Assembly (NCBI GenBank): GCA_017505525.1
Contig: JAFVPB010000002.1
Span: forward strand, 163,508-227,507
Direction: 5' to 3'
Length of the DNA stretch: 64,000 nucleotides
Source of the DNA: Clostridia bacterium
Lineage (GTDB): Bacteria > Bacillota > Clostridia > UMGS1883
Part shown: piece after piece, positions 1 to 64,000 of the stretch
How positions within the stretch are numbered: the stretch's first letter is position 1
How the letters are laid out: each line of letters begins with the position of its first letter
Program-made: the position numbers and the translations under genes
The notes under the pieces: model-generated
Database searches by the model: none
Told to the model about the DNA's origin: nothing
What the model saw: only the letters and a program-made list of their open reading frames with translations

Positions 1-687
1 ATCTGTAAGCTCTCCAATGGATAAATTCCTGTCGCCGCATGCCCTTGCGATACATTCTCCCGCCAGAAGCGGACTTATTCCCATAACCTTATCGCAAACT
101 GCCCTGTCGGCTTCTCTGCCCTCGGGCGCATCACAGAGCGCATAATAAAAGTCTTCCGCCGATGCCTCTTCTCCATTAAGCCTTTCTCCCGCAGGAGGCG
201 GAAAATATATAAGTCCCGGCAGCACATTTCGTTTCGAGCTTACAGAAAGGTCGATATGCTTTATAGAATCGGTAATTCTGTTATCGCCGTCAGTTAGAAT
301 AATATTTGAATTTCTTCCCATTATTTCGCACATTAAATGGCGCGTAACAATATCTCCGAGTTCGCTGTAGCACGAAAGCGAAATATCGATTATCCTGTCG
401 AATCCCACTCTTTTAACGCTCTCGATTTTTGCCCCTGTGAGATGCTTTCTTAAAAGCATGCAAAACATTGGAGGTGCTGCGGGATTTTCCTTATTTTTAT
501 CTGTAAAATGAATTCTTGCAGTAGAGCTGTTTGCACTTACAACAAGCCTTTTTGTTTCGCGGTTGGCTTTTATAATAAGCATTAATTCTTCACGTTCGGG
601 CTGATGTATCTTTTCGATTCTTCCGCCGCTGAGTTCATTATTAAGTTCTTCTGCCAAAGCGCTGAGCGCTATCGCATCAAGCGGCAT
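1..687 (-). CDS. rqcH: RqcH/FbpA (NFACT-family ribosome quality-control protein), N-terminal part; the gene runs off the window start
   Basis: Not in the ORF track because it is open at the window edge. My translation from ATG at 687 gives MPLDAIALSALAEELNNELSGGRIEKIHQPEREELMLIIKANRETKRLVVSANSSTARIHFT..., the conserved N-terminus of fibronectin-binding protein A / Rqc2 homologues. Confidence 0.7.
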   Translation of the reverse strand, partial: MPLDAIALSALAEELNNELSGGRIEKIHQPEREELMLIIKANRETKRLVVSANSSTARIHFTDKNKENPAAPPMFCMLLRKHLTGAKIESVKRVGFDRIIDISLSCYSELGDIVTRHLMCEIMGRNSNIILTDGDNRITDSIKHIDLSVSSKRNVLPGLIYFPPPAGERLNGEEASAEDFYYALCDAPEGREADRAVCDKVMGISPLLAGECIARACGDRNLSIGELTD

Positions 688-709
688 AAAATCACCCCTT
701 AAGATATAA

Positions 710-1558
710 CTAAACTATCCTGAATCCGTCGCCTATAATATCACTCGACGTTCCTATTATTGTAAAAGCCTTTTCATCAAGTGCTCTTATCTTATGCTTA
801 AGCCTTACTGCCTGGCGCTTATCCACCACGCAAACAAGCATTCTTTTTTTATCGCCCGTATAAACTCCCTCGCACCCGTTTATAATCGTCGCACCGCGGT
901 CGAGTTCGTTTGTGATAAACCTTGTAATTTCCGCTTCTTTCTCTGTGATAATAAGAAAAAACTTCGATGCATTAAACCCCTCAATCGCATTGTCTACAAC
1001 AAGCGAGCGCACCACAATTGCAAAAAGAGAAAACATTCCAAGCTCTGTTCCAAAAACGGCAATAGATGCACACACAACAAAAAAATCAACCACCAGAAGT
1101 GCTTTTCCTATGTCGAGCCCCGTATGTTTTTTTATTATAAGAGCCACAATATCCGTTCCGCCCGAGCTTGCTTCCTCGTTAAAAAGAATTGCCACTCCGA
1201 AAGAAACAAGTAGCATATCAAAGAAAAGCTCAAGCATTTTCTGGTTTGTAAGAGGGGCATTCATAGGCACAAAAGCTTCAAGTAAATTTAAAAGAATTGA
1301 ATAAAGAAGCGTTGAATACACTGTTTTCAGCGCAAACCCTTTTCCCAGCACAAGGTAACCCAGAAGAAGAAGCAAAAGATTAAGCATTGTTGCAATTCTG
1401 GCAGGAGAAATGTTCCCTGTCAGCTTGCTTAGGATAACAGAAGTTCCGCTTACTCCCCCTGTGGAAAAATTGTTTGCAAACTCGAAAAAATAAACGCCCA
1501 GTACAACAAGTATTGTGCCTAAAGTTATAAAGAAATAGGATTTTACTGTGCTTTTCAT
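710..1558 (-). CDS. YitT-family membrane protein (DUF161/DUF2179 type)
   Basis: ORF 710..1573. Multi-TM N-terminal part and a C-terminal DUF2179-like soluble domain (LIITEKEAEITRFI...GATIINGCEGVYTG). ATG at 1558 has a GAGGAG RBS; the 1573 start is a TTG without one. Confidence 0.8.
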   Translation of the reverse strand: MKSTVKSYFFITLGTILVVLGVYFFEFANNFSTGGVSGTSVILSKLTGNISPARIATMLNLLLLLLGYLVLGKGFALKTVYSTLLYSILLNLLEAFVPMNAPLTNQKMLELFFDMLLVSFGVAILFNEEASSGGTDIVALIIKKHTGLDIGKALLVVDFFVVCASIAVFGTELGMFSLFAIVVRSLVVDNAIEGFNASKFFLIITEKEAEITRFITNELDRGATIINGCEGVYTGDKKRMLVCVVDKRQAVRLKHKIRALDEKAFTIIGTSSDIIGDGFRIV

Positions 1559-1617
1559 AAAAGATCTCCTCAAGGGAATTTTTCTTTTATTTTTTCACAG
1601 CATTATAAATATATTCT

Positions 1618-2409
1618 TTAGTTCAATTTTTCTCTTTCAAGCATTCCGTCGAGAACTTCTTCTATCCATACAAGAAATCTTCCCCACTCATCAGGGTCGA
1701 TAATTGATTCTCCCCTTAACACTGCCTGAAGCTTTTCCTCTGTTTTATTCTGCTGAGGATGGTTTCCTAAAAACAAGTCAACGTGCTCGTCTTTAAGCGC
1801 GTGAAGACCCTTGCGGAAGATTTCTCTTGCATCAAGCGAAAGTCCTTTTCTATTTAAAAACTCCGCCGTCATACTGTTCATTCCTATTCCGCCGTGCATA
1901 GCAGCAATAATCGGCTTTTCTTCGCCGGGCACTTCAATAAAGAACGACATTGTTCCATCAGTGTGCCCCGGTGTGAGTCTTACGCGGATTTTTGTGCTTC
2001 CGAAAGTGAAAACATCTCCGTCTTCCATAAGCACATCACAGTTAAAGAAAGGAAGTATTTCGTAGTTCAGTTCTTCTGCCCACGAAAGATTGTATGTGCC
2101 GTTTAGAATATCGTTATCAATACGGCTGATATATGTTTTCGCACCGCTTAATTCCTTAAATTTTTCGGTACATCCAAAATGGTCGATATGGCCGTGAGAA
2201 TGGAAAATCGCACAGATATCCTTGGGATTAAGCTCAAGCTCTTTCATGCTTTCGAGGATTTGTTCATACATATCGGGATAGCCTGCGTCAATCATAACAA
2301 GGCCTTCCTCTGTTTTTATAAAATGCACAGAAACTCTTGTGCTTCCCGCAAAATAGATATTTTCATACATTTTAAATGGTTTTATATCTGATTTAACCAC
2401 GTTTTCCAT
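1618..2409 (-). CDS. MBL-fold metallo-hydrolase
   Basis: HSHGHIDHFG (HxHxDH) motif plus downstream His/Asp ligands. AAGGAGG RBS before ATG 2409. Confidence 0.8.
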   Translation of the reverse strand: MENVVKSDIKPFKMYENIYFAGSTRVSVHFIKTEEGLVMIDAGYPDMYEQILESMKELELNPKDICAIFHSHGHIDHFGCTEKFKELSGAKTYISRIDNDILNGTYNLSWAEELNYEILPFFNCDVLMEDGDVFTFGSTKIRVRLTPGHTDGTMSFFIEVPGEEKPIIAAMHGGIGMNSMTAEFLNRKGLSLDAREIFRKGLHALKDEHVDLFLGNHPQQNKTEEKLQAVLRGESIIDPDEWGRFLVWIEEVLDGMLEREKLN

Positions 2410-2421
2410 AGCAATTCCTCC

Positions 2422-3825
2422 TTAATAATATTCTCCGTTTATCTCACATTTTGTGATTTTATCTGCCACATTGTTAACGGCATATATATCTCCGTTACCT
2501 GATACTATATCAAAGTCGGAATATACATACGGAGAAACAAGCCTTATCCCCTCGCCGTCGAAGGTATAATAGCCATCATTTACAAGGCTTACGGAATATG
2601 GTGCATAATCCATGTGATTTTCGGGAGACCACAGGCATTTAACATAAAGCTTTCCATTTGCTTTGCCTATAATTTTAATTGAGTTGTAGTCGCCGTAGCT
2701 GATTTCTGTAAGCACACCTTCTTTTGAAAGCTTCCACATTCTTCTGTTTTGAAGGTAGTGCCTGAAGGTAGTTTGAGCATAGTCAACGGTGTTAAAATAT
2801 ATATCTCCGTTCAGCTCATACACATTTTCCACTGTTTTGAAAAGCCCGAGCGGTATTAAAGTGTCGTTTGATTTAATAAAGGTGTGGTTTTCTTTTCTTC
2901 CCCAGTTTCCGTTTTCTCCGTAATTATAAGTATAAATATTAACGTCGACCACTTCCAGAGGAAGATAAACTGACGATGTATATGCAGATACTGTGTACTC
3001 CGCCTCCACAACGTCATCGGGCTTGGCATAGTCATTCTTTGCTTCTTCAATGAAAATGCCATCAAGCTTCTGATCCTTGTAATAAACGCATCCGTCGTTC
3101 ACTGTAACATCAAATTTTGTATTTTGTATAGTATTCTCTTTTTCAACATAGTTGTCAAGCTGCACCATATTCCCAGTGCTATAGTCCAGACTGTAATACT
3201 CTGTTATATAATCATAATCAATGCTTCCGTCTTCAAGAAGAGTTTCTTTATCATAATACAAGCTTAACACAGCATCGTTTTCACGCTTTTCTATAAGCTG
3301 GTAGCGAAAAGCAGTGTTATTTACAGTATTAATCCTAAAGATATTATTCTCAAAGCTTATCTTCCAGCCGAAATTATTAACCGCATATTCCCACGTTGCG
3401 GGAAAATATGTAACTCCACGGAAATTTAAAAGAGGATATTCGCTCGAGCCGTTATCAATCTTTTTTCCATTGACATACACATTATACCCCTTTGGCACTA
3501 CGGCAGTATTATATTTCTGATTTGCCATTGTTTCATAGACAGGCAGCTTATCATCACACGGATTATATGCCACCATAAAAGCCGTACCCTCAAGCCAGCC
3601 TGTGGTAAGATTTAACGCCCTTGCGTATTCGTAAGTCATAGGAATATAGGTTATGCCCTTATAGTTTAAAAAGGGATATAAAGAATCGGCATAATAAACA
3701 AGAGAATCATCAATTATAACCTGATAATCAGGGATTTGCACGCTAACTTCATTATCTGCCGAAGCCGAAAAACAAAAGCAGTTTAAAATAAGCATTACTG
3801 CAACTAAAAACACCATTTTCTTCAT
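2422..3825 (-). CDS. Secreted hypothetical protein (signal peptide; two stalk-like repeats, then a probable beta-propeller-like region)
   Basis: N-terminal MKKMVFLVAVMLILNCFCFSASA signal peptide. Duplicated motif YKGITYIPMTYEYARALN / FRGVTYFPATWEYAVNNFGW. GGAGG RBS. Confidence 0.6.
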   Translation of the reverse strand: MKKMVFLVAVMLILNCFCFSASADNEVSVQIPDYQVIIDDSLVYYADSLYPFLNYKGITYIPMTYEYARALNLTTGWLEGTAFMVAYNPCDDKLPVYETMANQKYNTAVVPKGYNVYVNGKKIDNGSSEYPLLNFRGVTYFPATWEYAVNNFGWKISFENNIFRINTVNNTAFRYQLIEKRENDAVLSLYYDKETLLEDGSIDYDYITEYYSLDYSTGNMVQLDNYVEKENTIQNTKFDVTVNDGCVYYKDQKLDGIFIEEAKNDYAKPDDVVEAEYTVSAYTSSVYLPLEVVDVNIYTYNYGENGNWGRKENHTFIKSNDTLIPLGLFKTVENVYELNGDIYFNTVDYAQTTFRHYLQNRRMWKLSKEGVLTEISYGDYNSIKIIGKANGKLYVKCLWSPENHMDYAPYSVSLVNDGYYTFDGEGIRLVSPYVYSDFDIVSGNGDIYAVNNVADKITKCEINGEYY

Positions 3826-3999
3826 AATTCATTTCCTCCTTTTCTCGTCCCGAAGGGATATATCGCATTACGAAGTAATATATCGCACCGCAAGGTATAT
3901 CGCAAATTCCACAGGAAATTTATATCACTGAGTTTATCTTCGATGAAATAATTATATGATTTTGTCAAGTCAGGGACAAAAAATTAGTTTTGTAAATTA

Positions 4000-4587
4000 T
4001 TACTCATTTTCTTCTTTCTTGACGCAATACCCATAAGTGTAAATACTATTTGCGGTGCCATGCTCATATCTTGCCATAACTCTGATAACCGGGAACAAGA
4101 CAGTATTTTCATCAACTCTTACACTAATACTTGTTTCACTCTTACAATCGTTCAAATCCCATTGACCGCCATAGTTTGAAATTATAGTTTCTCCAACATA
4201 AACACCCAAAGCAAAAAGTATCCTGCCTGTATTTTGCGATAGAATACCATCATCCTTGTTTTGCTCATCAAAGAAACGATCAACATCTTTTAAGCTTTCA
4301 ATCGAAAAATCTGCCTGGTAGCCTGATGATTCAAGAGCTGTTTTTATCCATTCTTTAGCCGTAACAATATCCTTTTTCAATGATTCTATATCAAGAGATT
4401 GTTTTTCAGGAGAATTTGATGCAATTCTTATTATGACTACAACTGCTGTTAATCCCATTAAAATTAACCTTGGCATTATATCCATTATTGAGTTTCCTTC
4501 AGATATTGTACCATACACAATCATTCCAAGACATATTATTAAGATTGCAATTAAAGTTATTATTTTTGTTTTTGCTGACATTTTCAT
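4000..4587 (-). CDS. Hypothetical membrane protein (2 TM helices plus a C-terminal soluble domain)
   Basis: ORF track 195 aa. Two hydrophobic helices in the first 60 aa. I recognise no family signature. Confidence 0.5.
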   Translation of the reverse strand: MKMSAKTKIITLIAILIICLGMIVYGTISEGNSIMDIMPRLILMGLTAVVVIIRIASNSPEKQSLDIESLKKDIVTAKEWIKTALESSGYQADFSIESLKDVDRFFDEQNKDDGILSQNTGRILFALGVYVGETIISNYGGQWDLNDCKSETSISVRVDENTVLFPVIRVMARYEHGTANSIYTYGYCVKKEENE

Positions 4588-4823
4588 TTTCCTTTTTCTT
4601 TTTATGCTTTATTCGTTTTTGTCCCTTGTATATCAAAGCTTATGATTTTGTCAAGTTAGGGACAAAAAAAATTCAATGGTTTATCGGCGGTTTTCAAAAC
4701 CGCCAATAAATTCATACGATTAAAATGCCTTTCTAAAGGCTTCCCCTTGAGGGGAAGCTGTCACGAAGTGACTGATGAGGTGTTAATATGATTCAGTATA
4801 TCCTGACATACATTTTCAAATCT

Positions 4824-5126
4824 TTAATTAACATCTAAATTGGAATATCTCAATACTTTAATTCCTAAATTATTTAGAAATTCATCTCTTTTTGTATCAT
4901 TTTCTATACCACTCTCTCCATAGTGTTGTGAACCATCAAGTTCAATAACAATTTTAGCCGATGCAATATAGAAATCAACGATATAATTGCCAATCACCTT
5001 TTGTCGATTAACAGTTATAGGTAAAGTTTTCAGAAAATCATACCAAAGATGTCTTTCTTCTTTTGTCATATTTTTTCTTAATGTTTTTGCATTACCCGTT
5101 AATTTTGAATTATTAGTCTTGTTCAT
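4824..5126 (-). CDS. DUF559 (Vsr-like endonuclease fold) domain protein
   Basis: LRKNMTKEERHLWYDFL...FRRQ-like core...DFYIASAKIVIELDGSQH...D..RD..L...G..VLR, the typical DUF559 pattern. ATG at 5126 is preceded by a GAGGTGG RBS; the longer 5153 start would include the flanking repeat. Confidence 0.75.
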   Translation of the reverse strand: MNKTNNSKLTGNAKTLRKNMTKEERHLWYDFLKTLPITVNRQKVIGNYIVDFYIASAKIVIELDGSQHYGESGIENDTKRDEFLNNLGIKVLRYSNLDVN

Positions 5127-5435
5127 TTCCACCTCATCCGAGTTGCTTCGCAACCCACCTTCCCCTCAAGGGGAAGGCTTTTTTGTCCCTTGTATATCAA
5201 ACTTTAAAATCAATGAATAATTTAGATGCCACTGTTTTTTTGTCGATATGTAGACTTCGTCTACTCGATATTTTTACTTCGTAAAATCGATATGTTTTCC
5301 CTTTGGTCAAACTCGATATGATATAAATCTCGTTGCGTCAGTAACATATCGAGCCGTCAGGCATATCGAGTGCTTTAGCATATATCGAAAATCTCGCAAG
5401 AGATTTATATCGCTGAATTCATCTCCGATGAATTC

Positions 5436-5464
5436 ATTATACCACACATATTTCCCACATTCAA
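5436..5464 (-). promoter_or_regulatory. Sigma-A type promoter reading toward the hairpin array and the DUF559 gene
   Basis: Minus strand TTGAAT (5464-5459), 17 nt, TGgTATAAT (-10 at 5441-5436, extended -10 TG). It lies directly after the terminator of the upstream operon. Confidence 0.55.
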
Positions 5465-5477
5465 GGCTTCAGCCCCA

Positions 5478-5516
5478 TAAAAAAGATTGGTGCATAGTTT
5501 TTCACTGCACCAATCT
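5478..5516 (-). terminator. Rho-independent terminator of the MATE/ceramidase-like operon
   Basis: 11-bp stem agattggtgca / tgcaccaatct followed by a T-run on the minus strand. Confidence 0.7.
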
Positions 5517-5521
5517 GCATA

Positions 5522-6856
5522 TCAGAGTTCGTTTAAAAGCTTTACCATACCATCAACCATAATATTATCCCCACCCGGAGCAAGTGAAGAACCTCTGGCC
5601 TCGTATCCGCCTTCTTCATATGCCTGTGTTGTAGGAATATAACCGCCAGCACTGTTGGTAAGGCAACACAGTATTGTTGTGCTAAAAGGAGATTCGGCAC
5701 AAATACGGTTTCCTATCTCTGTAAAGGGTTCTCCACCTATTCCTGCAAATACTAAATCTCCAACTTTAATTGCCGAAAAATTAAATTTAAATGCCTCAGG
5801 GCCATTTTCAAGCTTAACAATGCGACTAGCTTCTGCAACCGCCGTAGTAAGCTCCATTTCCTTGTATGGAAGCTCATTCGCTCTGCCTGCTTCGTACAAT
5901 TCAAATATCTTTTTTGCTTCCTCGAGCCTGTCATTCTCCTGATGTGACGGGAGCATCACCGAGCTTTTCGCAAACGATATTTTATCAGCTTTAATCTTTT
6001 CCGTTATGGAACACACCGAAAGCACTGCACCTGCAATTACTCTGCCCATATGCTCCGCGTGCTTTATACTTCTGGGAACTCCGTCGAAATCAATTTCCGA
6101 AATATCGCTTTCTCCCTTTGTTGGCCTTACATTTACGTGATTAACATCTCCCTGAGGTGCAAGAAGAAACATACATTTTGTATTGGGAACAGCATTTTCA
6201 ATGATTGAGCAGACATACCCCATATAATCGGCACTTATATACTCTCCGCCTACGGAATCGGGATGTGTGCCGAAATTGACAATAAATATATCGTCCTTAT
6301 TTTCTCTTACTATTTTAACAAGCTTTACCGTCTCATTAGGTGTTCCCAGAGCGTGGTCAATATCAGGATTATTCACGCCTGGATTTGTTGCAACCGAGCC
6401 GTCTTTCATACGATAGCGACGTATAAAGGATATATTTTTTGCCTCGCCTTGTGCTGTTTCGATTGACGATTCACAAAGGTCGTTAAAAGCATACACTGCC
6501 GCATCACGCACGCAGGACACGAGAAAAGCATCATAGGCTTCAGTGCTTTTTTTATCCGATGCAAAGTCTTTACCCACAAGTGGTCCTGTGTGGGTATGCG
6601 AGCAATTAATAAATATTGCATTTTCATCAATTCCTGCAGCCTCACTAACAGCCTTCTTAAAATCGTCATAATATTTCTGCGCAGGAGTACATAAATCAAC
6701 TGCAATAACCACAGCTTTCTTTTCTCCATCATCAAATGCCGTTGCCCTGACATATAAATCATCCTGTATACCTTTCACAAAACGCGGCTCGTAATATCCC
6801 ACAATTGGAGAGCCGTAGGGCGGATTGATACACACTTTTGAAAAACCTGTTTTCAT
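5522..6856 (-). CDS. Neutral/alkaline ceramidase-like N-terminal-domain family hydrolase (function uncertain)
   Basis: MKTGFSKVCINPPYGSPIVGYY...DDLYVRATAFDDGEKKAVVIAVDLC... resembles the neutral ceramidase-like family. ATG at 6856 avoids overlap with the MATE stop at 6880. Confidence 0.55.
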   Translation of the reverse strand: MKTGFSKVCINPPYGSPIVGYYEPRFVKGIQDDLYVRATAFDDGEKKAVVIAVDLCTPAQKYYDDFKKAVSEAAGIDENAIFINCSHTHTGPLVGKDFASDKKSTEAYDAFLVSCVRDAAVYAFNDLCESSIETAQGEAKNISFIRRYRMKDGSVATNPGVNNPDIDHALGTPNETVKLVKIVRENKDDIFIVNFGTHPDSVGGEYISADYMGYVCSIIENAVPNTKCMFLLAPQGDVNHVNVRPTKGESDISEIDFDGVPRSIKHAEHMGRVIAGAVLSVCSITEKIKADKISFAKSSVMLPSHQENDRLEEAKKIFELYEAGRANELPYKEMELTTAVAEASRIVKLENGPEAFKFNFSAIKVGDLVFAGIGGEPFTEIGNRICAESPFSTTILCCLTNSAGGYIPTTQAYEEGGYEARGSSLAPGGDNIMVDGMVKLLNEL

Positions 6857-6879
6857 AAACACACGTCCTTTACAATATT

Positions 6880-8253
6880 TTATATTGTTGCTTCGCAAAG
6901 TTCTCTTTCCCCTGTAAGTTTTTTCTTTAATTTACCCATTGCAGGGAAATAGAAAAGAAGAAGCGTTATAATAGATGATATCCAACCTATCGGCCAGATA
7001 AGATATAAAAATGTGAGGTTTGGATAAAGCGGGAAAATATAGTGCACCCACGGGAAGCGTATCAGGCACATAAATACCATAGTTGAAACGGCAGGAATAA
7101 TGGGTTTTCCCATGCCCTTAAGTGCTCCTCCCATAATCTCGTTTATTCCGAAAAGAAAATATGTACTCGATACAATTATCATTTTCTGCTGAGAATATTT
7201 TATAACTTCAGGTGTTGTCGACATAATTGATGACAACTCCGCTGAAAAGAATGCTGAAAGCAAACCAAACGTCAGCCCGAAGCTTGCCGTAATCAAAGTT
7301 GCACGCAGCACCGTTTTTTTCACCCTGTCGAGATTTCCTGCACCTATATTCTGGGCGACATAAGGAATAGCCGCAAGCGAAGGAGCATATATAATCTGAT
7401 ACATTATCCCGTCAAACTGATTTGCAATTGAAACGCCCGTTGTGGCGTTCTCTCCAAAGCTGTTTACCACCGTCATAATAACAACATTGGCAAAAGAATA
7501 CATTGCCGTTTGAAGGCCCGACGGAACTCCTATATAAAGCATTTCTTTAAGTTCGTTGCCATATAATCCTAATTTTTTCAATTCAAACTGAAGCGCTTCA
7601 GTTTTCGCCACAGCAAAAAATGCTAAAAGACATATCACAAAGCTTGATATATTTGTTGCGATACTAACGCCCTTAACCCCCATGTCAAATACCGCTACAA
7701 AAAGCAGCGTAAATGCCACTTTTACTATTCCGCCAAGAATAAGGAAATACATTGGTCTTTTCGTATCTCCTGCAGCGCGCATAATTGCCGCACAAAAATT
7801 ATAAAGCATTAAAAACGGTATGCCGTAGAAATATATTCTGAAATACGTTGTTGCCGCCTTAAGCAGAGTATCGGGGCAGTTCGTCATTTTCAAAAAGGCT
7901 TCTGCAAACACTGCCCCGATGGTCATCAGTAAAAGTCCGCCCAGAACAGAGAATAAAAGAGCCGTCATTGTTGCTTTTTTAACACGCTCTTTATTTCCAA
8001 GCCCTATTCTTTTGGCAACCACTATGTTTGCTCCCACCGAAATTCCGATAAGAAGACTGGTGCAAAGCGTTATAAGCGAGCCCGAAGCCCCTACCGCGCC
8101 AACCGCACTGTCGCTCGAAAAGGTTTTAAGCACTGTCATATCTATAATGCCAAACACTATTTGCATAACGTTCATTACCATAATGGGCAAAGCAAGTATC
8201 AGCAAGCCTTTTACAATTGAACCCGAAAGCATATCAACATTTCTCTTTTTCAC
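6880..8253 (-). CDS. MATE-family efflux transporter
   Basis: 12-TM protein, 457 aa, with the N-terminal MATE signature (LALPIMVMNVMQIVFGIIDMTVL). GTG start with AGAGGTG RBS. Confidence 0.9.
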   Translation of the reverse strand: MKKRNVDMLSGSIVKGLLILALPIMVMNVMQIVFGIIDMTVLKTFSSDSAVGAVGASGSLITLCTSLLIGISVGANIVVAKRIGLGNKERVKKATMTALLFSVLGGLLLMTIGAVFAEAFLKMTNCPDTLLKAATTYFRIYFYGIPFLMLYNFCAAIMRAAGDTKRPMYFLILGGIVKVAFTLLFVAVFDMGVKGVSIATNISSFVICLLAFFAVAKTEALQFELKKLGLYGNELKEMLYIGVPSGLQTAMYSFANVVIMTVVNSFGENATTGVSIANQFDGIMYQIIYAPSLAAIPYVAQNIGAGNLDRVKKTVLRATLITASFGLTFGLLSAFFSAELSSIMSTTPEVIKYSQQKMIIVSSTYFLFGINEIMGGALKGMGKPIIPAVSTMVFMCLIRFPWVHYIFPLYPNLTFLYLIWPIGWISSIITLLLFYFPAMGKLKKKLTGERELCEATI

Positions 8254-8382
8254 TGCAGATGCACCTCTTTAGCTTATTTCATTCGAAATTATAGCACTTT
8301 ACATATCAAAGTGTTATGTAATTTTATAAATTAACTTGCACAAAAGATAGATTTATTATATAATGAACAAGAGGTTGATGTT

Positions 8383-9099
8383 ATGAGCTACTTAATAAAT
8401 AAGATAGACTGGCTTTCTACGGTACACAAGCACAGTGCATACGAAATCATTGTACATATCAGTGGAAGAGGTATATTACATACCGAAGAAAAGGATTTTA
8501 ATGTGTCCCCGGGAAAGATTATAATTGTTCCGCCCGGCACTTTTCACAACGCCATCGCTGATGAGGAAATGATAAGAATATATATATGCGGAGATTTTAA
8601 CCAGATTTTCAACCTCTCTTCCACCGTTATAATTTCCGATAATGCTGAAAGAGATGGGGCTTCTCTTGCGAAAATGATTTATAACAATCGTTATGAAAAT
8701 CCTGATTACGTAGCATCTCTATGTAATGCATTTGCTCATTTTCTTGTGCAGAATCTGAAAATGGATGATGATATTGGTACGGCAATCAGGGAAATTATAT
8801 ACGAAATAACTACTAACTTTTCTGATTGCAATATTAATCTGTGCCACATTTTGCACAAAAGCGGTTACTCCGAGGACTACATACGCTCGCAATTTAAAAA
8901 ACACACTAAAAAAACTCCCACTGAATTTCTCAGTGATATAAGAATACGCCACGCCCGCTATTTGATAGATATATACAGAAATACTCTTCCACTTTGTGAA
9001 ATTGCAGAAAAATGCGGATACACCGATTATGTGTATTTTTCGCGCAAATTCAAACAGATAACGGGCATGTCTCCGCAAAAATATAAGGACTTATGTTAG
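8383..9099 (+). CDS. AraC-family transcriptional regulator (cupin sensor plus HTH)
   Basis: C-terminal double HTH (IAEKCGYTDYVYFSRKFKQITGMSPQKYK). Divergent from the MATE operon. Confidence 0.85.
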   Translation: MSYLINKIDWLSTVHKHSAYEIIVHISGRGILHTEEKDFNVSPGKIIIVPPGTFHNAIADEEMIRIYICGDFNQIFNLSSTVIISDNAERDGASLAKMIYNNRYENPDYVASLCNAFAHFLVQNLKMDDDIGTAIREIIYEITTNFSDCNINLCHILHKSGYSEDYIRSQFKKHTKKTPTEFLSDIRIRHARYLIDIYRNTLPLCEIAEKCGYTDYVYFSRKFKQITGMSPQKYKDLC

Positions 9100-9118
9100 T
9101 TTTCTTGATAAAAATATG

Positions 9119-9147
9119 TTGAAAAGAAGATAAAATTGTTGTATAAT
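9119..9147 (+). promoter_or_regulatory. Promoter of zapA
   Basis: TTGAAA (9119-9124), 17 nt, TATAAT (9142-9147). Confidence 0.5.
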
Positions 9148-9178
9148 CAAATAGATATAATAATCAGGAGGCAAAACA

Positions 9179-9559
9179 ATGGAAGAAAAAAGAAATACCA
9201 CCGTTGTAAGAATAAACAATGCCGAATACAGAATCGTAAGCGATGCCGACGAGGAATATGTTCGCCACGTTGCTTTTCACGTTGATAAAAAAATGCGCGA
9301 TTTAATCGCGCGTGATAAAAGGCTTTCAACATCTATGGCGGCAGTTCTCACTGCAGTGAATTGTGCAGATGAATATATGCAGTCGCAGGAAGATAACGAG
9401 AAGCTTCGTGCTCAGCTTTTAAAATATGCTGAAGAAGCAGGTGCAAGCAAGCTTGCTCTTGATAAGCTTAATGCAGAGGTTTCGCGTTTGCGCGCAGAAA
9501 ATCAATCGCTTAAAATGAATGTTGTAAAGCTTGAAACAGAAATGAAGCAGTTAAAATAA
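9179..9559 (+). CDS. zapA: Cell division protein ZapA
   Basis: N-terminal VVRINNAEYRIVSDADEEYVRHVAFHVDKKMRDL followed by a coiled-coil tail. AGGAGG RBS. Confidence 0.8.
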   Translation: MEEKRNTTVVRINNAEYRIVSDADEEYVRHVAFHVDKKMRDLIARDKRLSTSMAAVLTAVNCADEYMQSQEDNEKLRAQLLKYAEEAGASKLALDKLNAEVSRLRAENQSLKMNVVKLETEMKQLK

Positions 9560-9611
9560 AATCAAGGAGAGCACGTTATCAGAATTTTTCTGATAACGTG
9601 ATTTTATTAAA

Positions 9612-11681
9612 ATGAAACATACAGGTAAAATCGAGCTTCTTTCCCCTGCAGGCAAGCCCGAAGCTTTAAAGGCGGCTGTGCAAAACGGTGCCGATGCAGT
9701 GTATTTAGGTGCAAAAAGCTTCAGCGCAAGAAAAAATGCCGTAAATTTTTCGTGGGAAGAGCTTAAAGAAGCAGTAAAATATTGCCACGTACGGGGCACG
9801 AAAGTGCATCTTACATTAAACACCCTTATAGATGAAAGCGAGCTTGAGGAATTTGAAGAATCAGTTCGTAATGCCGCCAAAGCAGGCGTTGATGCACTTA
9901 TAATTCAAGACCTTGGCGGTGCCAGAATAGCGCGCAGCGTATGCCCCGATATGGAGCTTCACGCAAGCACGCAGTTAACGGCGTGTAATTTAGAAGATGT
10001 GAAAGCACTGGAAGAGCTTGGTTTTTCAAGAGTTGTGCTCGCACGCGAGCTTTCGATGGCAGAGATTGAGTATATCTGTGAAAACTGTAATGCTGAAATT
10101 GAGGTTTTTGCCCACGGTGCACTTTGCGTATGTATGTCGGGCAAGTGCCTTATGTCGTCATTTATCGGAATGCGAAGCGGAAACAGAGGTGCTTGTGCCC
10201 AGCCTTGCAGGCAGCTCTATAGTGCAGAAGGAAAAAAAGGGTATTTTCTCAGCCCGCGTGATTTATGCCTTGCCGATGAAATATCGGCTTTAAGAAAAGC
10301 AGGTGTTAAAAGCATTAAAATCGAGGGCAGAATGAAAAGCAGTGAATACGTTGCGGCAGTAACCTCTGTGTACAGAAAGTATATCGACGAGGATTTAAAG
10401 CTTCAGAAAGAGGATGAAGACTACCTGAAAAAAATTTTTGTGCGTGGCGACAGTTTTACTAAAGGGTATTTTAAAGGTTTAAACACTCCCGAAATTATGA
10501 ACTACACACAATCCAACGATAATATTACCTATAAAGCAGATAAAGCCGCCCTCAGCAAAGCGCAGAATTCTTTCCGCGATGGAATTGAAAATAAAAAAAT
10601 ACCGATAAGCGCTTTCTTCTGCGCTAAAACGGGCGAAAAAGCAACGCTCACGCTTACTGATTGCGACGGAAACTCCGTTTGCGTTTATGGTGCAGAAGGC
10701 GAGCTTGCACAAAAAACACCGCTGACTGAAGAAGGTGTGAAATCAAGAATAGCAAAAATGGGGCAAACACCTTTCGAGCTTGATTCTTTCACTGCAGAGC
10801 TTTCAGAAAACGTGATACTTTCTGCCGCTGATATAAACGCCTTAAGGCGTGAAGCATCACAAAAGCTTATGGAGAAGCGTGCAGAAATAAAGCCGCTTGA
10901 TTCTTTCCCTTTTTCTTATAAAAGGGCTGAAAAAAAGCGTGTCATCCCATTATATATCGCTTCACAGGTACAAACAAAAGAGCAGTTTATTGCTTCAAAC
11001 GGAGCCGATAGAATTCTTGTTCCGCTAAGCTTATGGAACAAGGTTGAAACAGATGAAAAATGTGCTATGGTTCTCCCTCAGGTAGTTTTCGATGAAAAGC
11101 TGGTTATAAAAGAGATAGAAAAGAAAAAGCCGCATTTTGCCTACACATCGTCAATCGGAATGGCAAAAATGCTGAAAGATTTTGGGATAAATGTTATTCT
11201 TGATTTCGGGTTTAATATTTACAACAGTGTAGCTCTTCATGAGGCAGAAAAATTTGCCGATGCTCTTACGCTTTCTCCCGAGCTATCACTTGAAAAAATT
11301 TCGCATCTTACTGCATATACTGATAAAAAGTGCGAAGCTCTGTGCTATGGAAAATTCACTCTTATGACAACGCGCGCCTGCCTTATCAAAGGCGCACGCG
11401 GAAAATGCGAGTGCGAAAATCCAATACATTTCAAGGATAAAACTGGAGCTGTATTCACAGTTTTCGGCGATAAGCTTACGCATTTAAACACTCTTGTAAA
11501 TTCACGCCCTACATTTATGGCAGATAAAATGCCGCTTCTTAAAAAGAGTGGGCTTTCGGGAATACGGCTTGTTTTCACAGAGGAAGATGGAGCTGAAGTT
11601 AAAAGCATTATAAATATGCACAAGGGCACAGTTAAAGCGGATAAACCGCCTCTCTTTACAAGAGGATATTTTCTTAAATAG
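9612..11681 (+). CDS. Peptidase U32 family protein (long form with C-terminal extension)
   Basis: ELLSPAGKPEALKAAVQNGADAVYLG..., the conserved E-x-F-x-H-G-A-L-C core (EVFAHGALCVCMSGKC) and a Cys cluster. Confidence 0.85.
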   Translation: MKHTGKIELLSPAGKPEALKAAVQNGADAVYLGAKSFSARKNAVNFSWEELKEAVKYCHVRGTKVHLTLNTLIDESELEEFEESVRNAAKAGVDALIIQDLGGARIARSVCPDMELHASTQLTACNLEDVKALEELGFSRVVLARELSMAEIEYICENCNAEIEVFAHGALCVCMSGKCLMSSFIGMRSGNRGACAQPCRQLYSAEGKKGYFLSPRDLCLADEISALRKAGVKSIKIEGRMKSSEYVAAVTSVYRKYIDEDLKLQKEDEDYLKKIFVRGDSFTKGYFKGLNTPEIMNYTQSNDNITYKADKAALSKAQNSFRDGIENKKIPISAFFCAKTGEKATLTLTDCDGNSVCVYGAEGELAQKTPLTEEGVKSRIAKMGQTPFELDSFTAELSENVILSAADINALRREASQKLMEKRAEIKPLDSFPFSYKRAEKKRVIPLYIASQVQTKEQFIASNGADRILVPLSLWNKVETDEKCAMVLPQVVFDEKLVIKEIEKKKPHFAYTSSIGMAKMLKDFGINVILDFGFNIYNSVALHEAEKFADALTLSPELSLEKISHLTAYTDKKCEALCYGKFTLMTTRACLIKGARGKCECENPIHFKDKTGAVFTVFGDKLTHLNTLVNSRPTFMADKMPLLKKSGLSGIRLVFTEEDGAEVKSIINMHKGTVKADKPPLFTRGYFLK

Positions 11682-11693
11682 GAAGTGATTTAA

Positions 11694-12386
11694 TTGAAAG
11701 AACATATTTACACCATACCAATTACCGACGCATTAAACGAGGAATGTGGTTGCGTTCTTTGCAGCATTGAAAAAAAGCTTGAAAGCGAGGCTATCACCTA
11801 TTTTCTGGGGGCATCACTTATGGAGCCCGATGCAAGGGAAGATACGAATAAGAACGGCTTTTGCCGTCCTCACACAAAAATGCTTTATGAGGGTGGAAAC
11901 TCCCTCGGGCTTAGCCTGATACTTGAAACGCACATTAAAGAATTTTCCAAAAATTTTACCTTAAACGAAAAAACAGGTCTTTTTAAAAAGCCCGACACCA
12001 AGGAAACTGCAAAAAAAATTGACGATGCCGTAAAAAGCTGCTCTGTTTGTAATAAGCTTAATTCACAGATGGAAGCGGTGGCACGCAACCTTATATATTT
12101 AATAAGCAAGGAAAAGGATTTTAAGGAAAAGTTCTTTGAAAAAGGTGCGCTCTGTGCCGAGCACGCTTCTCTTGTTCTTTCGCTTTGCGAAAAAGAGCTT
12201 GGTGGAAAAAAAGGCACAGATTTATATAATGAAATCTCTGCTATGCAAAGGGCATACCTTGAAGAATTATATAATAATCTTCACGCCTTTGTGGTAAGCT
12301 TTGACTACCGAAGCAATGGAGAAAAGCCATCGGAAAAAGTAAAAGCTTCGCTTGGGGAAGCAGTAAAATATATTTCAAAATACTAA
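11694..12386 (+). CDS. DUF6062-like Cys-rich hypothetical protein
   Basis: TTG start. IYTIPITDALNEECGCVLCSIEKKLE...FCRPH...CSVCNKL...LCAEH pattern. The family assignment is from memory. Confidence 0.5.
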   Translation: MKEHIYTIPITDALNEECGCVLCSIEKKLESEAITYFLGASLMEPDAREDTNKNGFCRPHTKMLYEGGNSLGLSLILETHIKEFSKNFTLNEKTGLFKKPDTKETAKKIDDAVKSCSVCNKLNSQMEAVARNLIYLISKEKDFKEKFFEKGALCAEHASLVLSLCEKELGGKKGTDLYNEISAMQRAYLEELYNNLHAFVVSFDYRSNGEKPSEKVKASLGEAVKYISKY

Positions 12387-12426
12387 TAGAATGCGGAATG
12401 CGAAGTTCGGAATGCTGAATGATGGA

Positions 12427-12458
12427 GGGAACGCCCTGTGTGGCGTTCCGTTTTTTTT
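12427..12458 (+). terminator. Rho-independent terminator after the DUF6062-like gene
   Basis: gggaacgcc-ctgtgt-ggcgttcc followed by T8. Confidence 0.7.
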
Positions 12459-12562
12459 GCGGAAGGGGCAAGCCCCTCCCCTACAAAGAAAAATAATATA
12501 AAAGAAAACCCGATAGGTTTTCAACCATCATTCCACATTCCGAACTCCGCATTTTGCATTTT

Positions 12563-12600
12563 AAAAAGGATGTAAAAACATAAGTTTTTACATCCTTTTT
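12563..12600 (-). terminator. Terminator at the end of the dcw/ftsZ transcription unit
   Basis: 15-bp stem aaaggatgtaaaaac / gtttttacatccttt with T-runs on both strands. Confidence 0.7.
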
Positions 12601-12603
12601 AAA

Positions 12604-12984
12604 TCATTCAATTGGATCGAGCGGCTCTGTTTCTGCTTCGTCGAAATCTGCTTCCTCGGCATCTTCATCTGCCACAGGAATATCTTCAACACCAACGTTA
12701 ACAGTTTTTCCCACTTCGTCAAGATTTTTTCTGAGTATTGCAATTTCATCTTCAAAAGCATCTATTTCTGCTATTTTATCTTTAATGCTTTCGATAATAT
12801 CTACCTGAGCCTTGTGCGCCTTGTACGCTTCGTAGCCGATTTCCTTATAAAGTGCCTTCACTTTATTTTGTTTGTCGGCAATTTCAAGCTTGATTTTAGT
12901 AATTTCGTGAAGTTCTTTTCCCTTACGAACAGATACTTCTGCAACGTTTGATGCCACTTCTTTTACTTTATCTAAAAAATCCAT
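12604..12984 (-). CDS. Small coiled-coil protein with an acidic C-terminal tail, co-oriented 29 nt downstream of ftsZ
   Basis: ORF track 126 aa. Heptad-rich sequence and DEDAEEADFDEAETEPLDPIE tail. No family recognised. Confidence 0.5.
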   Translation of the reverse strand: MDFLDKVKEVASNVAEVSVRKGKELHEITKIKLEIADKQNKVKALYKEIGYEAYKAHKAQVDIIESIKDKIAEIDAFEDEIAILRKNLDEVGKTVNVGVEDIPVADEDAEEADFDEAETEPLDPIE

Positions 12985-13013
12985 AACACAAACTCCTTAT
13001 AATATTTTCTTAA

Positions 13014-14063
13014 TTAATCGAAATTTGGCTTTTGAAGAAAGCTTGGAATTTCAATTTCCTCGTTAGAATTGCCTATACCGCCAAAGAAGCCATTATCTTC
13101 TTTTTTCTTTCCTTCAAGACCTGTAGCGATAACTGTGATGATGATATCATCTTCAAGGCTTTCATCGATAGCTGCGCCAAAGATGATGTTTGCATCTTCG
13201 TCAACACAATCTCCGATAAGCTGTGCTGCCGCATTTGTTTCGTGAAGGTTAAGGTTGCTTCCGCCGATAATATTGATAAGAACGCCTGTAGCTCCATCAA
13301 TAGTTGTTTCAAGAAGAGCGCTTTCAATAGCCATTCTTGCAGCTTCTTCTGCACGATTTTCTCCGCTTGCACGGCCGATACCCATATGAGCAAGACCTGC
13401 ATCCTTCATAACTGTTGTAACATCGGCAAAGTCAACATTGATAAGACCTGCACCTACGATAAGGTCGCTGATGCCCTGAACACCCTGACGAAGAATTTCA
13501 TCGGCATCCTTAAACGCATCGATAAGACTTGTTTTATTGCTGCTGATATCAAGAAGCCTGTCGTTAGGGATAACAACAAGAGTATCAACGTTTCCTTTAA
13601 GCTGTTCAATACCTTCCTCTGCCTGAATCATTCTGCGACGACCCTCAAAGCCGAAAGGCTTTGTAACGATAGATACTGTAAGCACACCAAGTTCTTTAGC
13701 TATGCTTGCAACAACAGGAGCTGCACCTGTACCTGTGCCACCGCCCATACCTGCTGTAACGAATACCATATCGGCATCTTTAAGAACCTGCTCGATTTCG
13801 CCACGGCTTTCTTCAGCAGCTTTTTTACCGATTTCAGCTTTACCGCCTGCACCCTGACCTTTAGTGAGCTTGTCCCCTATCTGTATTTTCTGGCTTGCGT
13901 GGCTTTTTGTTAATGCCTGCTTATCGGTGTTTACCGCAATAAATTCAACACCCTTGATGCCTGCTTCAACCATTCTGTTAACAGCGCTTCCGCCGCCGCC
14001 GCCTACGCCTACGATTTTAATTTTCTGAGCTGCGCCGAGCTCGTCTGCATATTCCATTCTCAT
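13014..14063 (-). CDS. ftsZ: Cell division GTPase FtsZ
   Basis: [13 protein letters not shown] and the tubulin signature [16 protein letters not shown] at 14063 has an AGAGGAGG RBS; the track start at 14141 adds 26 non-conserved residues. Confidence 0.97.
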
Positions 14064-14164
14064 GGGAATTCCTCCTCTATGTAATAATCGTATTTTCAAT
14101 TCTACATAATATATAATACACCTAAATCGTCCGAGTTTCAAGAGAAATTTTTATTGTTTATAAA

Positions 14165-14950
14165 TTATTCTTGAATTTCTTTCTCTCTCTTACGATATGT
14201 AAGCCTTTCAAGGTCGATAAATCCCTCGGGATTTTCGCCTATAGCCTCAAGAATAGGCCCGAAACATTCCACCTTATACGGAATTTTTTCACGACTTCCC
14301 ATACTTACCTTAAGCTTTCCCTGATTATATGAAAATCTTATGTCTTCCATATCGGAAACATCTATATATTCCATTTCGAAAACATATCCGTATTTTGAAA
14401 ATTCTTTAAGACATTCAAAAAGCACATTTATTTTATCAGTTTCCTCTGATTTTATTTTATCTCCGATTTTATACTTTATGCTCTTTATACCACGAATAAC
14501 AGGAAGCTGTTTTTGCTCATCTTTTTTACCTTCGGTTAAATTTACAAGGTCAATACATCTTCCATCGGCGGTAATCATAACGTGGCCATTCTTTGTTACA
14601 ATATAGGCAACACCTGCAGCTTCAACAACTTCTATATCAATTGAAGACGGCAGGTTTCTTTTTACTTTGACGCTTTCAACATAGCCCATTTCTTCAATAT
14701 TATCTTTTGCATTTTTAAGGCTTACGCTGAAAATATTAACTCCTTTTACTATTCCCGAGCTTTTTATTATATCATTTTCATCTATAACCGATGTTCCGTA
14801 AACATTTATTTCCTTTATATCAAAGCCGGGCGTTAAAAGCATAATGACAATTAACGCCGCAACTATAATAACCAAAGTAAGAGCTGTAATCTGTTTTTTT
14901 TGCCTTCTTTTAAGCTTTATCGTTTTTTTCTTTTGTGCCACTATACTCAC
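14165..14950 (-). CDS. ftsQ: Cell division protein FtsQ/DivIB (TM plus POTRA domain)
   Basis: Single TM (ALTLVIIVAALIVIMLL) followed by a POTRA-like FDIKEINVYGTS... region. Position between murA and ftsZ. Confidence 0.75.
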   Translation of the reverse strand: MSIVAQKKKTIKLKRRQKKQITALTLVIIVAALIVIMLLTPGFDIKEINVYGTSVIDENDIIKSSGIVKGVNIFSVSLKNAKDNIEEMGYVESVKVKRNLPSSIDIEVVEAAGVAYIVTKNGHVMITADGRCIDLVNLTEGKKDEQKQLPVIRGIKSIKYKIGDKIKSEETDKINVLFECLKEFSKYGYVFEMEYIDVSDMEDIRFSYNQGKLKVSMGSREKIPYKVECFGPILEAIGENPEGFIDLERLTYRKREKEIQE

Positions 14951-16227
14951 TCCCTTTTAAAGCCACAGCCTATGGCTTCTTTATGCTTAATTATATCTCC
15001 GCCAAGAGTTGTTATCATTTTATCAAAATCTTCATATCCGCGTTCGATATATTTTATTCCTTCTATAACACTTTCTCCCTCGGCACCAAGCGCCGCAATC
15101 ACCAGCGCCGCACCACCGCGCAAATCCATTGCCCGAAGATGAGCTCCGCACAGTTTATTTCCCTTTATCACGGCAACTCTGCCATCCTGAATTATATCGG
15201 CGTTCATTTTTGCAAGCTCCGGAATTATTTTAAAGCGGTTTTCAAAAAGGTTTTCCACTATAACGCTTGTTCCTTCGCTTTTACAAAGTGCCGCCATAAC
15301 AACTGATTGCGAATCTGTTGGAAATCCGGGATAAACCTGTGTTTTTATAATATCAACAGGCAGAATTTTCTGTGGTGCACGTATATACATTTTGTCTTTA
15401 AAGAATTCAATTTTTGCGCCGCTTTCTCTGAGGACGGAAACAACTGCTCCAAGGTGCGAGCTTCTCACATTTAAAAGCTCAATTTCGCTGCCTGTTGTCA
15501 TAGCGGCACACATAAGAGTTGAAGCAACAATCCTGTCGGGGATTATTCTGTGCTCCGCCCCATGAAGATGTGCCACACCCTTAATTCTTATAAACTCTGT
15601 GCCAACGCCCTCTATATCGGCACCCATTTTTATTAAAAACTCGCAAAGGTCCACAATTTCAGGTTCCCTTGCGGCATTCGAGATTGTGGTTTCTCCTTTT
15701 AGCCCAACTGCAGAAAGAATTATATTTTCTGTTGCTCCCACCGATGGAAAGCTAAGATGTATATCTCCCGAGTGCATTTTATCGGCACGTGCTTCAATAA
15801 ATCCATTTTCCTCAGAAAGAGTCATCCCAAGTTCCCGAAGTGCCTTCATATGCAAATCTATCGGGCGGTTACCAAGCTCGCATCCTCCCGGGGCGCAAAG
15901 ACGCGCCTTCCCCATTTTAGATGCCACGGCACCTAAAAAGATAATTGAGCTTCTCATTTCACGCATTAATTCCTCGGGGATTTCCCATTTATCTGCCGAG
16001 GTTGCATCAACAGTAAGTGTTGAACCGGAAAACAAAACTCTGCAGCCAAGAGTTTCAAGTATCTTTATAGTATGACTAACATCTGATAAGCGAGGGCAAT
16101 CGTAAATTCTGCACACATCACCCGAAAGCACCGTTGCCGCCAAAATAGGAAGCACCGCATTTTTTGCTCCGTGCACTCGCACCATACCCTCAAGCTTTTT
16201 TCCTCCGCCAACTATGTATTTTTCCAA
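14947..16227 (-). CDS. murA: UDP-N-acetylglucosamine 1-carboxyvinyltransferase (MurA paralogue 1)
   Basis: GAKNAVLPILAA, catalytic Cys loop PGGCELGNRPIDLH, YPGFPTD. TTG start with GGGGGTG RBS. Confidence 0.93.
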   Translation of the reverse strand: MEKYIVGGGKKLEGMVRVHGAKNAVLPILAATVLSGDVCRIYDCPRLSDVSHTIKILETLGCRVLFSGSTLTVDATSADKWEIPEELMREMRSSIIFLGAVASKMGKARLCAPGGCELGNRPIDLHMKALRELGMTLSEENGFIEARADKMHSGDIHLSFPSVGATENIILSAVGLKGETTISNAAREPEIVDLCEFLIKMGADIEGVGTEFIRIKGVAHLHGAEHRIIPDRIVASTLMCAAMTTGSEIELLNVRSSHLGAVVSVLRESGAKIEFFKDKMYIRAPQKILPVDIIKTQVYPGFPTDSQSVVMAALCKSEGTSVIVENLFENRFKIIPELAKMNADIIQDGRVAVIKGNKLCGAHLRAMDLRGGAALVIAALGAEGESVIEGIKYIERGYEDFDKMITTLGGDIIKHKEAIGCGFKRE

Positions 16228-16308
16228 AGCTACACCCCCATAACAATAACACAGACTTTCTATGTCTATATTATTCTATGCAATTAGGGTTTACTGAGTG
16301 ATAGTACG

Positions 16309-17406
16309 TTATTTAATTAAAGACAATACACAGTTATAAATTTTTTCACAGGAATCACATATTCCTATTTTTTTTGACGATTCCTGCATTGCGGATAAAG
16401 TTTCTTCATTGCCTGTTATTTCTTTTATATTTTTAAGAAGAACTTCACCTGTAAGCTCATTTTCAAGTATAACCCTGGATGCACCTTTCTTTTCAAGATA
16501 TCGCGCATTATACTCCTGATGGTTGTGTGCCACATAGGGGCTTGGAATTAAAATTGCGGCTTTACCGAGAGCTGTGATTTCGCTTACTGTTATTGCACCC
16601 GCCCTGCCGACTATTAAATCTGCAGCTCCGAAAACATCTTCCATATTATATAAGTAAGGAAGAATTTTCACGTTCTTCATTTTTTCTGTATCTACCCCAA
16701 GCTCTTTTAAATACTTCATTGTATTTTCGTAATTCTTTTCGCCTGTTGAAGCAATAATATTAAAATCGGGAGAACTCTTAAGCATCTCGGCAAGCGCCTT
16801 ATTTATGCAAGGTGCCCCAAGCGAACCACCAAAAACAAGCACAAGCTTTTTATCCTCAAATCCGTATTCTTCCATAAGAGCTTTCTTATCAATCTCTTTA
16901 AAGAGATTAGGTCTTAAAGGATTCCCCGTTTCCACCATTTTTTTAGCTTTCATCATTTCGCGCGTTTCACTAAAACTTATTGCCGTTATATCGGCATCGT
17001 TTGAAAGCATCTTCACGGCAAGGCCAGGAAAAACATTCTGTTCGTGAATGAGCGTTGGTATTTTCATTTTAGAAGCCATTTTAACCACACTTGCACACAC
17101 ATATCCGCCTGTACCTATAACAATATCGGGCTTGAATTCCTTAATAATCTTTTTTGCATCAGAGAAGCTTTTAATATAGTTATATAAAACCTTAACGTTT
17201 TCAAGGGTTAAGCTTCTTCTTAACCCCATCACGTTTATAAACTTAATATTATAGCCACATTTTGGAACAAGTGTTTTTTCAAGGCCATGCTCTGTTCCCA
17301 CAAAAAGAAATTCTGAGTTTGCTTCTTTTTCCTTTATATAGTTTGCAATTGCTATTGCAGGATTGATATGTCCGGCGGTGCCTCCGCCTGTTAATAATAC
17401 TCTCAT
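16309..17406 (-). CDS. murG: Undecaprenyldiphospho-muramoylpentapeptide beta-N-acetylglucosaminyltransferase MurG
   Basis: LTGGGTAGHINPAIAIA N-terminus and C-terminal GRAGAITVSEI motif. Confidence 0.93.
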   Translation of the reverse strand: MRVLLTGGGTAGHINPAIAIANYIKEKEANSEFLFVGTEHGLEKTLVPKCGYNIKFINVMGLRRSLTLENVKVLYNYIKSFSDAKKIIKEFKPDIVIGTGGYVCASVVKMASKMKIPTLIHEQNVFPGLAVKMLSNDADITAISFSETREMMKAKKMVETGNPLRPNLFKEIDKKALMEEYGFEDKKLVLVFGGSLGAPCINKALAEMLKSSPDFNIIASTGEKNYENTMKYLKELGVDTEKMKNVKILPYLYNMEDVFGAADLIVGRAGAITVSEITALGKAAILIPSPYVAHNHQEYNARYLEKKGASRVILENELTGEVLLKNIKEITGNEETLSAMQESSKKIGICDSCEKIYNCVLSLIK

Positions 17407-17417
17407 ACTAAAACTTC

Positions 17418-18536
17418 CTATAATTTTTTTATACGACTTGATTTAGAAACATTTAAAAGTATTCCCATGCCTGAAAGCATCACTATCATCGATGTTCCAC
17501 CTGCGCTGAAAAACGGAAGCTGCATTCCCGTTGATGGAAGCACCGAAAGCACAACGCCTATATTTATAAGCATCTGCACCCCAATTATTGATGTTATACC
17601 AAAAGCTAAAAGCATGCCGAACCTGTCTTTTGCGTTAAGTGCTATGCTTACACCTCTCCAAACAAATGCGGCAAATAAAAGCATTACCATCATTCCGCCA
17701 AAAAAGCCTAATTCCTCGCATATAACGGCATAAATATAGTCGTTGTGAGCCTCTGGAAGATAGTAGTATTTTTGTCTCGACTGTCCGAGACCCAAACCAA
17801 ACAATCCTCCTGATCCAACGGCATAAAGCGACTGAATTATCTGCCAGCCGATTCCCTGACTATATTTAAACGGATCGAAAAGTGCTTTGATTCTGTCTAA
17901 TCGGTAGCTTTCAAAAAGAGCGAATGCACCAAGTCCTGCCACGCCAATAATTCCAACTCCGTAGAGATACTTCATAGGAAGCCCTGCCGCAACCATCATC
18001 ATCACACTGATTACAGCTAAAACAACTGCCGCAGAAAGATGACTCTGCAGAATACAGGTGGCAATAAACAAACCTATTATGCCAACAGAAACGTAAAGGT
18101 TATTTTTATCGTTTGTAAGGCTTGATGTTTTTGGCGAAGAATATCTTGAAGCAAAATATATTACCAAAGCAAATTTTGCAATTTCCGAAGGCTGAAAGCT
18201 TACCGAGCCCAACGATATCTGCCTTTTTGCACCGTGAGAGGCTATTCCTATAAGAGGAACAAGAATCATCAATCCAATTGTTACATACAAAATAGGCTTT
18301 GAAAGCTTTTTATAGTTATGATAATCAAAATTAGTGGTAAAATACATACCCACCAATCCAATAATTGAAATCACACTCTGTTTTACGATAATCGAATATA
18401 TATTACCGCTTTTAAGCGCTCTCGGCGAGCTTGCCGAAAACAGCATTATAAGACCAAACAACAAAAGGCAGACTATTATCATAAGCAGAATAAAATCCAC
18501 CTGGCCTGATTTTTTCATCTTTTTTTCTTCTGCCAT
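17418..18536 (-). CDS. ftsW: SEDS-family peptidoglycan glycosyltransferase FtsW/SpoVE
   Basis: 10-TM protein with QPSEIAKF, LPEAHNDYIYAVICEELG and LPFFSAGGTS motifs. Confidence 0.9.
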   Translation of the reverse strand: MAEEKKMKKSGQVDFILLMIIVCLLLFGLIMLFSASSPRALKSGNIYSIIVKQSVISIIGLVGMYFTTNFDYHNYKKLSKPILYVTIGLMILVPLIGIASHGAKRQISLGSVSFQPSEIAKFALVIYFASRYSSPKTSSLTNDKNNLYVSVGIIGLFIATCILQSHLSAAVVLAVISVMMMVAAGLPMKYLYGVGIIGVAGLGAFALFESYRLDRIKALFDPFKYSQGIGWQIIQSLYAVGSGGLFGLGLGQSRQKYYYLPEAHNDYIYAVICEELGFFGGMMVMLLFAAFVWRGVSIALNAKDRFGMLLAFGITSIIGVQMLINIGVVLSVLPSTGMQLPFFSAGGTSMIVMLSGMGILLNVSKSSRIKKL

Positions 18537-18562
18537 TTTGTCGCCTCCAATACAAAATTAAA

Positions 18563-19513
18563 CTACAGTGCCAGATAACTGACAACGCATAAAACAAGGG
18601 TTACCACGCTGAACACTGCCACAACTTTGGTTTCTTTCCAACCGCACATTTCGAAATGATGATGCACGGGCGCCATTTTAAACACACGTTTTTTTGTTTT
18701 CTTATAAGTTGCAACCTGAATGATTACACTTAATGCTTCAAATAAAAATACAAATGAACTTATTATTATAAAAAGCTCCATTCCAGCACTTATTGCAACT
18801 GCTGCAATCATTCCGCCTATGAAAAGGCTTCCTGTATCGCCCATAAACACTTTTGCAGGATGTGCATTATATATTAAAAACGCCAGAAGTCCTCCTGCAA
18901 GAGCTGCCGATATTATGGCACCCTCGCTATGAACAGCAAACTGCGCACAAGCTATTGTAAAAAATATCGATATGATTGAGCCAACGCTTGCACAAAGTCC
19001 GTCGAGTCCATCAGTAAGATTAGAACTGTTTGTGGTAGCTAAAAGCACAAGCATAACAAACGGAATATATAAAATACCCAAATCAAGCTCAATATGTGCA
19101 AACGGAATAATTGTTTTCGTCTGCCCAAAGCCAAAATACAAATAAAGTGCATATGCAAGACTTACAACAGTTTGAAGCAAAAACTTCTGCTTTGCGCTAA
19201 GCCCCTTATTGTGCTTTTTTATAACCTTTATATAGTCGTCTATAAACCCGATTAATCCAAAGAGCACACCGCACAAAAGAATTCCGCCGCCACGCCATCC
19301 GCGGATAAAAAAGATTGAAGCTGCCACACACGAAAGGATAAACGCGAGCCCTCCCATAGTAGGTGTTCCCTGTTTTTTCTCGTGCCACGTGGGTCCGTCT
19401 TCAAGAATCGTCTGGCCAAACTTCAGCTTTCTTAAAAATGGAATTAATACAGGTTCAAACAGTGCAGTAATTAAAAAACTGACTGCACAAGCAATTAAAA
19501 TTTTTATCCACAT
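18563..19513 (-). CDS. mraY: Phospho-N-acetylmuramoyl-pentapeptide transferase MraY
   Basis: KKQGTPTMGG, NLTDGLDGL and MGDTGSLFIGG motifs. ATG at 19513 with AGAGGAG RBS lies just after the murE stop (19527). Confidence 0.95.
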   Translation of the reverse strand: MWIKILIACAVSFLITALFEPVLIPFLRKLKFGQTILEDGPTWHEKKQGTPTMGGLAFILSCVAASIFFIRGWRGGGILLCGVLFGLIGFIDDYIKVIKKHNKGLSAKQKFLLQTVVSLAYALYLYFGFGQTKTIIPFAHIELDLGILYIPFVMLVLLATTNSSNLTDGLDGLCASVGSIISIFFTIACAQFAVHSEGAIISAALAGGLLAFLIYNAHPAKVFMGDTGSLFIGGMIAAVAISAGMELFIIISSFVFLFEALSVIIQVATYKKTKKRVFKMAPVHHHFEMCGWKETKVVAVFSVVTLVLCVVSYLAL

Positions 19514-19526
19514 TGTTATTACTCCT

Positions 19527-20963
19527 CTAGTTTTGCAGCTCTTTGTATATTTCGCGCACAATAACACGTTCATCGAAATCGTACTTTATATGGTTGATTT
19601 CCTGATACGTTTCATGCCCCTTACCTGCAAGAATAATAATATCGTCCTCTTTTGCAATTTCCATAGCCTTTTTGATTGCATCACGTCTGTTTTCCACAAC
19701 GATGTGATTAGCCTTTTTCATTCCTGCAAGAATATCTTTAATAATTTCAGATGGCTCTTCACATCTTGGATTATCGCTTGTTACAACAACCATATCGGAA
19801 AGTTCTTCAGCAATTTGGCCCATTATAGGTCTTTTTTTACTGTCGCGGTTTCCACCACAACCGATTACCGTTATAATATTTTTCTTACTGAATCCTCGCA
19901 CAGCACTAATTATATTGGTTACACCGTCGGGAGTGTGTGCATAGTCGATAATAACTGTGTAGGGAGAATTTATGTGTACAACTTCTATTCTTCCTTTTAT
20001 AGGCTTTGCAAGAACAAGTCCTTTTTCTATATCTTCATCGCTTACGCCTATATTCTGGCATGCACAGATTGCCGCCAAAGCATTATACACAGAAAATCTT
20101 CCCGGAATTCCAAGTCTCATTTCGTGGTTTTCACCGTTTTTATTAATGCTGAATATCACTCCGCGCTCGCTCATTTTAATGTTTTCCGCTTTAACGAGCG
20201 ACGGGGCATCTATAGAATATGTAAGTATTTTTTCTTTGCATTCCTTAAGAATTATATCTTTATACGCATCATCTGCATTAACAGCGGCAGATCTTGACAT
20301 TGAGAAAAGAATTGCCTTTGCCTTTGCATATTCGTCCATTGTTTTATGAAAGTCAAGATGGTCCTGCGTAATATTTGTAATCACAGCCGTCTCAAACTCC
20401 ACGCCGTAAACTCTATCGAGCACAAGCGAGTGGCTTGAAACCTCCATAACAACATATTCTCCGCCGCTTTGAGCCATTTTGTAAAATATCTCAAAGAGGT
20501 CAAGCGATTCAGGCGTTGTTCTGCTTGATTCAATTTCTTCATTTCCTATAATTATCTGATTTGTGCCTATAAGATCGCACCTTGTACCCTTAAGCATTAA
20601 AATCTGACGGATGAGGTATGTGGTAGTGGTTTTACCATTAGTACCCGTTAAACCAATAATTTTAAGCTTTCTTTCGGGATGATCGTAAAAAGCTGCTGCA
20701 CAAAGCGCCATTGCTCTCCTGGAATTATCGGTTTTAACATAAGTGCAACTTAAAGATAAATCTTCTTCACCGATTACTGCTATAGCACCATTTTCTATTG
20801 CACTCTCTATATATTTATGTCCATCTGTTTCAAAGCCGCGGATAGCTATAAACAGATACCCTTCTTTAACGCATCTTGAATTATATGCAATACCTTTTAT
20901 TTCTATATCGGTATCTCCAACTGTTGATGCTTTTATTTCTTTAATTATATCTTTAAGTAACAT
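19527..20963 (-). CDS. murE: UDP-MurNAc-L-Ala-D-Glu:meso-diaminopimelate ligase MurE
   Basis: GLTGTNGKTTT P-loop and the SDNPR motif, which in characterised MurE enzymes goes with meso-DAP specificity. Confidence 0.92.
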   Translation of the reverse strand: MLLKDIIKEIKASTVGDTDIEIKGIAYNSRCVKEGYLFIAIRGFETDGHKYIESAIENGAIAVIGEEDLSLSCTYVKTDNSRRAMALCAAAFYDHPERKLKIIGLTGTNGKTTTTYLIRQILMLKGTRCDLIGTNQIIIGNEEIESSRTTPESLDLFEIFYKMAQSGGEYVVMEVSSHSLVLDRVYGVEFETAVITNITQDHLDFHKTMDEYAKAKAILFSMSRSAAVNADDAYKDIILKECKEKILTYSIDAPSLVKAENIKMSERGVIFSINKNGENHEMRLGIPGRFSVYNALAAICACQNIGVSDEDIEKGLVLAKPIKGRIEVVHINSPYTVIIDYAHTPDGVTNIISAVRGFSKKNIITVIGCGGNRDSKKRPIMGQIAEELSDMVVVTSDNPRCEEPSEIIKDILAGMKKANHIVVENRRDAIKKAMEIAKEDDIIILAGKGHETYQEINHIKYDFDERVIVREIYKELQN

Positions 20964-20975
20964 CTTCCACCTCCG

Positions 20976-23162
20976 TCAATCTGAATGTCGGGCAACAAAT
21001 TTCACATAAATATCTGTACCCTCGGCAACCTCTGCGTTTGCCTCGGGAGTTTGTGAAACTGCAACGTAATCGTCTGTAATTTCGTTTAATTTTGTTACAT
21101 CGAGCTTCATATTAAGCTTTGAATTTTGAATTGTACTAAGTGCATTTTTATATGTCATTCCTATAACATCAGGCACTTTAAATGAAGTTTTTGCACCTTC
21201 ATGCATATATGCTATAAGCTGCGAGCCCTTATGAAGAAGAGTACCCGATTTTGGGATCTGACTCTTCACAGTGTTTCCGCTGCCTTTAACAACCAGTTTT
21301 AACCCTGCATCTTCCACTTTCTTCTGTGCTTCTTCAAGGGTAAGACCTTCAATTTTAGGAACATTTACAGAAATATTCTGGACTGTGCTTTCAGTATATT
21401 GTGATTCATATCCAAGATAAGGAAGCACATCTCTTATTATTTTACCTACTGCCGGCGCTGCTACTGCACCACCACCCGTTGCTCCTGCCATTGGTTCGTC
21501 AATCAGCAGAAGGCAAACTATTTGCGGGTCGTCTGCCGGAGCAAATCCTACAAATGAAGCAATATATTTTCCACTTCCACGCGGAAGCTTTTCGCTTGTT
21601 CCAGTTTTTCCGCCTATTCTGAAACCGTTTACATATGCGCCTTTACCCGTGCCGTTAGCTACAACCTGTTCAAGTATTTCACGCATCTGAGCACTAACAT
21701 CTTCCGAAACAACGTTTCTTACTATCTCGGGTTCAAAATTTTCTATAACCTTTCCCGAGGAATCTGTGTATGATTTAATAATATACGGCTTCATAAGATT
21801 TCCACCATTAATAACGGAAGAAACTGCAGAAATCATCTGAAGCGGAGTAACTGTAAATGTCTGGCCGAAAGATGATGTTGCAAGGTCCACAATTCCAAGC
21901 GTATCGTGGAATGTTCCCGAAGATTCTCCGGGGATGGTAAAGCCTGTTTTTTCAGTTAAACCAAAAGCATTAAAATATTTTCTGAAATTGGTTGCCCCAA
22001 GCCTTGAACCAAGCTCCATAAACATTGGGTTACACGAATTCATTACCCCCTGGGTAAAGGTTTCCTCTCCGTGGCCCTCTCTTTTCCAGCAGTGAATATC
22101 ACGGTTTGCCACATGCCTTACACCCGAGCATGCAAAGTGGTCGTCTAACGAGGCAACTCCTTCTTCAAGGGCCGATGCTGCAACCATAATTTTAAAAGTT
22201 GAGCCCGGTTCGTATGAATCAACTACCGCCTTGTTTCTCCACATTTTTGTAACCGCACTGCTGTAGGCCTTGTCGTAAGCTTCATCTTCAAGCTCTTTAT
22301 CTTCAAGCTGGTCTAAAAGGTGCTGATCGATAATTGTGCGCGGTTCGTTAAGATCGTAGCCCGGAACAACTGCCATTGCCAGTATTTCGCCTGTATTAGG
22401 ATTCATAACTATTGCTGCACCGCCGTTGCCTGCAAGATTTGTCTCGTAAGCTTCCTGCAGGTGCTTTTCAGTATAGTGCTGAATAACCTCATCAATTGTA
22501 AGCACAACGCCTTTGCCGTCTTGTGGTTCAACGTAGTATTCATATTTATATGGCATTTCAGTATTAGACACGTCTTTTGCCACTGCAATTCGTCCGTCGA
22601 TTCCACTAAGGTCATCATCAAGAACGTATTCAAGACCTTCAAGTCCCTGATTGTCAGTTCCCGTAAAACCTAAAACCTGAGACGCAAGCGACCCATATGG
22701 ATAATATCTTTTTGCATCTTCTTCAAAATGTATTCCCGTAATATCAAGCTCACGAAGCTTATCTGCAACGCTTTTTTCAACCTGATTCTTTATTATAACT
22801 GATTGAAGCTTTGTTTTAGCTATTTTTTCTTCAACCGTTTTCCTGTCGACTTTTAATATTTTTACAAGTGCAGAAGTAACCTCAACCTGATTTTCCGCCT
22901 TTTCAATTTCCTGAGGATTGATAGTTATTCTTTCAGCTGTGGCACTTTGCGCAAGGACTTTCATATTCCTGTCGTAAATCGCGCCTCTTTTTGCCGTTAC
23001 CGCACTGTCGCGTGTTTGCTGTCGAGCGGCAAGATTTTTATATGTTGAACCTTTTACAAACTGTATCCAGAAGAGCTTCCCGGCAAGAACAATCACTCCC
23101 ACCAAAAAAAGCACAGCCATTATTCTTATTCTTTTTTTTGTTGAAAATTGTGTTTTTGCCAT
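20976..23162 (-). CDS. Class B penicillin-binding protein (PBP2B/SpoVD-like transpeptidase with C-terminal PASTA repeats)
   Basis: N-terminal TM anchor. STFK (SxxK), SCN (SxN) and KTGT motifs. Two PASTA-like repeats at the C-terminus. Confidence 0.9.
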   Translation of the reverse strand: MAKTQFSTKKRIRIMAVLFLVGVIVLAGKLFWIQFVKGSTYKNLAARQQTRDSAVTAKRGAIYDRNMKVLAQSATAERITINPQEIEKAENQVEVTSALVKILKVDRKTVEEKIAKTKLQSVIIKNQVEKSVADKLRELDITGIHFEEDAKRYYPYGSLASQVLGFTGTDNQGLEGLEYVLDDDLSGIDGRIAVAKDVSNTEMPYKYEYYVEPQDGKGVVLTIDEVIQHYTEKHLQEAYETNLAGNGGAAIVMNPNTGEILAMAVVPGYDLNEPRTIIDQHLLDQLEDKELEDEAYDKAYSSAVTKMWRNKAVVDSYEPGSTFKIMVAASALEEGVASLDDHFACSGVRHVANRDIHCWKREGHGEETFTQGVMNSCNPMFMELGSRLGATNFRKYFNAFGLTEKTGFTIPGESSGTFHDTLGIVDLATSSFGQTFTVTPLQMISAVSSVINGGNLMKPYIIKSYTDSSGKVIENFEPEIVRNVVSEDVSAQMREILEQVVANGTGKGAYVNGFRIGGKTGTSEKLPRGSGKYIASFVGFAPADDPQIVCLLLIDEPMAGATGGGAVAAPAVGKIIRDVLPYLGYESQYTESTVQNISVNVPKIEGLTLEEAQKKVEDAGLKLVVKGSGNTVKSQIPKSGTLLHKGSQLIAYMHEGAKTSFKVPDVIGMTYKNALSTIQNSKLNMKLDVTKLNEITDDYVAVSQTPEANAEVAEGTDIYVKFVARHSD

Positions 23163-23257
23163 ATTCTCCCCTCCTTACGTTATTCCCTGATGACTAAGAA
23201 AAGGAAGAGGCATTATTCTATCACGTTGCCGCTTCCTTTGGCTTATTATCTATTATA

Positions 23258-23737
23258 TTAGTATAAGTAGTCCAATATTCCCGATATGCTGTTTATAAAT
23301 GCATTTAAAACATTGGTTTTTTCATTTTTAAGAACTTCGCCATTATCAACGTTGCCAAGCGAAATGTATGTTATCTGATCTTTCGATGGCTGCCTCAGGC
23401 CAAGACGCTCTGCCTCTTTTTCGATTACCTTCGGGTCAACATTTCCGTCTGCCTCAATTCTTGTTGCAACCACATTCGCGTTTATGGTTTCCAGCTCGCG
23501 ACGAACCTTTGTGAGCTCGCTGAACTCATTTGCTATAATTGCATATCTGAAAAGAACAAGAAAAGCCATTGAAAATATAAGCGCAACTGCTGCAACAATA
23601 CGTTTTTTTATAACAAGTCTTGTTTTTTTAGCACTTGCTGTCTTTCTTGTTGCTATTTTAATATTTTTACGAAGCTTATCAGTATTATCTTTTGTGTAGT
23701 ATTCTTTTTTTAACGCACTTGTTCCGTCTGAATACAT
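23258..23737 (-). CDS. ftsL: FtsL-like septum-formation protein (single TM, coiled coil)
   Basis: Position between rsmH and the PBP. TM IVAAVALIFSMAFLVLF followed by a coiled coil. ATG at 23737 with AGGAG RBS. Confidence 0.6.
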   Translation of the reverse strand: MYSDGTSALKKEYYTKDNTDKLRKNIKIATRKTASAKKTRLVIKKRIVAAVALIFSMAFLVLFRYAIIANEFSELTKVRRELETINANVVATRIEADGNVDPKVIEKEAERLGLRQPSKDQITYISLGNVDNGEVLKNEKTNVLNAFINSISGILDYLY

Positions 23738-23747
23738 TTTACTGCTC

Positions 23748-24674
23748 CTAATTAATAATTTTTTCAATAGTTCTTAGTTTGCTGCTTCTTGCACGTGGGT
23801 TACGCTCTAATTCCTCGTCAGAAGGAATTATCGGTTTTCTTCCCACTACCTTCCCCTTTGGAGTGTTACCGCAAACACACACCGGAAAATCTTTCGGACA
23901 GGTGCAACCGTTACTAAGAGAAGAAAAGGTTGTTTTTATAATCCTGTCTTCTAAACTGTGGAAGGATATTACGCTCATCCTTCCGCCTTTTTTTAATAAA
24001 TCAACACTGTCGCGAATAGTTTTTTCAAGAATTTTCAGTTCGCTGTTTACCTCTATTCTTATAGCCTGAAAAGTCCTTTTCGCAGGATGCGGACCATCCT
24101 TTCTGGCTGATTGCGGTATTGCTGCTTTTATAATGTCTACAAGATTGAAAGTTGTTTCAATGCTTGATTTTTCTCTTTCGTTTACTATAAACTTTGCTAT
24201 TCTGCTTGCCCAGCGCTCTTCACCGTAACACGATATAACTCTGAAAAGCTCTTCTTCACTGTATGTATTAACAACATCGCGGGCGGTAAGATTATCACGC
24301 TTGTCCATTCTCATATCAAGCGGAGCATCGTGCATATAAGAAAAGCCGCGCTCAGCATTGTCAAGCTGAGGAGATGAAACCCCCAAATCGGCGATTATAC
24401 CGTCAAACGCTTCTATGCCAAGCTCTTTTGCTGCATTTTTTATATTTACAAAATTATCGTGCACCGGAATAAAATTCCAAGAAGCAAATTTTTCTTTTGC
24501 ATTTTCTATTGCAATAATGTCTCTGTCAAACCCCACAACTTGTCCACCACGTTCAAGGATTAACGAGGAATGTCCCCCACCGCCAAGCGTAAGGTCGGCA
24601 TATATTCCGCCTTTTTTTACATTTATACTATCTACAGTTTCATTAAGAAGTACTGTTACGTGGTTAAACTCCAC
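23748..24674 (-). CDS. rsmH: 16S rRNA (cytosine1402-N4)-methyltransferase RsmH
   Basis: [26 protein letters not shown] and ISFHSLEDR motifs. GTG start. Confidence 0.95.
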
Positions 24675-24693
24675 TACAATTCCTCCCGTATGC

Positions 24694-25137
24694 TTAGAAG
24701 CTGATTGCTTCCATACTTTCTGCCGCTTCCTCAGCCGTCATAAACTCTCCATCGTCTTCTGGCATAGAATATTTCTTCCAAACCTCGGCATCCCATATTT
24801 CCACACGTTTGCTCACACCGATTATAATTACCTCTTTTGTAAGCTGCGCATATTCGCGGTGTGGCTGAGTTATTAAAACCTTACCCTGTTTATCGGGTTC
24901 TGCCTCTGATGCACCTGATAAGAATGTTCTTTGCAGGAAACGTGCACTCTTCTGATTTGAGGGAAGCTTAGCTAAATTTTCAGCTACCTTTTCCCACTCA
25001 TCCATCGGATACACAAAAAGGCATCCGTCAAGACCCTTGGTGATCATAAAATGTTCGCCAAGTTGCTCACGGAACTTAACAGGCATAATAATTCTGCCCT
25101 TTGAATCGATATTATGAGAAAACTCTCCCACGAACAC
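24694..25137 (-). CDS. mraZ: Transcriptional regulator MraZ
   Basis: [23 protein letters not shown] plus a second SpoVT/AbrB-like repeat (DKQGKVLI). GTG start with GGAGGTG RBS. Confidence 0.95.
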
Positions 25138-25149
25138 TTAAATCACCTC

Positions 25150-25183
25150 CACTTTCTTGCACTTAAATACACTTTCTTGCACT
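25150..25183 (-). promoter_or_regulatory. Putative MraZ operator: four AGTG-core boxes phased at exactly 10 nt in the mraZ leader
   Basis: Minus strand: cagAGTGc aagaAAGTGt atttAAGTGc aagaAAGTGg. On the plus strand, cact occurs at 25150, 25160, 25170 and 25180. Confidence 0.55.
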
Positions 25184-25191
25184 CTGGCTTT

Positions 25192-25220
25192 ATTTTACTA
25201 TATATTTTGAGAGATTTCAA
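25192..25220 (-). promoter_or_regulatory. Candidate dcw (mraZ) promoter
   Basis: Minus strand TTGAAA (25220-25215), 17 nt, TAAAAT (25197-25192), immediately upstream of the AGTG boxes. Confidence 0.5.
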
Positions 25221-25381
25221 TACTTTTTTTACATTTTTATAAAATTTTTTTGCAAAAAAATTTTTTCGCTATATATATGATAATAAGCTTTTTTTATAAC
25301 TATATTTTGTGGTTTTAAAAAACAAATCATTACATAAATATTTCAAATTTGTTTAATTTTACCATAAAATAAACTTATTTC

Positions 25382-25410
25382 TTGATTTTTGGGCATTTTA
25401 ACGTTATAAT
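25382..25410 (+). promoter_or_regulatory. Promoter of the PHP-family phosphatase gene
   Basis: TTGATT, 17 nt, TATAAT. Confidence 0.5.
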
Positions 25411-25442
25411 TTTTTTATGCACTAATAAATAAAGAAAGGCAG

Positions 25443-26261
25443 GTGGCAAAAATGTTTAATTCGCACGTACACACATATTTTTCTCCCGATTCAACCGAAT
25501 CTCCCGAAGCTATGTGTCGCGCAGCAATAGATCGTAATATGTGCGGAATAGCTTTTACCGACCATGCCAGTCTTGATTCATATATACTTGACAACGCCTA
25601 CAGAAATATTCTTAATTCATGCGAGGCAGCACGAAGCCTTAACGAGAAGTTTTCATCATTAAAAGTTCTTTCAGGCGTTGAAATCAGCGAGGTTACAAGA
25701 AAACCTGATTATGCCTCGCGCCTTATAAAAGCCACGAATCCCGATACTGTGCTTTTATCTGTTCACACAGCAGTGATAAATAGCAAACCGGTTTATTTTT
25801 CAAAAATTAATTTCAGCGCTATGGAAGCAGGCGAGATTTATTCTCTTTTAAAAAATTATTTCCGCGATGTTTATAATTCTGTTACCTCAGCAGATTTCGA
25901 TATTTTAGCTCACCTTACTCATCCTTTTTACTTTATCAACGGAAAAGCGCACAAAAATATCCCCGCACACGATTTTTACGGGGATATAGAAAAAATATTT
26001 TCCGTTGTTATAGAAAAAGGAAAGTCGCTTGAGGTTAACACTTCCAAGCTTAATTCCGATTATAATATGCTTATGCCAAGTGAAGATTTAATTCGTGTCT
26101 ACCGCCAGATGGGAGGCACACTTATCTCGCTCGGAAGCGATGCGCATGAAAAAGAAAATCTTGATCTCGGCTTTGAAGAAACAAAGGAATTTTTAAAGAA
26201 AATAGGCTTTAATTCATATGTTTATTACGAAAAAAGAAAGCCTTTTAAAATTTCTTTATAA
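25443..26261 (+). CDS. Histidinol-phosphatase (HisJ) family PHP-domain phosphoesterase
   Basis: HVHTYFSPDS N-terminal metal motif, FTDHA, HLTHP and GSDAH. The start may be ATG 25452 rather than GTG 25443. Confidence 0.8.
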   Translation: MAKMFNSHVHTYFSPDSTESPEAMCRAAIDRNMCGIAFTDHASLDSYILDNAYRNILNSCEAARSLNEKFSSLKVLSGVEISEVTRKPDYASRLIKATNPDTVLLSVHTAVINSKPVYFSKINFSAMEAGEIYSLLKNYFRDVYNSVTSADFDILAHLTHPFYFINGKAHKNIPAHDFYGDIEKIFSVVIEKGKSLEVNTSKLNSDYNMLMPSEDLIRVYRQMGGTLISLGSDAHEKENLDLGFEETKEFLKKIGFNSYVYYEKRKPFKISL

Positions 26262-26268
26262 AAAACAC

Positions 26269-26297
26269 TTGCATTATTCTAAATTTTGTATTATAAT
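26269..26297 (+). promoter_or_regulatory. Promoter of tRNA-Pro
   Basis: TTGCAT (26269-26274), 17 nt, TATAAT (26292-26297). Confidence 0.55.
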
Positions 26298-26380
26298 ATT
26301 TTCTGCTGATGTTTCAGGGTGCAGCGCGCTTGCTTTAGGCATCCTGCGATTAAGTTTTTATCTTAATATTGTTTTAATTT

Positions 26381-26456
26381 CGGGGTGTAGCGCAGCTGGT
26401 AGCGCGCCTGCTTTGGGAGCAGGATGCCGCAGGTTCAAGTCCTGTCACTCCGACCA
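26381..26456 (+). tRNA. tRNA-Pro (anticodon UGG), CCA encoded
   Basis: Manual cloverleaf. Acceptor cggggtg/cactccg, D arm gcgc-agctggta-gcgc, anticodon arm cctgc-ttTGGga-gcagg, T arm gcagg-ttcaagt-cctgt. 76 nt. Confidence 0.92.
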
Positions 26457-26458
26457 AA

Positions 26459-26500
26459 AAAACACAGTTGATGCTAAAGCATCAGCTGTGTTTTTTCTTT
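26459..26500 (+). terminator. Terminator after tRNA-Pro
   Basis: 14-bp stem aacacagttgatgc / gcatcagctgtgtt (one G-U pair) followed by a T-run. Confidence 0.7.
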
Positions 26501-26712
26501 TGAGCGCAAGATTTAAATTTGTAGTATGCTTCCAAAGCAGGTGCCTGCTTTGGGCTTTGAGCACGACTGGCACCTGTGGCGGATGAAAGGAGTGCGAAAT
26601 GCGGCAGCGGCCGACAGTTAGCAAGGCAATTTATTGCCGCAGATAGTTGTCGGGCTCCACAACGTGGTGGCGTAGCCGAGGATGCCTAAAAAACAAAACC
26701 GGTTTTTTAAAT

Positions 26713-27759
26713 TTATTTCCAACCATCGCCACCGCACAGTATGCATTTTGTTCTGCCATTGAAGCATCCGGAAGCCGGGCATCTTTCATTAACATAGCCA
26801 CCATACCATGAGCTATAGGTTCTGATTGAACCGCTTCCACCGCAATAACTGCAAAAATCCCATCCGGCATTGCAAGAATAGCAAGGGTCTGATCCCTTTT
26901 TATTTTGAGGGGTGGAATCTGTAACCTTTTCTTTGGTGTATCCATCTGACAAATATTCGTTAACCCTATTTTCACCTACAGTTACAGGCTCACCTTTCCA
27001 ATTATATAGTATTGTAGGTTTCCCCCAGTACCATCCAACATTTTCATAAGCTTTAATCCTGTATTCGCCAACAGTTATAGTTCTGCCGTCTAAAGATTGC
27101 ATAACTACAGGTTCTCCCCAATACCAACCAACATTTTCATATTCCGGAACCCTGTTTTCCCCAACTATTATGGTTCTGCCGTCTAAAGCGTACATGGTTG
27201 TAGGTTGCCCCCAATAAAAACCCATGCTTTCATATTCCAAAACTCTGTTTATACCTGTATATGCCGCCTTATATCCTTCAGCATCATAGATGGTTGTGGG
27301 TTCGCCCCAATACCAGTCATTTGCCTCATATTCCAAAACTCTGTTTAAGCCGACAATGGCAGATTCCAGAACCAACTTTCTATCTCTGTCAACATAAGTG
27401 TACATAGTCTGAGGCGCTCCCCAGTACCAACCCACTTTTTCATAGTCTGCAACTCTGTTTTTACCAATAGTTAAAGTTCTGCCATCTATAGATTGCACCG
27501 TTACAGGCTCTCCCCAGTACCAGCCTACTTGTTCATACGCCGCTACCTGTTCCTTTTCAACATCAATTGTTCTTCCGTCAAGGGCATACATAGTTACAAT
27601 CTCGCTGTAGTCAGCTACATATTCATTCGATGGTGCTACGTTCTGAAAATTATAAACTTTTCCGTTAGCACCAAATACTGTCTTCGTAACTGCTGAGTTA
27701 GTGCACAAGACCAACGCTATAATAAGACTTCCCATCATATTAATCATTTTCGGCTTCAT
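26713..27759 (-). CDS. Secreted repeat protein (about seven GWYWG-type repeats) with a C-terminal DnaJ-like CxxCxGxG zinc-finger module
   Basis: Signal peptide MKPKMINMMGSLIIALVLCTNSA. Repeats of the form DGRT..V....V..YE.VGWYWG.P. C-terminal CYSCNAG...CSYCGGSG...CPASGC...CILCGGDG. Confidence 0.65.
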   Translation of the reverse strand: MKPKMINMMGSLIIALVLCTNSAVTKTVFGANGKVYNFQNVAPSNEYVADYSEIVTMYALDGRTIDVEKEQVAAYEQVGWYWGEPVTVQSIDGRTLTIGKNRVADYEKVGWYWGAPQTMYTYVDRDRKLVLESAIVGLNRVLEYEANDWYWGEPTTIYDAEGYKAAYTGINRVLEYESMGFYWGQPTTMYALDGRTIIVGENRVPEYENVGWYWGEPVVMQSLDGRTITVGEYRIKAYENVGWYWGKPTILYNWKGEPVTVGENRVNEYLSDGYTKEKVTDSTPQNKKGSDPCYSCNAGWDFCSYCGGSGSIRTYSSWYGGYVNERCPASGCFNGRTKCILCGGDGWK

Positions 27760-28016
27760 AACACAATACCTCGTTAATTTTTATTTTTAACAGTATACCA
27801 TTTTTTTACAGCATTTGTCAACAAATATAATATCCATAGCTTTGTTGGTTTTACAGCGCTTACTATACTTTTTAGAAATCCTTTGAATCAATTGGTAATT
27901 TCGTACTATTTTATGAGAATTTTCTCACAAATAATAATGGATAACTTGCTTTATTTACCCACAGATAGTATAATGACAATACTATAAAAAATACGCAAAC
28001 AGGGGGTAATTTTTAT

Positions 28017-31000
28017 ATGTATCAATTAGCAGATAAATTTAATCTCTACGATAGTAATTTAATACCACACACACTCTTTCCCGAAAGGCATACTGCTACT
28101 GAAAATCTTCATGCCTCGGTTGACGAGCGTGGTTTTGTATTGAAATCCATCGGTAACCGCTGGGTTTTAAAAACCCCCCTGTTAAAGGACTTTTCACTTA
28201 AATTTACTTTCAGCTACACATTTTTAAAGGAATATAATCCCTGCACAAATATATTCTTTGGTTATGATGTGCGCAATCGCATCGGTCAGGGAATAAGTTT
28301 TAAATATAATCTGTGCGGTTCTATGGAGGTTTCTCTCATTAATGTTAACCGTATGCATATTACTCAAATCAGCGAAAAAATCGCATTTTCTGATTTTCAT
28401 ATAAACGAAAATGAAAATACAGATGTTTCAATCACCACTTGCGGAAATTTCTTAAAAGGAACTGTCGGCGGACGCGGCTTTTCGTTTGATATAGAGCCGA
28501 TGCAAGGTAATATTGCACTCGAACGCAAAAACTTTGTGGGCGAATGGATTATTAAAGAAATTAATGTTACCTCCGCAGAAAAATTCCCGACAAAAACAAT
28601 TCTTCCCAATCAAAAGGTAAAAATACCTATGCGAGAAGGCGGAGATATCCCCTATGAATTTACATATAAAGCTGAAAAAATCGGAAATCAGAGTTATTTA
28701 TTCATTCAGCTGGGCGGCGGCACCGCAACAAGGGCTTTAAACCGTGAAGACCGCCCGGGGCAGTACGTTGCCGAGCAAGATAAATTAACCTCTCCTTTCG
28801 TTATTTTAAGAAACGGAGAAGATAAAAAAGAATTTAACTTATATCACGGCACAAAAACTATTTGCGACCCCAATATTTACTGGGATTGCTTAAAGGAATA
28901 TTTTAACCATCCCGAGCTTCCGATTTGTGCAGTTTTCCCGATAAACGAATCAGATATAACGGAAAATACAACTATTTCTTTCGGCTATAAAGAGCTGTGC
29001 TGTACTGGTTTTATGGCACAATCTGGCGGGCCGAGCGAATTTATATTCGATAAAAACGGCGTTCTTTTATACGAGGGAGAAAAGCTTTGTGAAAGCGTTT
29101 TTGAGCTTTACTCCCCTGCCGACAAATTCGCAACAACATTAATCCCCAAAAATACATACCACAGAGATGATGTAATCCACCATCTTGCAGTTAACCATTA
29201 TTTTCACATAGACGAAAACATTTCACTTACAATGTCTTTAAAGAGCAAATTACCTCTGGAATACTTTAAGGTAGAAGCTCAAATCCGCGATGTATACGAT
29301 AGCGAGATATTATCAACACTCTCCCCCGAAATCAGCACAAGCAACTGGAAGTTTGGTTATAGCGAGCTGTCTGCCAAGGTGCACAATGCTCCGCTTCCGC
29401 TTGGAGTATACCGCATTGTCTTCACTGTCTGCTACGGCGACAGTATTTATAAAACCTACAATAAAGTATTTGAAGTGTTTGATAAAGATGCAAAAATTTC
29501 TCCTGCAAAGGCAAGCGGTCTTCCTTTTACTTTCTCTATGCCCAACGAACAAAAGTGGCTTGCGAGCAACACCTTCGATTTGTGGAATCCCAAGCCATCG
29601 TGCGATGAAATTCATTTTATCTCGTGCGTCACAAACACGCCTGTTGAGGCAGAAAAGCAGAGAATATGGGAGCTCGCTCCCATTTTTGGCAGAGAATGGT
29701 TTGCCTGGCTTAACGACAGAACGTGTCTTGACTGGAGCATTGAAAGTCATATTGAAACCGTTAAAAATTCGGACTACTTATACATTGATTTAGCAGAAAA
29801 TCTTCCACCGTATCCTGAAATTTATCTTATTAATATTTATCAGGACCCGAAATTCAGAAAGCTGCTTCACGAATTTCTTGAAAAAAATCCCGAGATTGCA
29901 AAGAAAATAAAATACACTCCAAATGAAACAGAGGAAGAATTTACTGCGGCAAAGCCAATAGATGAATCGGAAAAATCTTTTGATTATACTGCATTTACTT
30001 ACGATAATTTAAAGAATTTACTTGAAACGTGCCATAGTGAATGGTTTAATTTTGCAAACGGAAGATTTTTAGAAATGGCAAAGGCACAAAACAAAGAAAT
30101 CAAAAAGATTAATCCCAAATTCAAAAGAGCATTTTACGGGCCACTCTGCCAATATTATACTGCAACTGTTTCCTACCATTCCATTAAATGCTACGGGGCT
30201 ACCCCCGATAATACTATGGCAGAGGATGTGTTCACGGGTTTTTCGGTTTTTGAAGACTACCCCGCATCGTGCGCTTACCAGACTTATCGCGGAGCTTTTG
30301 CCGCGATGACAATACTTCTCCACTGCCCCGATTTCGTTATGTATCCCGAGCAGTACTCGGGAAGCAACGGCGGATGTATCGACGGCGCGGTTAAGTTTGC
30401 ACACGCTCCTATGGGAAAATATGATATGCCTTTATATTTTAACAGCACCCATGCTTTTGAATATGTGTTCAACACACCTCACAGAGCAGAAGACGGCTAT
30501 CATTACTGGACCAGCTACGGCTTCCACAGAGCGGACCACTCTCCCGAGATGGCAGACAGACTCACCCGCGACTGGAAAATCGCAATCGATAACAAACCGC
30601 TCAAACCACTGCGTACCATGGCAATGGTAACAGAATATGTCGACGAGGAAGATGTTTTCGATGGCGAAATTCTCACGCTTCACGGCTACACAGGTTTTTC
30701 AAACATCAGCGAGGAAGCGCACGGATATATTTACGATTGCAATAGGGAAGCAGGTCTTAACGCACCGTTTGCGTTAAAAAGCGAAACGTTATCATCTCTT
30801 CGCGCAGACGAATGCGACGCACTTGTGCTTCCCACGCTTAAATTTGCAAGCGATGAGACCATAAGCGAAATCAGACGCCTATACGAAAGCGGTGTATCGC
30901 TTATTGCCGTCAGCGATATTTGCGGACTTGAGGATATATTCGGTGTAAAAGAAAACAACCAAAACGTGTGGATTACAGAGCTTTGCACCGATAAAGAAAG

Positions 31001-31508
31001 TGAGCTTATTTACCCGAATAAAACACCGCTTAAATATGAAGCAGACGGCGCTGAAGCTATCATATCGGCAGAAAACGGCTTGCCCGTTATTCTTAAAAAA
31101 GGCAGAGCACTCCTCATAAATGCTCCCGTTTCCAAATTAGGGCACGAGTGCTTCGAGGGACGCGAGGGCAAAACGAAAAACAACGTAAGTGAGCTTTTGA
31201 AAAAGACGTTGAAAGAGGAAATTTTAAAGCTTTCTTCCCCACTTGTATTGGGTGAAAATGTTGGCGTTACTCTCTTTGAAAGCGAAAAAGGAAACACCCA
31301 GCTGCTTGCTATCGATTATTCAGCATATGATAATCGGGAATTTACAGAGCGTGAAGCAGTTATTAAAATTAATTTCCCCGTTAAAGAAGCTTTATCAGAG
31401 CGCGAATTTACCTCCGTGCGCAACAAAGATGGAAGCGTGAAAGAAATCAGATTTAACATCAAGCCTCACGAAGCAGTAATGTTCAGATTAAGGAGAGATG
31501 ACTTATGA
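28017..31508 (+). CDS. Large cytoplasmic hypothetical protein, 1163 aa (possibly glycoside-hydrolase-like; function unknown)
   Basis: Single uninterrupted ORF with GGGGG RBS, no signal peptide, and stop overlapping the next start (ATGA at 31505). A C-terminal segment (DALVLPTLKF...LYESGVSLIAVSD) loosely resembles the GH42 trimerisation-type domain. Confidence 0.55.
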   Translation: MYQLADKFNLYDSNLIPHTLFPERHTATENLHASVDERGFVLKSIGNRWVLKTPLLKDFSLKFTFSYTFLKEYNPCTNIFFGYDVRNRIGQGISFKYNLCGSMEVSLINVNRMHITQISEKIAFSDFHINENENTDVSITTCGNFLKGTVGGRGFSFDIEPMQGNIALERKNFVGEWIIKEINVTSAEKFPTKTILPNQKVKIPMREGGDIPYEFTYKAEKIGNQSYLFIQLGGGTATRALNREDRPGQYVAEQDKLTSPFVILRNGEDKKEFNLYHGTKTICDPNIYWDCLKEYFNHPELPICAVFPINESDITENTTISFGYKELCCTGFMAQSGGPSEFIFDKNGVLLYEGEKLCESVFELYSPADKFATTLIPKNTYHRDDVIHHLAVNHYFHIDENISLTMSLKSKLPLEYFKVEAQIRDVYDSEILSTLSPEISTSNWKFGYSELSAKVHNAPLPLGVYRIVFTVCYGDSIYKTYNKVFEVFDKDAKISPAKASGLPFTFSMPNEQKWLASNTFDLWNPKPSCDEIHFISCVTNTPVEAEKQRIWELAPIFGREWFAWLNDRTCLDWSIESHIETVKNSDYLYIDLAENLPPYPEIYLINIYQDPKFRKLLHEFLEKNPEIAKKIKYTPNETEEEFTAAKPIDESEKSFDYTAFTYDNLKNLLETCHSEWFNFANGRFLEMAKAQNKEIKKINPKFKRAFYGPLCQYYTATVSYHSIKCYGATPDNTMAEDVFTGFSVFEDYPASCAYQTYRGAFAAMTILLHCPDFVMYPEQYSGSNGGCIDGAVKFAHAPMGKYDMPLYFNSTHAFEYVFNTPHRAEDGYHYWTSYGFHRADHSPEMADRLTRDWKIAIDNKPLKPLRTMAMVTEYVDEEDVFDGEILTLHGYTGFSNISEEAHGYIYDCNREAGLNAPFALKSETLSSLRADECDALVLPTLKFASDETISEIRRLYESGVSLIAVSDICGLEDIFGVKENNQNVWITELCTDKESELIYPNKTPLKYEADGAEAIISAENGLPVILKKGRALLINAPVSKLGHECFEGREGKTKNNVSELLKKTLKEEILKLSSPLVLGENVGVTLFESEKGNTQLLAIDYSAYDNREFTEREAVIKINFPVKEALSEREFTSVRNKDGSVKEIRFNIKPHEAVMFRLRRDDL

Positions 31509-32344
31509 AATTAGCAATACAAATAGCCTATAACGACCTTTTTGAAAAGAAATGCAAATTCGCATCCGAGGGAGGCTTCCGCTACATATCTGCCAACTTA
31601 TCTGAAATTCTTGACAAAACGGAATCCGATTGGGACAGAGTAACCGAAGATATTCTTCGCATATTGGAGGAAAACAAGCTTGAATGCGTGCAAACTCACC
31701 CATATTACTATGATTTGCGTGTGTCGAGTGAAATCATTGAAGAAAGATACGAATTTGCCATTAAGCAGGCTATAAAAACAAGCGGGAAAATAGGTGCAAA
31801 ATGGTGTGCTATGCACCCGAGAACTTCAATTTCTTCGGGATATGCCGCATCGAAATCGCTCAGCGACAATCAAAAATATTTCAGCGAGTATCTTGAATAT
31901 GCCCACAAATACAACACGGGGCTTGCGGCAGAAAATCTTCCCCTTTTCCCCGATGTTGTTCCCACAATGCCATTTTATTCCTACAGCCCAGAAGACCTTT
32001 GCACCCTTATCGACAGTTTTAACGACGAAAGAGTTCAGGCTTGCTGGGATTTCGGGCACGCTCACCTTATTGATATGGATCAGGCAAACGCGATAAAGAT
32101 GCTCGGAAAAAGAATTAAAATCACTCATGTGCACAACAGCTTTACCGACGGAGATTACCATTTAACGCCTGACCAGGGAACGATTAAATGGGATAAGGTT
32201 ATGGCTGCGATGGGCGAAATCGGCTACGACGGACCTCTTACCTCGGAGGTGCATTGCTGTTACACAGACGATGAATTGCTTAAATCCTTTGCCCGCCACA
32301 ATTATAACTGTCTTGCATATCTGGAAAGATTATCAAAGAGGTAA
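31505..32344 (+). CDS. Sugar phosphate isomerase/epimerase (xylose-isomerase-like TIM barrel)
   Basis: Pattern typical of the AP-endonuclease-2/xylose isomerase-like TIM family (AENL, WDFGHA, HVHN, SEV). Confidence 0.75.
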   Translation: MKLAIQIAYNDLFEKKCKFASEGGFRYISANLSEILDKTESDWDRVTEDILRILEENKLECVQTHPYYYDLRVSSEIIEERYEFAIKQAIKTSGKIGAKWCAMHPRTSISSGYAASKSLSDNQKYFSEYLEYAHKYNTGLAAENLPLFPDVVPTMPFYSYSPEDLCTLIDSFNDERVQACWDFGHAHLIDMDQANAIKMLGKRIKITHVHNSFTDGDYHLTPDQGTIKWDKVMAAMGEIGYDGPLTSEVHCCYTDDELLKSFARHNYNCLAYLERLSKR

Positions 32345-32348
32345 AAAT

Positions 32349-33035
32349 ATGAACATACAGATACTTCAAATGATAGAGGGCGCAAAAAAAGCCCGCGGAC
32401 TTACTGTTGTTATCGATGTTTTCCGTGCTTTTTCGATGGAGGCATATATGATGGCACTCGGTGCAGAAAAAATTATTCCCGTAGGCGATTGCGACCTTGC
32501 CTATCAGCTAAAAAAAGAAAGCCCCGATATAATTTTAGCAGGAGAAAGGCACGGAAAAATTCTTCCCGGGTTTGATACCGGCAACTCCCCCTCTGAGCTT
32601 TTAAACCTTGATGTTAAGGGAAAAACCGTGGTGCATACAACAAGCGCAGGTACGCAGGGAATTGCAAATGCAGTTGGTGCAGACGAAATTCTTGGGGGCA
32701 GTTTACTTACCGCAAAGGCTACGGCAGATTATATCAAAAAAAGCGGAGCCGAAAATGTTTCGCTTGTTTGCATGGGGCTTGAAGCAATCAGCGAAACCGA
32801 GGAAGACACACTGTGCGCCGAATATATTAAAAGCCTTGTGCTCGGAACTCCGATTGATATGGAAGAGAGAATAAACAACCTCAGGTATACCTCAGGCGCA
32901 AAGTTTTTCGATAAGGCACAAAACGATGTTTTTCCCGAAGCAGATTTTCATATGTGCACAGAGCTTGATAAATTCAATTTTGTGCTCAGGCTTAAAAAGG
33001 ACAACAACGGATTAGGTTATATGGAGGAGATTTAA
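32349..33035 (+). CDS. 2-phosphosulfolactate phosphatase (ComB) family protein
   Basis: VVIDVFRAFSMEAYMMALGAEKIIPV...GERHGKILPGFDTGNSP matches the ComB family. ATG at 32349 with AGAGG RBS. Confidence 0.7.
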   Translation: MNIQILQMIEGAKKARGLTVVIDVFRAFSMEAYMMALGAEKIIPVGDCDLAYQLKKESPDIILAGERHGKILPGFDTGNSPSELLNLDVKGKTVVHTTSAGTQGIANAVGADEILGGSLLTAKATADYIKKSGAENVSLVCMGLEAISETEEDTLCAEYIKSLVLGTPIDMEERINNLRYTSGAKFFDKAQNDVFPEADFHMCTELDKFNFVLRLKKDNNGLGYMEEI

Positions 33036-33036
33036 A

Positions 33037-33684
33037 ATGAAAACAACTTTTTTACTTGTAAGGCACGGTGAAAGCCTTGCCAATAAAGAAACTTTTTTTG
33101 CAGGGCAAACTGATGTACCGCTGCTTGAAAGCGGAGCAAATCAGGCAACCCTTTCGGCAGAATTTGTTAAAGAAAATTATAATGTTGATATAATTTATTC
33201 AAGCGACCTTATGCGTGCCTACAGTACGGCAGAGTGCTTTTCAAAGGTTTTGGGTGTGGATATTATTAAGGATAAAGGTCTTCGTGAAATACATGCAGGA
33301 GAATGGGAAGGAAAACAGCATGGCGACCTCCCCACACTTTTCCCTGAGGAATACGGAAATCTGTGGCTTAATAATATCGGAAAAGCAGTTACCCCGGGCG
33401 GAGAATCGGTTAAAGAGCTTGGAGAAAGAGTTATTAATACACTTGAAAAAATCGCAAAAGAAAATCCTGAAAAAACAGTGCTTGTAACAACACACGCCAC
33501 ACCAATACGCGCAACGCAAAGCATAGTAGAATATGGAAGCGTTGATAAAATGGGGAATGTGCCGTGGTCATCAAATGCATCTATAACGGAAATTTGTTAT
33601 GCCGACGGAAAGTGGACCTTAGTTCACGCAAGAATTGACAAGCATTTAAAGGATTATAAAACCTCATTTGCGGGAAATGTATAA
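33037..33684 (+). CDS. Histidine phosphatase (phosphoglycerate-mutase-like) family protein
   Basis: LVRHGESLAN (RHG motif) ... TTHATPIRA. Confidence 0.85.
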   Translation: MKTTFLLVRHGESLANKETFFAGQTDVPLLESGANQATLSAEFVKENYNVDIIYSSDLMRAYSTAECFSKVLGVDIIKDKGLREIHAGEWEGKQHGDLPTLFPEEYGNLWLNNIGKAVTPGGESVKELGERVINTLEKIAKENPEKTVLVTTHATPIRATQSIVEYGSVDKMGNVPWSSNASITEICYADGKWTLVHARIDKHLKDYKTSFAGNV

Positions 33685-33694
33685 AAGTGATTAC

Positions 33695-33735
33695 AGAAAA
33701 AACGGAGCAGTTCACTTACTGCTCCGTTTTTCATT
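33695..33735. terminator. Bidirectional terminator between convergent operons
   Basis: aacggagcag / ctgctccgtt stem flanked by an A-run and a T-run. Confidence 0.65.
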
Positions 33736-33756
33736 TTTAAAGAATCTAGAGATTTC

Positions 33757-34380
33757 TTAATATAGTTTTGTAAATTCAAATGATGTATCTATTCCAAGTT
33801 TTTTAAGTGCCTTTTCTTTACGCTTCGCTATTTCATCATCAAGATTATCAAAATAGTTGTTACCCTCACAGTCAATATCTACTATAAACGGACCTAAATC
33901 GTTAAGTTTAAAAAACCATGCAGCTTCAATTCTGCCAAGTTCATCGTAAAGATAGACATCCTGAACTTCTATTGAATCTATCCAAAGATTAGGACTTACT
34001 GAACGTGGTGAAACATGCACACACTTCTTTTCTTTCATCATTTGTGCTGTTTTTTCGCCCATTGTGGTTTTTCCGACAATCATTTTCAAATTCCATTCAT
34101 CTACGCTTTTTGCACCCCACTTTTCAAAGCGAATACTTGATGTCGGCATAAATGAAACAAGCTTCCATTTTCCGTTTTCTTTGACAACGATAGGTCCGTT
34201 ATGAATCAATATATTTCTGTCTTTTGTATCAAAGGGCAAAACATTTCTTTCATCAAAAATATATTTTTGGAGCCTTGAACGGCAAGTGAAGCACTCACCG
34301 CTAATGTATACGGTATCGCCTAATTTTAGCTTCTTAACATCTTCATCAGTTAAAGGCGATGTTAAATGATATTCTGCCAT
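33757..34380 (-). CDS. Fe-S type hydro-lyase beta subunit (class I fumarate hydratase / L(+)-tartrate dehydratase family, C-terminal domain)
   Basis: GDTVYISGECFTCRSRLQ...IVGKTTMG pattern. ATG at 34380 with AGGAGG RBS. Confidence 0.8.
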   Translation of the reverse strand: MAEYHLTSPLTDEDVKKLKLGDTVYISGECFTCRSRLQKYIFDERNVLPFDTKDRNILIHNGPIVVKENGKWKLVSFMPTSSIRFEKWGAKSVDEWNLKMIVGKTTMGEKTAQMMKEKKCVHVSPRSVSPNLWIDSIEVQDVYLYDELGRIEAAWFFKLNDLGPFIVDIDCEGNNYFDNLDDEIAKRKEKALKKLGIDTSFEFTKLY

Positions 34381-34390
34381 ATTTATCCTC

Positions 34391-35308
34391 CTATCTGTCG
34401 CCAAACCAATTGGGACTTATCATTTTTGTAACTGTGCCGTCTGCATCAATTCTTGATGATGCACGACGTGCTACCATACAGTTGGTACTTGTAGCACACG
34501 CTATTCCCGCTATATGTGTGTATGCATACTCTACATTTACCGCAAGAACCGATGTGCTTCCGCCTGCACCTAAAATACCAATCCCTAGACTGTTTATAGC
34601 TTCGTACAAATCTTCTTCAATCTTTGCAAACATCGGATCGGGGTGTTTTGACCCTACAGTTCTTAAGCAAGCTGCCTCTTTTGCCAGGTTTGCCGCGACA
34701 TTTGCCGTTCCGCCAATACCAATACCCAAAACTGACGGTGGACAAACTGCACCAGCTCTGGCTGATGCCACGAAGCTATCGATTACGAATTTTTCTATTC
34801 CTTTAATTCCATCTGCAAATGCAACTATTCTATGTCTTGTGCCACCAAAGCACTCACTTCCGCCGCCTTTAGCAGCATATGACATTTCTATTGCATCGCC
34901 ATCAACGAACTGATATGTAAAGTCAGGAATATTCATACCTATGTTGTTTCCCGGGTCGTAACCTGTTAAAGGATGCTTCATTGTTGCACGCAAATAGCCA
35001 AGCTCAGTTGCTTTCGCAACTGCTCTTCGTGCTGCATTTTCAAGCTCTACAAATCCGCCCTCAATTTCACACTTGTTTCCTACCTTGAAGTAGAATATTG
35101 GCCAGCCTGTGTCTACGCAAAGGGGATTTTCTCTTACCTTTGACATTTCCATACTTTTAAGAGTTGCTTCTAAACCACTTTTAGCGTCAATGTTTTCTTC
35201 TCTTTCTATCGCTTTAATAAAAGCATCTTTTACATCAGGCGAAATCTCTGTTGCACCACGTTTAATTGTTTCAAAAAGTGCCTGTTCATATATTTCTGTT
35301 TTAATCAT
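34391..35308 (-). CDS. Fe-S type hydro-lyase alpha subunit (fumarate/tartrate dehydratase family, N-terminal domain)
   Basis: The 305-aa size and conserved Cys ligands fit the alpha subunit of two-subunit class I fumarases/tartrate dehydratases. Confidence 0.8.
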   Translation of the reverse strand: MIKTEIYEQALFETIKRGATEISPDVKDAFIKAIEREENIDAKSGLEATLKSMEMSKVRENPLCVDTGWPIFYFKVGNKCEIEGGFVELENAARRAVAKATELGYLRATMKHPLTGYDPGNNIGMNIPDFTYQFVDGDAIEMSYAAKGGGSECFGGTRHRIVAFADGIKGIEKFVIDSFVASARAGAVCPPSVLGIGIGGTANVAANLAKEAACLRTVGSKHPDPMFAKIEEDLYEAINSLGIGILGAGGSTSVLAVNVEYAYTHIAGIACATSTNCMVARRASSRIDADGTVTKMISPNWFGDR

Positions 35309-35317
35309 TTCTTCACC

Positions 35318-35617
35318 TCAGATTATGATATTCGCAAGTGGTATATGCTGCTGACAGCCGTATATGTCGTTGTCCGCTAAGCTCCCGCTTATGTTTTTTC
35401 TTGGGAATGTTATTTTAATGGAATTAACCACTCCGTATGATATAATATCAATTTTTTCTTCACTCACGCCATACGCCCTTGAAATATCAGACTTTTTAAG
35501 TCTTTGTTCCACATATTCCATATCTTCTTTTGTGTTGAAAATCAAATCAAATGTAATAAAAAGAGGTCCTGCATTTTTGCTTCTTAAAATTTTAGTGTAA
35601 TCAATCAGTTTTTTCAT
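35318..35617 (-). CDS. DUF4387-family small protein (partner of AtuA-like proteins)
   Basis: LRSKNAGPLFITFDLIFNTKEDMEYV. The start overlaps the end of the upstream gene and its GGAGG RBS sits inside that gene. Confidence 0.65.
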   Translation of the reverse strand: MKKLIDYTKILRSKNAGPLFITFDLIFNTKEDMEYVEQRLKKSDISRAYGVSEEKIDIISYGVVNSIKITFPRKNISGSLADNDIYGCQQHIPLANIII

Positions 35618-35618
35618 T

Positions 35619-36932
35619 TTAAACCTCCTCAATCATAATTTCTGCCGTTTCCATAAGCGAGTCCACCTTTGCAAGATGAAATACAGAAAACTCATAGACT
35701 TCACCAACGTGAATGTCTGACGGTGAAAACGGAAATGCAAGGTTTCCTGCTGTGGATTTTCTTCCCTCGTAATCGCAGTGAAGCATTCTGCTTCTTACCA
35801 ATGCGCATACAGTATCTGCTATTTCCTGCGTTTTTCCCACAACATCTATAATGACACCCATAGAACTTTCTTTTCCACCGCTTGTTTTAAAGAAAATTTT
35901 GTAACTGTCATCACTCATTGTTTTTTTAGTATTTTCTTTAACAAATTCTGTTACTGCATCTGTTATAAAATCAAAATTTTCGATGGTTTTAGGATCATAA
36001 ATCGTAGCAGGAGATATCGTTCTATATCCTGCGCATCTCACGCCCTCAATCTTTAATGTCTTTTCTTCTGCCTCGTGAAAAACCGAACCTGACACTCTTA
36101 CAGTTCGCTCGTCAATCTGTTCAAACCTTGAATTTGTTAAATCGCATACTCCGTCGGGTTCAAATATAAGATAAGGATTGCTTTGTTCATACAATGTGTG
36201 TGCTGCCACTCTGTCTACAGTACATTTTCTTATGGGATTTGCAGGACGAAGTTCAAAACAGTCGTCATACATGTACGCCTGCATCACATCGGCTGCAGCA
36301 ACAGGCTCAGAACACATTGCCCCACACTCCATAATCTTTGCCATATGGAATGCAAGGCCATGCTTATACCCTTCATATATACACGGCGCTGCATAAATTG
36401 CAGTATCACAAGCGCGTCCGCAAACAATTATATCAACATCTTTTTTAAGCAATTCTATAATAGGTGCAATACCGATTTGGCTGACAATTCGTGCACTTTC
36501 CTTTATAGTACTTTTGTTTGCTGAAAACTCACTGCTCATATCAATGAGTTTTCCGCTGTCAAACTTTTCGAGGACATACTCCGTTGAAACATCGCTTAAA
36601 ACAGTCCCGAGTTTAAAGTGCAGATTTTTTTCTTTTGCAATTTCAAGTAAAATTTCCTTAAGCCACTCCACATGCTCACTGCTTCCTGCTCCACCTGCTG
36701 TACCAATAATAAATGGCGCTTTATGTTCCAGAGCCTTGGGAAGAGCCAACGACAAGTCCCTTTTTACCGCACCACGGTCTGTAAATGATTTACCACTACC
36801 AAGATAATAAGGACCCGGGTCAGTTGAACCTGCATCAACGCCTATATAGTCAACTTTTTCTGAAAACGCTATATTCAGAGCTTCTTCGCTATAGCCATAT
36901 CCCAAAAGCCCGTTTAAGGCAACAATCTTCAT
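35619..36932 (-). CDS. DUF1446 / AtuA-like (acyclic terpene utilisation A family) protein
   Basis: N-terminal GYGYSEEALNIAFSEKVDYIGVDAGSTDPGPYYLGSG, characteristic of DUF1446. Confidence 0.7.
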   Translation of the reverse strand: MKIVALNGLLGYGYSEEALNIAFSEKVDYIGVDAGSTDPGPYYLGSGKSFTDRGAVKRDLSLALPKALEHKAPFIIGTAGGAGSSEHVEWLKEILLEIAKEKNLHFKLGTVLSDVSTEYVLEKFDSGKLIDMSSEFSANKSTIKESARIVSQIGIAPIIELLKKDVDIIVCGRACDTAIYAAPCIYEGYKHGLAFHMAKIMECGAMCSEPVAAADVMQAYMYDDCFELRPANPIRKCTVDRVAAHTLYEQSNPYLIFEPDGVCDLTNSRFEQIDERTVRVSGSVFHEAEEKTLKIEGVRCAGYRTISPATIYDPKTIENFDFITDAVTEFVKENTKKTMSDDSYKIFFKTSGGKESSMGVIIDVVGKTQEIADTVCALVRSRMLHCDYEGRKSTAGNLAFPFSPSDIHVGEVYEFSVFHLAKVDSLMETAEIMIEEV

Positions 36933-36937
36933 ATAAG

Positions 36938-37870
36938 TTACTCCTTTATAATATCATCAATATAAATAAACTCATATCCATGTTCTTTAAGAACTTCGCA
37001 GGCAATATATAATTTTTCCTCGTAATCAGGCTGATAAGCATAATATTCAGGGTAAAAATATTGCTCGTGTGTACACCATCCAATAAATTCATACTTCGTG
37101 TACGATTTCATTTCCTCTCGGATATCCTCAATCGCGCTAGCATTATGAAGCGGGCCTACGAGGAATGTTTTTATCCTTATCCCCGTTTCGCTATCGGTAT
37201 AATAATCAAGCGTATGTAGTGTGTGTTCGAGTTGATCATCTGTAAGATGATTGTAAGAACAAAGTGAATTCAGTATTGATAAATCCTTTGTTTTTCTGAT
37301 AAATGTGCCAGATTCAGGCTTTCTGTTTTGCAAAAGTCTGCCTGCGTGACCATAAGGAAGGCTATTTGGGTCTCCATTGTATTCGCTTTTAATTCCCGTT
37401 GTAGCGCAGGTAAATTTCACTCCGCAATCAACAAGGGCACGGCAGCCTTCCTTACTGATTGGGCGCCAGTGTGGATTAACGGTGTTTGCCCAGTTATCCT
37501 CACAGGCAAAACGGCAAACCTCGTTTTTTATATCCATAAAGTTTGTCTTCACATCCTCATATGAGGCATTTATATATGGATAGTCGGGGAATTCCTGTTT
37601 GGAATGAAACCCGAATTTTATCCAATCGGAATTTCTTTCCCACTCGCTTTTATAAGCACTTGTCATCTCTTTAAGTGAAAATTCATCGTTTCCGTAGTAA
37701 AAATCTGTTCTGAAAAAAAGGTTGAGTTGAACCTTTAATCCATATTTTTCGTGCGCATTTTTTAGCATTTTCATAAAGGAATTATCAAATAAGGATTTCG
37801 GCATTTGCCTTGTTAAATCACGCATAAGCCATATAACATCGTCAATATAGAAATATGCTTTTTTGTTCAT
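36938..37870 (-). CDS. Conserved hypothetical protein, copy 1 (paralogue of 52248..53174)
   Basis: Aligns by eye along its whole length with the 52248..53174 product (IDD.IW..RDLTR..PKS.FDN.F...L..AH.KYG.KVQLN.F.RTDF.YG..EF...). First gene of the AtuA-like operon. Confidence 0.7.
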   Translation of the reverse strand: MNKKAYFYIDDVIWLMRDLTRQMPKSLFDNSFMKMLKNAHEKYGLKVQLNLFFRTDFYYGNDEFSLKEMTSAYKSEWERNSDWIKFGFHSKQEFPDYPYINASYEDVKTNFMDIKNEVCRFACEDNWANTVNPHWRPISKEGCRALVDCGVKFTCATTGIKSEYNGDPNSLPYGHAGRLLQNRKPESGTFIRKTKDLSILNSLCSYNHLTDDQLEHTLHTLDYYTDSETGIRIKTFLVGPLHNASAIEDIREEMKSYTKYEFIGWCTHEQYFYPEYYAYQPDYEEKLYIACEVLKEHGYEFIYIDDIIKE

Positions 37871-38000
37871 CAGTTATCTCTCCTTTTGTTTTTTTTCTTT
37901 ATTTTATCATATTATCGGAAAACAATATTGCATTTTGTATATTATATATTGCATTTCGTTTCAGGAGGTGCTATGATAAAAGCACAAGGGAGGGTATATA

Positions 38001-38858
38001 TTGGATATAAAAAATTTTGTGCTCAGCTATTATAAAAACGCCGCAGAAGGCTTTCACATTCAACGTGTGGAAAAACCAAATGAAGCAAAAAAATTGCATT
38101 CCCACGAATACTTTCAGATATATTACATTGAAAAAGGAGCTCTTACTCATTACGTGGAATCCTCTGCCTCGCGCCTTGTTGCGGGAGATATGTTTATAAT
38201 TCCTCCGGGAATAAATCACCGCATAGAGGAGGAACATCAAACAATTTTTTATTCATTTTCCTTTATGCCCGATAGTTTGGGGGAATCAGCAGCATCTAAT
38301 TCATTTGCCATAGATTTTTTAAGAAGACTATCTCACGATTCTACCATAAGGCCTAAAATCACACTGCCATACGACAAAGTGCTTTGCGTTGAAAACATTA
38401 TGGAAGAGATATATAAAGAATTTACCGAGCGCAATATATCGGGGAAAGATATTATACGCTCGTACGGAATAATACTTGTAACTATGTTTGCAAGAATTTA
38501 CTACGAATCTTCAAAAGCATCTATTATTTCTCATTTTGATGATTGCAGACAATTTGTACTTCATTGTGTGAGCTACATAGAAAACAATTATTTCCAGGAT
38601 ATACGCCTTGATAGCATGGTAAAGCTTTCTGCCGTTTCAAAAAGTAGTTTCTGCAAAATTTTCTCTGAAATAACCGGCTGCTCGTTTAATAAATATCTGA
38701 ATATGTGCCGTATCAGAAAATCAACAGAGTATATAAAAAGAGGCTATAAAATTACAGCTATATATGGGTTGTGCGGTTACAATGACTTTTCAACTTTTTA
38801 CCGCAATTTTAAAAATATAATTGGTGTTTCTCCCAGAGAATATGCAAAGGGAGTGTAA
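38001..38858 (+). CDS. AraC-family transcriptional regulator (cupin plus HTH), divergent from the AtuA-like operon
   Basis: TTG start with GGGAGGG RBS. C-terminal HTH (YGLCGYNDFSTFYRNFKNIIGVSPREY). Confidence 0.85.
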   Translation: MDIKNFVLSYYKNAAEGFHIQRVEKPNEAKKLHSHEYFQIYYIEKGALTHYVESSASRLVAGDMFIIPPGINHRIEEEHQTIFYSFSFMPDSLGESAASNSFAIDFLRRLSHDSTIRPKITLPYDKVLCVENIMEEIYKEFTERNISGKDIIRSYGIILVTMFARIYYESSKASIISHFDDCRQFVLHCVSYIENNYFQDIRLDSMVKLSAVSKSSFCKIFSEITGCSFNKYLNMCRIRKSTEYIKRGYKITAIYGLCGYNDFSTFYRNFKNIIGVSPREYAKGV

Positions 38859-38879
38859 AAACTAAGTTTTTACACTCCC
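38849..38879. terminator. Bidirectional hairpin terminator overlapping the AraC stop codon
   Basis: gggagtgtaaaaac-taa-gtttttacactccc, a 14-bp perfect stem. Confidence 0.6.
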
Positions 38880-38892
38880 TTGTTGTTATATT

Positions 38893-39837
38893 TTATTTCT
38901 TCAGGTATTTTGCAACTTCCTGTGCAACAATTTTTGTTATAAGTTCAATATTATCGTTTGCAGATATAGCCGTTGGCTCGCCTGCTCTGTTTACGCTGTC
39001 GAACAACTTCATCTTTTTCATACTTTCCTGCTTAACAGCTTCAACCGCTGCGGGAATAAGATCGATAAGGCCCTTATCCATACTCGAGAATTTTTTAAAT
39101 TCTGCTTCAACGGCTGCAACGTTAATATCAGTGAAGATGTTAACCTTGCTGATACCATCTTTTATAGCCTGCTTGAAGTCGCTGTCGGTAAGGCCGGAGC
39201 CGCCGTGAAGAACAAGAGGAACATCAACAGTTCTTGCAATTGTTCTGATTCTTTCAAAGTCAAGCTTTGGCGGAAGCTTGTATGCACCGTGTGCATTACC
39301 AACTGCTATTGCCAAGGCATCTACGCCTGTTTTATCAACAAAGTCTTTAGCAAGCTTTGGATCGGTAAAATATTTTGAAGGATCAGCTAAATGAGAGCTG
39401 CCCTCTGCCGAACCCTCGTTATCGCCTACGTGGCCAAGCTCGCCCTCTATGGTTGCTCCGTAAGAATGGGCAATATCTGCCATTTCCTTTACCTTGCGAA
39501 CGTTTTCTTCATAAGAATCTGTTGAGCAATCATACATTACCGAGCTGAAACCAAGCTCAAGAGCTTTGACACATAAATCATATGAAAGACCATGGTCGAG
39601 ATGAATTACCACAGGAACAGAAGCTTTTTTAGCCATAGGTATCAAATAATATGAAACCTCTTCAAGAGGACCGTATGGAAGTAAAACCTCTGCCGTACCC
39701 ATAATAACGGGCGACCTTGTAGATTCAGCAGCAGCAATAATACCGCGTGCCAATTCAAGATTTACAGCATTAAAAAGGCCAACTGCATAATGATTTTTCT
39801 TTGCAGGTCTTAAAACATCGTTTAAATTAACTAACAT
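38893..39837 (-). CDS. Class II ketose-bisphosphate aldolase (fructose/tagatose-1,6-bisphosphate aldolase family)
   Basis: HLDHG, GELGHVG and LVLHGGSG motifs. Confidence 0.88.
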   Translation of the reverse strand: MLVNLNDVLRPAKKNHYAVGLFNAVNLELARGIIAAAESTRSPVIMGTAEVLLPYGPLEEVSYYLIPMAKKASVPVVIHLDHGLSYDLCVKALELGFSSVMYDCSTDSYEENVRKVKEMADIAHSYGATIEGELGHVGDNEGSAEGSSHLADPSKYFTDPKLAKDFVDKTGVDALAIAVGNAHGAYKLPPKLDFERIRTIARTVDVPLVLHGGSGLTDSDFKQAIKDGISKVNIFTDINVAAVEAEFKKFSSMDKGLIDLIPAAVEAVKQESMKKMKLFDSVNRAGEPTAISANDNIELITKIVAQEVAKYLKK

Positions 39838-39854
39838 TTTTACCCTCCTGACTA

Positions 39855-40790
39855 TTAGTTACATTCTGCAACTAACGGACCTGCAAGCTCCTTAAGATAG
39901 AAAAGCTTACCGGGAAGTGTGGGAATAAAGGTTGATGTGATATTCATATCGGGGCCGTAGTGAAGAGTTGTTAAGAAGCTCATTCCCTGCCAACCCATAC
40001 CTCTTGAAAGCGCACCATCGCAACCACCGATAATTGTATCAGCCTGAAGGAAAAGACCAGGTCCGATTGTGTTTGCACGGCAAGGAACTAATGTTGTGCG
40101 GCTCTTGAAGCTTGTGATTGCGTTCTGCTCAATTGTAAGAGGATGGAGCTTTGCACCAAGGCGGTAGCACTGTTTCTTCCATTCTTCAACACTTGAGAAT
40201 TCCTGTGCAAAGTGGGGTTCCCAGAATGCGATATGGCAAACTCTTCCTATACCGAATATTAATACAAGCTTAGCGCCCTCTGCCTTAAGAGCTGCAATCT
40301 TTTCAGGATATGTAGGAAGGTTTTCCTTTGTTGCAAAGTTGCGCTGTGCGGGGGGTATTGTGTTTTTAAGCTTATTGAAAAATGCTTCCTTCATGCTGTA
40401 TTCAAACGAAGCAGGATTGTCGTTAGGAAGTGTGTTACCATCTCCATCTGACCATTCGTCCATATTGAATGTGTAAACATGGTCGCAGTTAACATCCCAT
40501 GCGTTGAGGAAATAAACTGCCCACTTATACATACCCATTGGTCCAACGGGAAGAATCATAGCAAGCTTTTCGCCTCTGTCGCGTGCTTCCTTAATCTTAA
40601 GAGCGATTTCGTGGCCCATAAGTGTATCGAATTCGTAGATGTTTTCGCATTCAACAGGATTGAAATCCTTGTGCCAGAAATCCTCGCGTGCTACGCCTTT
40701 TTCACAGCACTCGTCAATTTTTTTAATATCCCATCCCTTTGGGAAAAAGTTTTCACATAAGCTGCCTTCAACTGTACTTAAAAAATCCAT
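39855..40790 (-). CDS. Glucosamine-6-phosphate isomerase/deaminase (NagB/6-phosphogluconolactonase superfamily)-like protein
   Basis: The LPVGPMGMY...FNMDEW core resembles the NagB family. At 311 aa it is longer than canonical NagB. Confidence 0.6.
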
Positions 40791-40822
40791 TTTGTTTTCC
40801 TCCTTGATTTTATATAAATATT

Positions 40823-41521
40823 TTATGGTAACAATCTCTTAGCCACAACCTTGGGCCATACAAGTTCCTGAGTAAAGCCCTCTGCATAGCCAACGCCACA
40901 CTGAATACCGCGGAATCTTGAGCAGGTGCGCACAAATTCTGCAAAATCGATATGGTCGTGGTCGCGCATCCACTTAAGCTGACTTTCGTGGCATTCAAGC
41001 ATTTCTATTTTAAGCTCGATTTCATCTGTTATGTCTACATACTCTGTGGGATTGAAATTCATTCCCGCAAGGTTATCCATATAGAAAATCGGAACTACTG
41101 CAGCCTTTCCGCCATTTCCATAGTGCGGAACGCTTGCCGCAAACGAAGCATCAAAAACAAGCTTTGATACTGCCAAATGGTCTGGCATATAGTCTGTGGG
41201 ACTGTGAGTAATTATAAAATCGGGCTGAACCTTTCTTATTAATTCAACCACCTTATCGCGCTGAGCTATATCGCATCCATTGGGAAGAAGGTCGCCGATA
41301 TCAAGCGATACAACCTCGATTCCTGCAAGAGAGCCTGCTTTTTTTGCTTCCGCCGCTCTCATAACGCGAAGCTCTTCAGGAGAAATAATTTCGTGGCCCA
41401 TATTTCCGTTTGCAACGTGGCACACTGTTACCTTATCTCCTCTTTTAACACATTTTGCAAGTGTTCCGCAACAAGAGATTTCAATGTCGTCGGGATGACA
41501 ACCTATTGCAAGTACGTTCAT
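40823..41521 (-). CDS. PIG-L/LmbE-family deacetylase
   Basis: [18 protein letters not shown] (HPDD motif) and [13 protein letters not shown] at 41521 with AGGAGG RBS. Confidence 0.85.
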
Positions 41522-41651
41522 TATAATAATACCTCCTTGAAATTTCATATTTATTGACTTTATACTACTTTTATTATACAATTATCTTAGAATTATGTAT
41601 TTAACAATCCTTACGTATTTTTTATCATTTCGTCCGCAGGTGGTGTTTTTT

Positions 41652-42524
41652 ATGTTTGAAATGCAGTGTATTAAAAACGAAATAGAGATAAAAGGCTTTA
41701 ACAGTATTTACTATTTTGAATTTGGAAAAGATTTTTCCCACGCACCCGAAAAGCATAATTTCTGGGAGATGGTATATGTCGACAGTGGAAAAATCAATGC
41801 CGTTACAAATGGTATTGGCTGCACCCTTATGCAAGGACAGGTAATTTTCCACGAACCCATGGAAATACACGCCCATGTTTCAGATAACAAGGTTTCAAAC
41901 AATATGCTTGTAATTTCTTTCACAACAAACAGTCCCTCGATGCAATATTTTAAAAGCAAAACCTTTACGCTTGATAAGACGGGGAAAACCCTTCTTTCGC
42001 TTTTTCTTGAAGAGGCGAAAAATGCCCTCGGAGAAATTTCGGGCGACTATACAAATAAAAATAATCTTGATTTTTCAAATGCGCCTCTCGGCTCTACCCA
42101 ACTTCTCGGGTGCTATTTTACAGAGTTTCTGATTCAGCTTTTAAGAAGCGGGAGCACTCTCAGTAAAAACGTACTGTCTTCAAAAAAATCGCGAAGCATC
42201 GCAAACAATTCTTTAAGCGAGCTTATGTGCGAATATATGAAAGAAAATATTTATTCTTCCATCACTCTTAAAGATGTGTGTGCTTACTTTCTTCTTGGGA
42301 AAACTCAGCTTTGCAAAATTTTCAGGGAAAGCACAGGCGAAAGCCCTATGGAATACTATACAAGAGTGAAAATCAAGGAAGCAAAAAAGCTTATTCGCGA
42401 AAACAATTATTCCGTTGGGCAGATTTCCGAAATGCTTGGTTATTCTTCAATACATAATTTTTCACGTGCTTTTAAAAAGGCTGTGGGAATGTCGCCATCG
42501 GCCTATGGCAAGAGCATTATATAA
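41652..42524 (+). CDS. AraC-family transcriptional regulator
   Basis: C-terminal HTH (ISEMLGYSSIHNFSRAFKKAVGMSPSAY). ATG at 41652 with AGGTGG RBS. Confidence 0.85.
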   Translation: MFEMQCIKNEIEIKGFNSIYYFEFGKDFSHAPEKHNFWEMVYVDSGKINAVTNGIGCTLMQGQVIFHEPMEIHAHVSDNKVSNNMLVISFTTNSPSMQYFKSKTFTLDKTGKTLLSLFLEEAKNALGEISGDYTNKNNLDFSNAPLGSTQLLGCYFTEFLIQLLRSGSTLSKNVLSSKKSRSIANNSLSELMCEYMKENIYSSITLKDVCAYFLLGKTQLCKIFRESTGESPMEYYTRVKIKEAKKLIRENNYSVGQISEMLGYSSIHNFSRAFKKAVGMSPSAYGKSII

Positions 42525-42710
42525 CAACGCTAATTCTGTACAAGTGAAAGTTGATTAATTACATTCACTTTTTTTAGTTACATATATACAATGATTCAAA
42601 AGGCGCGATTTTTAATAAACCCGCTGAAAATACCCCCTTAAAGAAAGAGATTTGAACCTTGAATTCATTATATCGAGAAGATATAATATTAAATCAAAAG
42701 GAGTGATTTT

Positions 42711-44801
42711 ATGCTGAAAAAAGAAAACAGATATGACTTTAAAAAAGAGCTTTTGCAAATTCACAAGAAAAATGTGCGAGACCATTCTCTTGTACCAAAC
42801 GAAAACGAGTTTGTGATAGCTGATAATTTCTATATCACTGTTCCGCGTGATGCAGACGACGTGATTTTAACTGCGGTGCGCGATTTTAACGATTACTTAT
42901 GGACTTCGATGAATGTATCATCTTCGCCCTCGTATACTGCAAGCGAAAACTGCATCAAAATCTCGTTAAATCAGGATATTGAAGATGCAAGCGGATATAT
43001 GGGCTACAGAATCACATTTTATGATAATTACATAACTCTTGAGGGCTACGATAATGTTGGCGTAGCTCAGGGACTTTATTTCCTTGAAGACTTAATGAAT
43101 TTAAGAAAAGCTCCTTATTTAAAGAAAAAGACCATTAAATCTAAGGCTATCTATGAATATCGTGCCGCTCAATCTCCGCTTGGTATGTTTGAGTTTACCG
43201 ATGAATGCCTCGCTATGATGGCACACCGTGGCTATAATATAATAAGCTTGTGGATAAAGGATGTTAACCTTACTAACCGAGATGATTATATAGATATGCC
43301 TCTTCTTTGTGAAAGAGCAGAAAAGTATGGTATTGGCATTATGATTATGCTTTATAAAAATCACTCTGCCCATCCCGACGACGAGGGCGCCGAGGAATTT
43401 TACGATAATATGTATGGTAAAATCTTTGAGGCATGCCCCAAGATTAGAGGCGTTTCCCTCATTGGCGAAGCAAATCATTTTTCAAGCCGCGACCCGCGCG
43501 CGGGAAAAGCTCCACATAGTGCTAATGTTATCGACAATATTCCCACAGGCAAAATGTCGCCGGGCTTCTTCCCCTGCAGCGACTATCCCGAGTGGGTTCG
43601 CCTTATACAAAAATGCATCCGCAAGCACAACAAAGATGCTATAATTACCTTCTCATCCTACAACTGGGGCTTAGCGCCTAAAGAGGCACGCGTTGAGCTG
43701 ATAAAAAATCTTCCTGAAGATATTTATCTTGCACTGGGCTGGGAAATGTATGAAAAGTTTAAAGTGGGCGATGCAACAATCGGCGTTGCCGACTATACGC
43801 TTCGTATTCCGGGGCCAAGCGAATATTTTAAGAGCGAAGCAGAGATTGCTAAACAGCGCGGAATGAAAGTTCTCGCTACTGTAAACAGCGCGGGAAGAAC
43901 TTGGGACTTTGGCGTTATTCCCTACGAGCCTATGCCGCATCAGTGGATCAAACGCTTCCGCAGTATGCTTGATGCAAGAGAAAACTACAACCTTTACGGC
44001 CTTAACGAATGTATACACTATGGCTTCCACCCTTCGTTTGTAAACGACCTTGAAAAGTGGGCAACATTTACCCACGAGGAAGGTCTGGAAGAAATTCTTG
44101 AGGCACTTTTGATAAGAGATTTCGAAGAAAAGAATTACAGCGAGGTTAACCGTGCCCTTGAAATCTGGAGCGAGGCAATACAGCACATTCCTCCGGCTTA
44201 CGAGCTTCAGTATGGTGCACTGAGAGTTGGCCCTGCCTACCCATTATGGCTTCGCGCCGATGGTGGCGGAAATAAAAAGCCTGATGATGCGGGTGCGATG
44301 TTCGGGCACTCGGGCATGTATACGGGAAGCTATTCAACGGGATTCTTTGATGAATACGATTCTCCCGGAAGACGTGTTCACGTAAATCTTCAGGGCATAA
44401 AAGAAACGGGGGCACTTCTTTTAGAGGGGCTTAATGTGCTTGAAGAAATAAAGGAGCCTAACGATAATCTTCTTCGCCTTATAAACCTCGGCAAATTTAT
44501 GTATCGCACTTGCATCACTGCCGAACACGTTATAAGAATTTATCTTTTAGTGCAGAAATCACTTGTTACTTATGATAAGGAAGCACGCCTTGCCTATGCC
44601 AAAGAAATGCGCGAAATACTTCTTGCTGAAAAAGATAACGTTGAAAAAACAATTCCCATTGTGCAACTCGATTCACGCCTTGGATGGGAGCCGAGCATGG
44701 AATATCAGTGCGACGAAAAGTGCTTAAGATGGAAGCTTCGCCAGCTTGAACACGAATTAAATATTTCGCTTTGGAGAATTGACGAAACAAATAAATATTG
44801 A
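42711..44801 (+). CDS. Hypothetical 696-aa cytoplasmic protein, putative glycoside hydrolase (family not recognised)
   Basis: AAGGAG RBS and no signal peptide. The N-terminal alpha/beta domain followed by a TIM-barrel-like region (GYNIISLWIKD...) is only suggestive. Confidence 0.5.
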   Translation: MLKKENRYDFKKELLQIHKKNVRDHSLVPNENEFVIADNFYITVPRDADDVILTAVRDFNDYLWTSMNVSSSPSYTASENCIKISLNQDIEDASGYMGYRITFYDNYITLEGYDNVGVAQGLYFLEDLMNLRKAPYLKKKTIKSKAIYEYRAAQSPLGMFEFTDECLAMMAHRGYNIISLWIKDVNLTNRDDYIDMPLLCERAEKYGIGIMIMLYKNHSAHPDDEGAEEFYDNMYGKIFEACPKIRGVSLIGEANHFSSRDPRAGKAPHSANVIDNIPTGKMSPGFFPCSDYPEWVRLIQKCIRKHNKDAIITFSSYNWGLAPKEARVELIKNLPEDIYLALGWEMYEKFKVGDATIGVADYTLRIPGPSEYFKSEAEIAKQRGMKVLATVNSAGRTWDFGVIPYEPMPHQWIKRFRSMLDARENYNLYGLNECIHYGFHPSFVNDLEKWATFTHEEGLEEILEALLIRDFEEKNYSEVNRALEIWSEAIQHIPPAYELQYGALRVGPAYPLWLRADGGGNKKPDDAGAMFGHSGMYTGSYSTGFFDEYDSPGRRVHVNLQGIKETGALLLEGLNVLEEIKEPNDNLLRLINLGKFMYRTCITAEHVIRIYLLVQKSLVTYDKEARLAYAKEMREILLAEKDNVEKTIPIVQLDSRLGWEPSMEYQCDEKCLRWKLRQLEHELNISLWRIDETNKY

Positions 44802-44823
44802 TAAATACGAAATATACAACAAA

Positions 44824-45150
44824 AAGGCTGAACGAAAAACGTTCAGCCTTCAGCGTGTCGATAAACCTATCGGCACGCTGGCAGACTGGGAAAAAGGAAG
44901 GTAAATCTGTTCAATACAAACTCGTCGGCGTACGATGGTACGATAGAGATTGTATTGAACAGAAGCAAACAAAAGTCCCTGAAAACCAAGTTTTCAGGGA
45001 CTTTCTTAACTTTTACTTTTTTGATAAAAATTGTATTGTTAACGGTTCGTCGAGGACGCCGAACCCTACAAAATTATAAAATTATAATTTTGTTTGTGGT
45101 TGACCGACTTTTTCGACGGTCTGAAGGCTGAACGAAAAACGTTCAGCCTT
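44824..45150. repeat. 327-bp hairpin-rich intergenic element bounded by two identical 27-nt terminator hairpins (MITE-like)
   Basis: aaggctgaacgaaaaacgttcagcctt occurs at 44824-44850 and 45124-45150. The adjoining cagcgtgtcga / tcgacggtctg are inverted, and at least five internal perfect or near-perfect hairpins are present. Confidence 0.6.
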
Positions 45151-45161
45151 TTTATTAAATT

Positions 45162-46985
45162 CTACTCCACTGTTACTGATTTTGCAAGGTTTTTCGGCTT
45201 ATCAATATTGCATCCCTTTTCCTTTGCAATATAATAGCTGAAGAGCTGAAGCGGAATTATTTCTGCAACTGAAACAAACATCGGATGTGTTTCGGGAATA
45301 GAAATAACGTTATCTGCTTCCTCGTAAATCTTATGATTATTTTCAAGAGCTACGGCTAAAACATTCGCACCTCTTGCCTTTACCTCTTTGATGTTTGACA
45401 TCATCTTATCAAAAAGAGATTCCTGACAACACGGTGCTACAACAAGGCTGTTTTCATCAACAAGCGCTATTGTTCCGTGCTTCAGTTCACCCGCAGCATA
45501 CGCTTCTGAATGAACATAAGAAATTTCCTTAAGCTTAAGCGAGCCTTCCATACAGATTGCATAGTCAATATTTCTGCCAATATAGAATACACTGTCGTAA
45601 TGACTATAGTTTTTCACAAAGTCTGCCATTTGTGCATTAAGGTCAAGTGAGCGTTGTGCTCTTTCGGGGATTGAACGAATAGCCTCAATGAGTTCATTAT
45701 ATTCAGTTTCTTCTATTTTATTTAAATGGTCTCCAAGCCAGAGTGCAAGCATATTCATAACTGCAAGCTGTGTTGTATATCCCTTTGATGTTGCAACAGC
45801 AATTTCAGGGCCTGCCCAGGTATATATAACGTAATCTGAAAGCTTTGCAATTGTGCTTCCAACAACATTTACCACACTAAGAACCGTTGCCCCTCTTTCC
45901 TTACATTCTTTCATAGCCGCAATAGTATCTGCCGTTTCTCCCGACTGACTAATTACAACTACAAGTGTTTTTTCATCTATTATAGGATTACGGTAACGAA
46001 GCTCACTTGCTAAATCAACCTCCACACTTATGCGGCACAATTCTTCAATCACAAATTTACCCACATATCCCGCATGGTATGCCGAGCCACATGCCGTAAT
46101 GATTATCTTATTTATATCCTTTATTTTTTCGCCCAAAGGCTCGAGTCCCTCAAAATGTATTTTATTATCCTTTATATTTGGCTCGATTGTAGATTTAAGT
46201 GCCTTTGGCTGCTCCATAATTTCTTTAAGCATAAAGTGCTCGTATCCGCCTTTTTCAGCAGCTTCAATGTCCCACACAACTCTTGAAACACTTTTTTTCA
46301 CACTTTTTCCTGTGCAATCAAAAACATCTATTTCGTCTGGTGTAATCTCTGCAAACTCTCCGTCTTCAATATATATTATATTTTTGGTTTTGCTTATAAG
46401 TGCCGTAACATCGGAAGCAAAGAAGTTTTCTCCTACGCCCACACCTATAATTAATGGTGAGCCGAGCTTGGCAGCAAACACACTCTTGGGAAATTCACTG
46501 CAAACAACTCCAAGAGCGTAAGACCCCTCAAGCCTTGATACAGTTTTCATAAGCGCTTTTCTAACATCGCCCTCATAGTAGTATTCTAAAAGATGTACTA
46601 CAACCTCTGTGTCGGTTTCGCTTTCAAAATTAAAACCTTTCCCCGCAAGCTCTTCTTTAAGCTCGATATAATTTTCTATTATACCGTTGTGCACAATAGC
46701 AAAGCGTCCGCTATTTGAAAGATGCGGATGAGCATTTATATCTGTGGGTGCTCCGTGAGTTGCCCAACGTGTGTGCCCTATTCCTGCACATCCGACTATA
46801 GTTTTTTCGCCAAGCTTTTCTACGAGATTATTTATCTCTCCGCTTGCCTTTACCATTGTTATTTTATTTTCATTATTTACCGCTATTCCTGAAGAATCGT
46901 ATCCTCTGTATTCAAGCCTTTTTAGCCCGCTTGTTAAAACGCTTACCGCGTCATCTTTACCTGTATAACCAACTATTCCGCACAT
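45162..46985 (-). CDS. glmS: Glutamine--fructose-6-phosphate aminotransferase GlmS
   Basis: MCGIVGY N-terminal nucleophile, two SIS domains and a C-terminal KSVTVE. Confidence 0.97.
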   Translation of the reverse strand: MCGIVGYTGKDDAVSVLTSGLKRLEYRGYDSSGIAVNNENKITMVKASGEINNLVEKLGEKTIVGCAGIGHTRWATHGAPTDINAHPHLSNSGRFAIVHNGIIENYIELKEELAGKGFNFESETDTEVVVHLLEYYYEGDVRKALMKTVSRLEGSYALGVVCSEFPKSVFAAKLGSPLIIGVGVGENFFASDVTALISKTKNIIYIEDGEFAEITPDEIDVFDCTGKSVKKSVSRVVWDIEAAEKGGYEHFMLKEIMEQPKALKSTIEPNIKDNKIHFEGLEPLGEKIKDINKIIITACGSAYHAGYVGKFVIEELCRISVEVDLASELRYRNPIIDEKTLVVVISQSGETADTIAAMKECKERGATVLSVVNVVGSTIAKLSDYVIYTWAGPEIAVATSKGYTTQLAVMNMLALWLGDHLNKIEETEYNELIEAIRSIPERAQRSLDLNAQMADFVKNYSHYDSVFYIGRNIDYAICMEGSLKLKEISYVHSEAYAAGELKHGTIALVDENSLVVAPCCQESLFDKMMSNIKEVKARGANVLAVALENNHKIYEEADNVISIPETHPMFVSVAEIIPLQLFSYYIAKEKGCNIDKPKNLAKSVTVE

Positions 46986-47008
46986 TTTATATTCCTTTCT
47001 TCTTCAAC

Positions 47009-47671
47009 TTATTTCCTTTCAACAATGTTGTCTGCCTGTTTAACAATAGAGTTTTCAGGGTAAACTCCTCTTAAAGCTGTTAACGGATACACAGAGGTAG
47101 CTTTTCCGATAACTGTGCCCGGATTAAGCACACATCCGCATCCCACATCGGCATTATCGCCTAAAATTCCGCCTATTTTTCTAAGACCTGTCTCGTAGTC
47201 CTCATCTGAGTGGATCACAACGTTTTTTCCGTCTGCCTTAAGATTAGAGCAAACTGCACCTGCCCCCATATGAGCGTGATTTCCCAGAATGGAATCTCCC
47301 ACATAGTTGTAGTGAGGAACCTGCACCTTGTCAAGCAGAATGCTTGATTTAAGTTCGGTAGAATTTCCGATAACACAGTTTTTTCCTGTAATTACGTTTC
47401 CTCTTATATAAGCACCCGGTCTTATCTCGGTTCCCTCTCCTATTATTGTGGGGCCCTCTATTGTGGCAGTGGGGGAAATTTTTACGTTTTCTCCCACAAA
47501 AACATTTTCCTTAATTTCTGTAAACCCCTCTAATCCTTCATCTATAAGCTTTTTGATATAGCCTTTTATTTTCGGAAGTATTTCCCACGGATACTCGCTT
47601 TCAAGAAAAAGCTCTTTAAGATATGGAGTCTCGCAATCAAACAATTCCTGGGTTTTAATGCATTTATTCAA
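47009..47671 (-). CDS. Hexapeptide-repeat (left-handed beta-helix) transferase, GlmU C-terminal-domain-like
   Basis: Repeated [LIV]G..... hexapeptides (IGEGTEIRPGAYIRGNVITGKNCVIGNSTELK...). The only plausible start after the glmM stop is TTG 47671 with an AAGGGGG RBS. Confidence 0.65.
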   Translation of the reverse strand: MNKCIKTQELFDCETPYLKELFLESEYPWEILPKIKGYIKKLIDEGLEGFTEIKENVFVGENVKISPTATIEGPTIIGEGTEIRPGAYIRGNVITGKNCVIGNSTELKSSILLDKVQVPHYNYVGDSILGNHAHMGAGAVCSNLKADGKNVVIHSDEDYETGLRKIGGILGDNADVGCGCVLNPGTVIGKATSVYPLTALRGVYPENSIVKQADNIVERK

Positions 47672-49289
47672 CGCCGTGCCCCCTTTCCAATATAAGCTTT
47701 GCCAAACGTTCTGAATATTCAATACACTTTTCTTCTGATTCACTTTCAATCATAATTCTTATAACGGGCTCTGTTCCACTTTGGCGAAGAAGCACTCTTC
47801 CCTTTTTATTTATAAGCTTTTCTATTTCTGCTGCTTCCTTTAAAACTTCTTCATCGTTAAACACAGCTGTTTTATTTCTCACCTTCACATTCTTTGTATA
47901 TTGAGGATAAAGGCTGAGACCCTCTGTAAGATCAGACAGATTGGTCTTTTTATCGCAAACTTCTTCTGCAATCATTATAGCAGTTAAAAGACCGTCTCCC
48001 GTGGTGGCATACTTTTTAAGAATAATATGACCCGATTGCTCTCCGCCCAGGCAATAATCGTTTTCCTGCATACACTCGTAAACAAAGCGATCGCCAACCT
48101 TTGTCTGCTCGCATTTTATTCCGATTTTTTCAAGCGCGTTTATCAGCCCGCTATTACTCATTACCGTTGCAACAATAGTATCATTATTAAGGGTGCCGCG
48201 ATCCTTTAATCGTCTTCCAAGGATATAGAGCATTGCATCGCCGTCCACAACGTTTCCGTTTTCATCCACGGCAATACATCTGTCGGCATCGCCATCAAAT
48301 GCAAATCCCATATCAAGATGCTGCTCCTTAACGATTTTGCAAAGATTTTCAACGTGTGTGGAACCGCAATTGTAATTCACATTAAGGCCATCAGGCTCTG
48401 AGCCTGTAATTACCATTTGAGCACCTAAGGCACCGAAAAGCGCTTTGGCAATCATCCACGAAGCGCCGTTTGCACAATCAAGGCCGATTTTTAAGTTTTT
48501 ATAGGAATGAGATGCAATAGACATTAAATAGCCCATATATCGGTTTCTTCCCGAAACATAGTCTACAATGCAGCCTATTTTTTCGCGATGAGCAAGCGGC
48601 AAATCTTCTCCCGCTACTCCCAGAGAAGCTAAATCTCCATCGATATATGCTTCAATTAAATCAGTGGTATTATCATCAAGCTTTTCTCCGTGCTTGTTTA
48701 TTATCTTTATTCCGTTATCATAAAATGGGTTGTGAGATGCAGTTATCATTATTCCGCAGTCGAATTCATCCTGCCTTGTAACATAGGAAACGCTTGGTGT
48801 GGTTGTAACGTGAAGCATATATGCATCAGCACCCGATGCCGTAATGCCTGCAACAATAGAATATTCAAGCATATAGCTTGAGCGACGCGTATCTTTTCCC
48901 ACAACAATTCTCGGGCGGTATCCTACCTTGGTGCAGCCTGAAAGTTCGCTTGAATAATACCATCCCAAAAATCTTCCCACTCTATAGGCTTGCATAGAAG
49001 TAAGGGTTCTGTTAGCCTCGCCGCGGAAACCGTCTGTTCCGAAATACTTATTTTTCTCACGCGATCTTTTTGTAAGAACTATGTCGTCCTGCAGCAGCTC
49101 GTCGGTAGTAATTCCAAAGAGCGAGCACATCAAAAGGACCTTATCAAGTTGCGGCATTGCCTGATCCATTTCCCACTTTGAAACAGATTGCCTCGAAACC
49201 GAAATTTTTTCGGCAAGCTGCTCCTGCGACATATTCATATTCGTTCTTAGCTGAGTAATTTTTTCGCCTATTGTCATCTCTATCCCCAT
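47664..49289 (-). CDS. glmM: Phosphoglucosamine mutase GlmM fused to an N-terminal XRE-type helix-turn-helix domain
   Basis: Residues ~5-65, IGEKITQLRTNMNMSQEQLAEKISVSRQSVSKWEMDQAMPQLDKVLLMCSLFGITTDELL, form a Cro/C1-type HTH. They are followed by YFGTDGFRG and the phosphoserine loop TASHNP of GlmM. The start could be ATG 49289 or 49277. Confidence 0.85.
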   Translation of the reverse strand: MGIEMTIGEKITQLRTNMNMSQEQLAEKISVSRQSVSKWEMDQAMPQLDKVLLMCSLFGITTDELLQDDIVLTKRSREKNKYFGTDGFRGEANRTLTSMQAYRVGRFLGWYYSSELSGCTKVGYRPRIVVGKDTRRSSYMLEYSIVAGITASGADAYMLHVTTTPSVSYVTRQDEFDCGIMITASHNPFYDNGIKIINKHGEKLDDNTTDLIEAYIDGDLASLGVAGEDLPLAHREKIGCIVDYVSGRNRYMGYLMSIASHSYKNLKIGLDCANGASWMIAKALFGALGAQMVITGSEPDGLNVNYNCGSTHVENLCKIVKEQHLDMGFAFDGDADRCIAVDENGNVVDGDAMLYILGRRLKDRGTLNNDTIVATVMSNSGLINALEKIGIKCEQTKVGDRFVYECMQENDYCLGGEQSGHIILKKYATTGDGLLTAIMIAEEVCDKKTNLSDLTEGLSLYPQYTKNVKVRNKTAVFNDEEVLKEAAEIEKLINKKGRVLLRQSGTEPVIRIMIESESEEKCIEYSERLAKLILERGHGVE

Positions 49290-49311
49290 CCTTTTTATTT
49301 ATCATAGTTTG

Positions 49312-49340
49312 ATTATACGCCTGTAAACTCTCGTTTACAA
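49312..49340 (-). promoter_or_regulatory. glmM operon promoter with an embedded 7-4-7 palindrome
   Basis: Minus strand TTGTAA (49340-49335), 17 nt, TATAAT (49317-49312). The palindrome TGTAAAC-gaga-GTTTACA (49339-49322) fills the -35/spacer region. Confidence 0.5.
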
Positions 49341-49657
49341 TCAACTCTTCCTTGAAGTTTAAGCAACCCCAGGTTGCGATATTTGATTTTTTCGCTTATA
49401 TTTCTCTTGTTTTTTAGGTTTTTTGTTTTATTTTTGCAAACTTTTCTTTTCATTCTTTCTTTTTTATTATATTCTCCGCAATTGTAAAATATCCTTTTTT
49501 TTACATATGTTGAGTGAAAAAAACAAAAAAACATTGCAATCACACTAAAAGTAGTGTATTATATACTTGGATAGCCGAAAGCGAAAATCCGCCTCTGAAA
49601 ATCGGAGCTTGGACCATTCTTTTTCGGCACAAAACACAAGGTGAAGAGGTGTATATT

Positions 49658-50917
49658 TTGGAAAAACTTAATATCACAGGCGGAAATCCTCTTTTTGGCG
49701 AGATTGCCGTTTGCGGCGCTAAAAATGCCGCCGTAGCAATTATCCCGGCAGCCCTTCTTGTCAATGGCGTATGTATTATAGAAAACGTTCCCGACATTAA
49801 AGATGTCAGACTTATTATAGAAATGCTTGTGCAGCTCGGCGCAAGAGTTACCTACATTAACGATACAACTATCAGCGTAGACAGTACAAGATTAAAAACC
49901 CATATTGCTCCTGTTGAGCTGGCAAGCAAAATGAGAGCAAGCTACTATCTTTTAGGCGCTCTTTTAGGACGATTGAACAAAGCTCAGGTGGCACTCCCGG
50001 GCGGATGTAATTTTGGGGTAAGACCTATCGATCTGCACGAAAAAGGTTTCCGTGCTCTTGGAGCTACTGTTGAAATCACAGACGGCATAGTTTATGTTAA
50101 TGCAGACCACCTTACAGGAGATAATGTATTTTTAGATACAACAAGTGTTGGTGCTACAATTAATATTATGCTTGCCGCAGTGCTTGCAGATGGGAAAACA
50201 GTTATTGAAAATGCCGCTAAAGAGCCTCACATTGTTGATGTGGCGAACTTTTTGAATGCTATGGGCGCAAAAGTTCGCGGTGCAGGAACCGACGTTATAA
50301 GAATTACAGGGGTTAAGGAAATGACCGGCGGAAGCTACAGCATTATTCCCGACCAGATTGAGGCGGGTACTTTTATGCTTCTCGCTGCAGCATCGGGCGG
50401 AGATGTGCTTGTAAGAAATATTATTCCAAAGCATATGGATTGCCTTGTTTCAAAGCTTGAAGAAATGGGCGTTAATATAACGGAATACGATGATTCCATA
50501 CGAATTTCACGCACAGGCGAGCTTCGTGGAACCTCGGTAAGAACGATGCCGTACCCCGGCTTTCCTACCGATCTTCAGCCCCAGATGGTTGCCCTTTTAT
50601 CTACGGTTAAAGGCAGAAGTACAGTTATTGAGGACGTGTGGGACAATAGATTTCAGTATGTTGCCGAGCTTTTAAAGATGGACGCCGATATAACAGTTAA
50701 CGGTAAGCGTGCCGAAATACAGGGCAAAAAGCTTCGTGGAGCGCTTGTGCAGGCTACCGACCTGAGGGCAGGCGCCGCTATGATTATAGCAGGTGTTGCA
50801 GCCGAGGGTGTAACGCAAATCGGATGCCCTCATTATATCGACAGAGGATATACCGATATTGAACGCAGATTGCGCTCAATAGGCGTGAAGATAGAACGAG
50901 TATTTGAGGAAGATTAA
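49658..50917 (+). CDS. murA: UDP-N-acetylglucosamine 1-carboxyvinyltransferase (MurA paralogue 2)
   Basis: GAKNAAVAIIPAA, PGGCNFGVRPIDLH and YPGFPTDLQ. TTG at 49658 with GAAGAGGTG RBS; the 48-aa extension in the track is non-homologous. Confidence 0.92.
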   Translation: MEKLNITGGNPLFGEIAVCGAKNAAVAIIPAALLVNGVCIIENVPDIKDVRLIIEMLVQLGARVTYINDTTISVDSTRLKTHIAPVELASKMRASYYLLGALLGRLNKAQVALPGGCNFGVRPIDLHEKGFRALGATVEITDGIVYVNADHLTGDNVFLDTTSVGATINIMLAAVLADGKTVIENAAKEPHIVDVANFLNAMGAKVRGAGTDVIRITGVKEMTGGSYSIIPDQIEAGTFMLLAAASGGDVLVRNIIPKHMDCLVSKLEEMGVNITEYDDSIRISRTGELRGTSVRTMPYPGFPTDLQPQMVALLSTVKGRSTVIEDVWDNRFQYVAELLKMDADITVNGKRAEIQGKKLRGALVQATDLRAGAAMIIAGVAAEGVTQIGCPHYIDRGYTDIERRLRSIGVKIERVFEED

Positions 50918-50920
50918 ATA

Positions 50921-51727
50921 ATGAAAGGTATTGGAATATGTCCGCTTTCATCAGGCAGCAGTGGAAACTCTGTTCTTGTAGTAACGGGCAATGCAAACAT
51001 CCTGGTCGATTGCGGTCTTACCGGAAAGGCTGTTGAAACAGAGCTTAAAAGAATTGATTTCGACCCGCAAAACCTCGATGCAATAATTGTAACGCACGAG
51101 CATATCGACCATATAAGCGGCGTTGGCATAATGTCGAGAAGATATAAGCTTCCCATTTATGCCACCTTTGGCACGTGGCAGGCGATGATAAATTCTTTGG
51201 GGAAAATCGACGTTTCTCTTATAAGATATATCGCCCCTGATGTCCCGTTTAAAATTAACGAAACGGTTATAACTCCCTTTGAAACCTCGCACGATGCTGC
51301 TGAAAGCATTGGGCTTTTAATAAACGATGGCGAAAGCTTCGGCGCAATTGCAACTGATTTAGGCACAGTTTCGCGCCATATATACGATTTACTCACTCCG
51401 TGCTCAATCCTGATGATTGAAGCAAACCACGATGAACAGATGCTTATAAACGGTCCCTATCCTCAGAATTTAAAAAAGAGGATATTATCCGATAACGGGC
51501 ATCTTTCAAACAGGTTGTGTGGCGCATTGTGTGCAAAACTCGTGCGCGAGGGAAAACTCAGGAAAATTACGCTTGGCCACCTTTCAAGCGACAACAACAC
51601 ACCTCACCTTGCCTACGAAGCAGTGGCAAAGAGCATTGAAAATACGGGGTGCAAAATAGGAAGCGACGTACTTTTGTACGTGGCAAACAGAAATCAGGCA
51701 GGAGAAATGATGGCTGATGACGATTAA
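50921..51727 (+). CDS. MBL-fold metallo-hydrolase (YycJ/WalJ-like)
   Basis: SSGSSGNSVLV...VTHEHIDHISG. Confidence 0.8.
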   Translation: MKGIGICPLSSGSSGNSVLVVTGNANILVDCGLTGKAVETELKRIDFDPQNLDAIIVTHEHIDHISGVGIMSRRYKLPIYATFGTWQAMINSLGKIDVSLIRYIAPDVPFKINETVITPFETSHDAAESIGLLINDGESFGAIATDLGTVSRHIYDLLTPCSILMIEANHDEQMLINGPYPQNLKKRILSDNGHLSNRLCGALCAKLVREGKLRKITLGHLSSDNNTPHLAYEAVAKSIENTGCKIGSDVLLYVANRNQAGEMMADDD

Positions 51728-52193
51728 TATAATATGCGTTGGAAAAATTAAAGAAGATTTTTTTAAAGATGCAGCGGCGGAGTATGAAAAAAGGCTTGGC
51801 CGCTTTTGCAATTTAAACATACATAATCTTCCCGATAAAAGCATTCCCGATAATCCAAGCGCCGCTCAGTGCGAAAGCGTTTTAAAGGCAGAGGGCGAGC
51901 TTATTTTAAAGAAAATCGGAAAAAGCGATACTGTAATTTGTTTGTGCATCGAGGGCAAAATGCTTTCAAGCGAAGGCTTGGCTGATAAAATAAGGGAAAT
52001 TCAAAACTACTCCTCTACAATAGATTTTGTTATCGGCGGCTCGCTCGGGTTATCGGAAGAAGTTAAGAGGCGTGCCGATTTCAAGCTTAGCTTCAGCCCG
52101 ATGACGTTTCCGCATAACCTTGCAAGAATTATTCTTGAGGAGCAAATTTACAGAGCGTTTAAGATTAATAACAACGAAAGTTACCATAAATGA
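51717..52193 (+). CDS. rlmH: 23S rRNA (pseudouridine1915-N3)-methyltransferase RlmH
   Basis: 158 aa, SPOUT fold (INIICVGKIKE...IGGSLGLS...LSFSPMTFPH...EQIYRAF). Confidence 0.9.
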   Translation: MTINIICVGKIKEDFFKDAAAEYEKRLGRFCNLNIHNLPDKSIPDNPSAAQCESVLKAEGELILKKIGKSDTVICLCIEGKMLSSEGLADKIREIQNYSSTIDFVIGGSLGLSEEVKRRADFKLSFSPMTFPHNLARIILEEQIYRAFKINNNESYHK

Positions 52194-52236
52194 GCAGAAA
52201 AAAAGAAAACCTAACGGTTTTCTTTTTTTCTGCTCA
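52191..52236. terminator. Bidirectional terminator
   Basis: 21-bp stem tgagcagaaaaaaagaaaacc / ggttttctttttttctgctca. Confidence 0.65.
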
Positions 52237-52247
52237 TTTACTCATTT

Positions 52248-53174
52248 TCACTCGTGTTCTTCAAAGAATATATATGTATATCCGTTCTCCCAAAGCGTTC
52301 TTGCAGCTGCAAGCACTTTTGCACCATAGTCAGGCTGATAATTGTAGTAGTCCTTATAAAAATATTGCTCGTGAGTTACGTGCCCGATATATTCCTTGCC
52401 AACATTTGCTTTAATGCCGTTTACCAGATACTCTTCATCGCAGAGATTAAGACAAGGAGCATTTGAAGTAAGCGCAAATCTCATTTTCGTTTCTTCATCG
52501 GGAATTGTTTTTGTGTTATAGAGGATAGATTCTCTTTCTTCAGTGGTAATGTGATTATATCCGCAAATAGAATTATCAATCGCTTTATTAAGTCCACCTC
52601 TTTGGTAAAGCATAGTTTCGGGCTTTCTGTTGTGAAGAAGGCGTGCTGCGTGGCCGTATGGCAGAGAATTAGGGTCACCATTATATTCCCTTTTTTCTCC
52701 CGCCGAACAACAAAGCACCTTTATTCCGCCATCGTAAAGAGCACGTACCGCATCTTTGCTTATGGGCATCCAGTGCGGAAGCACGCTTTTTGCAAAAGCT
52801 TTTTCGCCTGCAAAACGCACAACTTCTTTTTTAAGAGCATCAAAATCTCGTTTCACATCGTCGTAATCTGCATTGATATACGGATAATCGGGAAATTCCT
52901 GCTTTGCATGGAAGGCAAGTCTCAGCCAGTCGGAGGCTTCTTCCCATTCTTTTTTATAGGCATCCGTCATATCGGCGAGAGTGAATTCCTCTTCCCCATA
53001 GAAAAAGTCTGTACGGTAAAAACAGTTAAGCTGAACCTTCATTCCGTATTTATCGTGTGCCTCTTTTAACAACGCCAGAAACGGATTATCAAACATTGAT
53101 TTTGGTCTTTCACGTGTTAAATCGCGGAAAACCCAGATAGTATCATCAATTAAAAAACAAGCCTCTCTTTTCAT
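52248..53174 (-). CDS. Conserved hypothetical protein, copy 2 (paralogue of 36938..37870)
   Basis: Full-length similarity to the 36938..37870 product, including GDPNSLPYGHA.RLL.NRKPE and H.KQEFPDYPYINA.Y.DVK. Confidence 0.7.
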   Translation of the reverse strand: MKREACFLIDDTIWVFRDLTRERPKSMFDNPFLALLKEAHDKYGMKVQLNCFYRTDFFYGEEEFTLADMTDAYKKEWEEASDWLRLAFHAKQEFPDYPYINADYDDVKRDFDALKKEVVRFAGEKAFAKSVLPHWMPISKDAVRALYDGGIKVLCCSAGEKREYNGDPNSLPYGHAARLLHNRKPETMLYQRGGLNKAIDNSICGYNHITTEERESILYNTKTIPDEETKMRFALTSNAPCLNLCDEEYLVNGIKANVGKEYIGHVTHEQYFYKDYYNYQPDYGAKVLAAARTLWENGYTYIFFEEHE

Positions 53175-53320
53175 TTAAAGCACCTCTTTTCATTTGATAA
53201 CTTCATTATAGAGATTATATATATTTCATTCAATACATAAAACGTTTTTTTATGGACAAAACAACGTTTTTTTGTTACAATGTATTTAGTAATTATTATG
53301 TATTATGCGAGGTTTTTACT

Positions 53321-54169
53321 ATGTTAGGTGGAATAATTAACTTTTCTGAAATTCCCGACATTGGCTTTTCCCATCATTTTTATACAGATAAAGAATACAA
53401 AGCAACCTATGCACTTGAAAAAAGTCTTGAAATAGCATATATAGAAAGCGGCAATCTTTTATTTTGCTATGAAAATGAACAATTTGCAGTTAAAGAGGGC
53501 AGTATCCTGGTGCTTTTCAGGCATTTGCCGATTAGGCTGTATGCCGATGAAAAAAAGCCTTTTTCTCATTGTTGTATGCAGTTGTTATTTGATTACGATT
53601 TTGAACTGATTACACCTGAACGCACATTAAAGAGCATTCCCGACGGAATCGTCCTACCTTTTATATTTCCCCCATGCAAAGAAACAGAGGAGATAAAAAA
53701 GCTTTTGTTTTCAGCAGTATACGAATATGGTATTTCTGAAAAAAACAAGCTTCTCTCCGTTATGAACGCACTGACAATTCTTCAAAAGATCAGCAATATT
53801 TATAAAAATAATCTTCATCAGAATCAGAAAACGCAATCACTTTTTGAATATAAGATAAAAAAATATGTAGCAAGCAATTTATCCGAAAAAATCACAATAG
53901 ATGAAATTGCAAGAAAACTTAACAGAACGCCAAATTACCTCAACAGCGTATTTAAAAAGGAATGCGGTATAACTATAGGGCAATATATAAGCAAGGAGAA
54001 GGTGCGCTTTATTGCCGAGATAATAAGAAAGGAAAATGTTTCGTTTGCCGTAGCGTGCCAGAATGCAGGCATATCTGATATATCATACGGATACCGTCTG
54101 TTTAAAAAGCATATGGGAATAACCCCTAAAGAATATATTTCGTGCAAAAAAAAGGAATTAACAACTTGA
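53321..54169 (+). CDS. AraC-family transcriptional regulator, divergent from paralogue copy 2
   Basis: C-terminal HTH (ACQNAGISDISYGYRLFKKHMGITPKEY). ATG at 53321 with GAGGT RBS. Confidence 0.85.
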   Translation: MLGGIINFSEIPDIGFSHHFYTDKEYKATYALEKSLEIAYIESGNLLFCYENEQFAVKEGSILVLFRHLPIRLYADEKKPFSHCCMQLLFDYDFELITPERTLKSIPDGIVLPFIFPPCKETEEIKKLLFSAVYEYGISEKNKLLSVMNALTILQKISNIYKNNLHQNQKTQSLFEYKIKKYVASNLSEKITIDEIARKLNRTPNYLNSVFKKECGITIGQYISKEKVRFIAEIIRKENVSFAVACQNAGISDISYGYRLFKKHMGITPKEYISCKKKELTT

Positions 54170-54222
54170 ACCTATATAACAATGGCAGACACTTTTTTGT
54201 GTCTGCCATTGTTATATAGGTT
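54169..54222. terminator. Long perfect hairpin (24-bp stem) between convergent AraC and rsmA genes
   Basis: aacctatataacaatggcagacac-tttttt-gtgtctgccattgttatataggtt. Confidence 0.65.
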
Positions 54223-54245
54223 CATCCCAAACCGAACTCTTTTAA

Positions 54246-55118
54246 TTATCCGTCTGCAAATTTATCACTCAAAAAGCAAAAATCTTCAAGTGAAAGGCGT
54301 TCGCCTCTTATAGTTTCTTCAAACCCTGCTTCTTTAATAACATTAAGCACTGTTTCCTTATCTCCAAATTTTCCGCTTGAGCTAAGCGCGTTTGCAAGCG
54401 TTTTTCTGCGCTGAGAAAAAGCGGCTTTTATAAGAGCAAAAAACAATTTTTCGTCCTTTGGTTTCACTTTAGGCTCAGGTAATATTTCAAGGCTGATAAC
54501 TGCACTGTCGACTTTAGGGGCAGGTATGAACGACGATGCAGGCACAAGCTTTAATATCTGCGGTTCGGAATAGTACTGCGTTGAAACGGTTACTGCACCA
54601 TAGTCCTTGCTTCCGGGCTTCGCACACAATCTTTCGGCAACCTCTTTTTGTATCATTACCACTATCCTTTTAAAAGGAAGGCGGCTTTCTAAAAGCGCCA
54701 TAATTATAGGCGTTGTTATATAATACGGAAGATTTGCCGCAACGCTTACATTCATCCCCGAAAACTCTTCCTCTAAAAGTTTTTTTAAGTTCACCTTAAG
54801 GCAGTCTTCCCATATAAATTTAACGTTTGTGCATCCCGCAAGCGTTTCATTGAGCACATTTTCAAGCCTTCTGTCGAGCTCGATTGCCACAACTTTTTTT
54901 GCATTTACCGAAAGTGCGGCTGTAAGGCTTCCGAAACCGGGGCCGATTTCTATAACACCTTCACTATCAGAGCACGAATGCTGCGCCATTATCATAGGAA
55001 CAGTTTCATCTGTGATGAAGTTTTGCCCCATACTTTTTGAAAATGTAAAGCCGTATTTCGAGCATAAATATTTAATTATCTTCGGATCTGTAATATCATA
55101 CATTGATTTTTCCTCCAA
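54246..55118 (-). CDS. rsmA: 16S rRNA (adenine1518/1519-N6)-dimethyltransferase RsmA/KsgA
   Basis: GQNFITDE, EIGPGFGSLT and NLPYYITTPI motifs. Confidence 0.95.
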   Translation of the reverse strand: MEEKSMYDITDPKIIKYLCSKYGFTFSKSMGQNFITDETVPMIMAQHSCSDSEGVIEIGPGFGSLTAALSVNAKKVVAIELDRRLENVLNETLAGCTNVKFIWEDCLKVNLKKLLEEEFSGMNVSVAANLPYYITTPIIMALLESRLPFKRIVVMIQKEVAERLCAKPGSKDYGAVTVSTQYYSEPQILKLVPASSFIPAPKVDSAVISLEILPEPKVKPKDEKLFFALIKAAFSQRRKTLANALSSSGKFGDKETVLNVIKEAGFEETIRGERLSLEDFCFLSDKFADG

Positions 55119-55411
55119 TAGTAATTAAACATATTATATCCTAAAATCATGCATATTTCAATAGATCATAACTGAAAAAAAGACGATTCACAAGAATCGT
55201 CTTTTTCTGGTGGGAACAATAGGGCGTGGCTGCTTCGCATCCGCCCTGCTTGCCGACCCAAACGCAAAGCGTTTCGGTACCCGTCTGCGCACCAAAAAGC
55301 TAAAAATGATTATCAATCATTTTATTTACGCTTTTTGCCTCCTCGAGGTTCGAGCCCTTTTCATTTTATACACCAAACAAAAAAGACATCCTGACGGATG
55401 TCTTTTTTGTT

Positions 55412-55487
55412 TGGTGGGAACAATAGGGCTCGAACCTATGACCCTCTGCTTGTAAGGCAGATGCTCTCCCAGCTGAGCTATGCTCCC
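55412..55487 (-). tRNA. tRNA-Val (anticodon UAC), CCA encoded
   Basis: Minus strand GGGAGCATAGCTCAGCTGGGAGAGCATCTGCCTTACAAGCAGAGGGTCATAGGTTCGAGCCCTATTGTTCCCACCA. Cloverleaf checked by hand. Confidence 0.92.
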
Positions 55488-55493
55488 ATATTA

Positions 55494-55568
55494 TGGTGAC
55501 CCGTACGAGATTTGAACTCGTGTTACCGCCGTGAAAGGGCGGTGTCTTAACCGCTTGACCAACGGGCC
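55494..55568 (-). tRNA. tRNA-Glu (anticodon UUC), CCA encoded
   Basis: Minus strand GGCCCGTTGGTCAAGCGGTTAAGACACCGCCCTTTCACGGCGGTAACACGAGTTCAAATCTCGTACGGGTCACCA. Confidence 0.92.
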
Positions 55569-55572
55569 ACAA

Positions 55573-55649
55573 TGGTAGCGGCGAGTGGGCTCGAACCACC
55601 GACCTAACGGGTATGAACCGTTTGCTCTAGCCAACTGAGCTACGCCGCC
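55573..55649 (-). tRNA. tRNA-Met (anticodon CAU; elongator-like, no initiator features)
   Basis: Minus strand GGCGGCGTAGCTCAGTTGGCTAGAGCAAACGGTTCATACCCGTTAGGTCGGTGGTTCGAGCCCACTCGCCGCTACCA. G1-C72 is paired and there is no GGG/CCC anticodon stem. A lysidine-modified tRNA-Ile2 cannot be fully excluded. Confidence 0.85.
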
Positions 55650-55680
55650 ATGTTCAAGACCATTGCTTGACACAAACGAT

Positions 55681-55709
55681 ATTATAATATACCTTTAGAA
55701 AAATGTCAA
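55681..55709 (-). promoter_or_regulatory. Consensus promoter of the tRNA-Met/Glu/Val operon
   Basis: Minus strand TTGACA (55709-55704), 17 nt, TATAAT (55686-55681). The -35 overlaps the aroQ stop codon. Confidence 0.65.
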
Positions 55710-56155
55710 GAGTTTTTTTCATTTTTTTCCAAAGCATTACAAATTATTTCTAAAGCATGGCAGTATCCATCTGTTCCCTCTCCGCTTACAGTGGCAATTG
55801 AAGCCTCTTTCACATACGAAATTTTCCTGTATTCTTCGCGGCTGTCAACTTTTGAAATATGCACTTCAACGCACGGAAGCATCACCGCTTTAATGCTATC
55901 GGCTATTGCCACGCTTGTATGAGTATACCCCGCAGGATTGATTATTATACCATCAAACTTCTTATAGGCAGATTGAATTTTATCTATAATATCTCCTTCG
56001 TGGTTTGACTGATAGCACTCAATCTGCACTTTAAGCTCTTCGCCCTTTTTCATAATTTTTGAAATCAAATCAAAATACGTTTCTTTTCCGTAAATTTCGG
56101 GTTCGCGAATCCCAAGCATATTTATATTCGGTCCGTTTATAACAAGAATTTTCAT
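55706..56155 (-). CDS. aroQ: Type II 3-dehydroquinate dehydratase AroQ
   Basis: MKILVINGPNINMLGIREPEIYG...HISKV. Confidence 0.95.
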   Translation of the reverse strand: MKILVINGPNINMLGIREPEIYGKETYFDLISKIMKKGEELKVQIECYQSNHEGDIIDKIQSAYKKFDGIIINPAGYTHTSVAIADSIKAVMLPCVEVHISKVDSREEYRKISYVKEASIATVSGEGTDGYCHALEIICNALEKNEKNS

Positions 56156-57381
56156 ATTTGTGCTCCTTTCAGCGCATCAATTATTTTTTCTGCCGTAAGC
56201 TGAGGCGTGCTTTCCGCCTCAATTTCTATGTGGCAGAATTTTTCGTATAGGGGCAATCTTTCTTCAAAAAGTTTTTTTACTGCATCTTTTCCTTTTGAAA
56301 GAGGGCGGTTTGCAGTTGCAAGTGAATTTATATCTCTTTTCAAGAATACAACTGTTGAATTCTGGCGAAGCACTCCGAAATTTTCTTTTTGCGTTACCAC
56401 GCCGCCGCCCGTTGCTATCACGCAACCTGTTTTCTTCCCCAATTCACAAAGGATTTCGTGCTCTGCGTATCTGAATTCCTTTTCCCCTTTTGTTAAAATA
56501 AAATCAGAAGGATGCATATACGATTTTTCAATTTCAACATCGCTATCGTAAAATTCACGGTTGAGCTTCTTTGCCAGAATATTTCCCACAGTTGTTTTTC
56601 CGCACCCTGGCATTCCTACAAGAACAATATTCTTTGTTTTAAGTTCTATCGCGCGGCATATTTTTTCGATGCGCGAATTTTCAATTTCCTCTCCCGTAAA
56701 AATTTCTGCCGCTTTTTTTGCCTGTGCCACAAGCATACAAAGTCCGTTTATATGCTTTTTTCCAAGGCGCTCGGCATCCTCTAAAAGTTTTGTTTGCGAG
56801 GGATTATAAATAAGGTCGAGCACATAGGCGCATTTTTCAAATTTTTCAAGCTCAACGGGAGATATTCCGTTGTTGGGATACATCCCCACAGGCGTAGCAT
56901 TCACAAGCATGTGGCAATCAGTATACTCCCCTATTTTTTCAGGGGTGTTATCCTTATGGCTAAGCACTCTCACGCTTGATGCCCCCATATCAGAAAGAAC
57001 GGCACACACTGCCTTCGAGGCACCGCCGCCGCCAATTACAACGGCTGATTTATTTTCCACTTCGGCACCAAGTTTCTTAACCATTTCCATAAATCCGTAA
57101 TAATCGGTGTTATAGCCCGTAAGGGTATTGTTTTCATTCAAAACTGTGTTTACTGCACCGATTTTTTCAGCCTCGGGCGATATTTTATCAAGATATTCAA
57201 TTACATCATTTTTATATGGGATAGTAACGTTTAGCCCATCAAATCCGCGTTTTTTGAAAAAATCACTCAATTCATCCTTTTTCAGTTCTTTAAGAGCATA
57301 GCTATAATCACAAAGATACGAGTGAATTTCGGGCGAATACGAATGAGTTAAATGCTCCCCTATAAGATAAATGTTTTTCAT
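56152..57381 (-). CDS. aroE: Bifunctional shikimate dehydrogenase (N-terminal) / shikimate kinase (C-terminal) fusion
   Basis: N-terminal GEHLTHSYSPEIHS...IGGGGASKAV (AroE). C-terminal Walker A VGMPGCGKTTVG ... ATGGG (AroK). Confidence 0.9.
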   Translation of the reverse strand: MKNIYLIGEHLTHSYSPEIHSYLCDYSYALKELKKDELSDFFKKRGFDGLNVTIPYKNDVIEYLDKISPEAEKIGAVNTVLNENNTLTGYNTDYYGFMEMVKKLGAEVENKSAVVIGGGGASKAVCAVLSDMGASSVRVLSHKDNTPEKIGEYTDCHMLVNATPVGMYPNNGISPVELEKFEKCAYVLDLIYNPSQTKLLEDAERLGKKHINGLCMLVAQAKKAAEIFTGEEIENSRIEKICRAIELKTKNIVLVGMPGCGKTTVGNILAKKLNREFYDSDVEIEKSYMHPSDFILTKGEKEFRYAEHEILCELGKKTGCVIATGGGVVTQKENFGVLRQNSTVVFLKRDINSLATANRPLSKGKDAVKKLFEERLPLYEKFCHIEIEAESTPQLTAEKIIDALKGAQI

Positions 57382-58523
57382 GCTTCTCTGTAGCTCCCAA
57401 GATATTTTATATTATTTGTTCCAAGCGATTGCACAAGTTGGTCTATGGCAAGCGAAAGCTTATCCGAATAAACGGGCACATCAAGGTCGAAATAAAACAT
57501 AAATTCGAAATCACTTTCAGGAATGGGACGGCTTTCAAGCTTGAGTATGTTTATACCAAGCGAATAAAACACCGCCATAATATTATAAAGTGCGCCCGCC
57601 TTATGAGGCACCTTTAAAAGAAGGCTTGTTTTATCGGCGCCGGGATAAATTTCAAGGTCTTTTGAAAAACAGATGAAGCGTGTGTAGTTATTAGCTGAAT
57701 TCTGCACCTTATTCACAAGCACTTCAAGTCCGTATTGACCCGAGCATTCCTCCGAGCAGATTGCCCCGATATTCTTCGTTTTAGAATCTGCCACTTTTTT
57801 TGCTGCCATAGCAGTATTTTCACACGGAATTATCTTAACTTCCTTAGATAAGCCTGCAAGGAATTCACTGCACTGGCTTATTGCCTGTGGATGAGAATAG
57901 ATTTCCGTAACATCGGAAAGACTTGCGCCCTCGTTTACTACAAGTGAGTGCTCTATGTGCATTTTTGTACTGCGCACAATACTGAACTTATATTTCGCCA
58001 TAAGGGAATATATCTGGTTCACAGAACCTGCGCTGCTGTTTTCAAGAGGAACAACACCGTATTTGCAAAGTCCGTTACCAACCGCCTGAAAAACCGCCTC
58101 AAAGCTTTTGAAATACATAATTGATGGCTTTTCAAAAATCTTTTCACAAGCATGTGCCGAATGTGCTCCCTCTACTCCCTGGCAAGCCACAACGGCTTTT
58201 TCGGGGAACAACTGAGGTGTGTTTTTAACTGCATTCCTAATGTTTTCTGAAAGCTGCGATGCACCTTTAAGCATTTTATTCTGATACATTCTGCTGAGTT
58301 CAAGAAGCGAGCCGTAAAGTCGGCGCGCAGCATCTCCGTATTCGCCCGCCATATCCTCAATGTTGTTGAGCAACGCTCTTTCGCGCTCCCCATCGAAAAC
58401 AGGCATATTATTTTCCTTTTTATAGGATGCTATATCCTTTGCCGTTTCCATTCTCTCGCAAAAGAGCTTTACAAGCTCCTTGTCTATAGAATCAATTTTC
58501 TTTCTGCTTTCACTGATATCCAT
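57378..58523 (-). CDS. pheA: Bifunctional chorismate mutase / prephenate dehydratase (P-protein)
   Basis: N-terminal CM_2 helix (RKKIDSIDKELVKLFCERM), PDT domain (ENSSAGSV) and C-terminal ACT (ESRP). Confidence 0.9.
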   Translation of the reverse strand: MDISESRKKIDSIDKELVKLFCERMETAKDIASYKKENNMPVFDGERERALLNNIEDMAGEYGDAARRLYGSLLELSRMYQNKMLKGASQLSENIRNAVKNTPQLFPEKAVVACQGVEGAHSAHACEKIFEKPSIMYFKSFEAVFQAVGNGLCKYGVVPLENSSAGSVNQIYSLMAKYKFSIVRSTKMHIEHSLVVNEGASLSDVTEIYSHPQAISQCSEFLAGLSKEVKIIPCENTAMAAKKVADSKTKNIGAICSEECSGQYGLEVLVNKVQNSANNYTRFICFSKDLEIYPGADKTSLLLKVPHKAGALYNIMAVFYSLGINILKLESRPIPESDFEFMFYFDLDVPVYSDKLSLAIDQLVQSLGTNNIKYLGSYREA

Positions 58524-58539
58524 TTTTTATGCCTTCTTT

Positions 58540-59610
58540 CTAAAAAATCAAATCTGCTATTGCAATTGCCGCCGCCGCCTCAACACAGGGCACTGCCCTT
58601 TTTACTATGCAAGGATCGTGGCGCCCCTTTATACCAAGGGTCGTATTTTCTTTTTTTGATAACGATACTGTTTTTTGTTCAATTGCAATTGACGGAGTAG
58701 GTTTGAATCCCACGTTAAAAATTATCGGCATACCCGAAGATATCCCCCCGAGTATTCCTCCGTGGTTGTTTGTTGCCGTTACAATCTCTCCATCGGGCGA
58801 AATCATAAATTCATCGTTATTTTCCGAGCCGAGCATTCGGCTTGCCTCAAATCCTGCACCGAACTCTATCGCCTTAACTGCAGGAATAGCAAAAACAGCA
58901 CTGGAAATTCTGTTTTCAAGTCCTCCAAAATAGGTGTTTCCTATTCCGGCTTTCATTCCGCATATAACGCATTCTATCTGTCCGCCGATACTATCGCCCT
59001 TTTTTCTTGCTTCGAGTATGGCTTTTTTCATTTCTTCGCCTTTATCGATATTTATAACAGGGAATTCTCTATCGCACACAAAATCCTTTTGCGAAATATT
59101 AGTGGGATTGAATTTATCGTCTTCAATATTCCCGATTGAAGAAATATGTGCGCCTATATATATGCCCTTATCTTCAAGCATCTGCTTTAAAATGCCGCCC
59201 GCAACACACATCGGTGCAGTAAGTCTGCCCGAAAACTGACCTCCGCCGCAAACATCACGGTTATCCCCCCATTTTGCCCACGCAGCAAAATCAGCGTGTG
59301 AGGGACGTGGCGTGTCCTTTAAATTATCATAATCGGCAGAGCGTGTGTTTGTGTTTTCTATTTCGGCGCAAAGCGGTGCTCCGCACGTTTTGCCGTTCAC
59401 AATACCTGAAACAATTTTCACCTTATCCGCTTCTTTTCTCGGAGTGGAAAATTTATCGTTTCCCGGGGCGCGGCGCGCCATAAATTCACTAAGCTTTTCT
59501 TCGTCAAGCTCAAAGCCCGAGGGAAGATTTTCAATCACAACGCCCATCTTTTCGGAATGAGATTGACCAAACACCGATATTTTTATTTTTTCTCCATATG
59601 TAAAGCTCAT
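58540..59610 (-). CDS. aroC: Chorismate synthase AroC
   Basis: FGQSHS, RPSHAD and GRHDPC motifs. Confidence 0.95.
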   Translation of the reverse strand: MSFTYGEKIKISVFGQSHSEKMGVVIENLPSGFELDEEKLSEFMARRAPGNDKFSTPRKEADKVKIVSGIVNGKTCGAPLCAEIENTNTRSADYDNLKDTPRPSHADFAAWAKWGDNRDVCGGGQFSGRLTAPMCVAGGILKQMLEDKGIYIGAHISSIGNIEDDKFNPTNISQKDFVCDREFPVINIDKGEEMKKAILEARKKGDSIGGQIECVICGMKAGIGNTYFGGLENRISSAVFAIPAVKAIEFGAGFEASRMLGSENNDEFMISPDGEIVTATNNHGGILGGISSGMPIIFNVGFKPTPSIAIEQKTVSLSKKENTTLGIKGRHDPCIVKRAVPCVEAAAAIAIADLIF

Positions 59611-60857
59611 ATAATTTCTCCTCCCAGAAGAGTAAATTTTTCAAAGAAATCGGGGTATGATTTATTAACCGCCTGTGCACCTTTAATAGTAACATTCTCA
59701 TCACATATCACAGATGCCGCCGCTGCACTCATAGCAATTCTGTGGTCGTTAAAGCTATCTACGGTGCCACCCCTGAGTTTTCCTGTGCCAACTACCTTTA
59801 TGGAATTTTCATCTGCCGTTATTTTTCCACCCAGTGCTTTTATAAGAGCACAGGTCGATTCCACTCTGTCGCTTTCCTTTTCGCGAAGCCTTTTTATATT
59901 GTAAAATATGCTTTCTCCATCAGCTCCCGAGGCAACAACGCACAGAACGGGCACAATATCTGGAATATCCTCGCAATCAAGATGTATAGGCGAAAGAAGT
60001 GATTTTCTAACCGTTACTGCATCATTTTCTCTTGTTATATCTGCTCCCATTTCTTTTAGAATATCAACTATTTTTCCATCGCCCTGAACGGTATCTTCAT
60101 TTAGTCCTGAAAGCCTGATTTTTCCTCCGAGTGCACCTATGGCAAGATGGAATGCCGCATTTGAAAGGTCGCCCTCAACGAAAACCTCTCCCGTTGTTTT
60201 ATATCCATCGCTTTTTACTATATATCCATAATCCGTTTTAATAACTTCAGCGCCAAAGCTTTTCATAACCTCGGCAGTAATTTTTATATATGGTGCCGAT
60301 TTTATTTTACCCGTTATCTTTATTTCTCCGCCGCCGATATTTCCAAGCGCCATCATAAGGCCTGAAATGAACTGCGAGCTTACATCTCCTGTGATTTCAT
60401 AAACTCCGTTTTTCATTTTTCCTTCTATTTCGCAAGGAAGAGTTCCTTTGCCCCTACAAAATACCACTCCGCCACTTTCAAGGCACTCGCAAAGGGGCAG
60501 TATCGGGCGCTCGCCAAGTCTTTGCGAGCCGCAAAACGAAACCTTTTCGCCAAGTGATGCTGCCACAGGAAGCATAAACCTGAAGGTTGAACCGCTTTCC
60601 TTACAATCAATTTCACATTCTCTTGCGCGCTCTCCCACAGGCGTTACAAAAATGCTGTTTTCTTTTATTTCAAATTGTGCCCCCAAAGCAGAAAGTGCGT
60701 TCATTGTTGCGCGAGTATCTTCCGATAATTCACTGCACTTTATTTCGGTGCGTTTATCTGCAAGTGCAGCACATATTAAAATTCTGTGCATAAATGATTT
60801 CGATGGCGGAGCACAAAGCTCGCCGCAAAGCTCGTGCGGTTGTATTGTAACATTCAT
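59607..60857 (-). CDS. aroA: 3-phosphoshikimate 1-carboxyvinyltransferase (EPSP synthase) AroA
   Basis: PPSKSFMHR, LREKESDR and NDHRIAM motifs. Confidence 0.95.
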   Translation of the reverse strand: MNVTIQPHELCGELCAPPSKSFMHRILICAALADKRTEIKCSELSEDTRATMNALSALGAQFEIKENSIFVTPVGERARECEIDCKESGSTFRFMLPVAASLGEKVSFCGSQRLGERPILPLCECLESGGVVFCRGKGTLPCEIEGKMKNGVYEITGDVSSQFISGLMMALGNIGGGEIKITGKIKSAPYIKITAEVMKSFGAEVIKTDYGYIVKSDGYKTTGEVFVEGDLSNAAFHLAIGALGGKIRLSGLNEDTVQGDGKIVDILKEMGADITRENDAVTVRKSLLSPIHLDCEDIPDIVPVLCVVASGADGESIFYNIKRLREKESDRVESTCALIKALGGKITADENSIKVVGTGKLRGGTVDSFNDHRIAMSAAAASVICDENVTIKGAQAVNKSYPDFFEKFTLLGGEII

Positions 60858-61900
60858 CAGCCAATGCCCTCTTTCAGTATATCTGTAAGTTCTTCAAGCT
60901 TTATTTTCTGCACCTCACATCTTCCGATTTCAAGCGGAACAACAAGGTTTAATGTGCTTCCCTCAAGCTTTTTATCATTTGCACAAATCTCACAAAGTTC
61001 TTCGGCTTTAAATTCGCACTTGTTCAAAAGAGAGTTTTTTTCAAGCTCTTTTTCAAGATAACTAAGCGTTCCCTTTTCACACAAACCGCGGTTTTCCCAC
61101 GCCTTTGTAATTATTCTCATTCCCATTGCAACGGCATTTCCGTGAGTTATCTTAAATTCTGAAAGTGCCTCTATTGCGTGAGCCGCGGTGTGGCCGAAAT
61201 TTAAAAGTCTTCTTATTCCGCCCTCAAACTCATCTTTATGAACTATTTCGCTTTTTATTCTCACGCATTCAGCAATAATTTCAGTAATATTTTCTTCCAC
61301 CAACAGATTTGGAAGTTTATTTTTTGTTATCATGGCATACTTAATAATTTCCGCCATAGCATCGTTTAAAAATTCCTTCGGCAGTGTGGAAAGTACCGTT
61401 GGGTCTATAAGCACAAACTCGGGCTGATAAAACGCCCCTGCAAGATTTTTTCCCGCTTCAAGGTCTATAGCCGTCTTTCCTCCAACGGAAGAATCTACCA
61501 TCGCAAGAAGCGATGTTGGAATCTGCACAAAATTAATTCCACGCATATAGCTTGCCGCACTGAAGCCTGCAAGGTCGCCCGCAACTCCGCCACCAAGGGC
61601 AAAAACGCTATCGGTACGGGTAAAGTGATTTTCTGCAAGGAAATTTAAAATTTCAATAAAATTTTGTGCGTTTTTCGATTTTTCACCGCTTTCAAAAATA
61701 TATTCGCAAACCTCAATTCCCGATTCCAAGAGTGATTTTTTCACTCTTGGAAGATAAATGGGCGCAACATTTGTATCTGTTACAACACACACTTTTCCCT
61801 TTAAGCTATGCGAAAGTGCAATCTCCCCCGCTTTATCTATAAGGTTATTCTCTATAAGTACATTATATTTTTTTGAGGCTTCCACACAAATTGTTTCCAT
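60857..61900 (-). CDS. aroB: 3-dehydroquinate synthase AroB
   Basis: GGGVAGDLAGFSAASYMRGINFVQIPTSLLAMVDSSVGGKT. ATG at 61900 lies just after the tyrA stop; the alternative GTG at 61912 would overlap it. Confidence 0.93.
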   Translation of the reverse strand: METICVEASKKYNVLIENNLIDKAGEIALSHSLKGKVCVVTDTNVAPIYLPRVKKSLLESGIEVCEYIFESGEKSKNAQNFIEILNFLAENHFTRTDSVFALGGGVAGDLAGFSAASYMRGINFVQIPTSLLAMVDSSVGGKTAIDLEAGKNLAGAFYQPEFVLIDPTVLSTLPKEFLNDAMAEIIKYAMITKNKLPNLLVEENITEIIAECVRIKSEIVHKDEFEGGIRRLLNFGHTAAHAIEALSEFKITHGNAVAMGMRIITKAWENRGLCEKGTLSYLEKELEKNSLLNKCEFKAEELCEICANDKKLEGSTLNLVVPLEIGRCEVQKIKLEELTDILKEGIG

Positions 61901-61901
61901 A

Positions 61902-62732
61902 TCAATCAACACTTTCTTTTATTTTGGTGCCCTCTTCAAGAAGACTATGAAGTTTTTCTTTGTCTTTATCCTTTATTGCATCGGAATATTTTTTAAGATT
62001 TTCTATAAGCAAATCTATTTCAAATGCCAGATTATCGTCATTTTCAAGGAAAAGCTCCGCCCACATATCGCTGTTGAGCTTAGCCACGCGCGTTAAATCC
62101 TTATAGCTTCCTGCCGAAAACCCTTTGTGCACTTTTGCATTCGGGCTTTTAACATAGGCATTTGAAACAACGTGAGCAAGCTGAGATGTGTAGGCAATTA
62201 TTCTGTCGTGCTCCTCGCTGCTCGTTATTGTAACACTTTTAAAGCCTATTTCCACAAGAAGCTTTTTAACCTTTTCAAGCACCTCTATTTTCTCATCTTT
62301 TTCAGGTACAAGTATCATCGATGCTTTATCAAACATCGAAGCACGCGAATATTTAAAGCCTGAAAACTGAGTGCCTGCCATAGGATGGCCACCGATAAAT
62401 TTAAAGCCATATTTTTTTGCTATCTTAAAGCATTTGTCGCAAACTTCTCTTTTCGTTCCGGCGCAATCAACAACCACTGTGTTTTTTTCTATCTGCGGTG
62501 CAAATTTTTCAAGGAATTCCACCGTTGCCTGCGGATAAAGAGCAATAAAAACATATTCGCATTCTTTTATATTCTCGTTTGTAAGCTCTTCTTTTATTGC
62601 GCCTACAAGTTTTGAGCGCGCGATTGTGGAATTATCGATATCATAACCCACAACCTCGGTTCCACTAAGGGAAGAAAAACCTTTTGCAAGCGAGCCGCCA
62701 ATAAGGCCAAGCCCTGCCACTGCTATTTTCAT
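61902..62732 (-). CDS. tyrA: Prephenate dehydrogenase TyrA
   Basis: MKIAVAGLGLIGGSLAKG Rossmann motif and GGHPMAG. Confidence 0.9.
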   Translation of the reverse strand: MKIAVAGLGLIGGSLAKGFSSLSGTEVVGYDIDNSTIARSKLVGAIKEELTNENIKECEYVFIALYPQATVEFLEKFAPQIEKNTVVVDCAGTKREVCDKCFKIAKKYGFKFIGGHPMAGTQFSGFKYSRASMFDKASMILVPEKDEKIEVLEKVKKLLVEIGFKSVTITSSEEHDRIIAYTSQLAHVVSNAYVKSPNAKVHKGFSAGSYKDLTRVAKLNSDMWAELFLENDDNLAFEIDLLIENLKKYSDAIKDKDKEKLHSLLEEGTKIKESVD

Positions 62733-62744
62733 TATAACACCTTC

Positions 62745-63746
62745 TTATTTAATAGCTTCAAGAACTTTTTTAACCGCCTTTGCAGTATCTTCAAACTGCG
62801 CAGGAGTAAGCGACTGAGGTCCGTCGCAGCGAGCATACTGCGGATTATTGTGCACCTCTATCATAAGTCCGTCGGCTCCTACTGCAGCTGCCGAAAGCGA
62901 AAGAGGCTTAACAAGCCTTGATACGCCGCTTGCGTGGCTTGGGTCTACCACCACAGGCAGATGGCTTAATTCCTTAAGCATCGGAACTGCCGAAATATCA
63001 AGCGTATTTCTTGTGTAGGTTTCAAAAGTTCTTATTCCGCGCTCGCAAAGAATAACGTTTTCGTTTCCTTCCGACATAACGTATTCAGCACTCATCAAAA
63101 ACTCTTTCAGCGTATTTGCAAGTCCTCTTTTAAGAAGTATTGGCTTGTTCGTTTTTCCAAGCTCCTTTAAAAGCTCGAAATTCTGCATATTTCTTGCGCC
63201 AACCTGAATAACATCCACATCTTCAAAAAGAGGAATATGGTCTGCATTCATAATCTCGGTTACAATTGGAAGCCCCACCTCTTTTTTAGCCGTAAGCAAA
63301 AGCTTTAATCCCTCGTCTCGAAGTCCCTGGAAATCGTAGGGAGAAGTTCTGGGCTTAAATGCACCGCCGCGAAGCATAGTTGCACCTGCCGCTTTTACTG
63401 CTTTTGCAATTTCAACAATTTGTTCTTCCGATTCAACAGAGCAGGGGCCGGCGATAAGAGCGAAATTTCCGCATCCAACCTTTGTATTTCCAACCGTTAC
63501 AGTTGTGTCATCGGGATGAAATTTTCTGTTTGCATTTTTGAACGGATCTGATACTCTTGTAACCTGTGAAACTATATCAAGTCCCTCTAAAAGCTCGGTA
63601 TCAATTTTTGTGGTGTCGCCCACAAGACCGATTACAGTGTGAGTTTCACCCTTTGAAAAGTGCAGTTTAACATTTTGCGCCTCTATCCACGAAACAAGAT
63701 TGTCGAACTGTTCTTTTGAAGCATTGTTGTTTACTACTACTATCAT
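62745..63746 (-). CDS. aroF: 3-deoxy-7-phosphoheptulonate (DAHP) synthase, type I-beta, with an N-terminal ferredoxin-like regulatory domain
   Basis: IAGPCSVES...LRGGAFKPRTSPY...DPSH. About 70 aa of N-terminal extension before the catalytic barrel. Confidence 0.93.
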   Translation of the reverse strand: MIVVVNNNASKEQFDNLVSWIEAQNVKLHFSKGETHTVIGLVGDTTKIDTELLEGLDIVSQVTRVSDPFKNANRKFHPDDTTVTVGNTKVGCGNFALIAGPCSVESEEQIVEIAKAVKAAGATMLRGGAFKPRTSPYDFQGLRDEGLKLLLTAKKEVGLPIVTEIMNADHIPLFEDVDVIQVGARNMQNFELLKELGKTNKPILLKRGLANTLKEFLMSAEYVMSEGNENVILCERGIRTFETYTRNTLDISAVPMLKELSHLPVVVDPSHASGVSRLVKPLSLSAAAVGADGLMIEVHNNPQYARCDGPQSLTPAQFEDTAKAVKKVLEAIK

Positions 63747-63760
63747 TTCTACATCCCCTT

Positions 63761-63800
63761 AAAATAAAATAGGCTCCACAGTGATTGACACTGCAGAGCC
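63761..63800 (-). terminator. Attenuator terminator in the aroF leader
   Basis: Minus strand GGCTCTGCAGTG-tcaat-CACTGTGGAGCC (12 bp, two G-U pairs) followed by TATTTTATTTT, 15 nt before the aroF RBS. Confidence 0.7.
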
Positions 63801-63839
63801 ACCTAAATGAAATCTGATTAATTGCAGCACAAATCACTT

Positions 63840-63908
63840 TTACTTTTTGCCGTTGCTAAAGTAAAAGTAATAAAATGAGTATGCAGCTGAATTAACAGTA
63901 ACTTTCAT
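63840..63908 (-). CDS. Aromatic-rich leader peptide (22 aa) of the aro operon
   Basis: AGGAG RBS 7 nt upstream. ATG AAA GTT ACT GTT AAT TCA GCT GCA TAC TCA TTT TAT TAC TTT TAC TTT AGC AAC GGC AAA AAG TAA = MKVTVNSAAYSFYYFYFSNGKK. Confidence 0.7.
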   Translation of the reverse strand: MKVTVNSAAYSFYYFYFSNGKK

Positions 63909-63938
63909 CTTTTTTCTCCTAAAAAATTATTTTTATAC

Positions 63939-63967
63939 ATTCTAGCACACTAAAGTGGTGCTGTCAA
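63939..63967 (-). promoter_or_regulatory. Promoter of the aro operon
   Basis: Minus strand TTGACA (63967-63962), 17 nt, TAGAAT (63944-63939). Confidence 0.65.
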
Positions 63968-64000
63968 GACTTTTTATTCAACTTTATCAATATTTTTCGA

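Follow-up and report, generated by a model that had tools for sequence, protein, structure and literature searches.

An array of short hairpins ahead of a secreted-protein gene

What is a series of short hairpins, each with a different stem and all separated by the same heptamer, doing directly in front of a gene for a secreted protein? The array that raises this question (array 1) lies in a window of 64 kb, the whole stretch of DNA that was analysed. An initial annotation had described it as four mini-hairpins with variable, internally complementary stems and a constant heptamer, and direct reading of the sequence bears this out. Its extent and strand had been caught only in part: the four hairpins stand, but the sense reading on the minus strand, the reach down to position 3826 and a fifth, decayed hairpin (H0, 3933-3948) had been missed. 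The array is real and, read on the minus strand, occupies 3826-3956 from a TATAAT box to the ribosome-binding site, with the ATG next.

The full element is a double array: an A half with four linkers is followed by a closer and then by a B half, whose linkers are the reverse complement. Array 1 has the A half alone, and an SD sequence and start codon stand in place of the closer and the B half. Its features are given below (L, linker; H, hairpin). Bit scores refer to R1, a covariance model of 65 A halves mostly from other genomes, or to the Rfam model Gut-1 (RF01706).

3951-3979, minus strand: promoter-like site TTGTCC-17-TATAAT preceding array 1 (TATAAT at 3951-3956)
3826-3928, minus strand: array 1, orphan A half (R1 57.9 bits, E 2e-10; Gut-1 35.2 bits)
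3933-3948, minus strand: H0, decayed, TTTCATC-GAA-GAT-AAA
3922-3928, minus strand: L1, GTGATAT (plus-strand reading ATATCAC)
3904-3921, minus strand: H1, AAATTTCC-TGT-GGAATTT (plus-strand reading AAATTCC-ACA-GGAAATTT)
3897-3903, minus strand: L2, GCGATAT (plus-strand reading ATATCGC)
3887-3896, minus strand: H2, ACC-TTGC-GGT (plus-strand reading ACC-GCAA-GGT)
3880-3886, minus strand: L3, GCGATAT (plus-strand reading ATATCGC)
3867-3879, minus strand: H3, ATTAC-TTC-GTAAT (plus-strand reading ATTAC-GAA-GTAAT)
3860-3866, minus strand: L4, GCGATAT (plus-strand reading ATATCGC)
3848-3858, minus strand: H4, TCCC-TTC-GGGA (plus-strand reading TCCC-GAA-GGGA)
3826-3847, minus strand: CGAGAAAAGGAGGAAATGAATT in the position of the closer, with the SD sequence AGGAGG (3835-3840) inside
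2422-3825, minus strand: downstream gene encoding a 467-aa protein (ATG at 3823-3825)

The linker starts are 17-24 nt apart, and as RNA the linkers read GUGAUAU once and GCGAUAU three times. The decayed H0 is homologous to the hairpin GAATTCATC-GGA-GATGAATTC of a second array in the window (array 2) and to GATTTCATC-GAA-GATGAAATC of relatives. In a promoter scan, the promoter-like site (10/12 matches) was among the best three in the region. The array lies between this site and the start codon of the downstream gene, and it is plausible, as had been proposed, that it would form the 5' UTR of that gene. The 467-aa product carries a signal-peptide-like segment at its N-terminus and matches no Pfam family.

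A second, double array in the same window

Kinship between array 1 and the sequence at 5399-5441 had already been noted, and it holds: identity from the TATAAT through hairpin 1 is about 80% by eye, and R1, too, recovers array 1. What had escaped notice is the double nature of the second array, which is composed of two opposed halves.

5436-5464, minus strand: promoter-like site TTGAAT-17-TATAAT with TG (extended -10), preceding array 2
5243-5441, minus strand: array 2, double array of two opposed halves
5320-5435, minus strand: A half (R1 87.1 bits, but the sequence is in the training set)
5415-5435, minus strand: H0, perfect hairpin GAATTCATC-GGA-GATGAATTC
5407-5413, minus strand: L1, GCGATAT
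5389-5406, minus strand: H1, AAATCTC-TTGC-GAGATTT
5382-5388, 5363-5369 and 5346-5352, minus strand: L2 to L4, TCGATAT
5370-5381, 5353-5362 and 5332-5345, minus strand: H2, H3 and H4
5320-5331, minus strand: closer, GAGATTTATATC
5243-5319, minus strand: B half (R1 match on the plus strand at 5243-5348, 34.8 bits)
5313-5319, 5287-5293, 5265-5271 and 5243-5249, minus strand: linkers of the B half, ATATCGA
5294-5312, minus strand: H5, with a tandem G.A internal loop
5272-5286, minus strand: H6, TTTTAC-GAA-GTAAAA
5250-5264, minus strand: H7, GTAGAC-GAA-GTCTAC
46665-46744, minus strand: candidate decayed relic of an A half, doubtful (R1 21.3 bits, E 0.03)

The promoter-like site of array 2 is also among the top minus-strand sites of the region in the promoter scan. 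An IR-flanked DUF559 gene is located downstream of the array.

Runs of at least four GATAT at a spacing of 14-34 nt occur three times in the window, all with hairpin spacers, and they correspond to array 1 and the two halves of array 2. No such run was found in 200 dinucleotide-preserving shuffles of the window, which supports the periodicity of hairpins and linkers as first described. When segments were drawn at random from the window, just 27% had a 3-bp end-anchored hairpin. The hexamer CGATAT occurs 76 times in the window, compared with 29.6 +/- 5.4 expected. R1 matched array 1, the halves of array 2 and the doubtful relic at 46665-46744, and there are no further such clusters beyond arrays 1 and 2 in the 64-kb window.

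A dispersed family in gut Clostridia and their phages

Array 1 is not a device specific to one gene but a truncated copy of a dispersed family, whose conserved H1 and closer had gone unrecognised. The combination of hairpins and linker recurs in relatives, with more than 130 family members in Oscillospiraceae/Acutalibacteraceae MAGs and phage contigs. Loose three-linker scans of viral contigs returned mostly tandem repeats or chance matches (genuine only in L097, L121 and L125), and a pattern built on hairpin 1 together with its two flanking linkers (1 and 2) was therefore used. At least 120 loci match this H1-based pattern in species-representative genomes; among the matches listed, all belong to MAGs of Clostridia from the guts of animals and humans, which carry the labels Oscillospiraceae, Acutalibacteraceae, Faecousia, Ruminococcus or Congzhengia. 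An organism from a gut metagenome is also the source of the window. Genuine copies on phage contigs are those of L097/L228, L121 (three arrays), L125/L223 and L221 (three arrays).

The loci among the matches listed yielded at least 137 non-identical elements. Exactly four forward linkers are found in 108 of these 137, five reverse ATATC boxes in 53, and no B half in 36, some of which are cut by contig ends. Many members are preceded by a module of TATAAT and H0, where H0 is either a 5'-terminal hairpin (GATTTCATC-GAA-GATGAAATC) or a terminator-like hairpin flanked by A/T runs. H1 is conserved as AAATYYC-loop-GRRATTT. In the following segment (L2-H2-L3-H3-L4-H4) the stems vary freely and the heptamer is lineage-specific, being KCGATAT in the window. 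The closer, GAGAnnGGRATTTATATC, contains a second copy of the 3' arm of H1, followed by ATATC, and is the reverse complement of L1 and the 5' arm of H1. The B half has four ATATCGM linkers and hairpins of recognisable types, several of them with internal tandem G.A/A.G. Linker spacing in the family is 17-26 bp, which is not phased with the DNA helix, and the distance between linkers becomes constant once the hairpins are folded. Array 1 belongs to a "G-type" subfamily, and the same H2 and H3 are present in L273, L293 and L290. As a common unannotated repeat of Oscillospiraceae/Acutalibacteraceae and their phages, the family causes breaks in assemblies, and genes unrelated to it can acquire promoters and 5' UTRs from its copies.

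A four helix bundle protein gene as genomic partner

Many double arrays run into the SD sequence and start codon of a recurrent ORF of 113-122 aa (M..KTIKELAVELTVEI...NQLLRSCSSIGAN.HEAKYAQS...), which belongs to PF05635 (23S rRNA intervening-sequence protein) and TIGR02436 (four helix bundle protein, here 4HB). The loci fetched through the DNA pattern (916 kb) contain 24 4HB ORFs, of which at least 20 directly follow a double array in the same orientation; the distance from the last linker (ATATCGC) to the ORF is typically 15-19 nt. The reciprocal test, with 54 independent loci fetched by similarity to the 4HB protein, gave an array upstream in 47 by an automatic criterion and in several more by eye. 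A 4HB gene was searched for in the window and none was found.

The heptamer differs between lineages (GCGATAT, TCGATAT, GTGATAT, GTGAAAT and ATGAAAT, and further GAGATAT, GTGAAAT-C/A, TGATATT, GCTAAAT and GTGAAG), and across lineages the B half always carries the reverse complement of the element's own heptamer. For example, the L341 contig has two linker types side by side, each with its own 4HB gene. Upstream of two distant 4HB genes on viral contigs, the heptamer forms a plain tandem, (TAATTCG)x4, that lacks hairpins. Relatives of the protein in the PDB (2RLD, 2GSC) have five chains per entry. Avd, of the same protein family, is pentameric and highly basic and acts in an RNA-protein complex (PMC6182149); the literature on the function of the 4HB family yielded nothing beyond Avd. 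That the number of sites, five, equals that of the subunits in a pentamer is no more than suggestive.

Covariation, folding and strand

Among the matches listed, end-anchored hairpins occupy 355 of 380 A spacers (93%) and 186 of 227 B spacers (82%). In the 65-sequence alignment, 98.1% of cells are paired, compared with 76.8% in partner shuffles and at most 50% with slid partners, and double-sided changes affect 233 cells, where shuffles give 70 +/- 12. Three or four pair types occur at each paired position of H2 and H3. At the level of sequence comparison, this indicates that the stems are under purifying selection for structure at each locus.

In the structure favoured by RNAalifold, L1 and the 5' arm of H1 together form a long-range helix with the closer. 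This helix covaries, with CG to UA changes at two positions, and H1 covaries as well, with the same changes; the H1 5' arm pairs in both and therefore has two mutually exclusive partners. When array 2 was folded with RNAfold (z = -5.1), the A linkers paired with the B linkers from L1:L8 to L4:L5 and the hairpins branched off, which would account, at the RNA level, for the reverse-complement heptamer of the B half. The flanking bases gave no signal of position-specific pairing (such as L1:L8), since the eight linkers within an element are all of the same type. In the RNAfold structure of array 1, GUGAUAUAAAUUUCC pairs with the SD/AUG segment. The array 1 leader is not exceptionally stable when compared with shuffles (z = -0.34), and its support comes from the comparative data.

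Where the flanking genes run in the same direction, the A strand is sense in 29+12 (41) cases versus 3+3 (6), while about 14 elements have convergent genes on either side. Tandem G.A/A.G mismatches and GNA/GNNA loops of the B half occur on the sense strand only, and this strand has 20 wobble (G.U) versus 7 A.C pairs. For the A half, it is the antisense strand that carries the favourable GNA/GNNA loops. G.U pairs make up about 1% or less of all pairs, which is unusual for RNA and fits perfect DNA palindromes. In a cultured relative, RNA-seq contigs span an array into the 4HB gene, although these data are unstranded, do not resolve depth and may contain DNA, and one bovine metatranscriptome gave fragmentary contigs. 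Several GTGAAAT/GTGATAT lineages have a terminator before the array and a good -35/-10 between the array and the 4HB start, and therefore the array may lie outside the 4HB mRNA in those lineages.

Relation to Gut-1

The initial annotation knew of no described element with this architecture, but Gut-1 shares its plan. The Gut-1 motif has three covarying hairpins with unconserved stems and a constant GUGAAAU between them (Weinberg et al. 2010, PMC2864571); it was found in human-gut metagenomes and regarded as probably a non-cis-regulatory RNA (Weinberg et al. 2010, Genome Biol 11:R31, PMC2864571). In a permissive Rfam scan, RF01706 was the only notable match on array 1 (3855-3930, minus strand, 35.2 bits, E = 1.4e-5). 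This score is below the gathering score of 50 bits, and array 2 gave no match to the model at E <= 10. As a control, the arrays at 12 of the protein-fetched loci, upstream of 4HB genes, reach the Gut-1 threshold (50.8-88.8 bits). Moreover, the array of locus L371 is the Gut-1 seed BAAZ01025322.1 with one base different.

Like Gut-1, array 1 consists of short hairpins in series, with covarying, non-conserved stems and a constant heptamer, and at least three such hairpins are consecutive. The present family also resembles Gut-1 in its A/T-rich first hairpin, its occurrence in gut Clostridia and the 4HB gene as genomic partner. By contrast, the linker consensus GUGAAAU is absent from both window arrays (array 2 has GCGAUAU/UCGAUAU), whose linker is K-CGAUAU. 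According to the Stockholm file, some Gut-1 seed members have GUGAUAU/GCGAUAU linkers followed by an opposed AUAUCAC half, which is the layout of array 2. The plan of H0, H1, closer and B half is common to CGATAT, GTGATAT, GTGAAAT and other lineages, and in those lineages the arrays all lie upstream of PF05635 genes, whereas the window arrays have no 4HB gene. Array 1 scores 35 bits against a threshold of 50 and is therefore a divergent Gut-1 subfamily, with a CGATAT instead of a GUGAAAU linker. It is well supported that array 1 is the orphan A half of a large structured intergenic family whose canonical branch is Gut-1.

The Rfam model spans only the three hairpins of the A half, and the full element described here is larger. 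Rfam lists Gut-1 as an sRNA gene known only from metagenomes, whereas here it is a leader or intergenic element of named MAG lineages and phages. Canonical Gut-1 arrays and CGATAT-type double arrays are almost always located directly upstream of PF05635/TIGR02436 genes, an association that is new here. Gut-1 has been in Rfam since 2010 without an organism, a neighbouring gene or a function, and PF05635/TIGR02436 is a large family whose role is known only in DGRs. With the coupling to 4HB genes and heptamers that vary with lineage, both orphans become open to simple binding and reporter tests.

A proposed leader RNA with putative heptamer recognition sites

We tentatively favour the reading, to which we would give somewhat less than an even chance, that the element is a transcribed structured leader whose heptamers are putative recognition sites of the 4HB protein, array 1 being an orphan copy from which the secreted-protein gene would obtain its promoter and 5' UTR. 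The element would act single-stranded, most likely as an RNA leader at the 5' end of a transcript that starts from the adjacent upstream promoter-like site. The hairpins might serve as spacers that present the heptamers in a fixed geometry whatever the length of the stems. In double arrays, the A and B heptamers may zip into a branched rod, whereas those of solitary A halves such as array 1 would remain single-stranded. L1 and the H1 5' arm are predicted to have two alternative partners, the H1 3' arm and the closer. The closer position of array 1 is the SD/AUG region, and therefore the leader could switch between an open state and one in which the ribosome site is occluded. We infer action as a leader RNA, recognition of the heptamers, and control of the ribosome-binding site by the H1 arm.

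The heptamers are candidate recognition sites of the cognate 4HB protein, whose relatives are pentameric and include Avd, which acts in an RNP. At double arrays this protein might regulate its own synthesis, and dispersed copies might be its targets in trans. Since the window has no 4HB gene, array 1 would be either a target in trans or a domesticated relic, which might merely supply a promoter, a structured 5' end and an SD sequence to the secreted-protein gene. A more specific proposal, possible but doubtful, is that the heptamer hairpin arrays are the cognate ligands of orphan PF05635/TIGR02436 pentamers. Each lineage's own heptamer would be presented four to five times round the ring, giving autoregulation, and the dispersed copies, which would number in the dozens in host genes and phage late operons, would be controlled by the protein or would titrate it. 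If true, the gut Clostridia would possess a previously unrecognised protein-RNA regulatory and repeat system, and the assignment of a ligand would cover a family that includes DGR Avd and the rRNA intervening-sequence ORFs.

Alternative explanations

Instead of a regulatory leader, the element might be a selfish or neutral dispersed repeat (REP/BIME- or MITE-like) with passenger ORFs (4HB, DUF559) and a heptamer that serves propagation. Array 1 would then be a dead, truncated copy that donates a promoter and 5' UTR by chance. We consider this unlikely but deserving of serious weight, given how repetitive the family is. There are two arrays in the 64-kb window, three in a 13.5-kb phage contig and three in L221, and metagenome depth over arrays is 10-40x that of flanking single-copy sequence. 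L297, L276, L341, L310 and L305 have the arrangement [A][B][4HB][A'], with A and A' near-identical up to linker 4; one phage copy lies between 18-bp direct repeats, and there are tandem elements as well as rearrangement joints between repeated modules. Elements are found in every gene context, including between convergent genes, and in array 1 itself H0 is decayed and the first linker reads TGATAT.

The REP/BIME elements of Enterobacteria are indeed similar in being abundant intergenic palindromic units, often opposed and orientation-biased, that are transcribed with neighbouring genes and may stabilise mRNA. However, copies of REP share one palindrome, a GTAG tetranucleotide and a RAYT transposase, whereas only the linker, H1 and the closer are conserved in the arrays. 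The stems differ in arrays 1 and 2 and in the 137 elements among the matches listed. Unlike those of REP or MITE copies, they differ even between copies of one genome and yet remain paired, and therefore point to selection on structure per locus rather than to copy-paste. No RAYT was seen in the fetched flanks, and neither a transposase nor a target-site duplication is consistently present. A strong orientation bias with transcription, and the precise placement of the last linker beside the SD sequence of 4HB genes, also argue against a selfish repeat.

The heptamers might, alternatively, be sites in duplex DNA. An operator array of four direct and four inverted repeats, like iterons, parC or omega-type heptads, would bind a multimeric regulator (possibly 4HB) and the palindromic spacers would be secondary. 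The dyad arrangement of the heptamers suits this reading, as do perfect Watson-Crick palindromic stems in which G.U is nearly absent and the contiguous, hairpin-free heptamer tandems of distant 4HB genes. In several lineages, moreover, a terminator precedes the array and the 4HB promoter follows it, the last heptamer being immediately next to the -35. Yet the CGATAT lineages have the promoter-like site upstream of the array and only an SD sequence before the ATG. A spacing of 17-26 bp out of phase with the helix is not expected of a duplex operator, which also leaves unexplained both the hairpins kept by compensatory change in more than 90% of spacers and the strand-specific tandem G.A and GNA loops. 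We regard it as improbable.

We see only a slim chance that the element functions as single-stranded DNA in replication, transfer or recombination (for example as a priming or recombination signal), each half being active on the ATATCG strand with GNA-loop mini-hairpins. C-GAA-G/GNA triloops, GNNA loops and Y-GA-R tandem G.A are reportedly, from the work of Hirao, Yoshizawa and co-workers, classic features of stable DNA mini-hairpins. Such features are found on the ATATCG strand of both halves, G.T pairs are scarce, A/A' duplications are joined near linker 4, and one phage copy (L097) adjoins an HUH Rep gene (PF23343). That Rep association is single among more than 130 loci, however, and copies per genome are far too many for origins. 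No linked recombinase was seen, and orientation tracks transcription, with the "good" strand of the A half being the template strand.

It is equally improbable that the element is a free-standing sRNA gene of Rfam's Gut-1 class, unrelated to its neighbours and perhaps transcribed antisense to the A half from the TGATATAAAT box in the closer to a bidirectional H0 terminator: Gut-1 was scored as a probable non-cis-regulatory RNA by Weinberg et al. (PMC2864571), the closer reads TG-n-TATAAA in antisense, H0 is often a bidirectional terminator and the A-half GNA loops are on the antisense strand, but array 1 lacks such a closer, antisense -10 or terminator, the promoter scan called no antisense promoters of that kind, and neither the tight coupling to downstream start codons nor the sense-strand-specific features of the B half fit.

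Comparison with other repeat and leader systems

Arrays and CRISPR both alternate constant repeats with variable spacers. CRISPR has repeats of at least 21 nt in variable copy number, cas genes and unique, non-palindromic spacers of about 30 nt, whereas the arrays have a 7-nt repeat, 10-19-nt self-complementary hairpin spacers, no cas genes and a fixed number of four copies (four linkers in 108 of 137 elements among the matches listed). CRISPR is rejected on these grounds, in agreement with the initial annotation, which had also set aside a simple tandem repeat. Iterons or DnaA boxes and Rex/CRP-type operators were likewise rejected, as their defining features are absent from the sequence, and the same applies to sigma-dependent pause arrays, ANTAR, RAT and T-box leaders, and K-turn or C/D boxes. 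A rolling-circle origin, considered on account of the HUH Rep gene beside L097, was dropped since no other locus has a Rep gene.

The protein found after canonical arrays belongs to the same PF05635 family as the Avd of DGRs, and its homologues crystallise as five chains; the reverse transcriptase, template repeat and rRNA gene are absent from array loci. TRAP (11 (G/U)AG repeats in the trp leader) and CsrA (CsrB/RsmZ) also bind copies of a short motif at regular intervals, comparable in number to the protein subunits, with SD occlusion or alternative structure as the outcome. The CsrA motif is located in hairpin loops and TRAP motifs are 2-3 nt apart, whereas the heptamers of the arrays lie between hairpins and have a putative partner.

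Repeated modules around array 1

The stretch between array 1, a solitary A half, and the double array 2 contains several repeated modules, among them a DUF559 gene enclosed by inverted repeats:

3955-3985 and 4645-4675: promoter-like box TTTTTTGTCCCTRACTTGACAAAATCATA, two copies
4617-4637 and 5180-5200: 21-bp direct repeat TTGATATACAAGGGACAAAAA, on either side of the DUF559 cassette region
4737-5178, minus strand: DUF559 gene (4824..5126/5153) with its flanking inverted repeats
Left inverted repeat, ~45 bp: GCCTTCCCCTTGAGGGGAAGG-TGG-GTTGCGAAGCAAC-TCGGATGAGGTG
Right inverted repeat, ~45 bp: CACCTCATC-AGTCACTTCGTGAC-AGCTTCCCCTCAAGGGGAAGC

One copy of the promoter-like box lies upstream of array 1, the other upstream of the gene for a 195-aa protein (4000..4587). 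In metagenome contigs, position 3985/3986 is joined to 5180/5267; these joints link repeated boxes and suggest recombination between repeated modules.

Together with its inverted repeats, the DUF559 gene has the appearance of a cassette that is abundant and may be mobile. Metagenome contig depth over the repeats is 100-200x that of single-copy sequence, and some contigs carry an ORF-less joint from ~4760 to ~5156 that skips the DUF559 ORF. In locus L275 the two inverted repeats likewise adjoin each other without an ORF, and the repeat motif is also present in L307 and L097.

Possible duplication and mobility of the arrays

In L121, a double array (4320-4550) lies within a region of phage structural genes. 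Its flanks carry an 18-bp direct repeat, CCCGGCTAAGCGAGCCGC; the repeat takes in the upstream stop codon and half a terminator, an arrangement that resembles insertion with target duplication.

Five loci (L297, L276, L341, L310, L305) display the order H0 hairpin and A half, B half, 4HB gene (PF05635/TIGR02436, four-helix-bundle protein), a second H0-A copy (A'), next gene. Here A and A' match almost exactly as far as linker 4 and differ thereafter, starting with hairpin 4, a pattern which suggests that the segment comprising B and the 4HB gene was gained or lost via recombination inside A halves.

Several unrelated elements carry a conserved GC-rich insert of ~130 nt (GGGAGCGATGGGAGCGCYGCCGGTGGC...GCGAGCCTGYTTTGTCAGGCGAAGGTTCTGCCGGGYACCGCAACAGGA) between hairpin 4 and the closer; this insert could represent either an optional domain or a nested element:

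L125/L223: ~5500-5620
L233: ~4880-4990
L247: two copies

Neighborhoods of 4HB genes

Very often, tRNA genes are found directly upstream of canonical Gut-1 arrays (RF01706) with 4HB genes, giving the layout tRNA, terminator, array, 4HB (L363, L371, L372, L379, L418, L427, L428, L361, L367, L430, L433). This is reminiscent of the family's other location, rRNA intervening sequences. The viral contigs L434 and L435 encode distant 4HB homologues (46-48% identity), preceded by contiguous heptamer tandems (CGTAATT / TAATTCG, 3-4 copies) without hairpin spacers:

L434: ~1005-1030
L435: ~1055-1085

Other motif clusters in the window

The A-half covariance model gives a weak match at 46665-46744, minus strand (21.3 bits, E 0.03), with ends GATATAAAT...TTATATC, three small palindromes and degenerate linkers; this may be a decayed array copy. 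The CGATAT hexamer occurs at 76 sites in the window against 29.6 expected, 15 of them inside arrays, and the approximately twofold excess extends outside the arrays. Arrays aside, the sole further periodic hexamer cluster in the window is at 53170-53225 on the minus strand, where AATGAA occurs four times at 13-23-nt spacing.

What the first reader, a model, noticed from the sequence alone, without database searches (positions are those of the whole stretch)
5242..5441. Second, bipartite hairpin/ATATCGA array (array 2) arranged as two inverted sub-arrays directly behind a strong promoter
Plus strand first half: tcgatat GTAGAC-ttc-GTCTAC tcgatat TTTTAC-ttc-GTAAAA tcgatat ... tcgatat. The orientation then flips: atatcga GCC-gtca-GGC atatcgag TGC-ttta-GCA tatatcga AAATCTC-gcaa-GAGATTT atatcgc TGAATTCATC-tcc-GATGAATTCA. 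In total there are eight copies of the TCGATAT/ATATCGA linker, four in each orientation, interleaved with unrelated self-complementary stems. An extended -10 promoter (TTGAAT-17-TGgTATAAT, 5464-5436, minus strand) fires straight into the array, and the DUF559 gene lies about 300 nt downstream. Together with array 1, these elements bracket a 1.4-kb two-gene segment. The same family signature in both orientations suggests either a DNA-level protein-binding or recombination substrate, or a structured RNA leader.
Basis: seen in the sequence. Interest (0 to 1): 0.65.

Follow-up and report, generated by a model that had tools for sequence, protein, structure and literature searches.

The report
Gut-1-like bipartite hairpin-ladder repeat element
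The "array" is one complete copy of a roughly 200-base repeat found scattered between genes in many gut Clostridia: eight small hairpins joined by eight identical 7-base linkers, related to the orphan Gut-1 RNA motif, predicted to zip into a ladder of four-way junctions, with unknown function.

Summary
Window 5243-5413 holds eight 7-nt linkers (4x TCGATAT, then 3x ATATCGA plus ATATCGC) separated by unrelated perfect hairpins.

It is one complete copy (about 5235-5441) of a discrete 170-200-nt element seen in at least 60 gut Clostridia loci, with a fixed order: hpA-L1-hpB-L2-hpC-L3-hpD-L4-hpE-centre-L5-hpF-L6-hpG-L7-hpH-L8-CAAAA.

- **Structure:** hairpins covary (93-95% paired; 29 of 36 tested pairs change on both sides). 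Linkers are invariant, and the first four complement the last four. RNA folding (13 of 15 elements) and DNA folding (both window strands) therefore predict a ladder of stacked four-way junctions.
- **Closest known:** the orphan Gut-1 RNA motif (RF01706). Array 1 scores 35 bits (threshold 50). Genuine Gut-1 hits are the first halves of sister elements with GUGAUAU/AUAUCAC linkers, and one hybrid links the classes.
- **Distribution:** copies have sharp ends, unrelated flanks and diverse housekeeping neighbours. They are absent from six related ceramidase-gene loci.

Best reading: a dispersed structured intergenic element acting as single-stranded nucleic acid, probably RNA, with a generic function not specific to DUF559. 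A DNA-level or mobile reading is not excluded. New variant of a known kind.

The parts
5235..5441 (-). One complete bipartite element. Read on the minus strand: (TATAAT) hpA, L1-L4 with hpB-hpE (R half), centre, L5-L8 with hpF-hpH (L half), CAAAAAAA tail.
   Evidence: It is 88-89% identical to elements in L108 and L122, which lie in other gene contexts.
5459..5464 (-). -35-like hexamer TTGAAT. This is flank, not part of the repeat.
   Evidence: Similarity to array 1 stops at the -10 (D1).
5436..5444 (-). Extended -10-like TGgTATAAT. Its last T is the first base of hpA.
   Evidence: TATAAT abuts hpA also in window array 1, L019, L045, L103 and L094.
5414..5436 (-). hpA: 10-bp hairpin TGAATTCATC gga GATGAATTCA. 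This is the long, variable terminal hairpin of the family.
   Evidence: In 5 of 26 relatives hpA is an intrinsic, often bidirectional, terminator.
5407..5413 (-). Linker L1 (GCGATAT on the minus strand).
5389..5406 (-). hpB: AAATCTC ttgc GAGATTT (X loop X'). L1 bases 3-7 plus X (GATATAAATCTC, 5411-5400) are also complementary to the centre.
   Evidence: helix 1: 96% paired, 4 of 7 pairs change on both sides.
5382..5388 (-). Linker L2 (TCGATAT).
5370..5381 (-). hpC: ATGC taaa GCAC. The outer pair is A.C on the minus strand and G.T on the plus strand.
   Evidence: helix 2: all 4 pairs covary.
5363..5369 (-). Linker L3 (TCGATAT).
5353..5362 (-). hpD: GCC tgac GGC.
   Evidence: helix 3: all 3 pairs covary.
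5346..5352 (-). Linker L4 (TCGATAT).
5332..5345 (-). hpE: GTTAC tgac GCAAC, the central hairpin.
   Evidence: helix 4.
5320..5331 (-). Centre segment GAGATTTATATC (X'-ATATC). It can form the 12-bp long-range helix P1 with GATATAAATCTC at 5411-5400.
   Evidence: 99.4% paired, 2 covarying pairs (UA 15 / GC 4; AU 15 / GC 4).
5313..5319 (-). Linker L5 (ATATCGA).
5294..5312 (-). hpF: GTTT-GA-CC aaa GG-GA-AAAC, with a tandem G.A/A.G pair that is conserved across species.
   Evidence: (48 G.A cells, 46 in the L half).
5287..5293 (-). Linker L6 (ATATCGA).
5272..5286 (-). hpG: TTTTAC gaa GTAAAA.
   Evidence: helix 3.
5265..5271 (-). Linker L7 (ATATCGA).
5250..5264 (-). hpH: GTAGAC gaa GTCTAC.
   Evidence: helix 4. 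It differs from L108 and L122 (GCAAAC/GTTTGC) by two double changes.
5243..5249 (-). Linker L8 (ATATCGA), the end of the repeated unit.
5235..5242 (-). CAAAAAAA tail. CAAAA follows L8 in most relatives.
3848..3956 (-). Array 1: a paralogous R-half-only copy with TATAAT, hpA, GTGATAT, hpB, 3x GCGATAT with hpC and hpD, and hpE. It runs straight into the ribosome-binding site of the 467-aa gene.
   Evidence: D1. Gut-1 RF01706 scores 35.2 bits, E 7.7e-6, on the minus strand at 3855-3930.

Best explanation
Array 2 is one full copy of a discrete, dispersed, 170-200-nt structured intergenic element of gut Clostridia. It is a bipartite relative of the Gut-1 RNA motif.

Proposed mechanism: it works as a single-stranded nucleic acid, most likely RNA made from the window's minus strand, either from the abutting -10 or by read-through from the upstream gene.
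1. The first half folds into hairpins hpB-hpE, separated by free UCGAUAU linkers.
2. When the second half emerges, its AUAUCGA linkers pair with the first-half linkers in antiparallel order (L4:L5, L3:L6, L2:L7, L1:L8).
3. The result is an almost fully paired rod: three perfect four-way junctions plus an apical junction.
4. A 12-bp alternative helix (P1: L1+X with the centre) competes with hairpin hpB.

What is shown:
- the hairpins, and one of the two competing helices, are under selection;
- linker complementarity is conserved across linker classes;
- the ladder is the predicted minimum-energy fold;
- the element is a discrete multi-copy unit in varied contexts.

What is inferred:
- that it is transcribed;
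- that its role is generic at boundaries between transcription units (a nuclease-resistant, insulating or stabilising module, as for REP/BIME or BOX elements), not regulation of DUF559.
For: **Family and architecture**
At least 63 are hairpin arrays, all in Clostridia, Oscillospiraceae, Acutalibacteraceae or Christensenellaceae assemblies.
- 26 full elements share the same order of parts.

**Selection on structure**
- R half: 93.1% of cells paired against 26-46% when partners are slid. 14 of 18 pairs change on both sides. Covariation score 0.59 against 0.235 in shuffles.
- L half: 94.7% paired, 15 of 18 pairs change on both sides, score 0.65.
- P1: 99.4% paired, with two covarying pairs.

**Linker complementarity**
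- ATATCGA second halves go with TCGATAT first halves.
- All 8 bipartite ATATCAC elements have GTGATAT in the other half.
- The same holds in the flanks of the Gut-1 seed alignment.

**Folding**
- The ladder is the minimum-energy RNA fold in 13 of 15 elements. It is 20-27 kcal/mol better than hairpins alone.
- z-scores for the window element are -3.8 (RNA) and -6.7 (DNA).

**Link to Gut-1**
- Array 1 scores 35 bits on the minus strand.
- Genuine Gut-1 hits of 59-75 bits are the first halves of sister elements.
- L291 is a hybrid between the linker classes.

**Strand and transcription hints**
- The upstream gene is co-oriented in 17 of 22 cases, and no element lies between divergent genes.
- A sense-strand terminator follows L8 in about 9 of 26 elements.
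- The tandem G.A motif in hpF is strand-specific. G.U pairs (9) outnumber A.C pairs (2) on this strand.

**Generic context**
- Neighbours include rpoD, transketolase, PFOR, metK, obg/rpmA, ksgA, MATE transporters and tRNA or 5S genes.
Against: - There is no direct evidence of transcription or of its direction. Metatranscriptome contigs cover the arrays only at depth 0-8, are unstranded, and could come from paralogues or DNA.
- G.U pairs are almost absent: 9 of 764, against 4.6% in unidirectional terminators from the same loci.
- Both strands fold equally well.
- Read in the ATATCGA direction, both halves carry GAA/GNNA loops. On any single strand, half of the loops are therefore UUC/UNNC, which is odd for one RNA.
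- In several relatives hpA is a terminator with a U-tract placed before the element, which would limit transcription from upstream.
- From the window's -10 the transcript would start inside hpA.
- Linker pairing cannot be tested by covariation within a class, because the linkers are invariant. Class-level matching would also follow from inverted duplication, or from one factor that reads every linker.
- Half-elements such as array 1 cannot form the ladder in cis. Array 1 alone has no thermodynamic signal as RNA (z -0.43).
Confidence: 0.5

Rival explanations
1. It is a DNA-level element: a non-autonomous mobile or REP-like repeat. Its hairpin ladder would form in single-stranded DNA, or as a branched cruciform, and be recognised by a transposase, recombinase or topoisomerase. 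Under this reading, any RNA structure is a by-product.
For: - The unit is sharply bounded and its flanks are unrelated. L083 holds two copies about 90% identical; L071 holds two about 97% identical.
- Elements 88-89% identical to the window's lie in other gene contexts in other species.
- The element is absent downstream of the homologous ceramidase gene in six relatives.
- G.U pairs are almost absent, and both strands fold equally well.
- c-GAA-g loops appear on opposite strands in the two halves. From my own knowledge, this is the d(GCGAAGC)-type very stable DNA mini-hairpin.
- Elements often sit right beside terminators and tRNA genes, as some hairpin-targeting mobile elements do.
Against: - No terminal inverted repeats or target duplications were seen in the two copy pairs examined.
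- No transposase, RAYT or DUF559 gene is consistently linked: 1 and 2 of about 120 loci respectively.
- Stems of 3-6 bp are too short to extrude from duplex DNA on their own.
- Hairpins differ between subfamilies by compensated changes, which indicates long-term selection on pairing.
- The tandem G.A in hpF, and G.U pairs outnumbering A.C pairs, point to one functional strand.
- This reading is not exclusive of an RNA role.
Confidence: 0.28
2. The bipartite element is two independent Gut-1-like small-RNA units lying back to back. Each would be transcribed outward from the centre in its ATATCGA direction. The R unit would end at hpA as its terminator. The L unit would end at a downstream terminator or run into the next gene.
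For: - GAA/GNNA loops occur in the ATATCGA direction in both halves.
- hpA is often a bidirectional terminator with a T-run on that side.
- Terminators follow L8 in about 9 of 26 elements.
- Single halves exist on their own, such as array 1 and L020.
- The AT-rich centre offers -10-like hexamers (TGATATAAA / TATCAT).
Against: - There is no conserved -35.
- In L050, L059, L081 and L123 the centre changes GATAT to GAGAT with a compensating ATATC to ATCTC. This destroys the -10-like hexamers but keeps pairing.
- Rfam models Gut-1 on the opposite strand for the R half.
- Convergent layouts (++++----) also occur.
Confidence: 0.12
3. It is a double-stranded protein-binding array (operator- or iteron-like), or a site-specific inversion or recombination substrate, controlling the adjacent promoter and the DUF559 segment.
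For: - Eight identical 7-bp sites lie in two orientations next to promoter-like sequences.
- The arrays bracket a 1.4-kb segment rich in repeats.
Against: - The spacers are under selection to be self-complementary, which a duplex-binding model does not explain.
- Site spacing is 17-26 bp and not helically phased.
- Gene contexts are diverse, and many copies lie far from promoters.
- No opposite-strand joints or array-skipping joints above the background from paralogues were seen in four metagenomes holding this strain.
Confidence: 0.05

Closest known systems
Gut-1 RNA motif (Rfam RF01706; Weinberg et al. 2010, PMC2864571)
   Same: - Both have three small covarying hairpins between four copies of a conserved 7-nt linker (GUGAAAU/GUGAUAU there, (U/G)CGAUAU here), with cUUCg-type loops on that strand.
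- Both come from gut organisms.
- Both lie just after the 3' end or terminator of a co-oriented gene.
- The flanks of the published seed alignment already show a second half with inverted AUAUCAC linkers and the same long-range complementarity.
- Genuine Gut-1 hits are the first halves of such bipartite elements, and L291 is a hybrid of the two linker classes.
   Different: - The linker sequence differs.
- Scores are below the family threshold: array 1 at 35.2 bits and array 2 at 12.2 bits, against 50.
- None of 18 ATATCGA-class loci is picked up at the threshold.
- The Rfam model and the paper cover only half of the element. The paper says only that the motif occurs in human-gut sequences, with no organism or function known.
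- The bipartite layout, complementary linkers, host taxa and dispersal are not described there.
REP/BIME elements of enterobacteria (own knowledge)
   Same: - Both are multi-copy extragenic palindromic units.
- Both are clustered in alternating orientation with short linker motifs.
- Both are found after gene 3' ends and between convergent or co-oriented genes, not between divergent ones.
- Proposed roles for REP/BIME are mRNA 3'-end protection, termination and topology.
   Different: - In REPs the palindrome sequence is conserved. Here the stems vary and the linkers are conserved.
- No RAYT association was found.
- The fixed 4+4 layout with cis-complementary linkers has no REP counterpart.
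BOX elements of Streptococcus pneumoniae and Correia/NEMIS elements of Neisseria (own knowledge)
   Same: - All are modular intergenic repeats of about 100-200 nt whose two ends pair into a long structure when transcribed.
- All are dispersed in many contexts.
- All can bring promoter -10 elements or terminators to neighbouring genes and change mRNA stability.
   Different: - There is no sequence relationship.
- Those elements have terminal inverted repeats and, for Correia, target duplications. Neither was seen here.
- None of them is built from a series of independent hairpins with invariant linkers.

Membership tests
Gut-1 RNA (RF01706) | Covariance-model score at or above the curated gathering score (50 bits). 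| tested here: not met
   Array 1 scores 35.2 bits (E 7.7e-6, full-length, minus strand). Array 2's best score is 12.2 bits (E 9). No hit at threshold in 18 ATATCGA-class loci.
Gut-1 RNA (RF01706) | Three covarying hairpins separated by four copies of one conserved 7-nt linker of the form G-Y-G-A-W-A-U. | tested here: met
   hpB, hpC and hpD lie between (G/U)CGAUAU linkers, and covariation is supported. The alignment to the Gut-1 consensus is shown.
Gut-1 RNA (RF01706) | Continuity with genuine members: the same larger element and intermediate forms. | tested here: met
   Hits of 59-75 bits are the first halves of ATATCAC-class bipartite elements with the same centre and P1 layout. L291 joins a Gut-1 first half to a second half with AUAUCGA/C linkers. 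The seed flanks show the same layout.
Gut-1 RNA (RF01706) | Expressed as an RNA on the modelled strand. | not testable with these tools
   Only unstranded contigs of metatranscriptomes were available, with depth 0-8 over the arrays.
REP/BIME | Conserved palindrome sequence repeated across the genome. | tested here: not met
   Stem sequences differ between copies and species. Only the linkers are conserved.
REP/BIME | Association with a RAYT (IS200-like Y1 transposase) flanked by the repeats. | tested here: not met
   A translated search of all loci found a RAYT-like gene near one array only (L033), and it was not flanked by arrays.
MITE (non-autonomous DNA transposon) | Terminal inverted repeats and target-site duplication. 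| tested here: inconclusive
   Two intragenomic copy pairs show sharp ends (about 5 nt before hpA, to L8 plus CAAA) and unrelated flanks, but no terminal inverted repeat or target duplication was recognised. No empty site was available.
CRISPR array | Direct repeats of about 23-50 nt with unique non-palindromic spacers, and cas genes nearby. | tested here: not met
   Repeats are 7 nt and occur in two orientations. Spacers are 10-19-nt palindromes. Rfam found no CRISPR repeat at threshold.
Gene-specific cis-regulatory leader or riboswitch | Consistent position upstream of one class of genes. | tested here: not met
   Flanking genes are diverse. About a third of elements face the 3' end of the downstream gene.

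The most novel reading that the evidence does not exclude
The element is a new kind of self-assembling nucleic-acid device. It would be a chain of perfect four-way junctions whose rungs are addressable 7-nt linkers (classes CGA, CGC, CAC, CAT and UUUCAC-type) and which has a built-in two-state switch (hpB versus the 12-bp P1 helix). It would spread as a discrete unit. Half-elements such as array 1 would pair in trans with matching halves elsewhere, giving class-specific RNA-RNA or DNA-DNA contacts between distant loci or transcripts.
Probability: 0.12. Interest if true: 0.85.

Novelty: new variant of a known kind. Interest (0 to 1): 0.55.

Why it matters
Gut-1 has stood since 2010 as an orphan motif known only from human-gut reads, with no host and no function. 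This locus adds several things.
- **Larger element:** the described motif is only the first half of a larger, strictly organised element.
- **Hosts:** the carriers are Oscillospiraceae, Acutalibacteraceae and Christensenellaceae of ruminant and other guts.
- **Linker classes:** several co-exist within one genome.
- **Testable fold:** a ladder of stacked four-way junctions with a competing helix.
- **Genomic behaviour:** it acts as a dispersed, sharply bounded repeat that can sit at terminators and can bring a -10 box to a neighbouring gene.

If the ladder forms, it would be an unusual natural RNA or DNA architecture. If the element is mobile, its mechanism is unknown. For annotation, these arrays break short-read assemblies and are missed by Rfam at threshold.

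Tried and rejected
- **Hammerhead ribozyme:** the CTGATGAG next to the DUF559 gene suggested one, but Rfam found none.
- **Integron attC-like cassette junctions:** I considered this for the TTTTTGTCCCT...AGGGACAAAAA module. I found no integrase-like gene among ORFs of at least 100 aa at 1-12000, the core sites do not fit, and I did not pursue it further.
- **Inversion or excision between arrays 1 and 2:** four DNA metagenomes with this strain show only low-depth joints, attributable to paralogous repeats, and no strand-switch joints at the arrays. The contig breaks at 3889 seen in three samples are explained by repeat depth of 4-9x.
- **Synteny test:** six related loci carrying homologues of the ceramidase-like gene (75-87% identity) have different downstream genes and no array. 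They showed absence but gave no empty site.
- **RNA evidence:** two searches for RNA runs gave only unstranded contigs with marginal cover, or runs that held only a few per cent of the query words and were not examined.
- **Protein partners:** DUF559 and RAYT are not consistently linked to arrays.
- **Phage origin:** only about 5 of 119 viral-contig pattern hits are true arrays.
- **Promoter in the centre of the element:** rejected as the main reading, because compensated changes break the -10-like hexamers.
- **RNAalifold on MAFFT alignments:** gave poor consensus structures, so I specified structures by hand and tested them with pair counts.
- **Literature:** searches found nothing on Gut-1 after 2010 in the held library.
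Full report
**1. The observation**

Reading window 3200-6200 confirms the array.
- On the plus strand, TCGATAT occurs at 5243, 5265, 5287 and 5313.
- ATATCGA occurs at 5346, 5363 and 5382, and ATATCGC at 5407.
- ATATCGA occurs 24 times in the 64-kb window against 8.6 expected, and no shuffle reached 24. Seven of these lie within 146 nt.
- Every interval between linkers is a perfect small hairpin.
- The promoter-like site TTGAAT-17-TGgTATAAT (5464-5436, minus strand) is the best consensus match in the region.
- Array 1 (3848-3956) is real. Positions 3896-3956 are 80% identical to 5381-5441, and the differences in the stems are compensatory (D1).

**2. It is a family, with a fixed architecture**

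The window is identical to a gut-metagenome scaffold.

- At least 63 are hairpin arrays. All are from Clostridia, Oscillospiraceae, Acutalibacteraceae, Christensenellaceae or 'Eubacteriales' gut assemblies.
- The remaining hits are mostly tandem repeats or chance matches in other phyla; a few are Clostridia arrays that the strict hairpin filter missed.
- The commonest layout is four linkers in one orientation followed by four in the other, as in the window.

Twenty-six full elements share one order of parts. Read on the strand that corresponds to the window's minus strand, the order is:
- hpA, a long variable hairpin;
- L1 (TCGATAT), then hpB (X-loop-X');
- L2, hpC, L3, hpD, L4, hpE;
- a centre segment, X'-ATATC;
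- L5 (ATATCGA), then hpF, which carries a conserved tandem G.A;
- L6, hpG, L7, hpH, L8, and then CAAAA.

The window element (5441-5235) is 88-89% identical to elements in L108 and L122, which lie in unrelated gene contexts.

**3. Evidence of selection on structure**

Stems are almost entirely Watson-Crick: 753 Watson-Crick cells, 9 G.U, 2 A.C and 48 G.A. Of the G.A cells, 46 are in the L half, mostly the tandem motif of hpF.

Pair counts on MAFFT alignments that were not fitted to the structure:

| Region | Cells paired | Paired when partners slid | Pairs changed on both sides | Covariation score |
|---|---|---|---|---|
| R half (hpB-hpE) | 93.1% | 26-46% | 14 of 18 | 0.59 (0.235 in shuffles) |
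| L half (hpF-hpH) | 94.7% | not noted here | 15 of 18 | 0.65 |

A long-range helix, P1, is also supported.
- It pairs GATAT+X (the tail of L1 plus the 5' arm of hpB) with X'+ATATC in the centre.
- It is 99.4% paired and has two covarying positions. One is GATAT to GAGAT matched by ATATC to ATCTC, in L050, L059, L081 and L123.
- P1 and hpB are mutually exclusive, so the element carries a built-in alternative pairing.

**4. The linkers**

Within a linker class the linkers are invariant, so covariation cannot test whether they pair. However, the first four are always the complement of the last four.
- TCGATAT pairs with ATATCGA in the 26 elements.
- GTGATAT pairs with ATATCAC in all 8 bipartite ATATCAC-class elements from a metagenome scan, in L033, and in the published Gut-1 seed flanks.
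- L291 is a hybrid of the two classes.
- Several classes co-exist in one genome (ATATCGA, ATATCGC, ATATCAC, ATATCAT, ATTTCAT).

Folding results:
- The minimum-energy RNA fold pairs L1:L8, L2:L7, L3:L6 and L4:L5 in 13 of 15 elements.
- This gains 20-27 kcal/mol over hairpins alone and 3-10 kcal/mol over a forced P1.
- The result is a rod of three perfect four-way junctions closed by hpE.
- The window element folds this way as RNA (z -3.8 and -4.9 for the two strands) and as DNA (z -6.65 and -6.80).
- Array 1 alone has no such signal (z -0.43).

**5. What is known**

Relaxed Rfam scans give one meaningful hit. Array 1, on the minus strand, matches Gut-1 (RF01706) full-length at 35.2 bits, below the gathering score of 50. 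Array 2 reaches only 12 bits.

Gut-1 was described in 2010 as an RNA motif found only in human-gut sequences, with no organism or function known (PMC2864571). The held library contains nothing later on it.

The seed alignment's flanks show the inverted second half. Genuine Gut-1 hits of 59-75 bits are the first halves of ATATCAC-class bipartite elements, often about 35 nt after tRNA or 5S genes. None of 18 ATATCGA-class loci reaches the threshold.

The window's arrays therefore belong to the same superfamily. They are a linker-class variant that Rfam does not capture, and the bipartite architecture is undescribed.

**6. Genomic behaviour**

- **Discrete unit:** the element has sharp boundaries. 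Two copies in L083 (about 90% identical) and two in L071 (about 97% identical) are similar from about 5 nt before hpA to L8, and their flanks are unrelated.
- **Neighbours:** flanking genes are diverse housekeeping genes.
- **Orientation:** the upstream gene is co-oriented in 17 of 22 cases. Downstream genes face either way. No element lies between divergent genes.
- **Terminators:** hpA is an intrinsic, often bidirectional, terminator in 5 of 26 elements. A sense-strand terminator follows L8 in about 9 of 26.
- **Absent at related ceramidase-gene loci:** six loci of related species carrying homologues of the ceramidase-like gene lack any array.
- **Repeat depth:** in metagenomes holding this strain, the arrays have 4-9x the depth of flanking genes. 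This explains why contigs break at 3889.
- **No linked enzyme:** no transposase, RAYT or DUF559 gene is consistently linked.
- **Rare in viral contigs:** about 5 of 119 pattern hits are true arrays.

**7. RNA or DNA?**

For RNA on the R-then-L strand:
- the Gut-1 precedent;
- co-orientation with upstream genes and avoidance of divergent intergenic regions;
- downstream terminators;
- the strand-specific tandem G.A in hpF;
- G.U pairs (9) outnumbering A.C pairs (2).

Against RNA, or for a role of both strands or of DNA:
- G.U pairs make up only 1.2% of stem pairs, against 4.6% in unidirectional terminators of the same loci;
- both strands fold equally well;
- read in the ATATCGA direction, both halves carry GAA/GNNA loops, so any single strand has half UUC/UNNC loops;
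- c-GAA-g is, from my own knowledge, the very stable d(GCGAAGC) type of DNA mini-hairpin;
- in some relatives a terminator precedes the element.

Metatranscriptome contigs give only marginal, unstranded cover. The question stays open. I put RNA function at about one half and a DNA-level or mobile reading at about one quarter. The two are not exclusive.

**8. The window locus**

On the minus strand the order is:
1. the terminator of the MATE/ceramidase-like gene pair (about 5520-5480);
2. -35 and -10 (5464-5436);
3. the element (5436-5243) and its CAAAAAAA tail;
4. half of a promoter-like module (5206-5180);
5. a 55-nt repeat that carries the ribosome-binding site;
6. the DUF559 gene (5126-4824);
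7. the same 55-nt repeat, inverted;
8. a bidirectional terminator (4680-4710);
9. the full promoter-like module (4669-4616);
10. a 195-aa gene;
11. the other half of the module, fused to TATAAT-hpA of array 1 (R half only);
12. the ribosome-binding site and the 467-aa gene.

Within the 64 kb, all of these repeats occur only in this stretch. The -10 abutting hpA is part of the repeat, because similarity between arrays 1 and 2 ends there. The -35 is supplied by the flank. A transcript from this -10 would start inside hpA. The element may therefore donate a -10 box, as Correia elements do, but that is inference.

**9. Verdict**

It is wrong in tying the array to DUF559 or to recombination. The element is a new variant of a known but uncharacterised kind. 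It is moderately interesting because it more than doubles the known extent of an orphan motif, names its hosts, and yields a concrete, unusual and testable fold.

Noticed in passing
window 4735-4787 (+) and 5125-5181 (-): The DUF559 gene is flanked by inverted copies of a roughly 55-nt repeat. The repeat has the hairpin CTTCCCCTTGAGGGGAAG, then a second hairpin with a cGAAg loop that differs between the copies by compensated changes (GTCAC/GTGAC versus GTTGC/GCAAC), then GATGAGGTG (ribosome-binding site) and ATG. Its depth is 58x the genomic baseline in DNA metagenomes and 177-497 in RNA runs. Downstream continuations are diverse, so it precedes many different genes in the community. The left copy opens a 16-codon ORF on the plus strand. 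The same repeat type lies next to an element in viral contig L142.
   Followed up: partly
window 4616-4669; halves at 3955-3983 and 5180-5206: A promoter-like module, TTTTTGTCCCT-aac-TTGACA-N17-TATACA-AGGGACAAAAA, bounded by a 12-nt inverted repeat. The same module follows L8 of the element in L019, L108 and L122. In L019 the ribosome-binding site starts right after TATACA, so it may not be a simple promoter.
   Followed up: partly
window 3889: Contigs from three independent runs all end at exactly this base, inside array 1. Repeat depth (4-9x) is the likely cause, not rearrangement.
   Followed up: yes
L324 438-835; L271 425-606; L291 1509-1693; L041 2739-3378; L047 1958-2261: Elements, including genuine Gut-1 hits, lie 35-45 nt after co-oriented tRNA or 5S rRNA genes. 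hpA serves as the operon's terminator.
   Followed up: partly
L291 about 1400-1590: A hybrid element. Its first half has GUGAUAU linkers and scores 63.9 bits on Gut-1. Its second half has AUAUCGA/AUAUCGC linkers.
   Followed up: partly
L018, minus strand, about 6190-5950: Two arrays lie in direct orientation with different linker classes: ATATCGA x4, then ATTTCAT x4. Six loci (L044, L077, L082, L097, L101, L109) have the convergent layout ++++---- instead of ----++++.
   Followed up: no
L045 4236-4420: A 59-codon ORF with a ribosome-binding site starts 15 nt after L8. From memory, its sequence resembles four-helix-bundle (23S rRNA intervening-sequence) proteins. I did not test this.
   Followed up: no
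L153 5380-5760 and L236: In these viral-contig copies of the element, a roughly 120-nt insertion interrupts the second half.
   Followed up: no
window 4000-4587 and 2422-3825: The 195-aa membrane protein has only a weak DUF3806 match, and the 467-aa protein with a hydrophobic, signal-like N-terminus has no Pfam match. Both sit inside or beside the repeat cluster.
   Followed up: no

Follow-up and report, generated by a model that had tools for sequence, protein, structure and literature searches.

The phosphoglucosamine mutase (GlmM) encoded in the 64-kb stretch of DNA analyzed here (the window) carries an N-terminal Cro/C1-type (XRE) helix-turn-helix (HTH) domain. Comparisons of its gene and promoter with those of related loci suggest that this protein, HTH-GlmM, is a bifunctional trigger enzyme that governs how its own operon is transcribed, chiefly through two predicted tandem operators, A1 and A2. 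We place the probability of this reading at roughly 65%. Within the fusion loci and their flanks, conserved predicted operators of the two classes described below (A and B) are confined to the promoter that drives the glmM-acetyltransferase(-glmS) operon, which makes self-regulation of that operon the most economical reading. The features of the region are collected in Table 1.

Table 1. Features of the HTH-glmM region, with positions counted along the window.
Feature	Position	Strand	Description
Upstream B site, degenerate	49435..49452		TGAAAAGAAAAGTTTGCA in gene orientation; 2 mismatches; at the family-typical 74 bp upstream of A1
Operator A1 (predicted)	49363..49377		GCAACCTGGGGTTGC in gene orientation; centre about -65 from predicted start site
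Operator A2 (predicted)	49341..49355		TCAAGGAAGAGTTGA; weaker copy, 22 bp downstream of A1; abuts the -35; centre about -43
Promoter P1 (predicted)	49312..49340	(-)	-35 TTGTAA, 49340-49335; 17-nt spacer; -10 TATAAT, 49317-49312
Operator B core (candidate)	49322..49339		TGTAAAC-gaga-GTTTACA, perfect; overlaps -35 and spacer of P1
HTH-GlmM CDS	47664..49277	(-)	537 aa plus stop; ORF, Pfam, TIGR01455 and PDB match
HTH of HTH-GlmM	49092-49277	(-)	Residues 1-62
Variable linker of HTH-GlmM	49050-49091	(-)	Residues 63-76
GlmM part of HTH-GlmM		(-)	Residues 77-537
LbH protein	47009..47671	(-)	220 aa, left-handed beta-helix; start overlaps glmM stop
glmS (GlcN-6-P synthase)	45162..46985	(-)	Pfam GATase_6/7 and SIS; starts 24 nt after LbH gene
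Terminator-like hairpin, strong	44971..45005		16-bp stem, T tracts on both strands; downstream of glmS; probable operon end

The open reading frame listing gives one uninterrupted frame at 47664..49289 on the minus strand. Translation probably begins at the ATG at 49277, preceded by GGATGGGGA, and the resulting 537-residue protein is 100% identical to the database protein P0001. Pfam HTH_3 is recognized at residues 13–65 (8.7e-14, 51.7 bits for a gathering score of 23), and the nearest solved relatives of this domain are ImmR (7t8i, the closest) and P22 C2. AlphaFold2 models it as five confident helices (pLDDT 85–90). The full-length model, built with 43 homologues, has a mean pLDDT of 68.5 with the enzyme poorly modeled, too poor for HTH-enzyme contacts to be read from it. 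Judged by its sequence, the domain is a member of a Clostridial HTH subfamily with the recognition helix (V/I)(S/T)RQS(V/I)SKWE. It is followed by a linker that is variable and 14–20 residues long across relatives, and then by the four PGM_PMM domains in order (PF02878, PF02879, PF02880 and PF00408). The GlmM part scores 496.1 against the TIGR01455 equivalog cut-off of 447.55 and matches B. subtilis GlmM (7ojr) at 3.9e-116. The motifs GTDGFRG, TASHNP, DGDADR, GGEQSGH and SGTEP are all found in the protein of the window and hardly vary among 78 orthologues. Compared over 78 orthologues as phosphoserine (T/S)ASHNP, metal DGDxDR, sugar GEQSGH and phosphate SGTEP, the loops are 96–100% conserved, known variable positions aside. 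By these loops, the equivalog score and the 7ojr match, the enzyme looks catalytically intact, in keeping with the complete GlmM claimed in the preliminary description. Inspection of the sequence near the NKYFGTDG junction revealed no in-frame ATG, GTG or TTG, so that a GlmM lacking the HTH cannot come from this gene; the single ORF places enzyme and DNA-binding domain in one polypeptide, with no route to the enzyme alone.

That an XRE domain and GlmM share a single frame had been proposed from the window alone, and it is borne out by the ORF and by the identical protein in independent assemblies. In all, 7 contigs encode this protein, drawn from an ENA metagenome and from Logan assemblies of public sequencing runs; among the places listed are three independently assembled datasets, two of them Logan assemblies. 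The survey of homologues that had been suggested found the same architecture throughout: all of the best 120 database relatives (77–100% identity) contain the HTH and PGM domains, and relatives were found in 128 species-level genomes, from which 80 were kept, every one covering residues 1–130. The source organisms, a large group of Clostridia, are all uncultured herbivore-gut MAGs. Distant full-length fusions also exist (L084–L086, about 55–60% identity). When the N-terminal 130 residues were compared with a 50%-identity representative library, mostly fragments and multi-HTH proteins were recovered, together with fragments of distant fusions (P0131–P0133). The frame is kept in more than 200 database clusters and in 85 loci. 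Mean pairwise identity over 78 orthologues is 0.78 for the HTH and 0.79 for the enzyme, with 0.35 for the linker, and by this sequence comparison purifying selection acts equally on the HTH and on the enzyme. That the fusion arose from faulty assembly or a frameshift, or that the HTH is a decaying remnant devoid of function, is the default caution for any single metagenomic window. Nothing was found in its favor; it is effectively refuted by the database relatives, the independent assemblies, the species-level genomes and the conservation of the HTH, and we consider it extremely improbable. Literature searches (HTH-GlmM fusion; GlmM with XRE; trigger enzyme with GlmM) found no description of such a protein.

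The gene that follows HTH-glmM encodes a left-handed beta-helix (LbH) protein matching TIGR03992 (3.6e-46, model positions 209–390) and the PDB entries 2ggo and 5z09 (1e-25). It is homologous to the acetyltransferase half of archaeal-type GlmU but stands alone, and is thus a probable GlcN-1-P N-acetyltransferase. The order HTH-glmM and then this gene is kept in about 60 of 80 loci, and also in the distant fusion L084. The presence of glmS within the operon is confined to this lineage and a few others. Firmicute glmS is usually ribozyme-controlled, whereas a scan of the window at Rfam gathering thresholds gave only tRNAs and no glmS ribozyme (RF00234), and neither this ribozyme nor any other RNA element was found by Rfam in 12 related loci, 6 of which hold glmS; in the window the gap between the LbH gene and glmS is just 24 nt. 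The neighbors of HTH-glmM are MurA, an MBL-fold protein, a SPOUT methyltransferase, LbH, GlmS and AraC-type regulators, as well as a 696-residue protein matching no family. The upstream neighbor varies among loci, and a divergent murA is found in this window only. No phage or mobile-element context was seen at the HTH-glmM locus. As had been noted from the sequence, cdaA and cdaR are not adjacent; neither occurs within 6 kb of HTH-glmM.

A comparison of promoters from 81 loci brought out two conserved classes of palindrome, A and B. Motif A, GCAAC-N5-GTTGC, is represented in the window by A1, which is also the single occurrence there of the shorter form CAAC-N5-GTTG. A1 is exact in 67 of the 81 loci and has 1–2 mismatches in nearly all others; its arms are invariant and its central 5 nt freely variable. 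In 799 kb of scanned sequence, 70 of the 79 matches to CAAC-N5-GTTG lie at most 270 nt upstream of HTH-glmM, and all 54 matches to GCAAC-N5-GTTGC fall in the HTH-glmM promoter zone. Anchored alignment and half-site counts define A2, with a right half-site GTTGn in most loci and a left half-site TCAAn. The -35 element begins 37–38 nt after the start of A1 in 74 of 78 loci, and the promoter equivalent to P1 at this fixed distance has a mean score of 9.7 of 12. Neither A nor B was found ahead of those glmS genes that are transcribed separately, nor in other parts of the flanks. One fusion locus, L032, has neither motif. A role for A1 as an RNA hairpin or intrinsic terminator was rejected: on both strands the stem has T tracts before it and A tracts after it, and the arms stay invariant, free of compensatory changes, around a variable loop.

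Motif A is linked to the fused HTH by proteins that share only this HTH subfamily. The A1-A2-(-35) layout is also found upstream of 52 of 75 such non-GlmM proteins, and those with motif A include fusions of the HTH with a membrane domain, with SepF and with a Zn-ribbon. Counted by loci, the layout is present in 55 of 80, with 58 matches in 19.7 kb compared with 11 in 456 kb; a recognizable A site is missing from 23 of the 75 members. Since motif A travels with the HTH subfamily, it is likely to be the operator of the HTH. The preliminary description had proposed that a palindrome matching the HTH lies at the gene's own promoter. Conserved palindromes are indeed present there, with the difference that the element which the comparison of loci ties to the HTH is motif A and not the palindrome it had singled out.

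That palindrome, TGTAAAC-gaga-GTTTACA, is present and perfect at 49339-49322, as had been described, across the -35 and spacer of P1. The promoter assignment itself also holds: TTGTAA-17-TATAAT is the best sigma-70-like match of the region (10 of 12). Perfect 7-N4-7 inverted repeats number 19 in the window and so are not rare alone; the palindrome is meaningful because it is conserved across species. The conserved form, motif B (GYAAA-N6-TTTRC), occurs in 67 of 78 loci, mainly 73–75 bp upstream of A1. The version TGTAAA-N6-TTTACA with at most one mismatch is found upstream of the gene in 33 loci, against 8 matches in 786 kb elsewhere. The enrichment is 120-fold and restricted to the N6 spacing, and motif B always lies over a -35-like hexamer. 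A copy at the core promoter, as in the window, is also found in the clade L043/45/50/51/59 and in the distant fusion L088, and loci with such a copy have lost the upstream one. The N5 form that would correspond here to the 17-bp TnrA/GlnR-type box (TGTNA-N7-TNACA) is not enriched, and this assignment was rejected.

Which protein would bind motif B is the point on which the readings diverge. The preliminary description took TGTAAAC-N4-GTTTACA in the -35/spacer as the operator of the fused HTH, at which the enzyme directly represses its own operon. A palindrome over the core promoter is in the classic position for a repressor, B is both conserved and locus-specific, and the locus encodes no other DNA-binding protein with any consistency. 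In sequence, the half-sites of B (GTAAA and GCAAA) are close to that of A (GCAAC); A1 is a hybrid site in L023, L065 and L081, and in L085 a B-type site takes the A1 position. Against this, motif B is found in none of the 75 non-GlmM members of the HTH subfamily, compared with 52 of 75 for the A layout, and is confined to glmM fusions, which implies that the HTH alone does not appear to specify it. The spacing also differs (N6 in B, N5 in A), and most lineages have B outside the proximal promoter, about 110 bp farther upstream. The palindrome is thus a real conserved element, and its assignment to the HTH, with direct repression from that site, is possible, at odds well below even. Alternatively, B could be bound by a separate factor encoded elsewhere, for example a LacI/CcpA-type protein on a cre-var site, with the fused HTH acting only at A1 and A2. 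The absence of B from the other HTH-subfamily members agrees with this reading, as does its position over a -35-like hexamer, which a generic repressor site would share. Its 6-bp core arms, TGTAAA/TTTACA, are identical to those of the CcpA cre-var site of C. acetobutylicum, TGTAAA-Yx-TTTACA, in which a 6-nt spacer is bound as well as the native 15-nt spacer (PMC5263246). The variable spacer (0 to 40 nt) and the many scattered sites of cre-var are not seen here, however: the spacer of B is strictly 6 nt, the element is confined to one promoter, and its constant offset of 74 bp from A1 suggests a dedicated nucleoprotein arrangement. Matches to TGTAAA-N0-40-TTTACA in 786 kb of flanks are not enriched (13 found, about 11.5 expected), both other matches in the window (12571 and 38854) are terminator hairpins, and the separately transcribed glmS genes of L054, L067, L075 and L080 have no upstream B site. 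A general CcpA cre-var element was accordingly rejected, and binding by some separate factor is possible, at odds well below even.

It might also be supposed that the GlmM moiety serves only as a ligand sensor whose catalysis has been lost or is not needed, a canonical GlmM encoded elsewhere supplying the enzyme, as in BzdR. Enzyme-derived sensors fused to XRE-type domains are known, BzdR among them, where loss of activity was needed (PMC3602430), and the portion of the genome inspected was 64 kb, a window that contains no second glmM. Against a sensor-only role, the phosphoserine, metal, sugar and phosphate loops are invariant throughout the 78 sequences, the TIGR01455 score lies above the equivalog cut-off, translational coupling joins the gene to that of the following enzyme of the pathway in about 60 of 80 loci, and NCBI annotates these proteins as plain phosphoglucosamine mutase. 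We regard this explanation as improbable.

In the trigger-enzyme reading that we prefer, an intact phosphoglucosamine mutase bearing an XRE HTH on a flexible linker would act as regulator of its own pathway. The HTH subfamily moves as a unit with its own promoter, comprising a strong A1, a weaker A2 22 bp downstream and then the -35. GlmM is a dimer, and two HTHs would thus be placed on each palindrome. GlmM dimers bound there would set the transcription of glmM, the GlcN-1-P acetyltransferase and, in this lineage, glmS, that is, of the first steps to UDP-GlcNAc. The enzyme should outnumber a typical regulator by a wide margin; as each molecule carries an HTH, DNA binding is probably weak or gated by the state of the enzyme, for which the substrate-bound and phospho-Ser forms of GlmM are candidates. 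Motif B would most likely be a repressing input, exerted by the same protein at high concentration (cf. lambda OR3) or by another factor. Direct repression by the enzyme had been proposed from the window. Self-regulation remains the most economical reading, whereas the repressive sign is less clear, since the A sites, with centres near -65 and -43, lie on the upstream side of the -35 and not over the core promoter, and these positions fit activation of the lambda cI/PRM type as well as repression. The comparisons establish the domain architecture and how well it is conserved, the conservation and locus specificity of A and B, and the inheritance of A together with the HTH; DNA binding itself, the sign of regulation, the gating by ligand and which protein occupies B are what we infer. 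A bolder and rather unlikely version of the proposal is that gut Clostridia have a portable self-regulation cassette, consisting of a promoter, tandem GCAAC-N5-GTTGC operators and an XRE HTH, which was grafted onto unrelated proteins, among them housekeeping ones such as GlmM and SepF. On GlmM it would operate in lambda-like fashion, with A1 and A2 activating, the glmM-specific palindrome over the -35 shutting off transcription at high occupancy, and the catalytic or phosphorylation state providing the gate.

PutA, BirA and NadR are trigger enzymes with a built-in DNA-binding domain. HTH-GlmM resembles them in combining an apparently active metabolic enzyme with a DNA-binding domain aimed, as predicted here, at the promoter of its own pathway. 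It differs from them in carrying a Cro/C1 (XRE) HTH in place of a ribbon-helix-helix or winged helix, and in its enzyme half, GlmM, of which the literature searches found no DNA-binding form. XRE repressors of the lambda cI, P22 C2 and ImmR type have tandem operators at their own promoter, as in OR1/OR2/OR3 of lambda at PRM. At HTH-glmM a strong and a weak palindrome lie 22 bp apart beside the -35, and the core-promoter palindrome of the window adds a third site that recalls the lambda arrangement. Unlike the phage repressors, the HTH is joined to a housekeeping enzyme and not to an oligomerization or cleavage domain, and the context is not that of a phage. [quoted passage not shown] The kinase-like domain of BzdR has lost catalysis, whereas HTH-GlmM has kept all catalytic residues and therefore looks like a natural version of that intermediate. 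Canonical Firmicute GlmM is encoded in a cdaA-cdaR-glmM context and inhibits the c-di-AMP cyclase (PMC6368335). HTH-GlmM shares its enzyme fold, its motifs and its place in UDP-GlcNAc synthesis, and is set apart by the N-terminal HTH, by the lack of a nearby cdaA/cdaR and by its partner, a stand-alone GlmU-type acetyltransferase.

GlmM is essential and acts at the entry to peptidoglycan synthesis, and in the Firmicutes studied so far it is known as a protein-protein regulator of c-di-AMP synthesis and not as a DNA-binding protein. An operator-matched HTH on a conserved GlmM would put an essential cell-wall enzyme on the short list of trigger enzymes, and would provide a natural example of the intermediate in which an enzyme acquires a DNA-binding domain. 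The predicted operators are short, defined stretches of sequence (49341-49377 and 49322-49339). The recurrence of the HTH and its operator at GlmM, SepF, Zn-ribbon and membrane-sensor fusions suggests a modular route to autoregulated genes. The arrangement also suggests how a clade with no glmS ribozyme at these loci could balance its hexosamine supply. If the portable-cassette proposal is true, hexosamine-phosphate flux would directly set the transcription of the entry steps to UDP-GlcNAc, replacing the glmS ribozyme in this clade.

The HTH-glmM gene is a single open reading frame (table), as the preliminary description had it, and probably starts with the ATG at 49277, directly after GGATGGGGA, to give a 537-residue protein identical to database protein P0001. 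An XRE/Cro-C1 HTH (residues 13–65; Pfam, 8.7e-14) precedes the complete set of four PGM_PMM domains. With a score of 496, the GlmM part exceeds the TIGR01455 equivalog cut-off of 447.55, and it aligns with B. subtilis GlmM (7ojr) from KYFGTDG on (3.9e-116), and the solved structures closest to the HTH are ImmR of ICEBs1 (7t8i) and P22 C2. As the junction ...EKNKYFGTDGFRG contains no in-frame start codon, none of the GlmM translated from this gene lacks the HTH.

Seven contigs, from an ENA metagenome and from Logan assemblies of public sequencing data that include at least two runs, encode exactly this protein. A survey of homologues, proposed in the preliminary description, recovered the fused architecture widely: HTH and PGM domains are present in 120 of the 120 best database clusters (77–100% identity, 535–563 aa), and a search limited to one genome for each species yielded 128 genomes with relatives, with residues 1–130 covered in all 80 of those kept. 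All these genomes are uncultured MAGs from the guts of ruminants, horse and other herbivores, labeled Oscillospiraceae, Acutalibacteraceae or 'Clostridia'. Remoter full-length fusions occur in the metagenome loci L084–L086, with 54–60% identity to the distant database fragment P0131 over the N-terminal region. NCBI names HTH-GlmM proteins only 'phosphoglucosamine mutase', and our literature search for the architecture found no paper. In a set of 78 full-length orthologues, pairwise identity averages 0.78 for the HTH vs 0.79 for the enzyme and 0.35 for the linker, whose length ranges over ~5 residues, and the motifs GTDGFRG, TASHNP, DGDxDR, GGEQSGH and SGTEP are essentially invariant. Equal conservation of HTH and enzyme, with near-invariant catalytic motifs, thus indicates purifying selection on both halves.

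Features of the window and of related loci (L-numbers, from genome and metagenome scans)
Feature	Position	Strand	Remark
HTH-glmM ORF	49289 to 47664	minus	single open reading frame
Stand-alone 220-aa homologue of the GlmU acetyltransferase half	47009-47671	minus	translationally coupled to glmM
A1	49363-49377		sole motif A match in the 64-kb window
A2, weaker second copy (tCAAn-N5-nGTTGn)	49341-49355		22-23 bp downstream of A1
Remnant of upstream B	49435-49452		exactly at the 74-bp offset
HTH-SepF (PF04472, 4.4e-16)	L134:932-1387	plus	motif A candidate operator at about -97
HTH-Zn_ribbon_2	L091:692-1135	plus	motif A candidate operator at -91
NagB-type glucosamine-6-phosphate deaminase gene	L054:8317-9027	plus	PF01182, adjoins HTH-glmM operon
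nagB-like gene, divergent, at distant fusion	L084:3064-3903	minus	PF01182, adjoins HTH-glmM operon

Comparison of 81 promoters identified two conserved palindrome classes, A and B. The previously inferred promoter TTGTAA-17-TATAAT (49340–49312) is indeed the top sigma-70-like site of the region. Motif A is GCAAC-N5-GTTGC. Its core, CAAC-N5-GTTG, has 79 matches in the 799 kb of sequence compared; 70 fall in the 270 nt preceding the fusion gene, where all 54 matches to the full motif also lie, and the remaining nine are at chance level (about 12 expected). Variants with N4 or N6 spacing and everted forms showed no enrichment in the loci scanned. Most loci without an exact match have one-base variants of A1. 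The arms of A1 are invariant, the central five bases vary freely, and the symmetry continues into T and A tracts, a signature of a protein site that argues against a hairpin or terminator. The right arm of A2 touches the -35. Since in 74 of 78 loci the distance from the start of A1 to that of the -35 is 37–38 nt, A1 lies near -65 and A2 near -43.

The metagenome scan also provided 75 non-GlmM loci, whose proteins have only this HTH subfamily (recognition helix (V/I)(S/T)RQS(V/I)SKWE) in common with the fusion. At the C-terminus, most of those inspected have transmembrane segments; L091 has a Zn-ribbon there, and L134 the cell-division protein SepF. Motif A was found in 55 of 80 loci (52 of the 75 non-GlmM ones), with 58 matches in the 19.7-kb upstream zone vs 11 in 456 kb elsewhere, and the non-GlmM sites have the same A1-A2-(-35) layout at a similar distance from the start codon. 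Motif A is present regardless of the fusion partner, and so travels with the HTH. This co-occurrence, the strongest evidence available, makes A the likely operator of the HTH itself and autoregulation of these genes likely; the promoter-operator-HTH unit looks portable. Motif B was found in none of the 75 non-GlmM loci and, judging from this distribution, is an extra element peculiar to glmM fusions. Of the earlier proposal that the enzyme represses its own operon through the B palindrome, autoregulation is likely, but the best-supported candidate operator is A, 24–55 bp further upstream, and the B palindrome is a second, glmM-specific putative operator.

The perfect palindrome TGTAAAC-gaga-GTTTACA is present at 49339–49322, as described. 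A 7-N4-7 inverted repeat alone is unremarkable, because the window contains 19. TGTAAA-N6-TTTACA (≤1 mismatch), however, occurs within 320 nt upstream in 33 loci, compared to 8 matches in 786 kb elsewhere, an enrichment of about 120-fold restricted to N6 spacing. A search at fixed distance from A1 located GYAAA-N6-TTTRC in 67 of 78 loci, mainly 73–75 bp upstream (half-sites GTAAA, 65; GCAAA, 26), the centre-to-centre distance of about 74 bp equaling seven helical turns. The right arm of this upstream B, TTTACA, is often also the -35 element of a promoter-like site upstream of the proximal one, with a -10 located 16–18 nt past it in 11 of 27 cases (1–6 at shifted control offsets). B is instead in the proximal promoter in the window, the clade L043/45/50/51/59 and the distant fusion L088; leaving L088 aside, the window, L045, L050, L051 and L059 have only a degenerate upstream copy or none, and L043 has a partial one. 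Its conservation and placement therefore identify B as a real, selected element, which in every case overlaps a -35 and has shifted from one promoter to another. Another TGTAAA-N11-TTTACA is located at 49483–49505, in the glmM-murA intergenic region. Two terminator hairpins between convergent genes, at 12560–12600 and 38850–38885, are built on one shared long core, (G)TGTAAAAAC-loop-GTTTTTACA(C), which resembles the B arms yet forms a 13–14 bp stem.

The evidence on what binds B points in opposite directions. Binding by HTH-GlmM itself would fit the similar half-sites (GYAAA vs GCAAC), the hybrid A1 sites of L023, L065 and L081, the B-type site that takes the place of A1 in L085, and the strict confinement of B to this promoter. 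The absence of B from all other members of the HTH subfamily favors another factor, as does its core, which is identical to that of the CcpA cre-var (PMC5263246); a global CcpA element, however, is at odds with the fixed N6 spacer and with the lack of other B sites.

In about 60 of 80 loci, a gene for a 220-aa left-handed beta-helix protein lies 3' of the fusion gene, usually with overlapping stop and start. The protein matches TIGR03992 (3.6e-46) over model positions 209–390, the acetyltransferase half of archaeal-type bifunctional GlmU, and Sulfolobus ST0452 (PDB 2ggo, 5z09; 1e-25). The conserved module thus spans GlcN-6-P to GlcN-1-P and probably to GlcNAc-1-P. The stand-alone acetyltransferase half, coupled to glmM, points to a GlmU that is split in this clade, with the uridylyltransferase half not located. 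Only the window, L031 and L082 have glmS immediately next; in L054, L067, L075 and L080 one gene intervenes, which in L054 carries a NagB-type domain (PF01182). Two distinct lineages have NagB-type genes beside the HTH-glmM operon, which links GlcN-6-P synthesis and breakdown at the locus. Neither the window nor 12 related loci gave a glmS ribozyme match; the window glmS (region 45162–47009) begins 24 nt past the preceding gene. In the window and the six other loci of the clade with a nearby glmS, the gene lacks this ribozyme. Consistent with the preliminary description, neither cdaA nor cdaR is present within 6 kb. Among the loci compared, only the window has a divergent murA, which shares a 380-nt intergenic region (49278–49657) with HTH-glmM and probably starts at the TTG at 49658 (MEKLNITGG...), not the GTG at 49514. 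On the plus strand, A1 is overlapped by the promoter-like sequence TTGCGA-17-TATATT (49374–49402), so murA could be co-regulated in the window. The region is flanked by large ORFs of 696 aa (42711–44801, plus) and 308 aa (52248–53174, minus), neither with a Pfam or NCBIfam match. In one related MAG, a Gut-1 sRNA (RF01706) match (L045:1610–1689, minus) precedes the fusion gene by a few kb.

GlmM is a dimer in solved structures, so two HTHs could sit on each A palindrome via the flexible linkers. GlmM would have been joined to a portable promoter-operator-HTH unit. Sites near -65 and -43 are compatible with blocked RNA polymerase contacts and with lambda-cI-like activation alike, and B over a -35 would be a natural repressing input. 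With the HTH on all GlmM, and an enzyme that should far outnumber a typical regulator, binding is probably weak or gated by enzyme state. An architecture of this kind is undescribed for GlmM in the literature searched, and would make HTH-GlmM akin to trigger enzymes and one-component regulators.
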